Assembly: GCF_044704955.1 (NCBI RefSeq)
Contig: NC_091994.1
Span: 33,480,001 to 33,544,000, forward strand
Origin: Pristiophorus japonicus
Taxonomy: Eukaryota
Length of the DNA stretch: 64,000 bases
Direction: 5' to 3'
How positions within the stretch are numbered: the stretch's first letter is position 1; each line of letters opens with the position of its first letter. Under the pieces are notes generated by a model that worked only from the letters and a program-made list of their open reading frames with translations, was not told the DNA's origin and did not search any database. This document shows, in pieces, positions 1-64,000 of this stretch. A program made the translations under genes and the position numbers.

Positions 1-1204
1 CCACTCAGAATGATAGCTTGTGCACCGCTCCATCGAAGGAGATCTTTACGGTAGCACTGCCGATTACAGGAATCAGTTCTTTCGTGTAAGTTCTTAGTCT
101 TGTGTGAACTGGAGTTAAGACTGGCCTTGAGGCCTTGTTGCACCACAACCTTTCGAAAGTCTTTTTGCCCATGATGGACTGGCTCGTGCCCGTGTCCAGC
201 TCCATTGACACCAGGAGTCCATTTAGTTCAACATTCAGCATTACCGGGGGACAATTCGTGGTGAATGTGTGCATCCCATGTACCTCTGCCTCCTCTATCT
301 GAGGCTCTGGTTTGTAGTGATCCTCCGTGGTTCTGTCCTCCTCTGCAACGTGGTGGTTTGCAGGTTTAACAGGCTTTGCAGCTCGCCTGCACACTCATTG
401 GAGGTGTCCCATTGTTCCACAGCCCTTGGAAATGTATCCTTTGAATCGGCATGAATGGAAACAATGATCACCCGCGCAGTGTCAACAAGGTGTTAATGGC
501 CTTGCATTCATCATCCTTGATGGTGGACTCTGAGACATTTGCGGACATGTAGATGCAGGTATGTGTGACCTGCCCTGTATGTTACGATTCGAAAACAACA
601 TCACTTTGTTCACAGTACTTGTAGCAGCACTTGTGCACTGAGAGATTTGCTTAATATTGTCACTGGTGGCAATGAACACCTGGGCTATCGCTATGGCCTT
701 ACTCAAGGTTGGGGTCTCTACAGTCAAAAGCTTGCGAAGTATGGTTTCGTGACCAATGTCAAGTACAAAAAAGTCTCTGAGTATGTGCTCCAAATGTCCT
801 TCAAATTCGCAATGTCCTGCAAGGTGTCTCAGCTCGGCGACATAACTCGCCACTTCTTGGCCTTCAGACCTTTTGTAGGTGTAGAACCGATACCTCGCCA
901 TCCTTCGCTTTCCTTCGGGTTCAAATGCTCTCGGACCAGTGTGTACAAATCGTTGTATGATTTCTCCATGGGTTTCGCTGGAGTGAGCAGATTCTTCATG
1001 AGGCCAAACGTTGGTGCCCCACAGATGGTGAGGAGGATCGCTCTACGTTTGGCAGCGCTCTCTTCCCCATCTAGCTCGTTGGTCACGAAGTATTGGTCGA
1101 GTCGCTCCACTAAAGTTTCCCAATCATCTCCCTCCGAAAATTTCTCCAGGGATGCCCACTGTTCTCTGCATCTTTGGGTTTGCTATCTGTATCTCGTCGC
1201 CAGT
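1..1204 (-). mobile_element. Gypsy LTR retrotransposon internal region (degenerate gag + aspartic protease), continues beyond the left edge
   Basis: Gag-like ORFs 829-1110 (ERLDQYF...KRRAILLT) and 482-901 (RYRFYT...LRDFFV), in different frames; protease ORF 5-394 with MELDTG motif; PBS TGGCGACGAG at 1193-1202. Confidence 0.88.
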
Positions 1205-1415
1205 TGTTGTGTAAGTAGAAAGAGTCAGACTGAACACTGTGAGCTCAAAGTAAAGTGTGACCGTAGTCTTTTATTGCAGGTCTCCAGAGTGCCTGTCCAA
1301 CCTGTGAAGCCTTCTTAAATACCTGTGCTCCCAAGGGATTATGGGATCCCTTGGGACTCCGGGGAATGAGCCCTCTGGTGCTGTACAGAGTAAATACAAG
1401 TCCACATATATAACA
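1205..1415 (-). mobile_element. 5' LTR of the Gypsy element (211 bp)
   Basis: Minus strand begins TGTTA and ends AACA, contains AATAAA, and is followed after 2 nt by the PBS. Confidence 0.82.
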
Positions 1416-1740
1416 GTAGTACTAAGGGAGTCCTGCATTGTTGTAGGTTCTACCTTCTAATGAGGTGTTCCATCAAAGTCCCATCAATTTACTCGACTAG
1501 TTCAGGTGAACATTAAAGATCCAATTGCATTAACTGAAGAGCAGGGAGTTCCCCTGCTGTCCTAATCAAACAGTCATCCCTCAAGCAAAGTTACTAAAAC
1601 TAGTCATTCATCTCATTGTTGATTGTGGAATCTTGCTTAGGTCAAAATGGCTGCTACATTTGCCTACATAGTACAAGTCACTGCACTGCAATAGCAATAT
1701 TTGAAAGGCTTTGGGGTGCTTCTGAGAGCTATGTAAAGAT
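1416..1740 (+). mobile_element. Degenerate Deu-domain SINE (SacSINE1/AmnSINE1-like)
   Basis: Shares motifs with the 16370/18690 copy: gtactaagggagt..., aaagatcc...gaagagcagggagtt, tggctgctacatttgcctacat. Confidence 0.55.
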
Positions 1741-2277
1741 TTCAGATGAAAACTAGTCTATCTTTAGATGCTTTTGCATAGGTATTTGTTTAATTTAGAT
1801 TGCGGCAGACAATGCTTGTGCACGCCCATTTAAATCTGTCTCTCTTATCCCAATGGTAGAATCATACACCCACTGTTTCTATTGCATTATCTGTGAAGAA
1901 TAAAAACTTTATTTACCTTTTTTAAAAAATCTTAGTGTAAAAATAAGGATCCCCTTTCTTAATCATCTAGTTAATATTAAATTGTAATTACTTATCTCGA
2001 ATGTAACCATGTCTTGATATATCTACTGGAATTCATATGGCATGAGAGGCCTTGAGAGAAACATCAACATTTTCTTAATTTTCATAGAGCCATTATGCAC
2101 AGCACCTGCACAGGCCACAGCTGGAATGCCAAACATTTTATGGCTATTTACTGTGTGAGACTGGGAGAAGTTTCTTCAAACTCACTGCCTCATTAGCCAT
2201 CTCCATCTTTGGCAGTGGCAATTTCTAGCTGCAATTTTTCCTACTTTGCTGCAATGTCATTGGTGTGTGTGCTGAGG

Positions 2278-3027
2278 TTAGAGAATCAGACACATCCTTG
2301 AATGCTGTCCATGTGCTCGGGAATGATTCATCCCTCTGCCATTCAGCTTGGTCCTAGCAGGGCAATAGCATACCATTGCAGGACTCTCTGAATAGCGTCT
2401 CTTTTGGCTCTGATGGAGAATGATGCGGTAGGTCCCAGTAATGGGACTGTGGGAGTCCCAACTATGGTTATTACAGATGTGTTCCTCTGTAATTCCCAGG
2501 CCCCTCAATACTTTCTTCACCTCTCTTTCCTCTTCGTTTAGATGTATAGAGCTGGCTAGGTGGGCTGGATCCAAGTGAAATGGTTGGTATGGTTCTGGAC
2601 ATTCCATCCCCCTCAGCCATAGACTGTCCAGGATGTTTGCCAGGGTGTAGCGGTTTGTCGGGATGGGTTGAAGAATTCCATGGATTAGTTTCTGGCAGTG
2701 ATCCGATACATAGGCTGGAATTGTGTATGATCCTACTAAAATGCACTCTTTCAGCTTCCTAATATTGTGTGCACGGAAAGGAAAGGTTGCTGTCACCATG
2801 AAGTACAGCAGGATGCCCAGAGCCCAAATGTCCACGTGGATTCCAAAGTAGCTCTTCTCTCCAAATAACTCTGGGGCTGCATATTGAGGGGAGCCACAAC
2901 AAGTGTTTAAAGGTTCATTCACAGGATGCAGAACACTGAAGCCAAAGTCACCCACCTTCACACAGTTAGTAGTTGAGTAGAACACATTTTCTGCCTTGAG
3001 ATCCCGATGGACCACATTGTTCTCATG
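2278..3027 (-). CDS. NIM1K: NIM1-type Ser/Thr kinase, last coding exon (subdomains VIb-XI and C-terminal tail)
   Basis: Acceptor ttttcAG at 3029-3028; [35 protein letters not shown]; TAA at 2280-2278; ends CLIL; 750 nt, phase 0. Confidence 0.92.
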
Positions 3028-3454
3028 CTGAAAAGGAAAACGGAAAGTTAAGCAGGCAAAATATGAAGCAATCAGCAAAGAAGAGATGGAAGAAATGAGA
3101 AGTTAATAGCCTGTCAGTTGTAATAAATGGATCAGGACCACCAAACATCAGGGCTACCACCAGCACCAGCTCCATCACTCCATCCCAGTAATGACTTCTC
3201 CCCAGAGCATAGCCAGGATTTGCAATATTATCATCCCTTTCTTTTCATTTCTCCCACACTATGTTCTCAGTCCTCTACCAATGCTGCTCCTAAATCTCTA
3301 CCAGTATTGCTTCCTGGTCTCTGTCACTACTGGTCCTTTGCTTCTATCAATGCTGCTCCAAGACCTCCATCAACACTGTTCCCACTACCAGTTGGCTAAT
3401 CAGAGATGGCATATAATAACCTGAAATAATATGTAATAATGATGACTTATCTTT

Positions 3455-3960
3455 TTAGAGACACTGGAGATTGTGCAAGAAATATTTACAAGGATGATAC
3501 CAGACCTGAGAGGTAATACCTATGAGGCAAGATTGAACAGGCTGGGGCTCTTTTCTCTAGCACAGCGAAGGCTGAGTGGTGATCTAATAGAGGTATTTAT
3601 GATTATAATAAGGCAGACTCAATCACGGCTTTCAAAAGGGAGTCGGATGAGTACCTGAAAGAAAATAAATTGCAGGGCTACAGGGAAAGGTTGGGGGAGT
3701 AGGACAAGCTTAAATGCTCTTGCAGAGAGCTGAATGGCCTTCTTCCGTGCTGTAACCATTCTATGATTCACAGGGAGTGGTTAAGGAGAATAACATACAT
3801 GTATTTAAGGGGAGACAAGATAAACACTTGGGGGAGCAAGGAATAGAAGGCTATGCTCATAGGGTTAGATGAAGAGGGATGGGAGGAGGCTTGTGTGGAG
3901 CATAAACTCCAGCATAGACCAGTTGGGCCAAATGGCCTGTTTTTGTGCTGTACATTCTAT
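3455..3960 (+). mobile_element. Old CR1 LINE 3' fragments
   Basis: ORF 3473-3658 FTRMIP...YEARLNRLGLFSL...GDLIEVF, typical CR1 ORF2 C-terminus; CR1-like 3' UTR motifs. Confidence 0.7.
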
Positions 3961-4743
3961 GTTATTACTTTCCCTCATTCTGCAAATATCTGACTATTAA
4001 ATGGAATATCATCAGGTTTGGAGAATAACCCCATCCTCCACACTCAACCTCACTCTCTGGATTACAAATCCCTGGCTGTGGGTTAGATGGTCAGAGAAAG
4101 TGATCAGGTACAACAATGGGACTTTGATCGAGAGCTGATCAAGTTCCTCAAGATGGGAATCCACCACTGGAAACCACCCTGACAATAATAGATACAACAA
4201 CAACTTGCATGGAATAGCACATTTAATGTAGTAGCATGTCCTCAGACACTGAGCAGCAGTGGAAGAGTGAAAGGAGGTGAACAATTGTGGAGGGCAGTGC
4301 CTGAGGAAACATTAATGATATCAACAAACATTGGGCCAAGAAGAGGTAGTTGTACCCTGAGGTTGAGTTGCCGTCAAAGAAACAGGAAGTTCCTTACATG
4401 GGGGAAACAAGCCAGAGACGGTGGAGGTAGGGAAATGCGGGAGATCCTATAGTGCAACCAAAGTGCGATGGTGGTGGAGAGGATGGACGTTGAGTCCAAA
4501 GACAGAGGGCTGGATTTTTGGCTCGCTTGCGCCTCTATTAGCGCCATGGAGAGGTGGTATAGGGTGTTTCTAAGCGTTACGGTGAGCTTCCAGCTTTTAC
4601 TGCCTGACCGGCAAATTCGGCTCATGGTTTGCGGCGGTGCAAAAACTTACCGTCCTGCCCTCTAGTTTCACTGAGATCATGACGTCAATCATCGTACATT
4701 GCTCCGCTAGCGCCCCGGATGCAAAATTAGGTCCTAACGCCTC

Positions 4744-5668
4744 ATGCTGGGGCCTCAACTATTTATAATCTATATTAATGATTTGGATGAAGGGACCGAG
4801 TGTAATGTAGCCAAGTTTGCTGATGATACAAAAATGTTTGAGAAAGCAAGTTGTGAGGAGGACACAAAAAATCTGCAAAGGGGTATAGACAGGCTAAGTG
4901 AGTGGGCAAACATTTGGCAGATGGAGTATAATGTGGGAAAGTGAGAGGTTATCCACTTTGGCAAAAAAAATTAAAAAGCAAATTATTATTTAAATGGAAA
5001 GAAATTACAAAATGCTGCAGTTCAGAGGGACCTGGAGGTCCTTGTGCATGAAACACAAAAAAGTTAATATGCAGGTACAGCAAGTGATCAGGAAGGCAAA
5101 TGGAATGTTGGCCTTTATTGCAAAGGGGTTGGAGTATAAAAGAAGAGAAGTCCTGCTACAACTGTACAGGGTATTGGTGAGGCCACACCTAGAGTGCTGC
5201 ATAGAGTTTTGGTCTCCTTATTTAAGGAGGGATACACTTGCATTGGAGGCAGTTCAGTGAAGGGTCACTTGGTTGATTCCTGAGATGAAGGGGTTGACTT
5301 ATGAAGAAAGGTTGAGTAGGTTGGCCCGATCCTCGGTGGAGCTTAGAAAGATGAGAGGTGGTCTTATTGAAACATATAAGATAATGAGGGGGCGCGACAA
5401 GGTAGATGCAGAGAGGATATTTCCCCTCGTGGGGAATCTAGAACTAGGGGCATCATTTCAGAATAAGGGGTCGTCCATTTAAAATAGAGATGAGGAGGAA
5501 TTTCTTCTCTCAGAGGGTTGTAAATCTATGGAATTCTCTGCCCCAGAGAGCTGTGGAGGCTGGGTCATTGAATATATTTAAGGTGGAGATAGACAGATTT
5601 TTGAGCAATAAGAGCGTGCAGGGTTATGGGGAGCCGGAGGGGAAGTGGAGCTGAGCCCATGATCAGAT
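4744..5668 (+). mobile_element. 5'-truncated CR1 LINE; 3' UTR resumes at 10771-10870 after an RTE insertion
   Basis: LGPQLF..YINDL..KFADDTK RT motifs; the UTR is interrupted at a 22-bp duplicated target. Confidence 0.88.
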
Positions 5669-8600
5669 TTTTAATCGAAATACTTTTAAACACCTGTTAT
5701 TGATCTACATCTTTTACTTTTTAACAACCTTTAGAAACTTGTTAAATAAATTGTGAATTTTCATCAACTTTTAGTCAACTCTTAATCTTTTTAAACAATT
5801 TGGAAATACTTTTAAACTTCTAAAATACATCTCAGACTTTTTAACAACTCTTAGAAACTTTTTAAACAAATTGGGATTTTTTATCAACTTTTAACTTTTA
5901 AAATAACTTTGAAAGTGACCTTCCTAATGCCTGCCCCCCAACCAAGCCTCGAGCCATCTACCACCAATTACGCTACTCGGCGTCGAGCTTGCGGCCAACA
6001 CCTCGCTGTAGGCAAGTAGGCTTATACAGCTGTGCCTGGTCTCCAGTTGTCTTGGACCCCCTTGCCACTGGACCAAGACCTTTGCTCAGCTAAGCCCGTG
6101 TGGTTGCCGGTGTGCAGTGGCCACCCCACGTTAAAAGAACTCACGCACAGGCATCTTCCACTTCGTGAGTATGAAGTTCGGGACCTGGAACGTCAGGACC
6201 CTCATGGACAATTCCAACAGCAACAGACCGGAACACCGCACCACCATAGTTGCCCGAGAACTCAGACATTTTGACATTGACTAAGCAAGACCCGGAGGGC
6301 AGGGAAAGGCCAGTTGAAGGAACATGGTGGAGGTCATATCTTTTTCTGGAAAGGAAAACCAGAGGAAGAACGCTGCCTTCATGGAGTCCACTTTGCCGTC
6401 AAGAATGAACTGGTCGACTGCCTCAAAGACTCCCCCTGTGGGATTAACAAACGCCTCATGACTCTTCGTCTCACCCTATCTCAGAACCAATGTGCCACAG
6501 TCATCAGTGCGTATGCCCCTACACTCAATGCAACGGATGAGGCTAAAGAGGGTTTTTATTCCAACCTCGGGACATCCTTGTCCTGCGTCCCCATGGACGA
6601 CAAATTGATCCTCCTGGGTGATTTTAATGCCAGGGTTGGGAAAGACACAGCCCTCTGGGGAGACGTGATTGGCAGAGAGTGGGTAGGAAAAGCCAACTCC
6701 AGTGGTACCCTACTCCTGACAAAATGTCTAGAACATGCACTCCTCATCACCAACACCCTGTTCCACCAAATACAAGGCATCGTGGCAACACCCTCGCTCC
6801 AAACACTGGCACCTGCTTGACAATGTCATCATCCGAGCCAGGGATCGCAAGGATGTGCGCATCACCCGCGCCATGACAGGAGCTGACGACTGCTGGACGG
6901 ACCACTGTCTAATCCGATCCATCATCAACATTAACATAGCCCCAAAGCAGAGGGGACAGCAGAAGCAGTGCCGCAAAAAAGTTAATGCCAGGGCACTGAG
7001 AGACCCAGCAAAGAGAGCTCTATATAGCCAGCACCTCACAGCCAATCTGGCGTGTCTTGATGACCCTGAGATGCTGAATCCCCATAGCGCTTGGTCTGCC
7101 CTCCAGGCCTCTATAACTAGTGCCTGTGATAAGACACTTGGTTACTCAACCAGAAAACATCAAGACTGGTTTGATGAAAATGATCAGGAGATCGAAGAAC
7201 TAATAGATCGCAAGCACAAAGCATTTCTGGCCCTCAAGCAACAACCCAACTCGGGAGCTGCAAAACAACATTGTAGATGGCTCAAAGCTCAGGTCCAACA
7301 TAAAACCCTGGACCTAAAGAACAAGTGGTGGATGGAGAAAGCACAGGAGATACAACAACTGGCCGACAGCCATGATATGCGAGGATTCTTCATTGCAGTC
7401 AAGGCCACCTACGGTCAAATTCCCAAGGCCCCATCCCACTCCTGGCCAAGAATGGGGAAACACTCATCAAGGACACCGAGCCCAATGGAAGGAGCACTTT
7501 GAAGATCTCCTGAATCGAGACTCTGCCTTTGACTTGAGTATTCTCAACTCCATCCCGCAGCATGCGACCCGCCACCAACTCAGTGAAACTCCAACTTTGC
7601 ACGAGGTAGGCAAAGCCATAAAACAGCTCAAGAACAACAAGGCTATGGGTGCAGATGGAATCCCTGCCGAGGCGCTAAAGTATGGCGGAGAGGTGCTGTT
7701 GGCACGAATACATGACCTCACCTCTCTCATCTGCAGGGAGGAGAGCATGACGGGAGATCTCAGAGATGCAGTGATTGTGACCATTTTTTAAAAAGGGGAC
7801 AAGTCCGACTGCGCCAACTACAGGGGAATCTCCCTGCTATCAGCCACTGGGAAGGTTGTCGCTAGCGTTCTCCTCAACTGTCTTCTCCCTGTGGCCGAGG
7901 AGCTCCTCCTGGAATCACAGTGCGGATTTCGTCCCCTACGGAGCACAACAGACATGATCTTTGCAGCACGACAGCTGCAGGAAAAATGCAGGGAGCAGCA
8001 CCAGCCCTTATATATGTAAGGGAGGATGAAAACCCCTCATTTTACCCAGAAGGAAAAGAGCTGTGGGATCTGTCTGTGCTGCAGCAGACCAGTGTCCTGG
8101 AAGGAACAGGGAACCCAGAACCAGATGTGGATTGAAACTGAGAAGATGTGGCCTTGGCAGGGCAGTGATTGAACGGGGGAGGACACCGGAGGGCCAATGG
8201 TGGGACAGAGTCAGCCCAAAGCAAGGGACTCCAAGCCAATGGGAGTGCCCTTGCTCGAAAACGCGGGACTGACTCATCACCGATACCGGGCTATTGCCTC
8301 CCCCACGTTTACACTATGGAGGGATATTATGCAGGCCTTAAGAAAACTAGGGAACCCAAAACAAACCGAGGGCCCACACCCTGCCAATCCAATTAACACC
8401 TACTCAACCCTTGATTAGGTTAACATCAGGGATGGCCAGTGGAAAAACCTCACGAAATCCAACAGCTGCATTTATCAAAAATCACAAGCCCACCAATGGG
8501 AAGGATTTATTTCAGCACGCAAGTCTGGCTGGATAACTGGATATAAGAAGGGGTTTCTGCCCTGACAAGTTGTTCCGTTCTCGTGTTCCAGCAAGCAGTC

Positions 8601-10770
8601 AGCCTTTCGACACAGAAGCAAGACCAGTGTCCGAAGACACCGAAGACAGAAGAAGCAAACCACCATCCCGAGACAGCATCAGTTCAGCCTCCTTTCGCTA
8701 CTGGAGACTGAACCTTTTCTTTTTCCACAAGGATCTTCCCCTGAGAGCTGGACGCAGGTAGATCCACAGCAACAACAAGACGCAACCAAGTTTCCAAGAA
8801 AATCACAACCGAAAAAGTAACTTCAAGATCCTGAAGATAGCAAAAGGAGAACCCCAAAATCGCGTTTTGACCTGGAAAGACTGTAAAGGCTGTGGTGAGT
8901 ATAATCTCTGGTCCCCAGAAGCCCCATCTCAGTTAGTCAGGAAGGTGGGAGGTTGGGCATTGCACTGCTGTTAAACTTGTGTAAAAATTTTCATTGTGTC
9001 CATTTAGTGGGATTTAGGGGGATTGTTTTGTTGGTGTATTGCTGTTTGTTGAGATACACCTTGTCAAATAAATTGGAAGCTTAAAGTTCCTCTTGGAATC
9101 GCCTCGTCTCAGTTCTATTGTATTACATCTCCTGATCGTGAGTCTTGTGTCAGAATAGTGTAAGGGAAGCCAGGAGCACCTCGAAAAAGCTCAACTGTGT
9201 GCCACAGGCTAGGGAAGAAAGGGGTTAGGAGTGTTTGACACTCACAGGTGCCTCATGGGGACGCACGAGTCTCAAAACCCCCTTCACAAGCTGTGGACAC
9301 AGTCTCTCCAGGAGTGTTCTTGCAGCACTCAGGGTACCTCACAGGCCAGGCATAAGCTGTGAGGGCAGAAGCCCAGAGAGAGACACCCAAGGCACAACAC
9401 TCCCCAGAACCCCTTACATATATGGCCTTCTTCGATCTTACAAAGGTCTTTGACACTGTCAACCGTGAGGGTTTATGGAGCGTCCTCCTCCGTTTCGGAT
9501 GCCCCCAAAAGTTTGTCAACATCCTTCGCCTGCTTCACGTTGACATGCAGGCCGTGATCCTTACCAATCCAATTCACGTCCAGACCGGGGTCAAACCGGG
9601 CTGCGTCATCACTCCAACCCTCTTCTCAATCTTCCTCGCCGCCATGCTCCACCTCACAATCAACAAGCTACCCGCTGGAGTGGAACTAAACTATAGAACC
9701 AGTGGGAAACTGTTTAACCTACGCAGCCTCCAGGCCAGGTCCAAGATCACCCCAACCTCTGTCGTTGAGCTGCAGTACGCGGACGACGTCTGCGTCTGAG
9801 CACATTCTGAGGCTGAACTCCAGGATATAGTCAATGTATTCACTGAGGCATATGAAAGCAGAGGCCTTACGCTTAACATCTGTAAGACAAATGTCCTCCA
9901 CCAGCCTGCCGCACAGCACTGCTCTCCAATCATCAAGATTCACGGCGCGGCCCTCGACAACGTGAACCATTTCCCATATCTCGGGAGTCTCTTATCAACA
10001 AAGGCAGACATTGATGCGGAGATTCAACATCACCTCCAGTGCGTTAGTGCAGCCTTCGGCCGTCTATGGAAAAGAGTGTTTGAAGACCTGGCCCTCAAAT
10101 CTACCAAGCTCATGGTCTACAGGGCTGTAGTAATACCCCTCCTGTATGGATCTGAGGCATGAGCGATGTATAGTAGGCACCACAAGTCGCTGGAGATATA
10201 TCACCAACGGTGTCTCTGCAAGATCCTGCAAATCCCCTGGGAGGACAGGCGCACCAACATCAGTGCCCTCGTCCAGGCTAACATTCCCAGTATTGAAGTA
10301 CTGACCACACTCGATCAGCTTCGCAGGGCAGGCCACATAGTTCGCATGCCAGATATGAGACTCCCTAAGCAAATGCTTTATGCGGAGCTTATTCATGGTA
10401 AACGAGCCAAAGGTGGGCAGCAGAAGCGTTACAAGGACACCCTCAAAACCTCCCTGATAAAGTGCGACATCACTACTGACATCTGGGAGTCCCTGGCCGA
10501 AGACCGCCCGAGGTGGAGAAAGTGTATCCAGGAGGGTGTTGAATTCTTCGAGTCTCAACGCAAAAAGCGTGAAGAGGTCAGGCGCAGACAACGGAAGGAG
10601 CGCATGGCAAACCAGCCCCACCCACCCTTTCCCTCGACGAATATCTATCCCACCTGTGGCAGAGTCTGTGGCTCTCGTATTGGACTGTTCAGCCACCAGA
10701 GAACTCACTTTGGGATTGGAAGCAAGTCTTCCTCGATTCCGAGGGACTGCCTGTGATGATGATGACAGGG
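5669..10770 (+). mobile_element. Near full-length RTE-clade (BovB-like) LINE, frameshifted, with a 22-bp TSD
   Basis: AP-endonuclease (SAYAPT, LLGDFNARVG), RT (QYADD at ~9773), C-terminal C2H2-like motif (CGRVCGSRIGLFSHQRTH), (GAT)n tail; TSD ggagctgagcccatgatcagat at 5647-5668 and 10771-10792. Confidence 0.92.
8015..9418 (+). mobile_element. Solo LTR (1404 bp) inserted in the RTE RT region
   Basis: Termini TGTAAGGG...CCCTTACA (8-bp inverted); TSD TATA at 8011-8014 and 9419-9422; internal TATA-like site ~8541 and AATAAA ~9067; RTE sequence resumes exactly after it. Confidence 0.88.
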
Positions 10771-11479
10771 GGAGCTGAGCCCATGATCAGATCAGCCATA
10801 ATCTTATTGAATGGCGGAGCAGGCTCAAGGGGCAAAATGGCCTACTCCTGCTCTTATTTCTTATGTTCTTAACTACTCGCCCCAGGAAATGTCTGAAAAT
10901 CCAGGCATTCCCAGGGTGCAGCAGGCACTAATGGCAGCGTATTTAAATGGCGGGATGAGGATCCTACATTTCAGGTCACATTGACTGCAACGGTTGCGTA
11001 CATCACACTGAGTGGAGCTCCGACTTGAAAGCGGCAGTTTTATCTGCCATTGCAGTGTCCTTACAACATCAGTGATAGAATTTAATGGGGGCATTACTAG
11101 TTCGCCAGTGTATCATGCTGCATTCTAGTGCCAGGTGGCATCAAGGTGGAAGAAGGGCTCTTGGCCATGTCAGCCCACGGATCAGGAGAGGCCGAAGACG
11201 TCTGGGGAGGAGGGCTTACATAACATAAGAAATAACAGTAGGAGTAGGCCCTATGGCTCCTTGAGCCTGCTCCGCCATTCAAAGAGATCAGGGCTGATCA
11301 TCAACCTCAACACTTTACTGCCCGATTTCCATATCAGAGCCTCCCCGGTTTTTTATCCTCCGCCGCTGCTGGAGTCTTTCCACAGGTTTACAGGCACCAA
11401 CACTGATACCTCCAGTTCTCTGAGAAGCAATGTGTGAGAAGGCTCCTTCCATGCTGTAAATTTCTATGATTCTATAAGC

Positions 11480-12640
11480 CAAGCAGCGCTACAATGAGAG
11501 CCATGCAGCTACCTGCAACATCATCAAACAGACAGCTGGGCAGCTTCCGATGCCTGGACCGCTCTGGAGGCAGCCTTCAATACTCCCCTCCACAGGTCTC
11601 CGAATTCATTGTGGTGTGCTGCATGCTACACAACCTGGCCATCACTAGGAGCCAGGCATTGCCAGTGGGGATTGCAGGCCCTATGCAGGAGGAGGAGGAT
11701 GACGAAGAGGAGCCTGGCGAGGCACCGATTAGACAACCACCCTATCCACAGGGGAGGCAACCTACTTCAGACACAGCAGGAGAGATGGTGAAGAAAGAGG
11801 GCAGGCAGCGTGACATAAGATTCTCTCCAGAGCCTGCTGAGGCCTTTGAGAGGAGGTGGTCTGCACTCTATCTGGTTGTGGTGGGGGTGGGGGGGAGGGG
11901 TGAGGCCGTTGCCCAGCATATTTAAAAGAATCTGGAGAGAGATTACACAGGAGGTTTCAGCGGCAGACACGGCTGCCAGAACTGGCACACAATGCTGCAA
12001 GAAGTTCAATGACCTCACAAGGGTCATCAGGGTGAGTACCCTTCACATTTATGTAGGCCTGCCATGCTTGCAAGATCAATGTCTCACACAATGTTAACTC
12101 TTTGATGGAGCTGCCCCTTCTCAATGTGATGCAGGCCATGATGTGGGTTGTAGAATGCAGCAGAAAGCTGGAGGCTCACTTCTCCAGCCATTGCCTCTGC
12201 ATTCAGGATGCACCTACCCTCTTGTACCCTAATCATTGTCAAGCCTCCTTGCACTCCACTCCCACTGCTGATATGCATTTTACAAACATCACCCTGAGCC
12301 GCAATGCTACCTGCCTCTCACCTCCTCCCAATCTTTGAAAAACCTCCGTCAACAGATTGAAGTGACAACATTTGCATATCCACACATAGTAGCTATTGAA
12401 CTATGGAAGGCAAATGTAGCTCAACAAGAGGTGGACCTTTACTGAACCCTTCTTCTTGCTCTTATTGCAGAGCCAAGCTCTCCCACAACGGACAGGAGCA
12501 ACGACGAACAGGAGGCGGACAGCCACAGTTGCTGGAGTTTACTGATGTGGAGTAGCAAGTCTCGGTCCTCATGGGCACCCAGTTTGCACAGCGGCCGGGG
12601 GCGATGTCGAACTCTCTTCGGGTAGTGAGGGTATGTGAAT
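11480..12640 (+). mobile_element. Degenerate PIF/Harbinger transposon remnants (transposase and Myb/SANT gene fragments)
   Basis: FRCLDRSGGSLQYSP..IVVCCMLHNLA (HARBI1-like DDE C-terminus); IWREI..EVS...RTGTQCCKKFNDL (Myb/SANT); HN..EQRRTGGG at ~12480. Confidence 0.75.
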
Positions 12641-13417
12641 GTGACTTCATTGATCCCTAATGTGAAGTGGCCTAGCCCCTTTACATATACATGTCCAATG
12701 CTACCTTCCTACTATCACCTGGAGATGCTGCCGGAGCAAGAGTTGCACGTCGCCAGCTCATAATGGATCAGTTTGCTTGAATGGAGGAAGCTGAGGGATG
12801 CAGCTAATGCTGGTCATGCTATGTGCCACCATAAAGGCACATCTACGCTGAGCTTTGGAATGATACACATGACACCAACAGCAAAGGGTGAAAGTGATAT
12901 TTAAACAAAAAAGTAACAATCCCCCTCCCACCAAAACATGACCATACAATAAACAGCGTTCTGCTACAAGTAACTCAGCAAGAAGTTTACTAATGAAAAA
13001 CAACTATTTACATGCGTACTCAGAATACATTAAGACATCTACACAAGGTTGTCCTACCCTTTAATGGGACTTGTCCTGAGATTCCACCCCCCCATCCCGC
13101 CCTTCCCTTCATCTCCTCCCACGCCAGCTGCTCCTCCTCAATGAGGCTTCAGTGCCTACAGCAAGGCTGCTTGAGGGCTGCTGCATTGGTGGGCCAGATC
13201 ATGCAGACGGTCTAGGAGGGCGCCCTGGACCAGCTCTGGGCCTGGAAGGCCTGGCTACGGACTGCTGCGCCTCAGCATTGGTGGAAGCAGTCTTTGATGG
13301 CTCGGGTGTATGAGATCAGTCCAATTCAGTGGTGTGTAGAGAAGACCGTATCAATTTAAAGATGACCCTACAAGGCAGACAATCTTGTTTTTAGCCAAGA
13401 CTACATTTCCCACTTAC

Positions 13418-13686
13418 CATATGTTTGACAGCCGATACAATCTGAACAAATATAAATTTACTCTCATATTCCAAGAACCGTCCCTGGATGCAGACTCTGT
13501 TGAACAGATCCCCTTGCTCAGCATACTCCAAGACCAAGTGCAGCCGAGTTTGTGTCTCTAGCACCTCGTACAGCCGGATGATGTTCGGATGATGAAGTTG
13601 TTCCATACTCAAAACTTCATTTGCGAACAGTTGCCGTGCCTTGTTGATCATATGCTTTTTATCCATGATCTTAATCGCTACCTTTT
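13418..13686 (-). CDS. NIM1K: NIM1-type kinase, middle coding exon (VAIK, alphaC, hinge)
   Basis: Acceptor tttgtAG at 13688-13687; (E)KVAIKIMDKK...HHPNIIRLYEV...QIVSAVKHM; donor GTAAGT at 13417; 269 nt, phases fit both neighbours. Confidence 0.93.
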
Positions 13687-14435
13687 CTACAAATTAAAAA
13701 AGAGAAAGAAGGTGGTGAATTTTTATTATTAATGACAATGAACTGGGGGTAGGCTCTGCACTTCTACAATGCCGTCAATGGAAGCAGTAGATTAGTTTAT
13801 ATCTGAGTGTATGTGCTTCACCATTCAGGTGACTGTATGTGTGGTGTGCTTGAGAGTTATTGGAGATACTGTGTGCTGACCAGAATAATTCCAGCAGCTT
13901 ATAGGCTTTACATGTTTTAAACTGTTTTAAAGCGGCTCCTCTCAGTTTGATCACAGTTGATAATCTTCCTAAGGACAATCTTATGTCACTTCTGTGAATC
14001 TAATATAATCTTGGCAAAATGCGCATTGACAGACCAATGTTTATGATGATATGAATTTACAGCTAATGTTAGCATGTGACCATGTGGCCAAGAGAACAAT
14101 TCAGAGTACAACGTATTCATAGGATTGACCTAAGTGTGCCTATTGTCAATTTCCATGGTAAAATGGTTACTCATGAATCCCATACTTTTCCTCATAAACA
14201 ATGCATATGCAAATAAACACATCCTTTTTTATCCTGACAGTTTTTTTATACTTTGGGATAGCACAGAATGATCCACTGTTGGCATGCATTTTGTTTTATT
14301 TAATATTCCTCCTCTCAACCAATACTACAAAAAAAACATAACCGGCTATTCACCTTGTTGATCAGTGGCTGCTGTGGTCACCTACATAAAAGTTGGTCCA
14401 AAATAACAAAGTAACTCACTGCGTGAAATGCTCTA

Positions 14436-14581
14436 NNNNNNNNNNNNNNNNNNNNNNNNNNNNNNNNNNNNNNNNNNNNNNNNNNNNNNNNNNNNNNNNN
14501 NNNNNNNNNNNNNNNNNNNNNNNNNNNNNNNNNNNNNNNNNNNNNNNNNNNNNNNNNNNNNNNNNNNNNNNNNNNNNNNNN
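14436..14581. other. Assembly gap (run of N)
   Basis: 146 consecutive N. Confidence 0.99.
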
Positions 14582-14723
14582 CATGAGCTCACAATGTCCC
14601 AGGGAGCTTTTCAGCCAGTTAGGTGCTTTCGGAGTGTGGTCACTGTTGTATTATAGGAAATGCTGGAGCAGGAGAGCAACGGCAGTGAAGAGGGACGTCA
14701 CCAAGATCCAGGTTGTGAGGGTG

Positions 14724-15330
14724 TTTGCATCAGTTTCTTTGCTTGTTGAGGTTAGAGCTACATTGTACTGGTGTGTGTGACCATCAGCAGCAGGTTGGGG
14801 CCATAAAAGGAGCGGCGAGCAGCGGCCATGGACAGCGTGGTGGCGTACCACTTCAAGGTACAGTCCGAGCTGGTGCAGGAGGGCGATGGCAGCGAAGAGT
14901 GACATCATCAAGGTCCAGGTCGGTGATTGGAGCGTGAGCAGGTACAGCAGGAGCAGCGAGGTCGGGGTGAAGGAGCGGCGAGAGATTGGAGAGGGACGTG
15001 ATCGGGGCCCAGGAGAGGCGTGAGTTTGGGGCCAGAAGAGGTGAGGGCCCAGGGGCAGTACGGGCCAGCCCACACTGCGATATGTATGCGCAATAGGCCC
15101 GTGCAGCAGAGCTGGTCTCCAGTCGTCTTGGACCAAGACCTAGCTCTATCAAGCCCGTGTGGTGGCTGGTGTGCAACAGCCATCACACATTTAAAAAATC
15201 CACGCACAGGCATCTTCCACCCTTCAAGATTTAGTTCGGGACCTGGAATTTTAGGTCCTTCATTGAAACACCTGTGAACTTTTTGACGTGGAAGCAAGTC
15301 ATCCTCGATTCGAGGGACTGCCTATGATGA
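14724..15330 (+). mobile_element. Non-autonomous RTE-derived retroposon, copy 1
   Basis: Collinear with 34185-34812; contains the RTE 5' segment (cf. 6050-6190) joined to the RTE 3' tail ggaagcaagtcatcctcgattcgagggactgcctatgatga. Confidence 0.78.
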
Positions 15331-15804
15331 CTTTTCCTCATATTGGAACTCAGTACCATACAGATACAGGCCTATTACTTTAGCACGTGGTTTTGGGATT
15401 AATAGGATGTGTACACCTATCCTGGATGTGAAACGTTTAAATGAAAATGTAAGTCAGCAAAAGGTCATGAAAAGTAGACTGCTTTCTTTGATAGTGCACT
15501 CCATGAGTAAAATTGGGAAAATAGGGAGGGGCAAAAACCCTTAAGAAGCTGTTCAACAGGCCCATTGGAAAGAGTAGGTTCAATGGGCTGAGTGGCCCTT
15601 TCTCTTCCATACCTTCTTTTGTTCTTAATCCATATGACCTTCCCTTACCGCACCTGCCTCCTTCATACATCTGCTTTATTTTCCCAGCAGAGCAATATCG
15701 GTGCAAAGGTTTGTAATAACATTGTTAAGGCTCGTCTAGAAAAGATTGTGCTCAACTCTAGTCATCTTTCCCAAACCTGGTCTAATTTTCCAGATTACTG
15801 GCAG

Positions 15805-16050
15805 CTTCTTCTTCTTACGCGGTCCCTGGAATCACGGATGACTTGCTTCCACGCCAAAAAGGGTTGAGTTTGATGAGTTCATATTCCAGGTCCCGAACTG
15901 CATCCTGAAGGGTGGAAGATGCTTGTGCATGAATACTTTTTAACGTGTGGTGGCTGTTGCACACCAGCCACCACACAGGCTTGACGGAGCTAGGTCTTAG
16001 TCCAGTGGCAAGATGACTGGAAACGAGCTCTGCTGCACAGACCTAGGGCA
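15805..16050 (-). mobile_element. Truncated relative of the RTE-derived retroposon
   Basis: Reverse complement of ggaccaagacctagc...gttcgggacctggaa...gtggaagcaagtcatcc, with a (GAA)n tail. Confidence 0.65.
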
Positions 16051-16369
16051 GCATCACTTTACCGAGGCATCATGGGCTGAGCCAATTTTAGTGTTTATGT
16101 CTTAGCAACTGGTGTCGGGGGTTGGAGATTCTGGGGGGGGGGGGGCGGGGGGGGGGAGCGTATTCTGTCCCTTGCCAAATATAAACCCTAAAGGTCATTG
16201 TCCCAGTGTCCCAACATGAGGTTTGGAATAAAATATGACCAATACTAATTATTTATAATTCACTTAATTGTTGGTTCCATCTGAATCATTAGATTTCTGT
16301 TCTGGTCTCAGGAACAGACAGCTATATCTTGATCCAGCGCAGCCTTCATCAATATTCCTGTATTCCGAA

Positions 16370-18890
16370 CTCCCACTCCAGGGACTTGAGCGCATCAATC
16401 TAGGCTGACACTCCAGTACAGTACTTAGGGAGTGCTGCACTGTTGGAGGTGCCGTCTTTCGGATGAGGCGTTAAATCAAGGCCTCGTCTGCCCTCATAAA
16501 AGATCCCATGGCACTATTTCGAAGAAGAGGGTGTCCTGGCCAATATTTTGATGAACAGTGCTGTACATTTAAGGAGATGTTTCATAACTCTCAAGAAAAA
16601 TATATTCCAGTGAGGAGGAAATGGTGTAAGAGAAAAGATTGCCATCCGTGGCTAACTAAAGAAATAAAGGACGATATCCAATTAAAAACAAGGGCATACA
16701 AGTGGCCAAAACTAGTAGGAAGACAGAGACTGGGAAGCTTTTAAAAGCCAGCAAAGAATGACTAAAAAAATGATTAAGAAAGGGAAGATAGACTATGAAA
16801 GTAAACTAGCACAAAATATAAAAACAGATAGCAAGAGTTTCTATATGTATATAAAAAGGAAAAGAGTAGCTAAAGTAAATGTTGGTCCTTTAGAGAACGA
16901 GACCGGGGAATTAGTAATGGGGAACATGGAGATGGCAGAAACTCTGAACAAATATTTTGTATCAGTCTTTATGGTAGAGGACACTAACAATATTCCAACA
17001 GTGGATAGTCAAGGGGCTATGGGGGGGTGAGGAATTTAACACAATCACAATCACTAAGGGGGTGGTACTCAGTAAGATAATGGGACTAAAGGCAGATAAA
17101 TCCCCTGGACCTGATGGCTTGCATCCTAGGGTCTTAAGAGAAGTAGCGACAGGGATTGTGGATGCATTGGTTGTAATTTACCAAAATTCCCTGGATTCTG
17201 GGGAGGTCCCAGCAGATTGGAAAACTGCAAATGTAACGCCCCTATTTAAAAAAGGAGGCAGACAAAAAGCAGGAAACTATAGACCAGTTAGCCTAACATC
17301 TATGGTTGGGAAAATGTTGGAGGCCATTATTAAAGAAGCAGTAGCAGGACATTTGGAAAAGCATCATTCAGTCCGGCAGAGTCAGCATGGATTTATGAAA
17401 GGGAAGTCATGTTTGACAAATTTGCTGGAGTTCTTTGAGGATGTAATGAACAGGGTGGATAAAGGGGAACCAGTGGATGTGGTGTATTTGGACTTCCAGA
17501 AGGCATTTGACAAGGTGCCACATAAAAGGTTACTGCACAAGATAAAAGTTCAAAGGGTTGGGGGAAATATATTAGCATGGATAGAGGATTGGCTAACTAA
17601 CAGAGAACAGAGAGTCGGGATAAATGGTTCATTCTCTGGTTGGCAACCAGTAACTAGTGGGGTGCCGCAGGGATCAGTGCTGGGACCTCAACTATTTACA
17701 ATCTATATTAACGACTTGGAAGAAGGGACTGAGTGTAACGTAGCCAAGTTTGCTGACGATACAAAGATGGGAGGAAAAGCAATGTGTGAGGAGGACACAA
17801 AAAATCTCCAAAAGGACATAGACAGGCGAAGTGAGTGGGCAAAAATTTGGCAGATGGAGTATATTGTTGGAAAGTGTGAGGTCATGTACTTTGACAGAAA
17901 AAATCAAAGAGCAAGTTATTATTTAAATGGAGAAAGATTGCAAAGTGCTGCAGTACAACGGGACCTGGGGGGACTTGTGCATGAAACACAAAAGGATAGT
18001 ATGCAGGTACAGCAAGTGATCAGGAAGGCCAATGGTATCTTGGCCTTTATTGCGAAGGGGATGGAGTATAAAAGCAGGGAAGGCTTGCTACAGCTATACA
18101 AGGTATTGGTGAGGCCACACCTGGAATACTGTGTGCAGTTTTGGTTTCCATAGTTACAAAAGGATATACTTGCTATGGAGGCAGTTTAGAGAGGTTCACT
18201 AGGTTGATTCTGAGGATGAAGGGGTTGACTTATGAGGAAAGGTTGAGTAGGTTGGGCCTTTACTCATTGGAATTCAGAAGAATGAGAGGTAATCTTATCG
18301 AAACGTATAAGATTATGAGGGTCTTAACAAGGTGGATGCAGAGAAGATGTTTCCACTGATGGGGGAGACTAGAACTAGAGGGCATGATCTTAGAATAAGG
18401 GGCGTCAATTTAAAACAGAGATGAGAAGAAATTTCTTCTCTCAGAGGATTGTAACTCTGTGGAATTCGCTGCCTCAGAGAGCTGTGGAAGCTGGGACATT
18501 GAATAAATTTGACAGAAATAGACAGTTTCTTTAAGTGATAAGGGGATAAGGGGTTATGGGGAGCGGGCGGGGAAGTGAAGCTGAGTCCATGATCAGATCA
18601 GCCATTATTTTATTGAATGGCGGAGCAGGCTCGAGGGGCCATATGACCGATTCCTGTTCCTATTTCTTATGTTTTTACGTTATAGTTATCCCTCGTTCAA
18701 CTTAACAAAAATTATTTATATGGTCATTATCACATTGCTGTTTGTGGGAGTTGCTGTGTGCAAATTGGCTGCCGCGTTTCCCACATTACAATGTCTACAC
18801 TCCAAAAGTACTTAATTGGCTGTAAAGCACTTTGCAACGTCCGGTGGTCATGAAAGGCACTATATAAATGCAAGTCTTTCTTCCTTTCTT
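16370..18890 (+). mobile_element. Deu-domain SINE split by a CR1 insertion (SINE parts ~16370-16548 and ~18685-18890)
   Basis: ggatgaggcgttaaa...aaagatcccatggcactatttcgaagaagag...cctggccaatattt, resuming as tatccctc...gctgtttgtgggag...gaaaggcactatataaatgcaagtcttt. Confidence 0.7.
16549..18680 (+). mobile_element. 5'-truncated CR1 LINE with a long RT ORF (17062-18153)
   Basis: KSPGPDGLHP, NYRPVSLTS, YLDFQKAFDKV, SGVPQGSVLGP, KFADDTK; CR1 3' UTR ending tatttcttatgtt. Confidence 0.92.
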
Positions 18891-19109
18891 ACTTTCTATA
18901 AATTCTCTTGGTGTGCTGGGCTTTAGAATCTTGCCTATTCAAATGATTTTGTGACTTATCAAGTTCCAGACCTCATTGTTATTACAAGTAATGGGTATTT
19001 TGTAATTGCAGCAGTCATCACCTTTGAGAATTGCTAATACACAATGCTGCTGAGCATTGGGTACCCAGTCCCTGCATTGTGAGGAACTGAGGCAGTCTGA
19101 TTGTGCTTC

Positions 19110-20960
19110 AGGTAATTGCAGCCTGCATACCAGTTGGATGTCAGATTCATTGGTGGGCTAAGGGAGGAAGGGATGCACAACAGGCCAGAGTCAGAGAAAC
19201 GGAGAGTTTGGGTGGGTGTTAAAGGTAGGCAGGAGGCTACAGAAATAGGGAGAGACAAAAACATAAAGCGAATTAAGCACAAGAATGAGTGTTTTAAATT
19301 TGAGGGATTGTGGGAAGGGAGCCAATGTCGGTCGGTGAGGACAGGGTGATGGGTCAGTAGGATTTAGTGTGGGATAGAATACAAACAGCAGGGTTTTTGA
19401 TGAGCTGAAGTTAACATAGAACAGGTGTATTTTATAGTCTCTTGAACACTCTTAGTTCAACTTACCTCTATTTATTTGGGAGATTTCAAATAGCCATGTG
19501 GAGCTTTAAAATGGCATTCCTTCACAGATCCTCTCTCTCAATACAGCTCCCTCCTAGCTAGAGGGCACTATACATTATCTTGTTACAAGAGGGTGAGGAT
19601 GGGATACCAACCTGGAGAACATTGGAGTAATCGAGTATGTGGGTAACAAAGGCATGGATGAGGTTTTTAACTGCAGATGGGATGAGACAGGGGCAAAGAT
19701 AGACAATGTTATGGAGGTGGAACTAGGTGGTCTTTGTGATGGAGAAGATATGGGGTCGGAAGCTCAGCTCAGGGTCGAATAGGATACTGAGGTGGCAAAC
19801 AGTCTGATTCAGCCTCAGACATTGACCAGACAACGGAATGCAATCATTGACAAGGGTACGGAGTTTATGACAGGGGACAAAAACAACGGCTTCGGTCTTT
19901 GCACTGTTTAACTGGAGGAAATTGAGTCTTAGTAAGACTGGAATCATATGAGGGCAATTCCACTGAGCTGGACAATGGAGGAAAATACAGTGGTCAACCA
20001 GGTCAAAGGCTGTAGAGAGTTTGAAAAGGACAAGGAGGAATAATTGTATCATGGTCACGTTCAGAGAGGATGTCATTTATGACTTCGGTTAGGGACGTTT
20101 CAGTGCTTTGGCAGGGGTGGAAACCTAGTTGGAGAAATTCAAACATGGAATTACAGGAAAGATGAGCATGGATTTGGAAGGTGGACGCACATTCAATTAC
20201 TTTGTAGAGGAAAGGGAGATTGAAGATGAGACAATAGTTTGTGAGGACAGTTTGAGATGTTTTTTTCAGGAGGACCGAATGATGACGGTTTAGAAAGAGA
20301 GAAGGACAGTATCTCAGGAATGGGAACCGTTTACAATGTCAGTTAGCATGGGGGCCAGGAAATGTATTTGGGTTTCATAGTTGTAGAGTCAAGGAAGCAG
20401 AAGCTGAGTCTCATTGACAAGACAAAAGATAGGAGAGAAACTAGAGAAAGACGTGAGTTCAATGCTAGGGCTGGGGAGAACTTGGGGAAATGTTTGGCTT
20501 GGTAGCGAAGGGGAAGCAGTGAAGCAGCAGAGGCAGCTGAAGGGATGGTCTCAATCTTAGTGACAAAGAAATCCATGAGCTCCTCACACTTGTTGGAAGT
20601 GGGGCTGATGGGGGGTGGGGGGGGGCAGGGGAAATGGGTTTAAGTAGATGGCTGTTCTTGGAGAAAAGAAGCCAAGGGTGATATTTGCTTCCCTGGAGTA
20701 CTGGATGGTTTTGGCAGAGGAGAATGAGGCTAACACCACTTGATTTGGTTCAGCCAGATCTGGTAAAGTTTGGCTAAACCAGCTGTATGCAAGACATGTC
20801 CAAGTCTGCACCCCTTTGATGAAGGCAATGGCCACGATGGGAGAGTAAAGGCTTTGCTACAGTCATGGACACTGGAGGTGGAGACGGAGGCGTGGTTGAG
20901 CAAACCGGCAGCTGCCTAAGTAATGAAGCGATGAAGGGCCATAATCTCATATGGTGGACA
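19110..20960 (-). mobile_element. Degenerate L2-like LINE fragments
   Basis: Minus-strand ORFs with LSTAFDLVDH, NFLQLNSAKTEA, LFDPELSFRPHI, MDFFVTKIETI. Confidence 0.7.
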
Positions 20961-21985
20961 GACTCAAGGGGCTGCTGGCTGTTCCTATATTCAAAGGCTA
21001 GGCAGTTGGGATTTTGAAAGTGCAAATGTAAAGGACATAGGAACTGAAGGGTTATAACTTGTGATGCTGCATTGGCCTGTCATTTAAAAGAATAAACATT
21101 TCATTTGTTATATGGAAAGAGGCTGTTGCCAGATGGAATAATAATAAAAAAAATTTTCCATCTCTCTTAAGTCACAAATGGACTGGAACCCAATTATTTG
21201 GTTGGTTTAACAAGTCTGCAGCATAATAACATCCCCTCGATTAACACCACCCCACCTTGGTAACACCAGTAAAAGGTTGTGTGACTCTAAGTGCTCGAAA
21301 TATAGAGAATATGTTGAATTCACCAATTTGGAAATTTTAAGATTTTAGTTAAAAAAAATAAAACAGTCATTGCCCCAAATGTGACAAAAGAAATGTGAAG
21401 ATAGTTGTCCTCCCACGGAGAATCTATGCAGTCATTGACTAGAAGCTACAATGAATATCGTTCAACCTGCAGTTAACTGATTATGAAAATGGTAATAATC
21501 TCACTGATAGTGATTGTCTTCTGTGATAATCTGTGGGCTTTATTCCCAATGCTGCTTTACTGGTGCCTTAAATGGACCATGTTTTCAAATTGTCAGTTTA
21601 ACAATGTCAAAGATGGTTGGTATCTGTCCGATATTTTCCTCTTAGTTTTAACTACTCCCGAAAGTATGGATGCATTTCTTGATGCATTAAGGTGTGTTCT
21701 ATTTCACAATGTTTAGTTTAAAATACAATTTCAATATTACATCATTGGGCAATATCAGAATCACAGTATGGCATCACCTTGGCTATTGTAAGGCCGACAG
21801 ACCGTTGTTTCTAATCTTGATATCAATGTGAGCTGTCCCCAAATCCCTGCATCTTTGTTTACTTCCTATTCTCCTGCAACAATAGTCAACCTGTTTAAAT
21901 AATCTCTCAACTGATATATTTACAATATCTCTTAATCAGTCAGACTGCTCAATATTCAGGGTAGGATTAGATAGGATAGACATAC

Positions 21986-22277
21986 CTTTCGTCAAGGAGT
22001 GTATTCCGAGCTTCACCTTTGAGAAGTTCCCAATCCCAATCTCTCCACGGAGCTGGTAAAATCCAATCCTTTTCCCAAATATCAGTTCGTTTTTCACTTT
22101 CTTGTTGTTCTTCATGTCATAAATAACTTTTTCAAAGGGTGTGAGTAATCTGTTTTCCTTCTCCCTCTCCTCGTCAGCATACATCTGGTGTTGCACCTGT
22201 TGCTTAACACCTTGTGTTGGGCTGGGGTAATCCTTCAAATCTTCGCTGCAAATAGAGAGCTTTGCTACAGTCATCAT
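21986..22277 (-). CDS. NIM1K: NIM1-type kinase, first coding exon
   Basis: ATG at 22277; LTPFEK...GKRIGFY.LRGEIG.GNFS.VKLGIHSLTK is characteristic of NIM1K; donor GTATGT at 21985; 292 nt; the three exons total 1311 nt = 436 aa + stop. Confidence 0.93.
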
Positions 22278-23019
22278 TCACAGTTTGTATCCGAGAGAAT
22301 GGACCTCCTTCACCATTTCTTTTAAAAAAAAATCTCAGTCAGAGCCCACAAGGAGAAGCTCCCGCTCAAAGAAGTGTCCTTTCATTGGAATAGCTTTTCC
22401 TAGTGGAGTCTCATCTCAATGGGATCTCAGCTTCTAATAGTTTCCTTTCTCACAGATGCTTTCTGGGCTTTGATACAAGTTTCGTTCTTTAGTCTCTGTG
22501 TTTCAGAAAGCCCAGATCCTCAGACCCTGCCACAGAAGACGGCCACCGTCAGTGAGGTTGGTGTATTGCGACTTCATCTTCGTAATCAGTTGACTGCAGG
22601 TTGAACGACATTCACTGTAGCTTCTACTCAATGACTGTATAAATTCTGGATGGTGGTGCACCTTCTTTAACTTTTGACAATGCCTGAAGATTCTCTGAGT
22701 TGAGACTGGAAGAAACAAATTAATTTAATTTCAGTAATGTGCAGTAAGCAGATCTGTGCAAAGAGCCTTGTGATAAGGAGCTGATGTGAATGGAGCCACA
22801 AAAATTTACTTCCATAGGTAAAATATTTTGTAATTTGTCTGTGTGTTACTGGGAAACTGAGGTTGGCATGTCTGTGTTCCACAGCTTGCACTTATATAGT
22901 ACTAAAGCACTTCACATAGGAGAAAACAGATCTGAGCAGTGGTGGGAGAAGCTGTATCAAGGTCACAAATTACATTCTATGTGACTGTTATATTGGACAC
23001 TATCACTCTTCACCCTTCT

Positions 23020-23291
23020 CGATCTGTCTGCAGGCTTTGACATGGTTAACCACACCATCCTCCTCCAATGTCTCTCCTCTATTGTCCAGCTAGATGGGAC
23101 TGCCCTCAACTAGTTCCATTATTTTCTATCCAATCATAGCCAGAGAATCTGCTGCAATGACTTCTCTCTTCCAGCTCCCGCACCGTTACCTCTGGAGTCC
23201 CCCAAGATGAAAACACGTCAGATTCCATATGTGCGCTGACAAGACCAGGCTCTACCTCACCACCACCTCTCTTGACCCCTCCACTGTCCAT
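23020..23291 (+). mobile_element. L2-like RT fragment, immediately followed by a Gypsy LTR
   Basis: ctcgatctgtctgcaggctttgacatggttaaccacaccatcctcctcc (LDLSA-FD-V-HTILL) and ggagtcccccaag (GVPQ). Confidence 0.65.
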
Positions 23292-23342
23292 TGTAATATA
23301 GCTCCACCTAGTGGCCTACTGTGATGTATAATAATAAACAAA

Positions 23343-23781
23343 GAAACATAGAAAATAGGTGCAGGAGTAGGCCATTCGGCCCTTCAAGCCTGCACCGCCA
23401 TTCAATGAGTTCATGGCTGAACATGCAACCTCAGTACCCCATTCCTGCTTTCTCGCCATACCCCTTGATCCCCCTAGTAGTAAGGACTATATCTAACTCC
23501 TTTTTGAATATATTTAGTGAATTGGCCTCAACAACTTTCTGTGGTAGAGAATTCCACAGGCTCACCACTCTCTGGGTGAAGAAGTTTCTCCTCATCTCAG
23601 TCCTAAATGGCTTACCCCTTATCCTTAGACTGTGACCCCTGGTTCTGGACTTCCCCAACATTGGGAACATTCTTCCTGTATCTAACCTGTCTAAACCCGT
23701 CAGAATTTTAAATGTTTCTATGAGATCCCCTCTCATTCTTCTGAACTCCAGTGAATACAAGTTCAGCTGATCCAGTCTTTC
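23343..23781 (-). mobile_element. CR1 3' fragment inside the Gypsy LTR
   Basis: ORF 23431-23760 YSLEFRRMRGDLIE...; nearly identical to 32615-33050 in reverse orientation. Confidence 0.9.
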
Positions 23782-25255
23782 AGGATCCTAGTGGATCCTG
23801 ACAAGGGTGACAAGTTTTCGGTGAAGCCATCTTGTAGTCTGTGTGTTTGTGATGTCATAAAGAATATATCACATTGGCGATGTAGGATGGGATAATCGGA
23901 TTCCCTAGCTGAAATTTTTGTTGGTGGATGATTCAGCCAACCAACAGAGAGACTTTGAGAGGGTCTTTGTTTTGCAGAACAGCTAAAAATCCAAGGTAAA
24001 TTACAAGCACAATTGGCTGAACTGAAGAGTCCGGATGGCCACGTCTAATGAATAATAGGTCATTTGGGTGAGTTTCATTGCAACCGAAAGACTTTTGGAG
24101 CATATGTGGAGTGGCTAGGAATGTATTTCACCACAAATAGTATTGTCGAAGTCCCTGATGAGGAAAACCATAACCGAGATTTGCATCAAAGGATGATGTC
24201 ATCAAGCAATATCCAAAGATGTTCCGTGAAACAGGCAGTCCGATCCAAGACTTCAAGGCGAGTGTCAGAATACAGAAGGACGCAAGACCAGTTTACTGCA
24301 AACCATGTTCCATACCATACGCACTCAAAGAGAAAGTTGAGCAAGAGCTCAAAACACTAGAGACTGAGGACATGGGGCCTGAAATTCATCATATTACCGC
24401 CCATTTACCGCCCAGAAATACAAGTTGTGCATCAATGGACTGGGTGGTTCGCTCCACTGTGGCAATCAGCTTCGACGTTTTTCATCATTTCGGGCTGAAA
24501 GTGCCGCAATGTTTCCAGCTCTCGCAGCCATGGCCTGGAGGAGCTCTCGACCTATGTCATGCTCATCCTAGACAGCCTGACCATGTCTTGGTGTGCGCCT
24601 GCCTGTCTAGCAGCATTCCCTCTTTGCTGCAGCAACCTCCGTGGATGCGGCCTAGCAGCTTGAGGGGGTGCATTGCTGGACATCATTTGATCCCGATAGT
24701 TCGGGAGAGTTGGGGAACCCCAGAAATACCGATGCTGACGAGGAAGCGCCTGCAGGTGCAGACCCAGAGGTTACTTGAATGGCCTGTTGCTCCTCCTCCT
24801 CCCTCCCTCTCCACCTCAACTAGCTCAACCAGCTCCCCTTCACGGCTCTCTTCTTCCTCTTCGTGTTGCTCATTCACCCAGATCTCCATGAAGGAGGCAG
24901 AGGTCGAGGCAGAGGCTGTGGCGTGGGTCAAGGCGGAAGCTCAATGGATGCCAGAGGTCGGGGTCAAGGCGGAGGCTTGATGGATGCCAGAGGTCGAGAC
25001 GGTGGGGTTTTGGATGCCGGAGGTAGAGGCGGTGGCTACCTTGGTGTTACTCGAATCAGCATCTGCAAGTTCAAAACAACATTTCATTGGTTAGCAGCAG
25101 GGTGGTCAGGGTGACATGAGTACCGTCACATAGCACAGTCTTATTTCAAGGACCGCCAGCACTGCTGCATTGCTACATTATGTATGGCTGACAGACAATA
25201 CATTAAAATGCATGACATTACATTACATTACATGACCCCAACATCACAGTACATA

Positions 25256-26117
25256 GGGCTCAATTTTCCACAAATTTTTTTTTGGCGTACTTGAAGAGTT
25301 ACGCCCGATTTTTTGGGGCCCCAAGTATGCCAAAAAAAAATATTCTAAGTTTCCGCGTTGGATTTCTTCATTTTGGCATGGCCTAACCTGTCCTTTAGTT
25401 TTGGGGATGGAGCCTTGATCTGCGCCAAAAAGATCTGGCTGCCATGGTAGCCAAGGAAACAATATGAACAGAGGCTGCAAAGTGAAGCATACAGCCAGCT
25501 CCCAACACATTAAAAGAATTGAAAAACACATAGTAGCAACTTACCTCCAACCCCGCCCGAAGGGCTTGTCGGTCCGGTCCAATTCTCGGTCCCCAGTCTC
25601 CCGGTCCGGTCCAATTCTCGGTCCCCGGTCCCATTCTGCAATTCCCGTCTCTCTCTCTCTGTGTATGTGTGTGAACCAGGGACCGAGATTGGGACCGGAC
25701 CAGGAGAATGGGGACCTAGAATGGGACTGGACAGCCTTCGGGCAGGGTTGGAGGTAAGTTACTGCTATGTGTTTTTCAATTCTTTTAGTGTGTCCGGGCA
25801 CCTTCTGCGCCGATTTCCTTACTTGCGCCAATTTCTTTAACTCGCCACAAGGTTTTTCTGGAGAGCCCACATACACTGGCCTAAGCAGAACTGGAGTAAC
25901 TCTCAGCTGGCCAAACTTCCATAAATGACCAGAATTGGCGCGGGTGGCTGGTTATGCCCCCTTTGGCTGAAGAAAAAACTGACCCCTAAAAAAATCGTAA
26001 CTAACTGAGTTACACTGGTGCAAATTGATTGGGGAAACTCTGGTTTTTCAACTTAAGCCAAAAGGAGCAGCCTGCTCCAAAAAAAAACGACGCAAATCAC
26101 TGGGAAAAATTGAGCCC
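25256..26117. mobile_element. Non-autonomous TIR element (MITE) nested in the Harbinger
   Basis: TIRs gggctcaattttcc / ggaaaaattgagccc; internal inverted arms ~25506-25566 and ~25733-25792. Confidence 0.8.
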
Positions 26118-27327
26118 ATTATATTATTTTGAGATGACATTACATGACCGCAACTTACCATGCTGTGGTAAGAGATCAGTACCATGGCTAAAACAGCACT
26201 GCTCCAAGTCACTTATCTCCAGCACCTTTGGTAAGCCTCCTCCCGTGCGCCGCCGCTCGGAGGCGTTGGTTGACAATTTCTTCTGCCAAAATTAAAATAG
26301 CAATCTTTAACCGATTTGTACATGCGACACACACACACACACATCAAAACACTAGTCCTTAGTTTTATATCCCATTAATCCCATTTAGATTTACATTGTA
26401 AGTAGTAAGGGAGTGCATCAATAAAATCATTACTTACTCTGGCTGCGCCTACGATGTCATTCCACCTTTTGTGACATTGGTCTCCATCCCTCACGATTGT
26501 CCCCACTGTGGACATGGCCTCCTCAATTGCCTTCCAGATGTGCTGGTACTGGGCCGGGGGTGGCTTCCCACGACCATCCCATGTAAGGTCCCAATACCTT
26601 GCCTCGACCGCAGAGACAAGTGAGTCCAGCTCCTCCTCCGTAAACCATGGTGCTCTCACCCTCTGCCCATCTTTGACTTTTCTCAGGGTCTTCTTCTCAC
26701 TCATGATTTTATTTAAGATTGTGAATAAATCTTTATTATTAATTTTTTTTCTGACTTTTCCTGCTTTGTCTGTTCTATAGTACTTTCTGTTATCTCGCTC
26801 TCTAATCTGCTCGCTGTTTTCTCTGACTTCGAAGTCGGTGTCCCTCCCAAGCTGTTCCCCGCATGCACAGCCGACCCCCATTCGCGCCAAAAACAATGTG
26901 AACGTCAAAAGAAAATTACGCATGCATATTAAAAAAAAACAATCGCGCATGTGGCCATCCCGCATCCTCTCCCCTCCGCCCCCTCAAGTTCCCCCAAGCT
27001 CACCCCCACCGGGCCCAACAACGCACTCTGGGTCTCTTCAGCCAGCCGGCCCGGACCAACGGCGCACTCCAGGTCCCTTTGGCCAGCTGGCCCGGCCCAT
27101 CGACGACCATGTGCAGCATCAGCCAGACTAGCAAATGGCATCAACAGAAAAAACATTTATTGCGCATTCGAAGACCTCGGCCTCCGAACTTTGTCGTGTC
27201 TACTGGCCTCCACCGCCCGCCAACGCCCGTTAAAACCGCTCCCACTCGCTACATCACCATGAAATTTGTGCTGGAGGATCTCAGCAGCAGCTGGCTGTAA
27301 AAAATGAAAGACTGCCCAAATACCGCC

Positions 27328-27840
27328 GAGGCAGTTCAAAGAATGCTAACAAGGTTGATTCCAGAGATGAGGGGGTTGACTTATGAGGAAAGCTTGAGTA
27401 GGTTGGGCCTCCAATCATTGGAATTCAGAAGAATGAGAGGTGATCTTATCGAAATGTATACGATTATGAGGCGGCTTGACAAGGTGGATGCAAAGAGGAT
27501 GTTTCCACTGATAGGATAGACTAGAACTAGAGGGCATAATCTTACAATAACGGGCCGCCCATTTAAAACTGAGATGAGGAGAAATTTCTTCGCTCAGAGG
27601 GTTGTGGATCTGTGGAATTTTCTGCCTCAGAGAGCTGTGGAAGCTGGGACATTGAATAAATTTAAGTCAGAAATAGACAGTTTCTTAAATGATAAGGGAA
27701 TAAGGGGTTATGGAGATTGGGCAGGGAAGTGGACTTGAGTCCATGATCGGATCAGCCATGATCGTACTGAATGGCGGAGCAGGCTTGAGGGACCGTATGG
27801 CCTACTCCTGGTCCAATTTCTTATGTTCTTACATTCTTAT
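27328..27840 (+). mobile_element. CR1 3' fragment nested in the Harbinger
   Basis: EAVQR..TRLIPEMRGLTYEE...EFRRMRGDLIE plus CR1 3' UTR. Confidence 0.88.
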
Positions 27841-28607
27841 CATCAATTTCGGGCCCATTATCTTTAAGGTAGATCTGAGTAATTGGGCTACACCCATTGT
27901 TGTTGTACCTAAGTCAGATGGTAAGGTAATTGTAAAGTAACCGTAAAACAGGTTCTAGAGGGTAATCTACCCAATACATTGCCAAATGTAGAAGATTTGT
28001 TCACAATGCTGACAGGTGGCCAGATCTTCTCGGTTAGATTTGACAAATGCCTATTTACAACTTGAGCTAGATGAGGAGTCCAAGTCATACTTGAGTATAA
28101 ATACTCATCTAGGCCTATATTAGTTTAATAGGCTGCCATTTGCAGTGTCTGCTGCCCCCCGCCATATTCCAAGGGGTGATGAACCAGATTTTGTAAGGCC
28201 TTCAATGGGTAATATGTTATTTAGATGACATGCTCATTTCAGCAGCAAGCAGGCAAATCCATGATAATGTATTGAATGGTTGGAGAAGCACAGAGTATGA
28301 GTGACTGCTCCCAAGTGTGGGTTATTTCAAAACTCAGTGGAATACTTAGGGCACAGAGTAGGCAAAGATGGTTTACATCCAACCAAGGGAAAGTTGGATG
28401 CAATCAGAAATGCACCCACTCCCAAGAATGTCACTGAACTTCAATTATTTTAGTTTCTTTTGAATTATTATGGGAAGTTCCTACCAAATTTGTCTACAGT
28501 GTTACATCCACTGAATGAGCTGTTGAAAAAACAGGTCCATTGGAAGTGGTCAGAAGAATGCGATGCAGCATTCAAGAAATGTGAAAGCCAGTTGGTAGAG
28601 AGTACCA

Positions 28608-29296
28608 TGTAAGAAAAATGCAGGGAACAGTACCAACCCTTGCACATGGCCTTGTTTGACCTTGCAAAGGCCTTTTGGCACTGTCAACCGCGAGGGTCAA
28701 TGGAGCGTCCACCTCCGTTTCGGCTGGCCCCAAAAGTTCGTCACCATCCTCTGCCTGCTCTACGACAACATGCAAGCCATGATCCTTACCAACAGATCCA
28801 TTACAGACCCAATCCACGTCTGGACCAGTGTCAAACAGGGCTGCGTCATCGCGCCAACCCTCTTCTCAATCTTCCTTGCTGCCATGCTCCACCTCACACT
28901 CAACAAGCTCCCCACTGGAGTGGAACTAAACTACAGAACCAGTGGGAACCTGTTCAATCTTCGTTGTCTCCAGGCCAGATCCAAGACCACCCCAACCTCT
29001 GTCGTCGAGCTACAGTACACGGATGATGCCTGCGTCTGCGCACATACAGAGGCTGAACTCCAAATCATAGTCAACATCTTCACTGAGGCGTACAAAAGCA
29101 TGGGCCTTACACTAAACATCCGTAAGACAAAGGTCCTCCAACAACCTGTCCCCGCTGCACAGCACTGCTCCCCCAGACACCAAGATCCACGACGCGGCCC
29201 TGGACAACGTGGACCATTTCCCATATCTCGGGAGCCTCTTATCAACAAGGGCAGACATTGACAATGAGATTGAACACCGCCTCCAGTATGCCAGTA
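28608..29296 (+). mobile_element. RTE LINE RT fragment
   Basis: TVNREG.W...VKQGCVIAPTLFSIFL...QYTDD; similar to 9420-10040 and 57620-58270. Confidence 0.88.
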
Positions 29297-32200
29297 TGTA
29301 ATTACTTATCTGGATGAGGTCCTACAAAACGAATTTAAGGAGCTAGGAGTTAAATTAAAAAGTAGGACCTCAAAAGTGGTAATCTCGGGATTGCTACCAG
29401 TGCCATGTGCTAGTCAGAGTAGGAATCGCAGGATAGCGCAGATGAATACGTGGCTTGAGCAGTGGTGCAGCAGGGAGGGATTCAAATTCCTAGGGCATTG
29501 GAACCGGTTCTGGGGGAGGTGGGACCAGGACAAACCGGACGGTCTGCACCTGGGCAGGACCGGAACCAATGTCCTAGGGGGAGTGTTTGCGAGTGCTGTT
29601 GAGGAGGAGTTAAACTAAAATGGCAGGGGGATGGGAACCAATGCAGGGAGACAGAGGGAAACAAAAAGGAGACAAAAGCAAAAGACAGAAAGGAGATGAG
29701 GAAAAGTGGAGGGCAGAGAAACCCAAGGCAAAGAACAAAAAGGGCCACTGTACAGCAAAATTCTAAAAGGACGAAGGGTGTTAAAAAACAAGCCTGAAGG
29801 CTTTCTGTCTTAATTCAAGGAGTATCCGTAATAAGGTGGATGAATTAACTGTGCAAATAGATGTTAACAAATATGATGTGATCGGGATTACGGAGACTTG
29901 GCTCCAGGATGATCAGGGCTGGGAACTCAACATCCAGGGGTATTCAACATTCAGGAAGGAAAGAATAAAAGGAAAAGGAGGTGGGGTAGCATTGCTAGTT
30001 AAAGAGGAGATTAATGCAATAGTTAGAATGGACATTAGCTTGGATGATGTGGAATCTATATGGGTAGAGCTGCAGAACACCAAAGGGCAAAAAACGTTAG
30101 TGGGAGTTGTGTACAGACCTCCAAACAGTAGTAGTGATGTTGGGGAGGGCATCAAACAGGAAATTAGGGGTGCATACAATAAAGGTGCAGCAGTTATAAT
30201 GGGTGACTTTAATGTGCATATAGATTGGGCTAACCAAACTGGAAGCAATACGGTGGAGGAGGATTTCCTGGAGTGCATAAGGGATAGTTTTCTAGACCAA
30301 TATGTCGAGGAACCAACTAGGGGGGAGGCCATCTTAGACTGGGTGTTGTGTAATGAGAGAGGATTAATTAGCAATCTCGTTGTGCGAGGCCCCTTGGGGA
30401 AGAGTGACCATAATATGGTGGAATTCTGCATTAGGATGGAGAATGAAACAGTTAATTCAGAGACCATGGTCCAGAACTTAAAGAAGGGTAACTTTGAAGG
30501 TATGAGGCGTGAATTGGCTAGGATAGATTGGCGAATGATACTTAAGGGGTTGACTGTGGATGGACAATGGCAGACATTTAGAGACCGCATGGATAAAATA
30601 CAACAATTGTACATTCCTGTCTGGCGTAAAAATAAAAAAGGGAAGGTGGCTCAACCGTGGCTATCAAGGGAAATCAGGGATAGTATTAAAGCCAAGGAAG
30701 TGGCATACAAATTGGCCAGAAATAGCAGCGAACCCGAGGATTGGGAGAAATTTAGAACTCAGCAGAGGAGGACAAAAGGTTTGATTAGGGCAGGGAAAAT
30801 GGAGTACGAGAAGAAGCTTGCAGGGAATATTAAGACGGATTGCAAAAGTTTCTATAGATATGTAAAGAGAAAAAGGTTAGTAAAGACAAATGTAGGTCCC
30901 CTGCAGTCAGAATCAGGGGAAGTCATAACGGGGAACAAAGAAATGGCAGACCAATTGAACAAGTACTTTGGTTCGGTATTCACTAAGGAGGACACAAACA
31001 ACCTTCCGGATATAAAAGGGGTCAGAGGGTCTAGTAAGGAGGATGAACTGAGGGAAATCCTTATTAGTCGGGAAATTGTGTTGGGGAAATTGATGGGATT
31101 GAAGGCCGATAAATCCCCAGGGCCTGATGGACTGCATCCCAGAGTACTTAAGGAGGTGGCCTTGGAAATAGCGGATGCATTGACAGTCATTTTCCAACAT
31201 TCCATTGACTCTGGATCAGTTCCTATGGAGTGGAGGGTAGCCAATGTAACCCCACTTTTTTTAAAAGGAGGGAGAGAGAAAACAGGGAATTATAGACCAG
31301 TCAGCCTGACATCGGTAGTGGGTAAAATGATGGAATCAATTATTAAGGATGTCATAGCAGCGCATTTGGAAAGAGGTGACTTGATAGTTCCAAGTCAGCA
31401 TGGATTTGTGAAAGGGAAATCATGCTTGACAAATCTTCTGGAATTTTTTGAGGATGTTTCCAGTAGAGTGGACAAGGGAGAACCAGTTGATGTGATATAT
31501 TTGGACTTTCAGAAGGCTTTCGATAAGGTCCCACACAAGAGATTAATGTGCAAAGTTAAAGCACATGGGATTGGGGGTAGTGTGCTGACATGGATTGAGA
31601 ACTGGTTGTCAGACAGGAAGCAAAGAGTGGGAGTAAATGGGTACTTTTCCGAATGGCAGGCAGTGACTAGTGGGGTACCGCAAGGTTCTGTGCTGGGGCC
31701 CCAGCTGTTTACACTGTACATTAATGATTTAGACGAGGGGATTAAATGTATCTCCAAATTTGCGGATGACACTAAGTTGGGTGGCAGTGTGAGCTGCGAG
31801 GAGGATGCTATGAAGCTGCAGAGTGACTTGGATAGGTTCGGTGAGTGGGCAAATGCATGGCAGATGAAGTATAATGTGGATAAATGTGAGGTTATCCATT
31901 TTGGTGGTAAAAACAGAGAGTCAGACTATTATCTGAATGGTGACAGATTAGGAAAAGGAGAGGTGCAACGATACCTGGGTGTCATAGTACATCAGTCATT
32001 GAAGGTTGGCATGCAGGTACAGCAGGCGGTTAAGAAAGCAAATGGCATGTTGGCCTTCATAGCGAGGGGATTTGAGTACAGGAGCAGGGAGGTGTTGCTA
32101 CAGTTGTACAGGGCCTTGGTGAGGCCACACCTGAAGTATTTCTTTTTTTTTTGGAAATTCGTAGCCAATCGTTCCAATTCTTTGTCAAATCACAAACGCC

Positions 32201-33052
32201 AGAGGTCACCTTGCACACGCCAAGGATCACTCTGCGCCAATGCTTTTAGCCAAAAGGCCTAGAGCCACTGCACCGTTCCTGGAAGTACTGCAATACCAGG
32301 TTCGTGCCATGGAGGTGGATGGGTCAGGTCCCCCACACACCTCCGTGGAGGTGGATGGGTCAAGCCACCCCACCCACCTCCTGTTTCCAAAAAAGCAAGC
32401 ATATACCTTCCCGATCCAGGGAGAACCACCCGGAGGTCATGGTGGCTACTCCCCTGTCAGGTCAGTTACGCATGATCTTAGCCAAAAGGCCGAGAAGCGA
32501 TATTATGTACAGGTTTGGTCTCCTAACTTGAGGAAGGACATTCTTGCTGTTGAGGGAGTGCAGCGAAGGTTCACCAGACTGATTCCCGGGATGGTGGGAC
32601 TGACCTATCGAGAAAGACTGGATCAACTGAGCTTGTATTCACTGGAGTTCAGAAGAATGAGAGGGGACCTCATAGAAACGTTTAAAATTCTGACGGGTTT
32701 AGACAGGTTGGATGCAGGAAGAATGTTCCCAATGTTGGGGAAGTCCAGAACCAGGGGTCACAGTCTAAGGATAAGGGGTAAGCCATTTAGGACCGAGATG
32801 AGGAGAAACTTCTTCACCCAGAGAGTGCTGAACCTGTGGAATTCTCTACCACAGAAAGTAGTTGAGGCCAATTCACTAAATATATTCAAAAGGGAGTTAG
32901 ATGAAGTCCTTACTACTCGGGGGATCAAGGGGTATGGCGAGAAAGCAGGAAGGGGGTACTGAATTTGCATGTTCAGCCATGAACTCATTGAATGGCGGTG
33001 CAGGCTAGAAGGGCCGAATGGCCTACTCCTGCACCTATTTTCTATGTTTCTA
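29297..33052 (+). mobile_element. Young CR1 LINE: ORF1 SGNH-esterase C-terminus and near-intact ORF2 (EN+RT), interrupted at 32141-32504
   Basis: ORF 29376-29618 (VISGLLP...DGLHL); ORF2 from 29836 with GITETWL, MGDFN, SDHN, FADD; continues to a stop at 32962; tail ctatgtttctatgttt. Confidence 0.93.
32141..32501 (-). mobile_element. snRNA-derived SINE (U2/U1 chimera, SINEU-like) with poly(A) tail
   Basis: Minus strand starts ATCGCTTCTCGGCCTTTTGGCTAAGATCA (U2 5' end), then U1-like ACTGACCTGACAGGGGAG..ACCATGA..GGTGGTTCTCCC, U2 3' part CCTGGTATTGCAGTACTTCCAGGAACGGTGCA, a unique tail and A10; short (T)ATT duplication. Confidence 0.85.
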
Positions 33053-34184
33053 TGTTTACTCCTCATACAACTACTGGTAGAACACCAGCAGAGTTGTTTT
33101 TCAAAAGACAGTCACAAACCAGGTTCTCATTGTTGAAACCGAACTTGGTACAGCCAGTAGAAGAGAAACAATTAAGACAGAAAGAGAATCATGATAGAGA
33201 TAGAGTAAGAGAGAGAAATGTGAAATTGAATCAGAAGGTTAGAGTGAAGAACCATCACCATAAATGGTGCATTGTACAAATCAGGTGTTCGCATCACAAA
33301 ATTCTGTGTGTGCTGATTTGTATGCAATGACATATGTAAATTAACTTGCAGCACCACTTATGCAAGAGTACTGTGTGCTCACATTAAAGGCCTCCTGGGA
33401 AATCGTGCAATGCAAGCGCAGACTGGAGAACTGGCTAAATGGCTCCCCATGCCCAAAACTGATTGGCAGCAACAATTCTGGGCAGATAATCTATCTACCA
33501 ACAACAACAACTTGTATTTATATAGCACCTTTAACGTAGTAAAACGTCCTAAGGCGCTTCACAGGAGTATTATAAGAAAAAAAAATTGACATCGAGCCAC
33601 ATAAGGAGAAATTAGGACAAGTGACCAAAAGCTTGGTCAAAGAGGTAGGTTTCAAGGAGCCCTTAAAGAGGAAAGGAATGTTAGAGTTGGGGCAGTGGAA
33701 GAGAAAATTATGGGGTTTTGAGGGGGGTGGGCGATATTTTCAGCTTTGAAGGGCAGAGAAACAGAGTCTGAGGGAGGAGCCTCTGTGAAAATTGGGCCAA
33801 GTACAGGTAGTTGTGTAGCCAGAAGTTGGGTGGATGAGGGTTGAGCAGATAGATAAGTCTCGTGCAGGTGCTGAACCTAAAGTGTGCAGGGGAAAGAGTT
33901 GGGGAGAAAATGTGCTGATTTAAAGAGTGATATGAGACATATCAAGAGCTGGAGGAGGTCAGGTGTAGGGAGGCCAAGACAATTGAATGGAAATTCTCCA
34001 TCTTCAGGGACTAACTAAATGGTGGTTGGTGATCCAGTGGAGGCCAGTTGGGGTTTGGAGCTGGTCAACTGGCAGTAGGCCAGGGTTCAGTTGGCTGTCA
34101 ATTGGGAAGCGGGTCTTCAACCTTCTGTGATATTCATAAGAATCCCCATGAAGCCTAATCTTAGAGAGGGGAACTTGCAAGGGA

Positions 34185-34812
34185 GTTTGCATCAGAGTTT
34201 CTTTGCTTGTTGAGGTTCGAGCTTCATTGTACTGGTGTGTGTGACCATCAGCAGCAGTTCAGGGCCACAAAAGGAGCGGCGAGCGGCGGCCATGGGCAGC
34301 ATGGCGGCGCACCACTTCAAGGTGTAGCACGAGCTGGTGCAGGAGAGCGACGGCAGCGAAGAGAGACGTCATCACGGTCCAGGTAGGTGATTGGAGCATG
34401 GACAGGTACAGCAGGAGCGGCGAGGTCGGGGCGAAGGAGCGGCGAGAGATTGTAGAGGGACGTGAGCGGGGCCCAGGAGAGACGTGAGTTCGGGGCCAGA
34501 AGAGGTGAAGGCCCAGATGCAGCACGGGCCAGCCCACACTGCGATATGTGTGCGCACTAGGTCCATGCAGCAGAGCAGGTCTCCAGTTGTCTTGGTTAAT
34601 CCTTGCCACTGGACCAAGACCTAGCTCTGTCAAGCCCGTGCGGTGGCTGGTGTGCAACGGCCACCACACGTTAAAAAAATTCAAGCACAGGCATCTTCCA
34701 CCCTTCAAGATGTAGTTCAGGATCTGGAATATTAGGTCCTTCATTGAACTCATCCCTTTTTGGTGTGGAAGCAAGTCATCCTCATTTTGAGGGACTGCCT
34801 ATGATGATGATG
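34185..34812 (+). mobile_element. Non-autonomous RTE-derived retroposon, copy 2
   Basis: Collinear with 14724-15330; ends gggactgcctatgatgatgatg. Confidence 0.78.
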
Positions 34813-35109
34813 TGTGTGCAAACAGAAATGTCCAGCATTGACAGACTTGATGCAATTCGAAGCTGTAGGTTTTCCTAAGGAGTCCTATTTTAACCAATAT
34901 TGTCTGTTCTGTTCAACACTGGAACTCTGCCTCCCTCTCGGACTTTAATGGGAGTTTTAAGTAAGAGAAAATAATACAACCTTGGAATAATTAATGCTGA
35001 GCACATTTGCATGTTCCATGTTAATTGCTGTCAACAAGTAATAAACAAGGGAAAACAGTGTTAACACAGGGTCAGTGTGGTAGCATGTATAAGAAATATT
35101 CTTATAAGG

Positions 35110-36220
35110 AAAGAAGTTGCAATTATATCTCAGCACATCACATCCTCAGGATATTACAAAGCACTTTCACAAACAATTAATTACTTTTTGAAGTGTAGTT
35201 AGGCAAACGTGGTACTCACTTTGCACACATTGAATGAACACTAACCAATTAATCTGTTTTAGTCGTGATTCATGGCATAATGTTGGCCAGGATACTGGGA
35301 AAATGTTTTGGGTTCCTTTATGTCCACCTTAGTTTAACGTCTCATTTGAAGGATGGCACCTCCAACAATGCAGCATTCCCTCAGTGCTCCACTAAAGCAT
35401 CAACTTAGATTATGCCTGTAGCGGGATTCCCATAAAAACAATAACTTGCATTTATATAGCGCCGTTAATGTAGCAAAATGTCCCCTGGTCCTTAGCCGAG
35501 GCATAATCAGACAAAAATGATCTCCAAGACAAGGAAGGAGATACTAGGAAGTGCATCTAAAAGCTTGGTCAAAGAAGTGGGTATTAAGGAAGGTCTTAAA
35601 AGAGGAGAGGGAGTTGGAGAAGCTGGGAGGTTTAGGAAAGGCATTCTAGTGCATGGGGCCTAGACAGCTGAAGGCACAGCCGTCAATGGTGGGGTGATGG
35701 GAATGGAGCATGTACAAGAGACCAGAGTTGAAGGAATGCAGAGTTCTCGGAGGGTTTCTAGGACTGGAGGCAGTTCAATGAAGGGCGAGTCCATGAAGCG
35801 ATTTGAAAACAAAGGTGGAAATTTTACATTGGAGGCAGTAGAGGACCAGGAATCAATGTAGATCAGCAAGGACAGGGGTGATAGGTGAGCAAGACAAGAT
35901 GAAGGACAGGTTATAAGCAGAAGAGTTTTGGATGAGCTAAAGTTTACGAAGGTTGGGAAGCCAGCCAGGAGAACACAGGAATAGTCGAGCCTGGAGGTGA
36001 CAAAGGCAACGATGAGGGTTTCATCAGAAGGTGGGCTAAGGCAGGAGTGGGGGTGAGCAATGTTATGGAAGTGGAAGTAGGCGGTCTTTATAATGGAGTG
36101 GATATGGAGTTGGCTTGGCTAGGGGTCAAATATGACATCAAAATTGCGAGACAATGTCCAGAGAGGGGGACGGAATCGGTGATGAGGGTACGGAATTGTG
36201 GTGGGTTCGAGGATGATATA
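35110..36220 (-). mobile_element. Deu-type SINE remnant (~35110-35415) and L2-like 3' fragment (~35440-36220)
   Basis: Reverse complements of SINE motifs (gtttaacgtctcatttgaaggatggcacctcc) and L2 3' motifs (aaaagcttggtcaaagaag, gcctagacagctgaaggcacagcc). Confidence 0.6.
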
Positions 36221-36249
36221 TCAGCAACGCAACTAAAACCGCGGCATAA

Positions 36250-37160
36250 CTAAAACCGCCTATTTGCACCTCCATAACTGTTACGTCTTTAATACTCTTT
36301 GAATGACTCCACGAGGTCTAGTATTGTACTTGAGCTGTTGTGACCTCAGTCCCATTTATTGTAACTCCAGAGTGAGGTACAAGCATGGTGGGCAGCTTTT
36401 TATACTGGGCCCTGCACACCTATGCAGGTGACCCTCAGGTCTCCCACCGCAGTGCCCTCTGGTGGCACACCTTATGTGACTATACAGTTAGTATACATGG
36501 TCTACATACATGATATTAACATTGCCTGCCTCTACCCCTGCCTCAGCTCTTCTGCTGCTGAAACCCTCATCCATGCCTTTGTTACCGCTAGACTTGACTA
36601 CTCCAATGCACTCCTGGCTGGGCTCCCACATTCAACACTACGTAAACTTGAGGTAATCCAAAACTCGGCAGCCTGTGTCCTAACTCGCACCAAGTCACGA
36701 TCACCCATCACCCCTGTGCTCGCTGACCTACATTGGCTTCAAGTTAAGCAACGCCTCGATTTCAAAATTCTCATCCTTGTTTACAAGTCCCTCAATGGCC
36801 ACGCCCCTCCCTATCTCTGTAATTTCTTTCAGCCTCACAACCCCACAAGATGTCTGCACTCCTCAAATTCTGCCCTCTTGAGTATCCCTGATTATCACTG
36901 CTCAACCATCGGTGGCCATGCCTTCAGCTGCTTGGGTCCGAAGCTCTGGAACTCCCTCCCTAAACCTCTCCACCTCTCTCTCCTCCTTTAAGATGCTCCT
37001 TAAAAGTTACCTCTTTAACCAAGCTTTTGGTCATCTTCCGTAATTTCTTCTTCTGTGGCTCGATGTCAAATGTATCTGTTTTGTCTTATATCACTACTGT
37101 GAAGCGCCTTGGGATGTTTTGCTATTTTAAAGGTGCTATATAAATAAAAGTTGTTGTTGT
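36250..37160 (+). mobile_element. L2-like LINE 3' fragment interrupted by a solo LTR
   Basis: AETLIHAFVTARLDYSNALLAGLP...LHWL.V..R.DFKIL...AFS..GPKLWNSLP; tail ggtgctatataaataaaagttgttgttg. Confidence 0.85.
36279..36515 (-). mobile_element. Solo LTR (~237 bp) related to the LTR at 1205-1415
   Basis: Starts tgttac; flanked by ataac/ttaac; shares gtgacc..agtc..tttattg..ctccagagtg and gccctctggtg with 1205-1415; L2 sequence resumes after it. Confidence 0.72.
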
Positions 37161-37345
37161 TGATGACTGCAGTTTTTCCACTGTTTAACTGGAGGAAATT
37201 ACGGCTCATCCTGAACTGGATATTGGACAAGCAGTCAGACAACACAGAGGCAGTGGAGGGGTCTATCGAAGTGGTGGGGAGGTAGAGTTGGGTGCCATCA
37301 GCATACATGTGAAAAGTGACCCCATGTCTGTGGATAATATTATCA
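37161..37345 (-). mobile_element. L2-like RT fragment
   Basis: ORF 37066-37473 HMYADGTQLYL...NFLQLNSGKT. Confidence 0.7.
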
Positions 37346-39536
37346 CAAGGCAAGGCAAGGGACAATGTGTCTTTGCATCTGCAGATATTGGCCAAGCATA
37401 AAATGGCCCTCCTCATCGAGAACATGCAATACCTGTAGCACAGGAGCTGGCAATGACAGTCCCACTCTCCCACACTTTTCCCAATGGCCCTTTGGCATTC
37501 CCTCTTTAAGGAGAGATCCAGACCAAATTACCTAGAGTCCAAAAGGTCAGCAATATGGAGCCCTAAAAATGTATGCAAAGAAGCTAATGCAAACATGAGA
37601 CAATGCTTGCAAACAAAATACAAGCTTGGCAAAAATGCTCCCTTTAAGATGGCCTACTAAGCTGATCTTATTAATAGCTGACCAGATGAGCCCATTATTA
37701 TGGGGGTGAGGCCTCCACTATGGACAGAGCCTTGCTTGATGTCACAAAATCCATTGAAATTCTGCGGGGACCTAATTGCATATGTTTATTAGCCCCATGT
37801 ATGACTCAAGCCCCAAACCCAGGATTCGGATATACGGTGTCCTCAACCCGATTTTGTAACCTTGCTGACTGTGTGTGAGGCTCTGCTGGTGTTGGTAATG
37901 GTGTGGGGCTTAGTAAAAACAGGGCTTCAATATTTAAACAATGGTGTGAACAATGACTACTTGGGCAAAGTACCAGAGGACTGTCACTGCCTGTTGAACT
38001 GTACCCCAACAAAAGTCAGTGTCTTCAGGACAGCAAATTCTAAGGAAAAGCACATGGCAACTAAACACAGAGTATATAAAAAGTGTCTACAGATCTAGTC
38101 CAACAGGCCAGACTGCCACCGATCAGATTGGCATGCCCAATGATTCAGGCTGAGCAGATTAGAGTGCTAATGGAGCAGGTCAGCAGATTTGCATGCCTAC
38201 TAGTAATCACTCATCTGACCGACCATGAAAGAAGTCTCTTCCTCGCTCTTACATGCTGTCAGTGTTTGCTGTGCTCCAGTTATTGGACACCTTTCTCGTG
38301 ACCAAGCTTAGCGCTCAAGAAGGGTTGCAATATTTTTACCCTTGTCCCAACCTCATGATAACCAAAGCTGGATTGTGGCTACACTTGGAGCTGGCAAAAT
38401 AGTAACATATAACAGAATCACATGTAATCGTTAGGTAAGAGCAGCACTAAGCTTCAGATTTGTAATGGTTCTTAGCATTAGTAAAGAAGCTCCTTGTGTC
38501 ACATTGTTCCGTTAACAGTGTCCAGCAATTTAGTACAGTATATGAATAATTTTAGAATAATCCATTATAATTAAAAATATAAGAAATACCCAAATCTGTA
38601 TTTATATAGTATAGCACTTTGCTATCAGGGAGACAATGCCAGATTCACAGGATTAGTTAAAAAGACTTACATTTATATAGCGCCTTTCACGACCACCGGA
38701 TATCTCAAAGCAGAAAGCGCTTTACAGCCGATTAAGTACCTTTGGAGTGTAGTCACTGTTGGAATGTGGGAAACAGTTACCCGTTTAATGGAATTTGTGT
38801 AATTTGCCTCTCTTCTCCATCTGTTGTAGTTTATTTTGATCAGTCTGTTTTGTTTTGTCCTGTTGCACGAGGTGCCTATGTCCCTTGTTTCAGTATCTTC
38901 TGGTGTCCTCTGTTCCTGTGTCAGATGCATATAGCGTAGTCCGGAAAGGGCAAGTGCTCCGAAGGACAGGTAGCAGTGAGACTGAAGAGGGTTAATCTTA
39001 TTCACTCACTGACATAAGAAGGAGGATTAATGGAGTTACTTTTCCTTTTTATATCTGGCCTGGTTACTCTTAACAGGATTTCAAGCATTACTGCATGACC
39101 TGAAATAGCAGGCTCCATTTATTAAAATGTGTCGTTAGCAGAATAATTTCCTTTAATAGAAAGTAGATAAGCATTTTATAATAACCTGTCACTTTTACTA
39201 GCCATGCCCTACTATGCAAAGCTCCTGAAACCACTTCTCACATTATGGTGTGTGTCAATGCTTCATGTCTCATACTACAACAATAACTTACATTGATATA
39301 GTGCCTTTAACAGAGAAAAATCTGCCAAATTTCCACTTTAACCCTGGATATTCTGGTGCAGCAGACCCACATATTTTTAGGCCATTCATTTATTTATTTA
39401 TTACTTGTTGAGAGTAGCTATTCTGTAGGCCAAGCTACCTGAAACAATCTGGGCACTTTCAGGATCATGTCTATTTCAAACAGTATTTCTTCTGCCTCTC
39501 TGCAGCCAGAACCTCTCTCTACTCTAAATTCAACCT

Positions 39537-40247
39537 TGAAGGCGAAACAAAGGCCTCCTCGTAGGACTGCTCCTGGGCGTAGCTAAGGTGGCCATCAACC
39601 GGTCCAGGCAGCGGGCGATCGAGTGGGTCGTTCAGCCCGACTGCCTGCCTCTCCTTTCCGCGGTTACATCCGAGCCAGGGTGGCCTTGGAGATGGAGCAT
39701 GTGGTGTCCACCAATATGCTTGTGGCCTTCCGCGAGAGGTGGGCACCGGAGGGACTAGAATGCATCATCAACCCCGCCAACCAAATTTTAATTTGATTTA
39801 ATATTACCGTCCAAAGTTTAATTTGTTTATGTCGGTTTTAGTGCCCCCCTCTAATCAGGGGAAACTTGACTTACAGGTGCATTTTAAAATAGTTGAAGGC
39901 GAAGCTAAGGCCTCCTCGTAGGACAGCTCCTGGGCATGGCCAAGGTGGCCATCGACCGGTCCAGGCAGCGGCAGTCAAAGGAGTCGTTCAGCCCGACTGC
40001 GTGCCTCTCTTCCGTGGTTACATCCGAGCTGGAGATGGAGCACACGGTGTCCACTGGTACGCTTGCAGCCTTCCGCGAGAGGTGGGCACCGGAGGGACTG
40101 GAGTGCATCATCACCCCCGGCAACCACATTTTAACTTGATTTATGTTTGTGGTTAAAAGTTAATTGGTTTAATTGTCGGTTTTAGTGCCTCCCGTTAATA
40201 AGGGGGCACTTGATTTATGGTTTTACACAAAATAGCTGAAGGCGAAG
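39537..40247 (+). mobile_element. Two tandem copies of a Tx1-like LINE 3' end
   Basis: Units 39537-39893 and 39894-40236, each encoding LLG.AKVAI.RSRQ...AFRERWAPEGLECII followed by a 3' UTR; tgaaggcgaa occurs at all three junctions. Confidence 0.7.
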
Positions 40248-40291
40248 TTAACCCAAATCTCCAATTTAAAAAGCTCACCCCACATCCAGAC

Positions 40292-40432
40292 TAGGGTTGC
40301 CAACTCTCCAGGATTGTCCTAGAGTCTCCAGGAATTGAAGATTAATCTCCAGCTCACTGCTGCAAGCAACCTAGGGTGGAGGTCATTTGATGAAACCTCC
40401 AGGAATACTTTCAGCCAGAGTTGGCAACCTTA
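40292..40432. mobile_element. hAT-like MITE (141 bp)
   Basis: TIRs tagggttgccaactct / agagttggcaacctta; imperfect 8-bp TSD atccagac / acccagcc. Confidence 0.72.
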
Positions 40433-40442
40433 ACCCAGCCCA

Positions 40443-40525
40443 GCTCCCTTTCCATACCTAACCCACCCCGTCTCCCATTCCCATACCTAACCCACCCCAT
40501 CTCCCATTCCCATATCTAACCCACC
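40443..40525. repeat. Short tandem repeat, ~29-bp unit x3
   Basis: ctcccattcccatacctaacccacccc repeated. Confidence 0.75.
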
Positions 40526-40589
40526 TCACACCAAACGAAACCAGAGATAGATATTTCCATCTCACCTCACTGCCCGCCTCCTCATTGCA

Positions 40590-40842
40590 GACCCGCGAAC
40601 CTGATTGGTGAAATGTCTGTGCCAGGAATAATGCTGCGCAATTTGATTGGACTAATATTTATTGGGCAAATCTGTTCTATTATGTATTTGATTGGCCAGC
40701 GTCGTTCACATCCCCTGCTGTGATTGGCAGAGACCGTGCGCCAATTCTGTGCTGTGATTGGCGGAGGGAGTGATTGACGGGCGGAAGGTGCGTTATGATA
40801 GGCTGCTCCAGGCTCGCTCCTTGAAAGGCGGGAAGGCCGACG
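40590..40842. promoter_or_regulatory. POLE4 proximal promoter: CCAAT-box cluster plus E2F- and CHR-like sites
   Basis: ATTGG at 40604, 40646, 40661, 40691, 40723, 40757 and CCAAT at 40741; CTTGAA ~40820; GGCGGGAA ~40827; CpG-rich into exon 1. Confidence 0.68.
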
Positions 40843-41082
40843 ATGGAGGAACGGGAGAGTGTGGCGCTGGCAGCAGCGGCGGTCGAGCAGGATCAGGAGC
40901 CGGCCCAAAGCCCGCAGCTGGACGCTGAGGCTGAAGTGGAGCGGCCGAGCTGCTCCCCGAGCGCTGGGCTGCAGCACAAGCTGCTCCGGCTGCCGCTGAG
41001 CCGCATCAAGGCGCTGATGAAGGCGGACCCCGAGGTGTCGCTGGCTAGTCAGGAGGCCGTGTTCGCCATCGGCAAAGCTGCG
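40843..41082 (+). CDS. POLE4: DNA polymerase epsilon subunit 4, exon 1
   Basis: ATG 40843; histone-fold start RLPLSRIKALMKADPEVSLASQEAVFAIGKAA; donor GTGAGT at 41083. Confidence 0.93.
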
Positions 41083-41499
41083 GTGAGTGTGTGACGGGCG
41101 GCGACCGCTCGCGGGAGCCCAGGCCTGGCAGCGTTGGAGGCAGCTGGTCCAACCTGCAGTTCAGTCGCCGCCTCCAGTGGGCAAACCCGCCAGTGTTTAG
41201 TACACCTGCAAATCATGTTACATGTACTGTGCAAATAAGGGTATTACATTGAGCAGTTAAGAACAGGTTTACATTACATTCCAGGATACATTTCAATACC
41301 GATCATGTATCATGTTATATGTAGCACTATGCAGGTGAAAGCAGTACATGGAACAGATGAGTATATTTACATTTCTTTACAAGTTATTAAACAGTACAGA
41401 GACTTTCATTATACATGGCACAACACAGGTGTTTTTCAGTACATGGTGCTCTGTATACAAGCAGATTAACAAGTACAGCCTGAGGGGGGTCTGATTCCA

Positions 41500-41830
41500 T
41501 CACCTGAATTTAACGTGGCAGAAGGGCCTTAAACTGTGGCTCTTCCCCACCGTGCCTTTGCGGTGACTGCACCAACCTTTAGTGTGCCCCTCAGCACGTA
41601 CTCCTGGACTTTGGGTTGCGCCAGTCTGTGATGCTTGGCTGTGGACATCTCTGTGCTCTGGAAGACCAGCAAGTTTTGGGAAGACTGAAGTTTGTCTTTC
41701 ACCGAGTTGATGGCTCTCCAGCAGCAGATGATGTCTGTCTTGTGCGTCCCTGGGAACAAATCTGTAGAGCATGGTGTTACGGAGCTGATTGGGAGTACTA
41801 CCTTTTAAAAGGTGTTCAATAAATACATGT
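41500..41830 (-). mobile_element. Tx1-like LINE 3' fragment in POLE4 intron 1
   Basis: LFPGTH..TDI.CCWR.INSVKD...LLVFQ...KVQEYVLR..LK.GA..AKA.WG..TV. Confidence 0.7.
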
Positions 41831-42379
41831 TGAGGCTGCCCCTCTGATTAACTGTTACTGTTGTACAGTCACCCTGCACAGGATGGTGTGGATGGTCCAG
41901 TGATGACTCCTATTAGGAGCCCCCACCACCCTCCTTTCATTCTAAAGCTAAAAGTCATTCATAACTCAGCCCTTTGGGTCTGCTGCCTTCTCTTGCTGCT
42001 TCCAGGACTTGAGGATTTTTGTTCTGTATCAGTCAGTAGACTGTAGTGCTCAACAACTTGCACTTGTATATCTATCGGTCCCAAGGTACTTCATAGGAGT
42101 GTAATCACAAAAATGACACTAAGCTAAAGATATTAGGATGGGACCAAAAGCTTGATTAAAGAGGTACATTTTAAGGAGGGTAGAGTGGTTTGGGGAGGGA
42201 ATTTGAGTTTAGGTCCAAGACAGCTGAATGCACAGCTGCTGATGGTGGTATGAAGGAAGTGGGATCACACTCCAATTATTTTACAGAAGCATCTCATTAT
42301 AGAAATCTTCCCTAATATGACTGGATTCCTGTCACACTGACTGCATCCAGTTTTTGCTATAGGTGCACTTCCTACATAA

Positions 42380-43570
42380 ATAGGAGTAGGCCATAGGGCT
42401 CCTCAAGCCTGCTCTACCATTTAATATGATCATGGCTGATCCGATCATTGATTCTGGTCTACTTCCCTGCCTGCTCCCCATAACCCCTTATTCCCTTATC
42501 GGTAAAGAAACTATCTACCTCAGTCTTAAATTTAATCAATGACCCAGCTTCCACAGCTGAGGCAGTGAATTCCACAGATTTACAACCCTCAGAAGAAATT
42601 CCTCCTCATCTCAGTTTTAAATGGGTGGCCCCTTATTCTAAGATGATTCCCCCTAGTTCTAGTCTCCCCATCAGTGGAAACCTCCTCTCTGCATCCACCT
42701 TGTCAAGCCCCCTCATAATCGTATACATTTTGATTAGATCACCTTTCATTCTTCTGAATTCCAATGAGTAGAGGCCCAACCGACTCAACCTTTCCTCATA
42801 AGCCAACCCCCTCATCTCTGGAATCAACTTAGTGAACCTTCTCTGAACTGCCTCCAAAGCAAGTATATCCTTTCTTAAATATGGAAACCAAAACTGTATG
42901 CAATATTCTAGGTGTGGCCTCACCAATACCTTGTAACTGTAGCAAGATTTCCCTGCTTTTATACTCTATCCCCTTTGCAATAAAGACCAAGATTCCATTG
43001 GCCTTTCTGATCACTTGCTATACCTGCATACTAACCTTTTGTGTTTCATGCACCAGGACTGCCAGGTCTTGCTGTACTGCAGCATTTTGCAATTTTTCTA
43101 CATTTAAATAATAACTTGCTCTTTGATTTTTTTTTTTCTGCCAAAGTGCATGACCTCACACTGTCCAACATTATACTCCATCTGTCAAATTTTTGCCCAC
43201 TCACTTAGCCTGTCTGTCCTTTTGCAGATTTTGTGTCCTCACACATTGCCTTTCCTCCCATTTTTGTATCGTCTGCAAACTTGGCTACGTTACACTGGGT
43301 CCCTTCATCCAAGTCGTTAATATAGATTGTAAATAGTTGGGGTCCCAGCACTGATCCCTGCAGCACCCCACTAGTTACTGATTGCCAATCCGAGAATGAA
43401 CCATTTATCCGAACTCTGTTTTCTGTTAGTTAGCCAATCCTCTATCCATGCTAATATATTACCCCCAAACCTGTGAACTTTTATTTTGTGCAGTAACCTT
43501 TTTATGTGGCACCTTGTCAAATGCCTTCTGGAAGTCCAAATACACCACATCCACTGATTCCCCTTTATCC
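42380..43570 (-). mobile_element. CR1 fragment in POLE4 intron 1
   Basis: VRPHLEYCIQFWFPYLRKDIL...; RT motifs and CR1 3' UTR on the minus strand. Confidence 0.88.
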
Positions 43571-45199
43571 TCTCCTCTCTTTCCCCTGCCCCCCCCCCCC
43601 CCCCCAACATGTTGTATTTGGGGCTGCATTGCTCAAGCACACTGAATATGTTGGGATGCACCACAGGTCTAATCAATTCTGAGTGAGCTGTACTTGAATT
43701 TGTCACGCATTAAAAATGAGATACGGTCATACAGTATTGGGAAAGTGGTTCTGTATGTTACAGCAGTGACTATAATTCAAAGTTACTTAATTGGCTGTAC
43801 AGTACTTTGGGAAGCCCCGAGGTCATGAAAGGTGTATATAAATGCAAATCTTTTTTTATAATCCTATAAGTGGTTCTGTAAAATCTTTGGGGTGTGATCC
43901 CATTGGAAGACTCTTGCCTAATCTGCCACACCTCTCTGCAAATGTAACTGGTGTCTATGGTGACTTTTGGATGTTCCTAATGTTGGGAGGCCAGGGTGCT
44001 GAAAGTCTGCTGGTCTGTATGTTTGGGCAGTGAAGGTAATCCTCCTGTTGGCGGATGTAAAATGGCAGGCACAACCTGGAGGCTGATGGCAGCTGCTTGT
44101 CATCTTGTTGATGCCAGTGCCAATATATTCCTTTTTATAGGGTTGTCTTCCTGGTCAAGAGCCATTGTGGTGTAATCACAATGTAAGCTGCAGTGTGCCA
44201 ACTTTGCCAATCACTTTCCATCATCAAAAAGCATACATGTAGTTTAGCCACAATGTGTGCAGTCACCATGATGGCTGGTAACCAATAGGATTACTGGCTA
44301 ATGGATATGGGATAAGTGAGGGTGGATTCCCTGACTTTTAACCACAATTTGCCAAGTAACATAGTAATAGTTTGGGGAGGCAGAGACTATTTGTCCATCT
44401 AGCCTACCCATTCAAGTCTGATCATATTTCTAATAAGACTGTCCCTTTCCTAACTAATCATGCAGTCTTTTTTTTTAAACCTACCATAGCTTTCTGTCCC
44501 AGCAATGTCATTGGTAATCTGTTCCACAGTTTTATCTTGCTGAAAAAGTGTTGACTAAATTTACCATTTTCTCCTGATGCCCTTAACTTTTAAGTTGTGT
44601 CCTGCAGTCCTTGATTGTTCTGCCTGACAGAAGAACCTTCTGAATTAAAAGTCTCCACATCGATGAACGGTTTAATCACTTTTATCAAGTCTGTCGTCAT
44701 TGTCGTCCCATTCTCTTTTCTTCCCTCCTTCCCTTCTTCCCCCCCCCCCCCCCCCCCCCGCCCTTCCCCAAACTTACTCCTCCAGAGAGTAAAGTCCTTG
44801 GGTAGGTTTTTTTTCCTTCAGCCCTCTAAGTTCAGGAATCTGGGTTTTTTTTGTGTAGATTAATTTCATCTCGTTACACAGCCTGACCTGATGGTTCTGC
44901 CTGAGATCATGTAATCTCTAGTATTAAACAGTGACATTGATCATATTACTTGGGAGAGTGGATTAATGAAGCTTTAGACTTGGCTCCTGTTGTTTGCTAA
45001 TGAAGCAAAGGAAACTGTTCTTGCTCCTTGAGGAGCAGAGTGGGCTGTCCGAGGGAGGAGGTGTTGGGCCTGGTTGGGGAAGAGACAAGAGGTGAACTGG
45101 GCCTTCTGGAAGTATGTGTCTGGCCCCTTTAGAGAGAGGGTATACTGGGCAATGTGGGTACCCCAGTGATTGAACAACGTGTTTGGTTTCTCCCGACAG

Positions 45200-45284
45200 G
45201 AGCTGTTTGTTGAGGTGATTGCAAAGGATGCGTACATATACGCTCTGCAGGGAAAACGAAAAACTATCCAACGCAAGGACTTGG
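45200..45284 (+). CDS. POLE4: POLE4 exon 2
   Basis: Acceptor cccgacAG; ELFVEVIAKDAYIYALQGKRKTIQRKDL; donor GTGAGT; 85 nt. Confidence 0.93.
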
Positions 45285-45478
45285 GTGAGTCTGCCAGCAG
45301 CTTCTGTCATGCAGCACTGAGTTGTCAGCCCTTGTGAGGGTCTTTGTATGTGAGATTATGACGTGTGTGAGAGGCTAGGTTCTGAGGTGTTGAGTTTGCT
45401 TCGGTGAGAGTGTCAGTTGTGGTTTAAATCTGAAGTTGTCCACATTGCTGAATGATGCCTTTTTTATTTCTCTTTCAG

Positions 45479-45520
45479 ATAATGCCGTTGATGCTGCAGA
45501 TGAATTTGCATTTTTAGAAG
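45479..45520 (+). CDS. POLE4: POLE4 exon 3
   Basis: Acceptor tctttcAG; (D)NAVDAADEFAFLE; donor GTGAGT; 42 nt. Confidence 0.92.
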
Positions 45521-46252
45521 GTGAGTGCTTCCTCCCTCTGTCTAGCAGCCAGTAATCTTTGTTGTGGCAGGTATTTTCTCCTGCCCCTGCTGCCGTTCCA
45601 ATGTAATTCCTGGATATTGTTCTCCCTGCTCAGTGCAGGTGTGATTGGTTCCGTAACTTGTATTGCTTTGTGCTCATCCAGTAGTTGGTGTTGTTGCTGC
45701 AAGGTGCAGCAGACAGTTACCTTGAGTTAAGCTACTGATGTGAAAGCTCAGGCTTGTTGAATTGCACAAACTGTCTGTTCAGGTCAGCTCGATTGTGCTG
45801 GTGTTAATCTGCCGCATGAGCAATAGTACTAATGCCATGTGCCTACCCTGTTCCATCAACTGCCTATCTAACCTATTCTGAAATGTTGACGTGATCTCTG
45901 CTTCAATCAGACTCTGGTGGTAAATTCCACAGCCTTTCAAAGCTCAGTCATAAATCTCTTCCATTTAATCTTTTATCTATGCCCCCTTGTTCTAGACCCT
46001 TCTGTCTCCTTGTTGTAGACCTCCTCAATCACTGGAAATAGTTTATATCTACTGTCTCATCCCATCATAATTTTAAATGCTTTTTATCAAATCACTCGAT
46101 CTTTTTTCTAATGAAAATCACCACAATTTTTCAAGTCTTTTTGTCGTATTTATATTTCCTCATACCAGGCAGCATCCCAGTGAATCTGCATTGTATACCC
46201 TCTCAATTGCTGCTTGTTTGTATCCCAGTTTCACTATTCTTTATTCTTCCAG

Positions 46253-46266
46253 GAACTCTGGAGTGA
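46253..46266 (+). CDS. POLE4: POLE4 exon 4, coding part (GTLE-stop)
   Basis: Acceptor ttcttccAG then GA ACT CTG GAG TGA, matching the ...FLEGTLD-type end of POLE4; total 381 nt = 126 aa + stop. Confidence 0.85.
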
Positions 46267-49200
46267 AATGGTGACGAGCTTCACTGGAGGTCAAAGTGAC
46301 TGCGTAGATGGAAAGCTGTGTTCGGAGATTCTCACTATATACTTGTATGTACATTTTGTATCATTTGTAAAAAGGGAGTTGTACCTGTTAGGAACTGTGA
46401 TTCCAGGTCTGAATGTTTGCAGATTAAATGGCTACATTACATTAACAAACTTCTGTCACTTTTGTTTTCAATATTACGTTTAACCACAGGACCTTTTCAA
46501 TCATGCTGTGGGTGGGGTATACATGTGTGCATGCCTATTAGGCAGGATCAGTAGTTTATACAAAATAGACGATCTCTCTTGCAATATAACTCGCTAGCAC
46601 AACAAGCCCATGATGTATATCATCTTAGTGGGTGTAATGATACCACATTACTGTAGGCTTGTGCAAGGCTTCAGGGCACTGCAATATAAAAATCACTGGC
46701 TTTTGCTGCTATTAGACATACAGCTAGAGCTGATCTGAAATCTGCACTGCTAAGTTTCTGTTCTTCTCGTGTTTAACTACCTGAACCCTCTGTTAATTCC
46801 AACCTAAAACCTACTCCCAGGGACCCACTATTCTATCTCGTTCATATTAGTTTCTAATTCACTTCCAGATTGTCTTTCTATGTAATGTAGGAGGATTGGT
46901 ATGTATTGAATAATGTTTGCGATGTCTGACCTTTACACCTACTAAATAATTAATTGGTTATTTATGCTTCTTGAAGTCATCTTTGTGCCACACAAGTACC
47001 AGTACCAGGCATCAGTCACTACAACAGCCACACTATTTCCTGCTCTCTTGAACCTATTTTTCTTGAACCAAAATCACTTTCACCCCTCCTCCTTCCAAGG
47101 TTTTCCTGCTTGTCAGCCTGGTCACTAGCAAGGGACGTCACTCTCTGATACACATGGCAAATAATGCACTTGTGGCATTCAGTTTGGTGTCTGCTTGCAG
47201 GGGCCTTGGGCAGTAATGCATCTCTCTGCTATTGGGTACACAAGGGATGTTGTGCAGTGCCACCAGGTACTGCAGTATGGACTTGGTGGGGAAGATTTTC
47301 TTTCTAATTAAACTTGTGTAACACTTATCCTGTTGACATACATGCAAGTGATTATCCCCTTTGTGTAATCCCACATAACCTAACTTTTCTAATTTAATGT
47401 GACCTGTGCATCATATGTTTTGCTTCTCCCCGCACCCCCCCCCCCCTCCAAATATAGGGAAAACAAAAAGCCTCCAATAAATCACAATGAAATTGTTCAG
47501 CTGCAATTAAAGCTGATTGCAATGCCTGTGAATGCCAACAGCCAGTGAGAGTCTCTGGTTTTGAAGGATAGTGATTAAGGACTACTTGGGCTTTCTCTTT
47601 TGACTAAGCTCCATTTTTACTGAGCTTTCTGATTTTTGACTGGGTACTGCTCTTTTCCCACCCTTTTATTTATTTTTTTTAATCAGAGCTGTTTCAATTG
47701 TCTCTCTGCCTGGTTGAATCTATAAGACCATGTTTTGATTGTGCTGCGTGATTGTATTGTGATGCCTGGCAGCACGATGACACATTCTTTCAGGCTGGGT
47801 GTCTGATTGGAGTTGAAGGTCTTTGTTTGTTTTTCTTTGCCTCTTGACTCAAGGCTGTGGGTTCAAGCTCCACTGACTTGAGCACATAATCTAGACATAA
47901 TGTTTCAGAGCAATATTGCAACATCTAAAAAAAAATTTTAATAGGTTGATCAGAAAGGTAAAGAAAGATTTGGGGGAGGAGGGGGAAGAGAATGGCTGCA
48001 GGTGCAAATCATAACGGTAAGAAGTGCCTTTGGTACTTCCAGTGAGCGGTTAGTCAGAGAGGAGCTGACAACCTTAAAAATGCAAATAGGCTCAAAACGG
48101 GACAAGCACAAGGAAGTAAACATTCTGAATGATTGATGTTTAAAAAGCCTTTATTATATAAAAAAAGACTCCAGGGATAGATAGTAATTATCCCAGCATA
48201 ATAAAGGGAGCAGATCTATGCAGCATTGATAATCATTGAGGGAGTTGCTGGAAAATAGGGAGGAACCAATAGATTAGAAACCGGCTAACACGGTATCCAT
48301 ATTTAAAAGGCAAGTTCTTTCGCCATCCATTTGAGGCAGCCAGAAGGCCCCAAAGCCAATTATTGCTGTTGCTACAGGCTTTTCTCCTGCTTCCAAGCAT
48401 AAGGCCTTGCCAAGAGGTGGTCATGTGCGGGCGATTGGTAGGTCCTGGGTATCGACCTGAATTCAGAAATATAGGTGGGTTCATGGCAAATCGGATGGAG
48501 CTCACTTTGCCTTATTTGTGCCCAAGTTTTTGGGTTGGGTGAGGGGGAAATCGGCTCTAAATTGTATGATAGTATATGTAAAGGTGGGTGAGGAAGAATC
48601 TGGCCATTTATAATTGGGGGAGGGGACAAATGAGATTAAATGTTTAGGAGACAGACAGTGAGACTAACAGGAGTTGGCAGCACAATGATGTGCATTTGAG
48701 GGAAACTAACAGTAAAGAGATTTTGAAAATAACAAAAACTGAAGGAAAGAGTGAGAATAGCAGAGATGAGAGAAAATAAATGTGACTAGGAGAGCAACAG
48801 TCTTGAGTGCAAAGACTGAATTGCAGTTAGTGGTAGTGAATGAGAATAACGGGGACAAAAACAATGGACTTGGAGAGGGGGGAAAAAAAAGAACAAAGCA
48901 AGAATAACAGGAGAGAATAGGATTGAGAAGTGGAAGGATTGAGAGTCAGTGAGAAAAGTGACCATGTGAGACAATAACTGAAGGAGGGTGAGAATGGAAG
49001 AATAAGATTGAGACTAACTGAGGGAGAGTGACAGAAAATCGTGGAAAGATGGGTTGGGGAATAACTGAGGGGAGAATGCCTGTGTGAAAGAGATCATTCT
49101 TGTGTTGTTTCATGCTTTGTTCTTTAGCAGTTTACAAATGCGTTGAAATCACCCAAGTTTACAGTGCTGTATTCTGTATAATCCATTTACATTTATTTGA

Positions 49201-49535
49201 TAAACATTTAATTAGATATTATGAACTCTGGCAATAGTTTTCATGGATCCTGTATATATTAATACATCTATATATAAAATTATATACACATATGCATATT
49301 CTACAACTGACTGTCTGCTTATGGAGTCATTGCACCTTGCTTTCTGGAGAGGCTGTTAAAGTCAATTTCTTGGATATGTAGCTTACTTTCATGATTATGC
49401 TTTGAAAGAGCTTCCTGGACCAAGTTCCAGGTCTCTTGAAGATATCTGTTTCTCCCCTCAAGAGCCAGTCATTGTGCATGGTTATGGTTTCCTGGCTGGT
49501 GCAATTGGGTGATGATCGAAGGGGTCAGTGATGGT

Positions 49536-49939
49536 TTAATGGCACCCACAACTGCCAGCAACCATGTCGTCATATTGTTTCAGGACCACATTCTCATCGT
49601 CATCAAAATAAAGAAGATTGATGGAGAAGAGCTTGTCTGGGACGCAGCATGGAGATGCCACGCCTTTAGTTAGCTTAAGAGCATTGATGATGGACTGGAC
49701 AGTGGCGTGGTTGGTGGGTCTCATGTTTTGGCCCAGTGGGAAGACACATGATCCTTTACAATGGTAGGCATTGTAACCCCGAGGGGAGATAATCCAACCA
49801 GACCAGCCAATCTCTTCAAAGTCTACATATAGAGGATACCTCTGACATGCAAGGAAATCCAAGGACCTAGTGCTCCGGCTCTGGCTTACTTTGTTCTGGA
49901 GCGTCGTATCATGGAGAAATGGAGTCTCTGTGGCAACAT
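49536..49939 (-). CDS. admp: Anti-dorsalizing morphogenetic protein, exon 5 (furin site and mature TGF-beta domain)
   Basis: Acceptor ctttcAG; RSTR; CQRYPLYVDFEEIGWSGWIISPRGYNAYHCKG...CCVPDKL...MVAGSCGCH with seven knot/dimer cysteines; TAA. Confidence 0.94.
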
Positions 49940-51279
49940 CTGAAAGTGGAATATAATTAATAACTGAAATCATCTAAAATGTAGTACAGGTGTCCAATAT
50001 TTAAACAAAAATGTTCTTGTCCTTTTCTGAAGACATTTGTTGGTTTCACAGGCACCAGCACCTTCTGCTATCTTATCCAACTAGCCTTTCTTGTGGCAGT
50101 CTGCAGAGTGTCAGCAAGGATTCCATTTTCTCATCCCTACATTTGTTTGAAATCAGTTTTTTAAAGTTGGATTACCTTGTAAAAAGCCTTTTAAATTTGT
50201 TTGCTTGGTGCCTTTAAAGAAGCACCAGCCTCTGTGCAGTGAGCTATAATAGCTTTGACTTTTTCAGCTGTACTGAATTTTCCACTCGAGGTGGGCTGCC
50301 TATGGTGGTTGCTAATATTTTGGAGAACACCATTAGTTTGCCAAGAAGATACACTGGCTCTTGGTATAACACCAGCAGTAAATCTGCCGATGAGGTAAAT
50401 CCAGGCCACTGTGATTTATGAATTGGCAAAAAAAACTCTCCTCTGCCACTATCCTGCTAATGACCATCAACCAGCTTCCTCTCTTTCTGGCTCTAATAAC
50501 TCCCAGTCAACACCCTATATTAATGACTGTTGCTGCTGATGTTACTCCTGTTTCTGCATTGCTAAGCTCAGTAAATCTTTGAAGTGAGAAAGATTGATCC
50601 CTGATGATGTCATTACCATTCTGGGTGCAGTTCCACAGACTGCACCAGCTCCCTAGTACTTCACTCAACTGGCCTCAAGTGTGAGCCTATATAATGAGCA
50701 TTCATTGCCTATTCACAGCTAAATCCTGACATTAATCAATACCCTCTCACATGCACATTTAGTCATTGGTGAGACGCAGAAATAATTTAGAAGTTTAAAA
50801 AGGCAATAGATACTTACATGGGAGGTAAGGATATTAAGTGATTTGTAAGGAGAGGAATTGTGATTTTAAAAAGATTAAACAGCTACCACATGTGGTGGAG
50901 ACTGAACGAGCCAGCCTATCCTTATAATAGCAGTCAGGAGTGGGTACACTGGCTGATTTTTCACTCATCGCAGCCTGGTAGCACTGAGGTAAATTTTTGT
51001 GCCTGTAATTCTATCCAAGCTAACACTAAAGTATGAATTGAATCTACACCCTGCAGGATTGAGCAGCACACAGGACAGTGCATGAACCCTTTTAGCCATC
51101 AGGAATTGAAAGTTAATAATTATGTACAGGGTAACTGAATAGAAATACAGTTCTGACTCTCCACAGGGACCTGACTGAGATTAAACCAACTTGTACAGGC
51201 ACTTGTCCAATGAGTGCAATTTTAAATGCGGTGCAGCAGTGAGGTGGATCCTATGCTTTTGTGCCAATGAAGACTTTAC

Positions 51280-51475
51280 CTGTTAAGGAACTGGAGGTCG
51301 TAATCCGTCTCCTCTCGTCATCTGTGAAGAGGACCAGCATTGGCTGTTTGCTGCTGTGATGGTCTCTGGCTGTGGCGAAGCGGACAATTTGATTGTTGAG
51401 CTGCAGGCCAGCCAAAGTTCGCACAATGACTAGCAAGCCCTTGTTACTCTCTTTATTCTGTGTCCAGACATATAC
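51280..51475 (-). CDS. admp: ADMP exon 4 (prodomain)
   Basis: Acceptor tgcAG; VYVW...RFATARDHHSSKQPMLVLFTDD; donor GTAAAG; 196 nt. Confidence 0.92.
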
Positions 51476-52136
51476 CTGCACAAATGAATAAATCTTTCAT
51501 CAGTCAAGTATAGCAAGTGTTTCATGCAGAGTAAGACTCCCTCTGTTCTGCCTGAATAGTGTGCCTTATCCCCAACCTCCTATTGCACTAATGACATTTC
51601 CATTTTCCATACATTTGAGAGGCTATTCAGCCCATCTGCACTGCATAATAAAGAAAACCAGCACGTTGGGTCTTTTGAAAGACTAAGGTTTTCATTTCCA
51701 CTTCCTTACCTGGAAGCTCATTCAATGTTTGTGTGAAGAAGTTCTTCTCAACATCTATCCTACATTTTCCTACATGCGCCCAAGATCTCTTTCCAGTTTA
51801 CCTTTATCTAATCCTGCACCATTTTTTGTATACGTGTGAAATTTATTTTCAATCCACCCTCATAGCCTTTGAGTGAGACAACCAATTTGGTACCAAATCA
51901 TAAGCAGATTTCTGCTATGGAGCCATGCCTGTTAATCACATGTGCTAATCCACTGTGGCTTTCAGTCTGCTTAGCCTGGCTCTTTTCATACAGCGTTCAG
52001 TGGTTTAAGGCCGATATCCTCACATGGACATAGAAATCTGTTGATGCCGCGGCCGTTATACAGGTGTGCAATATGGTGGTCAGCGTGCATGCGCTCGCAC
52101 ATTCCACCCCAGCATATTGGTAGAGACTGGAGTATT

Positions 52137-52440
52137 GGTGCAGTTACTCCCGCAGTTATAACACGGGTCTGTGCAGTTACTCCCGCAGTTATAACAAGGG
52201 TCTGTGCAGTTACTCCCGCAGTTATAACAAGGGTCTGTGCAGTTACTCCCGCAGTTATAACAAGGGTCTGTGCAGTTATTCCCGCAGTTATAACGGGTCT
52301 GTGCAGTTATTCCCGCAGTTATAACGGGTCTGTATAGTTACTCCCACAGGTATAACAAGTCTGTATACTTACTCCCACAGGTATAACAGGTCTGTATAGT
52401 TACTCCCACAGGTATACCAAGAGCCTGTTCAGTTACTGCT
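52137..52440. repeat. 33-bp minisatellite in ADMP intron 3
   Basis: tgtgcagttactcccgcagttataacaagggtc repeated about nine times, decaying to 31-32-bp variants. Confidence 0.92.
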
Positions 52441-52736
52441 GCAGGAATAGCAAAGGTTGGTGTGCTCTGAAAGACCCTTGTTAAACCTGCAAAGAGCTGA
52501 CATAGGCACATAGTACCAAATGGCCTCCTTCTGTACTGTATCATTCTTTGAATGTGGTTACTCCAAATGATGTAGCAGTGCTTTGTGTGGATGCCACCAA
52601 AGATAATGTTACCACAGAGACCAGCATAGTTACTTATGCAATGTACTAAAGGGGAGTGTGATTACTCATGCAGGTATGACAGGGATCAGAATAGTTATTC
52701 CTGTAGGTATTGTTGAATAATTGCAATATTACTTAC

Positions 52737-52859
52737 AGCCTGAGTGATTGTGAAGACCTCCCATGTGCTGTCATGGACCGCAAGTACTCTGGATGACAGC
52801 AGTCGTTTCCCGTCTGCTGTAGACGTGTTATTATTGTCCAATATCTGGTACACACTGAC
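52737..52859 (-). CDS. admp: ADMP exon 3 (prodomain); not in the ORF track in this frame
   Basis: Acceptor gttttAG; VSVYQILDNNNTSTADGKRLLSSRVLAVHDSTWEVFTITQA; donor GTAAGT; 123 nt. Confidence 0.92.
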
Positions 52860-53485
52860 CTAAAACAGAGTATACAGCTCAGACAAGTTTGTAATAAGAA
52901 ATTATATTGTAAACAAAGCCAGGAAACAATCAAAGTGGAATGAGTGCACTGCCTCCTGGCTCCTCCTTTAGTGATTTCCCCAGACCTGAATGCAAAAAAG
53001 CTGTTTGGCTCACTTCCCACTGCGGCTCAGCAATGACTTCTCTCGCACCTAGCCCCATTATACCTGCAGGAGCTACCAGCCCAAACCACTATGCACCAAT
53101 TGATGAACATTGCACACTCACAAGGATTCATACTCACTGAGACTGAACTAAGAGAGATTCTTCAAAACTTGGTTCTTGTTTCCAGCCTCTTACACAGCAT
53201 GAGGTGGAATTTCATGTAGGGGTGTAATCGGGAGGTTACACCTGGTATTACACCTATTCGGGCGTTCATTTTGCCGATGTCTATTTACACCCAAATTTCC
53301 TGCCGATCTCATTGGTATACAGCGGAATGTAAAAATGACGGAAATCAGCTTAAGCAATCGGGATTCAATGAAAGCACCAAATTTATATCATACATTCCTT
53401 TAACTATTACAATTAAAGTTTCAAACCATCTATCACTCATGCACATTAGGCACAGCATATTTAAGAAGGTATACATGACACTTTG

Positions 53486-53643
53486 GGGGTAATTTTGACT
53501 TTGTGCGATAGTGTGAAATGGGTAATAGCCTGTTTTACATCTCTCTGGATTTCTATTGGAAATAATAATCGAGAAAGATGTGAAACAGCCTGCCCATTCC
53601 TGTTCACTTGTCTTACACTATCGCAGAAAGTCAAAATTACCCC
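53486..53643. mobile_element. MITE with ~29-bp TIRs in ADMP intron 2
   Basis: ggggtaattttgactttgtgcgatagtgt / acactatcgcagaaagtcaaaattacccc. Confidence 0.75.
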
Positions 53644-54433
53644 ATTATGATACCATAAAAATACATTGAAAGAACCAGAAAATGCAGTGCAGGTCTTATA
53701 ATATACAGCGCCAGTCAGTCTCAGTAACTACATTGCAGGTCTCAGTGTGGATAAATAAAACAAAATCACAAAACACCAGAAAACTGACTCTTTCCTGCTG
53801 CACCCTAAGTCTGGGCTTAATTTTGAACCAGTATAATTGCAGGAAATTTGTGTGCATCGGCTCTCGGAAAAATGGGCCGAGATGCTTTTGAGCGGAGGGA
53901 TCGATAGATGGGCATAAAAGATTGAGGACATTCGGCTGTAGCGTAATTACATAAGAAATAGGAGCCAGTGTAGGCCATTCAAGTTGAGTTACGTGTGTAA
54001 CGCTATCGCTCGGGTTTCCTCGGTCTCTTACGCCGGATATTTGCTTTATGTCCAGATTACACATATTCTCTGGGTGTAAATACACAGGACATTCCACTCA
54101 TATTAAGAGGACATGTGTAAAACCACACAACCAAAGAAATGCTCCTTCTCAATTTATTTCTTGGTTTTCTCAATTTGAGTTTTCTCTCTGAATTTCTTTC
54201 TGTCTCTCTCACTTCCTTGAGTTTCTGTCTGTTTTACTCTGAACTTCTTTCTGCCTGTCACTCACTCACTTTCTTATCCTTTCTGTTTCTCTCTGAATGC
54301 CTTTAAGTCTCTGTTTCTGTATCGAGTTTATCTCTCTCACTCCCCTGTGTCAGTGAAGAGTTGAGGTAGCTGTTACACTCCGGGTTGGCTGCATTACTGG
54401 GTGAAGGGATGCACTGGTTCCCGGCTCTCTTAC

Positions 54434-54579
54434 CTGGCAGAAGTGGTGCCTGTGATACAGGCTGTCCTGGGAGGGTCGGCCTCGCAGTTTGAAGAGGTGC
54501 AGCTCGGCGCTCAGAATCGTCTCGCTCCTGGCCACACTCGACAGGTTGAAGAAGAAGAACTGGAACTGCTGACTTCGGG
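54434..54579 (-). CDS. admp: ADMP exon 2
   Basis: Acceptor cccaccAG; FFFNLSSVARSETILSAELHLFKL...HHFCQ; donor GTAAGA; 146 nt. Confidence 0.92.
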
Positions 54580-54681
54580 CTGGTGGGAGGGGGGGAAAGA
54601 CAAAAGATGCAAAGGTGAGTGGGGCTGAGCGAGGGGAAAGCTTGCCAGAGACAAAACACTACACAGGACAGGCTCTCTCAC

Positions 54682-54961
54682 TTCTATCCAGGAAGCTGCG
54701 CACTGTGTTACCCGCCAGCAGGCCGGGGTCTTTGGTCAATCCACCCACGTCTGCCACCGTGTTGTAGAGGTCCAGCATGTACTGAGGGGGCTGGCGGACT
54801 GTGTGGGGGGACTGCGGGGCGTCTTCCATCCCGAACACCTCCAGCAGCCGCTTGAGTGCCTGGGAGCGGACCTGCTGGCTGTGGCCGGACAGGCGGGCGG
54901 TGCAATTCGGCCCCAGGGACACGAGCAGGAGCAGCAGCGAGGCACCGACAGCGGGGCACAT
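54682..54961 (-). CDS. admp: ADMP exon 1 (signal peptide and prodomain start)
   Basis: ATG 54961; hydrophobic LLLLLVSL; ALKRLLEVFGMED..PPQYMLDLYNTVAD..GNTVRSF; donor GTGAGA; the five exons total 1149 nt = 382 aa + stop. Confidence 0.92.
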
Positions 54962-56232
54962 GGCTCTCACTCACAAGGCGGGGCTGGGACAGTGGGATCG
55001 CGGCCTCGGAGGGAGCCGCAATATATTCCTCTGTGCGGCCCATCGGAGCGGACTATGCTAGCGGCCAATTAGTGGGTGTGAGGGGCTCGCACCCTCCTGC
55101 TAACGAGGTGTGACCCCAAACTCAGCAAGGGCCGCGCTCCTCAATCTCTAATACACAAGCATCGACTGATCCCCGGCCCCTCGCAGAGACCCCCCCACCG
55201 CTTCCCTCCCTCCCGATTGTCCTCGCACAGTCGGGGCCGCTTGCTGAGTCCTTGGCTGAATAATTTCCACTAATGGAACCATTAGCTGTACAAACAGAGG
55301 GAGCTGGCATCCCCGAGAGGCACTGGGTCAGAGAAATAGAAAGGTTGGGTCAGAGAAAAGGGGAGCCTAGGTTACAGAGATAAAATGCTCAGATAGAAAC
55401 TGGGTGGGAAAGAGAGAAAGACTGGGAAAGATAAAGATGGTTAAATAGGGAGACTAGGTTAGAGAGAAAAAAAGATTAAAATGCTCATGCTCAGATAGCG
55501 ACTGTGGCTAAAGAGAGAGTTTGGGTTAGGGAGAGAGATATAAAATGCTCAGATAGATAGAGACTGGGTGGGAGGGAGAAAGACTGAGTTTAACGATGTC
55601 TTCTCCTGCAGTAGATATTTCTGGGTTGATGCTTGCTGCAGGTGGATGCTGTGGCAGGAAGAGAATGGGTCCTCTGTCTCCAGGCCTGTAAGCAGCTGCT
55701 CTTCAGGTGACCCAACAGAAACACAATGGGCAAAGCATGTTGGAATCTGCAGGGCACTCCTTGTAACATATTTCAGTTGCAGTTCACATACAATGAAATG
55801 ATGCAGTGACACTAGGTACATTGCCTATTGCAACAATGTTTGAGTAAAGGACTAATTTCTATGGGAAGAGAAAGATGGAAGTATGGGTACCAGCCTGCAA
55901 ATGCAGGCTCACCTCCTGCATGCTCCTCTGCAATAGGGAGATTGGAGTGTCAGCTCACTAAGTCCAGTGTAAGCTCCTTCAGGTTTGAGATTTGCAGTGT
56001 GTGCCCCCTCCGGTTTTCCCTCTCACCCTTCTGTTATGGACATTCTTTACCTGCAATCATCAAGTGATTGATGAATTGCTGACTGTTTCCTGAGCCCAGG
56101 CACAACGAAACACGTGGGCACTGTATTTCAGAAAAAAATGCATAGCTGGATAGAAAGGGCTTACAAGAGGCTAAAATGGGTCTTGATGATGAAAATGGAC
56201 TGAGAGGGATAACTACCTTATCTGTTTAAGGA

Positions 56233-58973
56233 CGACAAATTGATCCTCCTAGGTGACGTTAATCCCAGGATCGGCAAAGACACAGCCCTCTGAGGAAGCG
56301 TGATTGGCAGAGAGGGGGTAGGGAAATCCAACTCCAACGGCACCCTACTCCTGACAAAGTGTCTAGAACACGAACTCCTCGTCGCCAACACCCTGTTCCG
56401 CCAGAGGGACAAATACAAAGCATCGTGGCAACACCCTCGCTCCAAACACTGGCACCTGCTGGGTTATGTCATCGTCCGAACCAGGGATCGCAAGGATGTG
56501 CGCATCACCCGCGCCATGACAGGAGCTGATGACTGCTGGATGGACCATCGCCTAATCCGATTTGTCATCAATATTAACATAGCTCCAAAGCAGAGAGGAT
56601 AGCAGAAGCAGTGCCGCAAAAAAATTAATACCAGGGCACTTAAGGACCCAGCTAAGAGAGCCCTGTGCAGCCAGCGCCTCACAGCCATTCTGGCGTGCCT
56701 TGTTGACCCTGAGATGCTCAATGCCCATAGCGCTTGGTCTGCACTCCAGGCCTCCATAACCAATGCCTGTGAAGAGACACTTGGTTACTCAACCAGAAAA
56801 CACCAGGACTGGTTTGATGAAAATGATCAGGAGATCCAAGAGCTAATTGATCGTAAGCGCAGAGCATTTCTGAGCCTCAAGTAACAACCCAACTCGAGAG
56901 CTACAAAGCAACGTTACAGACGGCTCAAGGCTGAGGTCCAACAAAAAACCCGGGATCTAAAGAACAGGTGGTGGATGGAGAAAGCACAGGTGATGCAACA
57001 ACTAGCCGACAGCCACGACACGTGAGGAATTTTCATTGCAGTCAAGGCCACCTACGGTCCAAACTCCCAAGGCCCCACCCCACTCCTGGCCAAGAACGGG
57101 GAAACACTCATCAACGACACCGAGGCTCTCTGGGCCCACTGGAAGGAGCACTTTTAAGATCTCCTCAATCAAGAATCAACCTTTGACTCGAGTGTTCTCA
57201 ACTCCATCCCGCAACATGCAACCCGCCACCACCTCTGTGGACCCCAACGCTTCACGAGGTAAGCAAAGCCATAAAACAGCTCAAGAATAACAAGGCTACA
57301 GGTGCGGATGGAATTCCTGCCGAGGCGCTAAAATATGGCTGTTGGCATGGATACATGACCTCATCTCTTTCATTGGAGGGAGGAGAGCATGTCGGGAGAT
57401 CTTAGAGATGCAGTGATTGTGACAATTTTTAAAAAGGGGAACAAATCCGACTGCGGCAACTACAGGGGAATCTCCCTGCTATCAACCACTGGGAAGATTG
57501 TCGCTCGAGTTCTCCTCAACCGTCTTCTCCCTGTGGCCGAGGAGCTCCTCCCAGAGTCACAGTGCGGATTTCGTCTCCTACGGAGAACAATGGACATGAT
57601 CTTTGCAACACGACAACTGCAGGAAAAATGCAGGGAGCAGCGCCAGCCCTTATGCATGGCCTTTTCCGATTTTACAAAGACCTTTGACACTGTCGCCCGT
57701 GAGGGCTTATGGAGCGTCCTCCTCCGTTTCGGATGCCCCCGAAAGTTTGTCAACATCCTTCGCCTGCTCCACGACGACATGCAGACCGTGATCCTTACCA
57801 ACGGATCCATTACAGACCCATTCCACATCCGGACAGGGGTCAAACAGGGCTGCGTCATCGCTCCAACCCTATTCTCAATCTTCCTTTCTGCCATGCTCCA
57901 CCTCACTGTCAGCAAGCTCTCCGCTGGAGTGGAACTAAACGACAGAACCAGTGGGAAGCTGGTTAACCCACGCCGCCTCCAGGCCAGGTCCAAGACCACC
58001 CAAATCTCTGTCGTTGAACTGCAGTACGCGGACGACGCTTGCGTTTGCGCATATTTTGAGGCTAAACTCCAGGATATAGTCGATGTATTCACCAAGACAT
58101 ATGAAAGCATGGGCCTCACGCTTAACATCCGTAAGACAAAGGTCCTCCACCGCCCTGTCCTCACCACACAGCACTGCCCCCCAGTTATCAAGATTCACGG
58201 CGCGGCCCTCGACAACATGGACCACTTCCCATACCTCGGGAGCCTCTTGTCAACAAAGGCAGACATTGATGGGGAAAAGAGTGTTCGAAGATCAGGCCCT
58301 CAAACCTACCAGCAAGCTCATGGTCTACAGGGCTGTAGTAATACCCATCCTCCTGTATGGCTCAGAGGCATAGACGATGTACAGAAGACACATCAAGTCG
58401 CTGGAGATATATCACCAACGAGGTCTCCGCAAGATCCTGCAAATTCCCTGGGAGGATAGACGCACCAACATCAGTGTCCTCACCCAGGCTAACATCCCCA
58501 GCATTGCAGCACTAACCAGTCTCAATCAGCTTCGGTGGGCAGGCCACTTAGTTCGCATGCCAGACATGAGACTCCCTAAGCAATTGCTCTACACGGAGCT
58601 CCTTCATGGCAAACGAGCCAAAGGTGGGCAACGGAAACATTACAAGAACACCCTCAAAGCCTCCCTGGTGAAGTGCGACACCACCACTGACACCTGGGAG
58701 ACCCTGGCTGAAGACTGCCCTAGGTGGAGAAAGTGCATCCGGGAGGGCGTTGAGCTCTTTGAGTCTCAACGCTGCGAGCATGAAGAGGTCAGGCGCAGGC
58801 AGCGGAAGGAGTGTGTGGTAAATCAGTGCCGCCCTCCCCTTCCCCCAACGAATATCTGTCCCACCTGTGACAAGGTCTGTGGCTCTCGTGTTGGACTGTT
58901 CAGCCACTAAAGAACTCATTTTAGGAATGGAAGCAAGTCTTCCTCGATTTCGAGGGACTGCCTATGATGATGA
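56233..58973 (+). mobile_element. 5'-truncated RTE-clade LINE, same family as 5669-10770
   Basis: RT ORF 57389-58459 (NYRGISLL, QYADD), (GAT)n tail; candidate TSD ttaagga at 56226-56232 and 58974-58980. Confidence 0.92.
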
Positions 58974-59919
58974 TTAAGGATCTGTGATTCTGATATTCCA
59001 TCTTATATATTAGACAAGTTTAAAATTTAGTCTTGGTACAGATTTTCGATTTTCTCATCTCCCAGTTCTGAGGACAGAGGTTTCCTGATTCCTGAACAAA
59101 GTTAATCACAAAAGCAAATTAATGCCAAATCTTATTGACCATACAAATTAAACATTTTAATACAGTTCGACAATTTAATCCAAATTCCTTTCACTTTCTC
59201 TTCCCTGCCTCCTGAAATGACAACTACTTATTACCATATATTAAATATGTAAATGTTCTAATTAACTTGTTATTTGCAATTCTGACAGCAGCATTAGCTG
59301 CTGGCGTGGGGTTTAGTGTGCTATCAGGCATTATCCTAAGCTCGGCAATACAAAAGCCAAGAAATGGCAACAGGATAATCAAGCAAATTAATGTAAAATA
59401 CTGCTGCCAAGAAGCAGAACACCTCTAGTAAACTAAGTTCGGCAGTTCTTGCTACTTTGTTTTAAAACGCTGTGCTTAGTTTTCCCAGATATAGTTTGGA
59501 GGTCTTCATCTGCAAGAACTTGAAGTGCTTCTTCAAACATATCGATGGTAATAGTGAGAGAGTGAGGTAACATGGCTCCAGGAGCAGGATCAAAACCACC
59601 AGGAATGGTGCAAAGTGAGGTGGAGTAGCAACTAGGTCAATGAGACAAACAGGAACCTGATAAAAGGCTAAAAGATAAAAATGTACTTGAAGTAGAAAGG
59701 GGTTGGTCAGGGAGAGTAGGTTGTAACTCTGAAGGAACATGAATGAAACAGCCTTGAAAAAATGTCTCCATCTCACCAGATCCCACACCCAAAGGGAAAC
59801 AACAACTTTGGAAATCTCTTGGAAAAAAATACCTCCAATGTGACAAGAACAGGGGTGTTCTGGGCCATCTCGGCCTCTGAGCCCTGATAAGCCAGCCCTC
59901 GAAGACCAGGTAGCTCTGT

Positions 59920-60676
59920 AAGAACATAAGAAATAGGAGCAGGAGTAGGCCATACGGCCCCTCGAGCCTGCTCCACCATTCAATAAGATCATGGCTGATC
60001 TGATCATGGACTCAGCTCCACTTCCCCACCCGCTCCCCATAATCCCTTATCGTTTAAGAAACTGTCTATTCCTGTCTTAAATTTATTCAATGTCCCAGCT
60101 TCCACAGCTCTCTGAGACAGCGAATTCCACAGATTTACAACCCACTGAGAGAAGAAATTTCTCCTCATCTCTGTTTTAAATGGGCATCCCCTTGTTCTAA
60201 GAACATGCCCTCTAATTCTAGTCTCCCCCGTCAGTGGAAACATCCTCTCTGCATCCACCTTGTCAAGCCCCCTCATAATCTTATACGTTTTGATAAGATC
60301 ACCTCTCATTCTTCTGAATTCCAATGAGTAGATGCCCAATCTACTCAACCTTTCCTCATAAGTCAACCCCCTCATCTCCGGAATCAACCTAGTGACCGTC
60401 TCTGAACTGCCTCCAAAGCAAGTATATCCTTTCGTAAATATGGAAACCAAAACTGCACGCAGTATTCCAGGTGTGGCCTCACCAATACTGTGTATAGCTG
60501 TAGCAAGACTTCCTTGCTTTTATACACCATCCCCTTTGCAATAAAGGCCAAGATACCATTGGCCTTCCTGATCACTTGCTGTACCTGCATACTATCCTTT
60601 TGTGTTTCATGCACAAGTACCCCCAGGTTCCGCTGTACTGTGGCACTTTGCAATCCTTCTCCATTTAAATAATAAC
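59920..60676 (-). mobile_element. CR1 3' fragment
   Basis: ORFs 60004-60450 and 60384-60653 encode the CR1 ORF2 C-terminus; 3' UTR present. Confidence 0.9.
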
Positions 60677-60789
60677 TGATCTGATATCTGATTTGTTCTT
60701 GTATTTCTTATTCACTGGTTTGCTCTCTTTGAATTTTGTGGGTCTGGAGGTTTGGAAAGGGTTATTTTTTATACTGTTGTCTCATTGTT

Positions 60790-61930
60790 TATAGAAACAG
60801 GAGTAGGCTATTCAGCACCTCGAGCATGCTTGCCATTCAATTAGATTTTGCTGTTGAGGGAGTGCAGCGAAGGTTCACCAGACTGATTCCCGGGATGGCG
60901 GGACTGACATGAGGAGAGACTGGATCGACTGGGCCTGTATTCACTGGAGTTTAGAAGAATGAGAGGGGATCTCATAGAAACATATAAAATTCTGACGGGA
61001 CTGGACAGGTTTGATGCAGGAAGAATGTTCCCGATGTTGGGGAAGTCCAGAACCAGGGATCACAGTCTAAGGATAAGGGGTAAGCCATTTAGGACCGAGA
61101 TGAGGAGAAACTTCTTCACTCAGAGAGTTGTTAACCTGTGGAATTCTCTACCGCAGAGAGTTGTTGATGCCAGTTCATTAGATATATTCAAGAGGGAGTT
61201 AGATATGGCCCTTACGGCTAAAGGGATCAAGGGGTATGGAGAGAAAGCAGGAAAGAGGTACTGGGGTGAATGATCAGCCATGATCTTATTGAATGGTGGT
61301 GCAGGCTCGAAGGGCCGAATGGCCTAATCCTGCACCTATTTTCTATGTTTCTATCATGGCTGATCTTTATCCATATTTGCTCCATATCCCTTGACACTCT
61401 TAGCTAATAAACATCTGTCGAACTCAGTCTTGAAAATTTCAATTGACCCAGCATCCATAGCCTTTTGGAAGATTTCCACATTTCCACTAATCTTAGTGTG
61501 AAAAGTACTTCTTGATCTCACTTCTGAATGGCATAGCTCTAATTTTAAGATTGTGCCACCTTGTTCTGAATTCCCCTACCAAAGGAAATAGTTTTTCTGT
61601 GTCTACCCTATCAAATCATTTTATCATTTTAAACGCCTCAATTAAATCAGCCCTCAACCTTCTAAACTCAAGGGAATACAAACCAACTTCATGCAACCTG
61701 TCCTCATAACTTAACCCCTTGAATCCTGGTATCATTTTGGTGAATCTGCGCTGCAGGCCCTACAAGGCCCATATATCCTCCTGAGGTGTGTGCAAAACTG
61801 AATGCAATATCCAGATGGGGACTGGCCAAGCCTCTGTACAACTGAAGCATAACTTCCCCCCCTTTGTTTTCTAGCCAACATTCCAATAGCCCTTTTGATT
61901 ACTTTTTGCACCTAGCTTTTAGTGATTTGT
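60790..61930 (-). mobile_element. Older CR1 3' fragment split by a younger CR1 copy
   Basis: ggagtaggctattcagc...attcaattagat resumes as catggctgatc at ~61355. Confidence 0.7.
60847..61354 (+). mobile_element. Young CR1 3' fragment
   Basis: ORF 60959-61273 MRGDLIETYKIL...; tail ctatgtttctat. Confidence 0.9.
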
Positions 61931-62229
61931 GCTTGTTAAATCCTAATTCATAACTCTGAGATCTGTTTCTGTCAAATACCCAAAACGTATGAAAATAAAT
62001 GGGCATTTCATTGGATTTAAACTTTATATGTAAAGGTAGAGAAAGTCCATGGTACATACCTCTGCAGTGCACAAATACTAAAGCCTGGCCACCCATACAA
62101 TGGGTCATTTGCTCCTTTATAAATTTGGTGCCATGCAGACATGGTCTCATGTACAAAGTATTCTCTTATCACAGCTCAGTTCTTTTAAAAATGGCAGTTT
62201 CTGGGGTTCCTTTATTCAGTAAGTTCAGT

Positions 62230-64000
62230 AATTGACCAGGAATGCTCATGAGAACAGATTGGCAGCTAACATAAAAGGGAATCCAAATGTTTTCTGTAGG
62301 CATATAAATAATAAATGGGTCGTAAGAGGAGGGGTGGGGCCGATTAGGAATCAAAAAGGATATCTATGCTTGGAGGCAGAGAGCATGGTTGAGGTTTTTT
62401 TCATCAGTCATGGAATGTGGGCATCATTGGCAAGGTCAGCATTTATTGCCCATCCCTAATTGCCCTTGAGAAAGTCACATTGAGCCACCTTTTTGAAACA
62501 ACTGGCTTGCTAGGCCATTTCTGAGGGTGCCTAAGAGTCAACCACATTGTTGTGGGTCTGGATTCACAACAGGTAAGACCAGGTAAGGGCAACAGATTTC
62601 CTTCCCTCAAGGAATTAGGGAACCAGGTGAGTTTTTACAACAATCTAGTAGTTTCATGGTCACCATTACTGACAGTAGTTTTTAAAAATTCCAGATTTAC
62701 TTAATTGAATTTAAATTCCATAGCTGCGGTGTCAGAACTTGAACTCATGTATCTGAATCTTTCGTCATGTCCTTTGGATTACTAATCCAATGACATAACC
62801 ACTAAGCTACCATACTAAATGAGTACTTTGCATCAGTCTTAACAAGGAAGAAGATGCTGCCAAAGTCACCTGGCTGGCCATAATCCTCCAATCCTCCTTA
62901 GATACGGGGTTGGTGCCAAAAGACTGGCAAATTGCAAATGTTACATCCTTGTTCAAAAAAGGGTATAAGAATAAATCCAGCAATTACAGACCAGTCAGTT
63001 TAACCTCGCTCATGGGAAAGCTTTTAGAAACGATTATCCAGGACAAAATTAACAGTTACTTGGACAAGTGTGAATAATTAAGGAAAGCCAGCATGGATTT
63101 GTTGAAGGCAAATCGTGTTTAACCAACTTGATTGAGTTTTTTGACGAGGTAACAGAGGGTTGATGAGGGCAATGCGGTTGATGTGATGCACATGGACTTC
63201 CAAAAGGCATTTGATAAAGTGCCATATAATAGGCTTGCCAGCAAAGTTGAAACCCATGGAATAAAAGGGACAGTGGTAGCATAGATACAAAATTGGCTAA
63301 ATGACAGGAAACAGAGAGTAGTGGTGAACAGTTGTTTTTCGGACTGGAGGAAGGTATACAGTGGTGTTCCCCAGGGTTGGTTCTAGGACCACTGCTTTTT
63401 GGGATATATATTAATGACTTGGACTTAGGTGTACAGGGCACAATTACAAAATTTGCACATGACACAAAACTTGGAAGTATAGTGAACAGTGAGAAGGATA
63501 GGGATAGACTTCAAGAGGACATAGATAGGCTGGTGGAATGGGCAAACACGTGGCAGATAAAATTTAACACAGAAAAGTGTGAAGTGATACATTTTGGTAG
63601 GAAGAATGAGGAGAGGCAATATAAACTAAAGGGTACAATTCTAAAGTAGGTGCAGGAACAGAGAGCCCTGGGGGTATATGTGCACAAATCATTGAAGGTG
63701 GCAGGGCAGGTTGAGAAAGCGGTTATAAAAGCATACGATGGTTGATGGGTATGTTTGTGACTGGAAGGATGATTCCAGTGGGGTTTCGCAGGGTTCAGTA
63801 TTAGGTCCCTTGCTTTTTGTGATATACATCAATGATCCAGACTTGAATATAGGGGGTATGATTAAGAAGTTTGCAGATGATACTAAAATCGGCTGTGTGG
63901 TTGATAATGAAGACTGCAGGAAGATATCAATGAACTGGTCAGGTGGGCAGAACAGTGGAAAATGGAATTTAATCCAGAGAAGTGTCAGGTAATGCATTTG
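62230..64000 (+). mobile_element. Degenerate CR1 RT fragments with interspersed SINE-like sequence
   Basis: NYRPVSLTS, DFQKAFDKV, VLGPLLF.IYINDL, KFAHDTK / KFADDTK motifs with frameshifts. Confidence 0.78.

Follow-up and report, generated by a model that had tools for sequence, protein, structure and literature searches.

Background

The closest described relatives of the element analysed here are the SINEU families of crocodilians, among which SINEU-2 joins the 5' part of U1 snRNA to the 3' part of U2 snRNA and SINEU-3 is an internally deleted U2 (PMC4494074). The parts of the original description considered here report no SINEU outside crocodilians and leave the transcription of these elements open, with read-through from the flanks as a suggestion (PMC4494074), and the same open question is repeated in a later report (PMC5786205). 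The puzzle arises because U1 and U2 RNAs do not include the promoters of their genes, which retrotransposition therefore leaves behind. The LINEs Keno and Utopia have their target at the U2 nt 38/39 site (PMC4640811; PMC6136364). In the literature searched, with Repbase and Dfam lying outside that search, we found no report of an snRNA-headed SINE outside crocodilians or of promoter capture, nor of a SINE riding Keno into U2 genes. Here we describe a real, young and probably independent SINEU-type family in the shark Pristiophorus japonicus, together with its likely partner and likely source loci.

Structure of the element in the window

The window, that is, the whole stretch of 64,000 nt analysed, contains a full-length SINE copy on the minus strand (32143..32501), which starts at U2 +1 and belongs to a young subfamily of what we call family A. 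Its snRNA segments were aligned to the U1 and U2 genes of the same genome. Reading along the minus strand, the head (32467..32501) corresponds to U2 1-35 (stem-loop I) and is identical to the genome's own U2 at 33/35 positions; the 29 nt at 32501-32473, which a sequence-only reading of the window had recognised as the U2 5' end, match U2 1-29 at 29/29. The next segment (32415..32466) is U1 3-52, comprising the 5' arm and stem-loop I, in which the stem is kept and the loop changed. The U1 likeness claimed by that reading proved significant, since the alignment of 32466-32415 to U1 3-52 scored 46 against a shuffle mean of 17.7 (sd 2.3), and 0/2000 shuffles reached 46. A remnant of a second U1 piece follows at 32402..32417 on the same strand, equivalent to U1 28-47 in older subfamilies, and then the U-tract (T6) of the U2 Sm site (32389..32394, minus strand), whose preceding A has been lost in the window's subfamily. 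The 3' half of U2 (32264..32388, minus strand) consists of a duplicated stem-loop III, with predicted stems of 13 bp and 12 bp and a period of 36-37 nt, and then stem-loop IV. This agrees with the U2 3' half and internal duplication proposed before, but the period is 36 nt at one end and 37 at the other, and 32417-32402 is U1 rather than U2.

A second U2 piece (32246..32263, minus strand) matches U2 7-24 at 17/18 positions in the window copy, a match that 0/2000 shuffles reached, and spans U2 7-38 in the oldest family. It is followed by an 88 nt tail (32153..32240, minus strand), neither snRNA nor similar to the partner LINE, with a predicted hairpin whose loop carries the subfamily variants. 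The non-snRNA tail of the sequence-only reading thus stands, but what had been taken as its start is the second U2 piece. The run of ten A residues noted there is found at 32143..32152 (minus strand). The target-site duplication, read as 3-4 bp, is 3 bp (5' copy 32502..32504, 3' copy 32138..32140, both minus strand) when judged from empty sites in other copies of the host LINE, or 4 bp when the element's first A is counted, and is atypically short against the family median of 14 bp. The host is a LINE ORF on the plus strand (29785..32960) with endonuclease and reverse transcriptase motifs, which we take to be CR1-like; the SINE interrupts it in antisense and the frame is open on both sides. 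The SINE itself is about 350 nt, without a needed ORF, and the window copy has two private differences from its 29 closest copies.

An Rfam search detected U2 in the window copy (59.9 bits, E 6.7e-11) and no U1 at E<=1, and over the whole window U2 alone reached the gathering level. U1 was detected in an older copy only, at E 0.0031 and below the gathering score; this copy has 44/49 aligned matches to U1 3-52, and its second U1 piece matches U1 28-47 at 19/20. No matches to tRNA, 5S or 7SL RNA were found within the window. A pattern scan with the box consensus recognised no Pol III A or B box in the element, which contains T runs at positions 15, 108 and 247.

Copy number and insertion

A DNA search of the genome (5.9 Gb) gave 1,381 candidates, and all of those scored (40/40) were full length at >=99% on many contigs. 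The 18-mer of the family A tail has 5,540 exact matches genome-wide (control, 0). An A tail was present in 158/160 loci examined, and 93/158 A-tailed loci had an exact duplication of at least 8 bp (median 14 bp), the scoring being blind to lengths below 8 bp. The snRNA-headed SINE family anticipated from the window therefore exists, with many copies of one architecture in unrelated flanks with target-site duplications, and its host is a shark, in keeping with a kinase exon in the window whose 13 best hits all come from cartilaginous fishes, with sharks at the top; it is multi-copy and not the single template-switch pseudogene that had been named beforehand as the refuting outcome. At the 87 duplication loci outside a Gypsy site described below, the nick context is RRY|AW (purine at -2 in 68, pyrimidine at -1 in 75, A/T at +2 in 84), the A at +1 being inflated by the tail.

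Among the first 60 loci along contig C1, 34/65 family A copies begin within 20 nt of +1, 24 just 3' of the U-tract, 5 between these and 2 later. Many copies begin 2-16 nt 3' of the U-tract, a truncation hot spot. A block by the Sm ring was considered as its cause but is not supported, since short copies are rarest in the subfamily whose U-tract is still preceded by A (1/23 vs 61/157; Fisher p 0.0007).

The 29 closest copies of the window's subfamily are nearly identical among themselves, and on sequence similarity this subfamily is very young. At least five tail-loop subfamilies coexist. The changes shared by subfamilies sit in predicted loops while the stems persist, a descriptive observation without a controlled covariation test; the tail stem has one two-sided change between family A and a related family, B. 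Tandem re-insertions, in which copies stack at the same nick, were also found, and the upstream copy in a stack is by inference the newer. In mixed stacks family B lies downstream in 9/9 pairs, and the type of copy found in U2 arrays (see below) lies upstream in 15/16. One locus (L084) considered as a U2-gene insertion is really stacked on a family B copy.

Words of the element were also sought in sequencing runs, with values of 0.42-0.83 for organism A (7 runs from 2 studies, one possibly the source of the assembly), 0.25 for organism B (1 run) and 0.06 for organism C (16 runs). No RNA run was among those listed as containing them, a result with no bearing on expression. For the presence of the family in a second species these values offer no more than a lead.

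Family B and the proposed origin of the family

The family B motif has 600 exact matches genome-wide (control, 0), of which the first 30 were examined. Its oldest form (B0) consists of a whole U2 with a 9 nt deletion, identical at 179/182 positions, after which come U2 7-38 and a short tail whose predicted fold pairs it with U2 24-38; the deletion is common to 5/5 aligned copies. In family A, U1 pieces replace about U2 36-95. Additional U2 joins exist, namely at L067, where U2 6-55 is joined at element position 117, and in one subfamily with a new head reaching U2 38.

Family B is likely the ancestor of family A. In the history that we propose, a short tail would have fused to U2 1-38, a whole U2 would then have been placed in front to give family B, U1 pieces would have entered by template switching, and duplication of stem-loop III would have produced family A. 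Because the oldest family matches one U2 type of its own genome at 179/182 and the other at 171/182, an origin independent of crocodilian SINEU is strongly suggested by the sequence comparison.

SINE and LINE copies inside U2 genes

In family B the second U2 piece stops at U2 38, which is the position of the Keno/Utopia site. Poly(A) with U2 39-63 behind it was matched 62 times (control, 0), and almost every match falls within a U2 cluster. The 59 inserts examined at this site comprise 31 LINE, 21 family A and 6 family B copies and 1 unclassified insert. The nick context in U2, AGT|AT, fits RRY|AW.

Seventeen complete units have the U2 upstream region, a full SINE from +1, poly(A) and U2 39-191; 16 stand behind one upstream type and 1 behind the other. 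U2 1-38 is not present twice in these units, the SINE beginning at U2 +1 directly behind an unchanged upstream region whose 150 bp are 99-100% identical to those of intact neighbours. The 17 units reduce to three sequence types and a minimum of two insertions, and should not be read as 17 events, since the same array may recur on unplaced contigs. A single further family A copy lying in a U2 gene (L323) has lost the upstream region. In the stretches fetched with the commoner upstream region (C19-type), a sampling biased to insertions, we counted 53 intact U2 genes, 16 SINE units and 7 LINE units. No match to the consensus proximal sequence element was recognised in this region; we infer its activity as a promoter from the 53 intact neighbours and from the match of family B to that U2 type.

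The array SINEs have a private one-base insertion, and most have two further substitutions. A motif diagnostic for the array type has 29 matches genome-wide, 18 in arrays and 11 dispersed. The 11 dispersed copies differ from the matching array variant by 0-1 mismatches; 9 match the first variant and 2 the second, commoner one, whose two extra substitutions they both carry. None of the 11 has U2 downstream, and 7/11 have a duplication by eye. On the simplest reading of these sequences, the U2 promoter would drive transcription of the array units, and these would seed the dispersed copies. A hidden source at some other locus might conceivably have fed both, but it must then have gained the same two substitutions.

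The window's subfamily aligns to the array type at 309/331 positions with 9 gaps (about 93%). A targeted pattern for its source, composed of 5 upstream bases and one head type and applied with both U2 upstream types, gave no promoter-fused copy of the subfamily, the 7 matches being ordinary dispersed copies. As an account of this missing source we propose that arrays turn over and often collapse in assemblies.

The likely partner LINE and a shared Gypsy site

Another preferred target, used in antisense, is a single base within the part of Gypsy pol that encodes RNase H, and it was occupied in 9/58 loci picked by identity. Targeting is loose, since 2/60 loci taken in order of position fell on the Gypsy site and 0/60 in U2. 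Genome-wide, the Gypsy site is filled by a poly(A) insert in 92 cases (87 fetched and 5 family A loci already in the sample) and empty in 6,895, while about 0.003 filled sites are expected by chance, or 0.2 given a 1-in-64 motif. The 87 fetched inserts consist of 76 family A, 7 family B and 2 LINE copies and 2 of poly(A) alone. Between the SINE bodies there are differences of 0-1 nt, against a similarity of 84-92% between the flanks, indicating independent insertions, and hitch-hiking on Gypsy amplification was rejected on these near-identical bodies in divergent flanks.

The SINE and the LINE share their end point to the base in both targets, before nt 39 in U2 genes and at the one site in Gypsy pol, and LINE ends also occur within the SINE stacks at the Gypsy site. 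The LINE at the Gypsy site and that in the arrays are 96.6% identical over 4,538 nt. In the C19 array, both reading frames of the LINE, ORF1 (569 aa) and ORF2 (1145 aa), are open in seven copies. The array LINE encodes a ZCCHC3-type RNA-binding domain, a zinc knuckle, an APE-type endonuclease, a reverse transcriptase and zf-RVT; with the RNA-binding/zinc-knuckle part in ORF1 and the endonuclease and reverse transcriptase in ORF2, this is a Tx1-type domain set. The LINE is 39% identical over 1121 aa to a pufferfish reverse transcriptase (BAD04856.1). The LINE is not strict for U2, most sampled copies lying outside U2 genes, where they have duplications of 8-18 bp. No U2 flank was seen in the 30 sampled of 150 zf-RVT matches, and the link to U2 surfaced by the junction search only. 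The SINE tail and the LINE have no sequence in common, so that recognition must be via poly(A) or shape. Mobilisation of the SINE by this Keno (Tx1-clade) LINE is likely.

Proposed mechanism and alternative explanations

Taken as a whole, the sequence comparisons make it quite probable that the element is a SINEU-type retroposon mobilised by the Keno LINE and transcribed from copies in U2 genes behind the U2 promoter. On balance we also favour the view that this promoterless SINE survives by homing: with a U2 head, and dropped by the LINE at U2 nt 38/39, it would obtain a full Pol II snRNA promoter, and U2 arrays would be its source loci. The LINE endonuclease would nick U2 at 37/38, and the reverse transcriptase would copy the SINE RNA starting from the A tail. 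Since U2 1-28 also forms the SINE head, homology would create the 5' junction and restore the promoter-fused unit, from which Pol II would make capped transcripts with +1 as their first base. Array turnover would multiply or remove units, so that source genes would succeed one another, and most daughters would insert elsewhere at the loose RRY|AW motif and be dead ends. For nicking, homologous 5' joining, Pol II capping and template switching, this account draws on established Tx1, R2 and snRNA biology.

The same family and the same LINE partner could also be maintained if the sources were copies, dispersed or in tandem, transcribed by read-through from promoters that happen to lie nearby, with the U2-array copies as passengers and the +1 end renewed by template switching onto U2 RNA, as Kojima proposed read-through for SINEU (PMC4494074). 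Switches onto U2 do exist in this family, as the L067 join and the head reaching U2 38 illustrate, many subfamilies coexist, and for most of them no promoter-fused source was found. We nevertheless regard this explanation as unlikely, because both array variants, one being the other plus two substitutions, have exact dispersed daughters, and because duplications abut the first bases of the element, with no 5' extension common to several loci noticed in the printed junctions (by eye and uncounted). An unrecognised internal promoter, of Pol II or Pol III, would make any full-length copy a source, as in ordinary SINEs. The high copy number, the several tail-loop subfamilies and the large share of full-length or nearly full-length copies (34/65) would suit it. 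We think it improbable, given that no A or B box was recognised, that Pol III would stop at the three T runs, that the window has no tRNA, 5S or 7SL match and that snRNA genes have no known internal promoter (PMC4494074).

Two further explanations concern the nature of the copies. The array units might be a functional variant snRNA kept by the host, with the dispersed copies as its pseudogenes, since the predicted stems of U1 I and U2 I, III and IV persist while loops change and the tail stem shows a two-sided change between B and A. Yet U2's branch-point arm and stem-loop II have been lost, a templated poly(A) closes the unit, which disrupts the U2 gene exactly as the LINE does, and subfamilies turn over fast, so that we give this explanation very little chance. 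That the copies are the sum of independent U2/U1 chimeric retropseudogenes, with no self-propagating family, is scarcely credible: B0, at 179/182 to U2, does resemble a processed pseudogene, but the junctions are fixed, the 9 nt deletion and the subfamily changes are shared, the scored copies stand uniformly at 99%, and shared derived junctions in thousands of copies refute it.

If transcription from U2 arrays holds, it would explain in general how SINEU-type elements come to be transcribed. The family would count as a second origin of snRNA-headed SINEs, independent of the crocodilian one and the first outside that group, and a single genome would preserve the complete series leading from U2 gene to composite SINE. 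The shark copies show that the snRNA-headed class is not confined to crocodilians, and similar units are predicted in crocodilian U2 arrays. The loci named here make the transcription question directly testable, as they include SINE units fused to the promoter, the intact LINE units that share their array, and dispersed daughters that match exactly. They also supply an intact LINE that probably delivers an unrelated short RNA to one fixed position in a multicopy gene.

Comparison with known systems

In structure the shark family falls in the SINEU class: it has a U1/U2 head, is shorter than 500 bp with a 3' poly(A), keeps the same structure in many copies, has internal oligo-T and no recognised Pol III internal promoter, and has a target preference in common with a Tx1-clade LINE. 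It is not a classical SINE (SINE1/2/3), having no 7SL, tRNA or 5S head with a Pol III promoter, nor a SIDE, as its ends are not derived from the partner LINE. Crocodilian SINEU-1, -2 and -3 likewise have a U1/U2-derived body under 500 bp with poly(A), recurrent U1/U2 additions at the 5' end, internal oligo-T, tandem insertions and a target preference in common with a Tx1 group clustering with Keno (PMC4494074). The shark element differs from these families in its host, in its probable origin from the host's own U2 and in targeting U2 genes and Gypsy pol rather than Mariner-N4, and the parts of the SINEU description considered here report no promoter-fused U2-array copies with dispersed daughters (PMC4494074). 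The chimeric and tailless snRNA retropseudogenes described there also have junctions likely born by template switching onto snRNAs, but they are one-off, whereas the shark junctions are inherited by whole subfamilies (PMC4494074).

The partner LINE resembles Keno in its APE-type endonuclease and in a 3' flank that begins at U2 nt 39 (PMC4640811; PMC6136364); it differs in its relaxed specificity, with many copies elsewhere flanked by 8-18 bp duplications. CmiSINE and SacSINE1 are likewise short non-autonomous retroposons of cartilaginous fishes, but they have tRNA heads with A and B boxes, and the word snRNA is absent from that report (PMC5499810). By analogy, the nearest functional parallel is the R2 SIDE: like the shark element as we interpret it, the R2 SIDEs and R2/R1 hybrid SIDEs of Drosophila are short and non-autonomous, lie in the target array of the LINE and are co-transcribed from the host promoter (PMC3414825). 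SIDEs, however, are deleted LINEs freed by a ribozyme (PMC3414825), whereas the shark element contains no LINE sequence, takes its head from the 5' end of the gene it targets and is present in thousands of copies genome-wide.

Insertions in the U2 genes

Two types of U2 gene occur in the genome (L043-L054 and L278-L283), whose upstream regions are unrelated and whose stem-loop IV sequences differ. In one U2 array (G000:C19:69669500-69728899, L353-L358), the majority of the units are disrupted, and the disruptions comprise seven intact copies of the Tx1/Keno-type LINE, the likely partner of the SINE, some of them in tandem, together with four SINE units. The U2 head of the LINE in this array carries substitutions of its own, so the LINE, like the SINE, likely inherits its U2 head. 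In the U2 cluster on contig C9 (L325-L330, L372), a LINE stub and copies of family B, the older, near-whole-U2 family, had inserted in a U2 gene before amplification of the large C9 repeat unit multiplied them along with it.

Truncation and other insertion sites of the SINE

The young family A showed a strong hot spot of 5' truncation at element positions 115-129, just 3' of the U-tract, and the array-type subfamily, found in U2 gene arrays, was nearly free of these truncations. A second recurrent insertion site of the SINE lies within an abundant, probably L2-like repeat, in its 3' end (L015, L061, L072, L076, L247, L255); among the position-ordered loci, 2 of 60 used this site. One array-type daughter copy (L398, G000:C3804:342071) has flanks that appear to resemble a histone H2B coding start.

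Elsewhere in the window, a NIM1-like protein kinase gene has its final coding exon at 2281-3030 (minus strand), and 41342-41794 holds a Tx1/Keno LINE fragment from near the LINE 3' end, which is 77% identical to the partner LINE family. Sequencing run X8 from organism B contained a quarter of the sampled words of the element, and a related family is possible in that organism.
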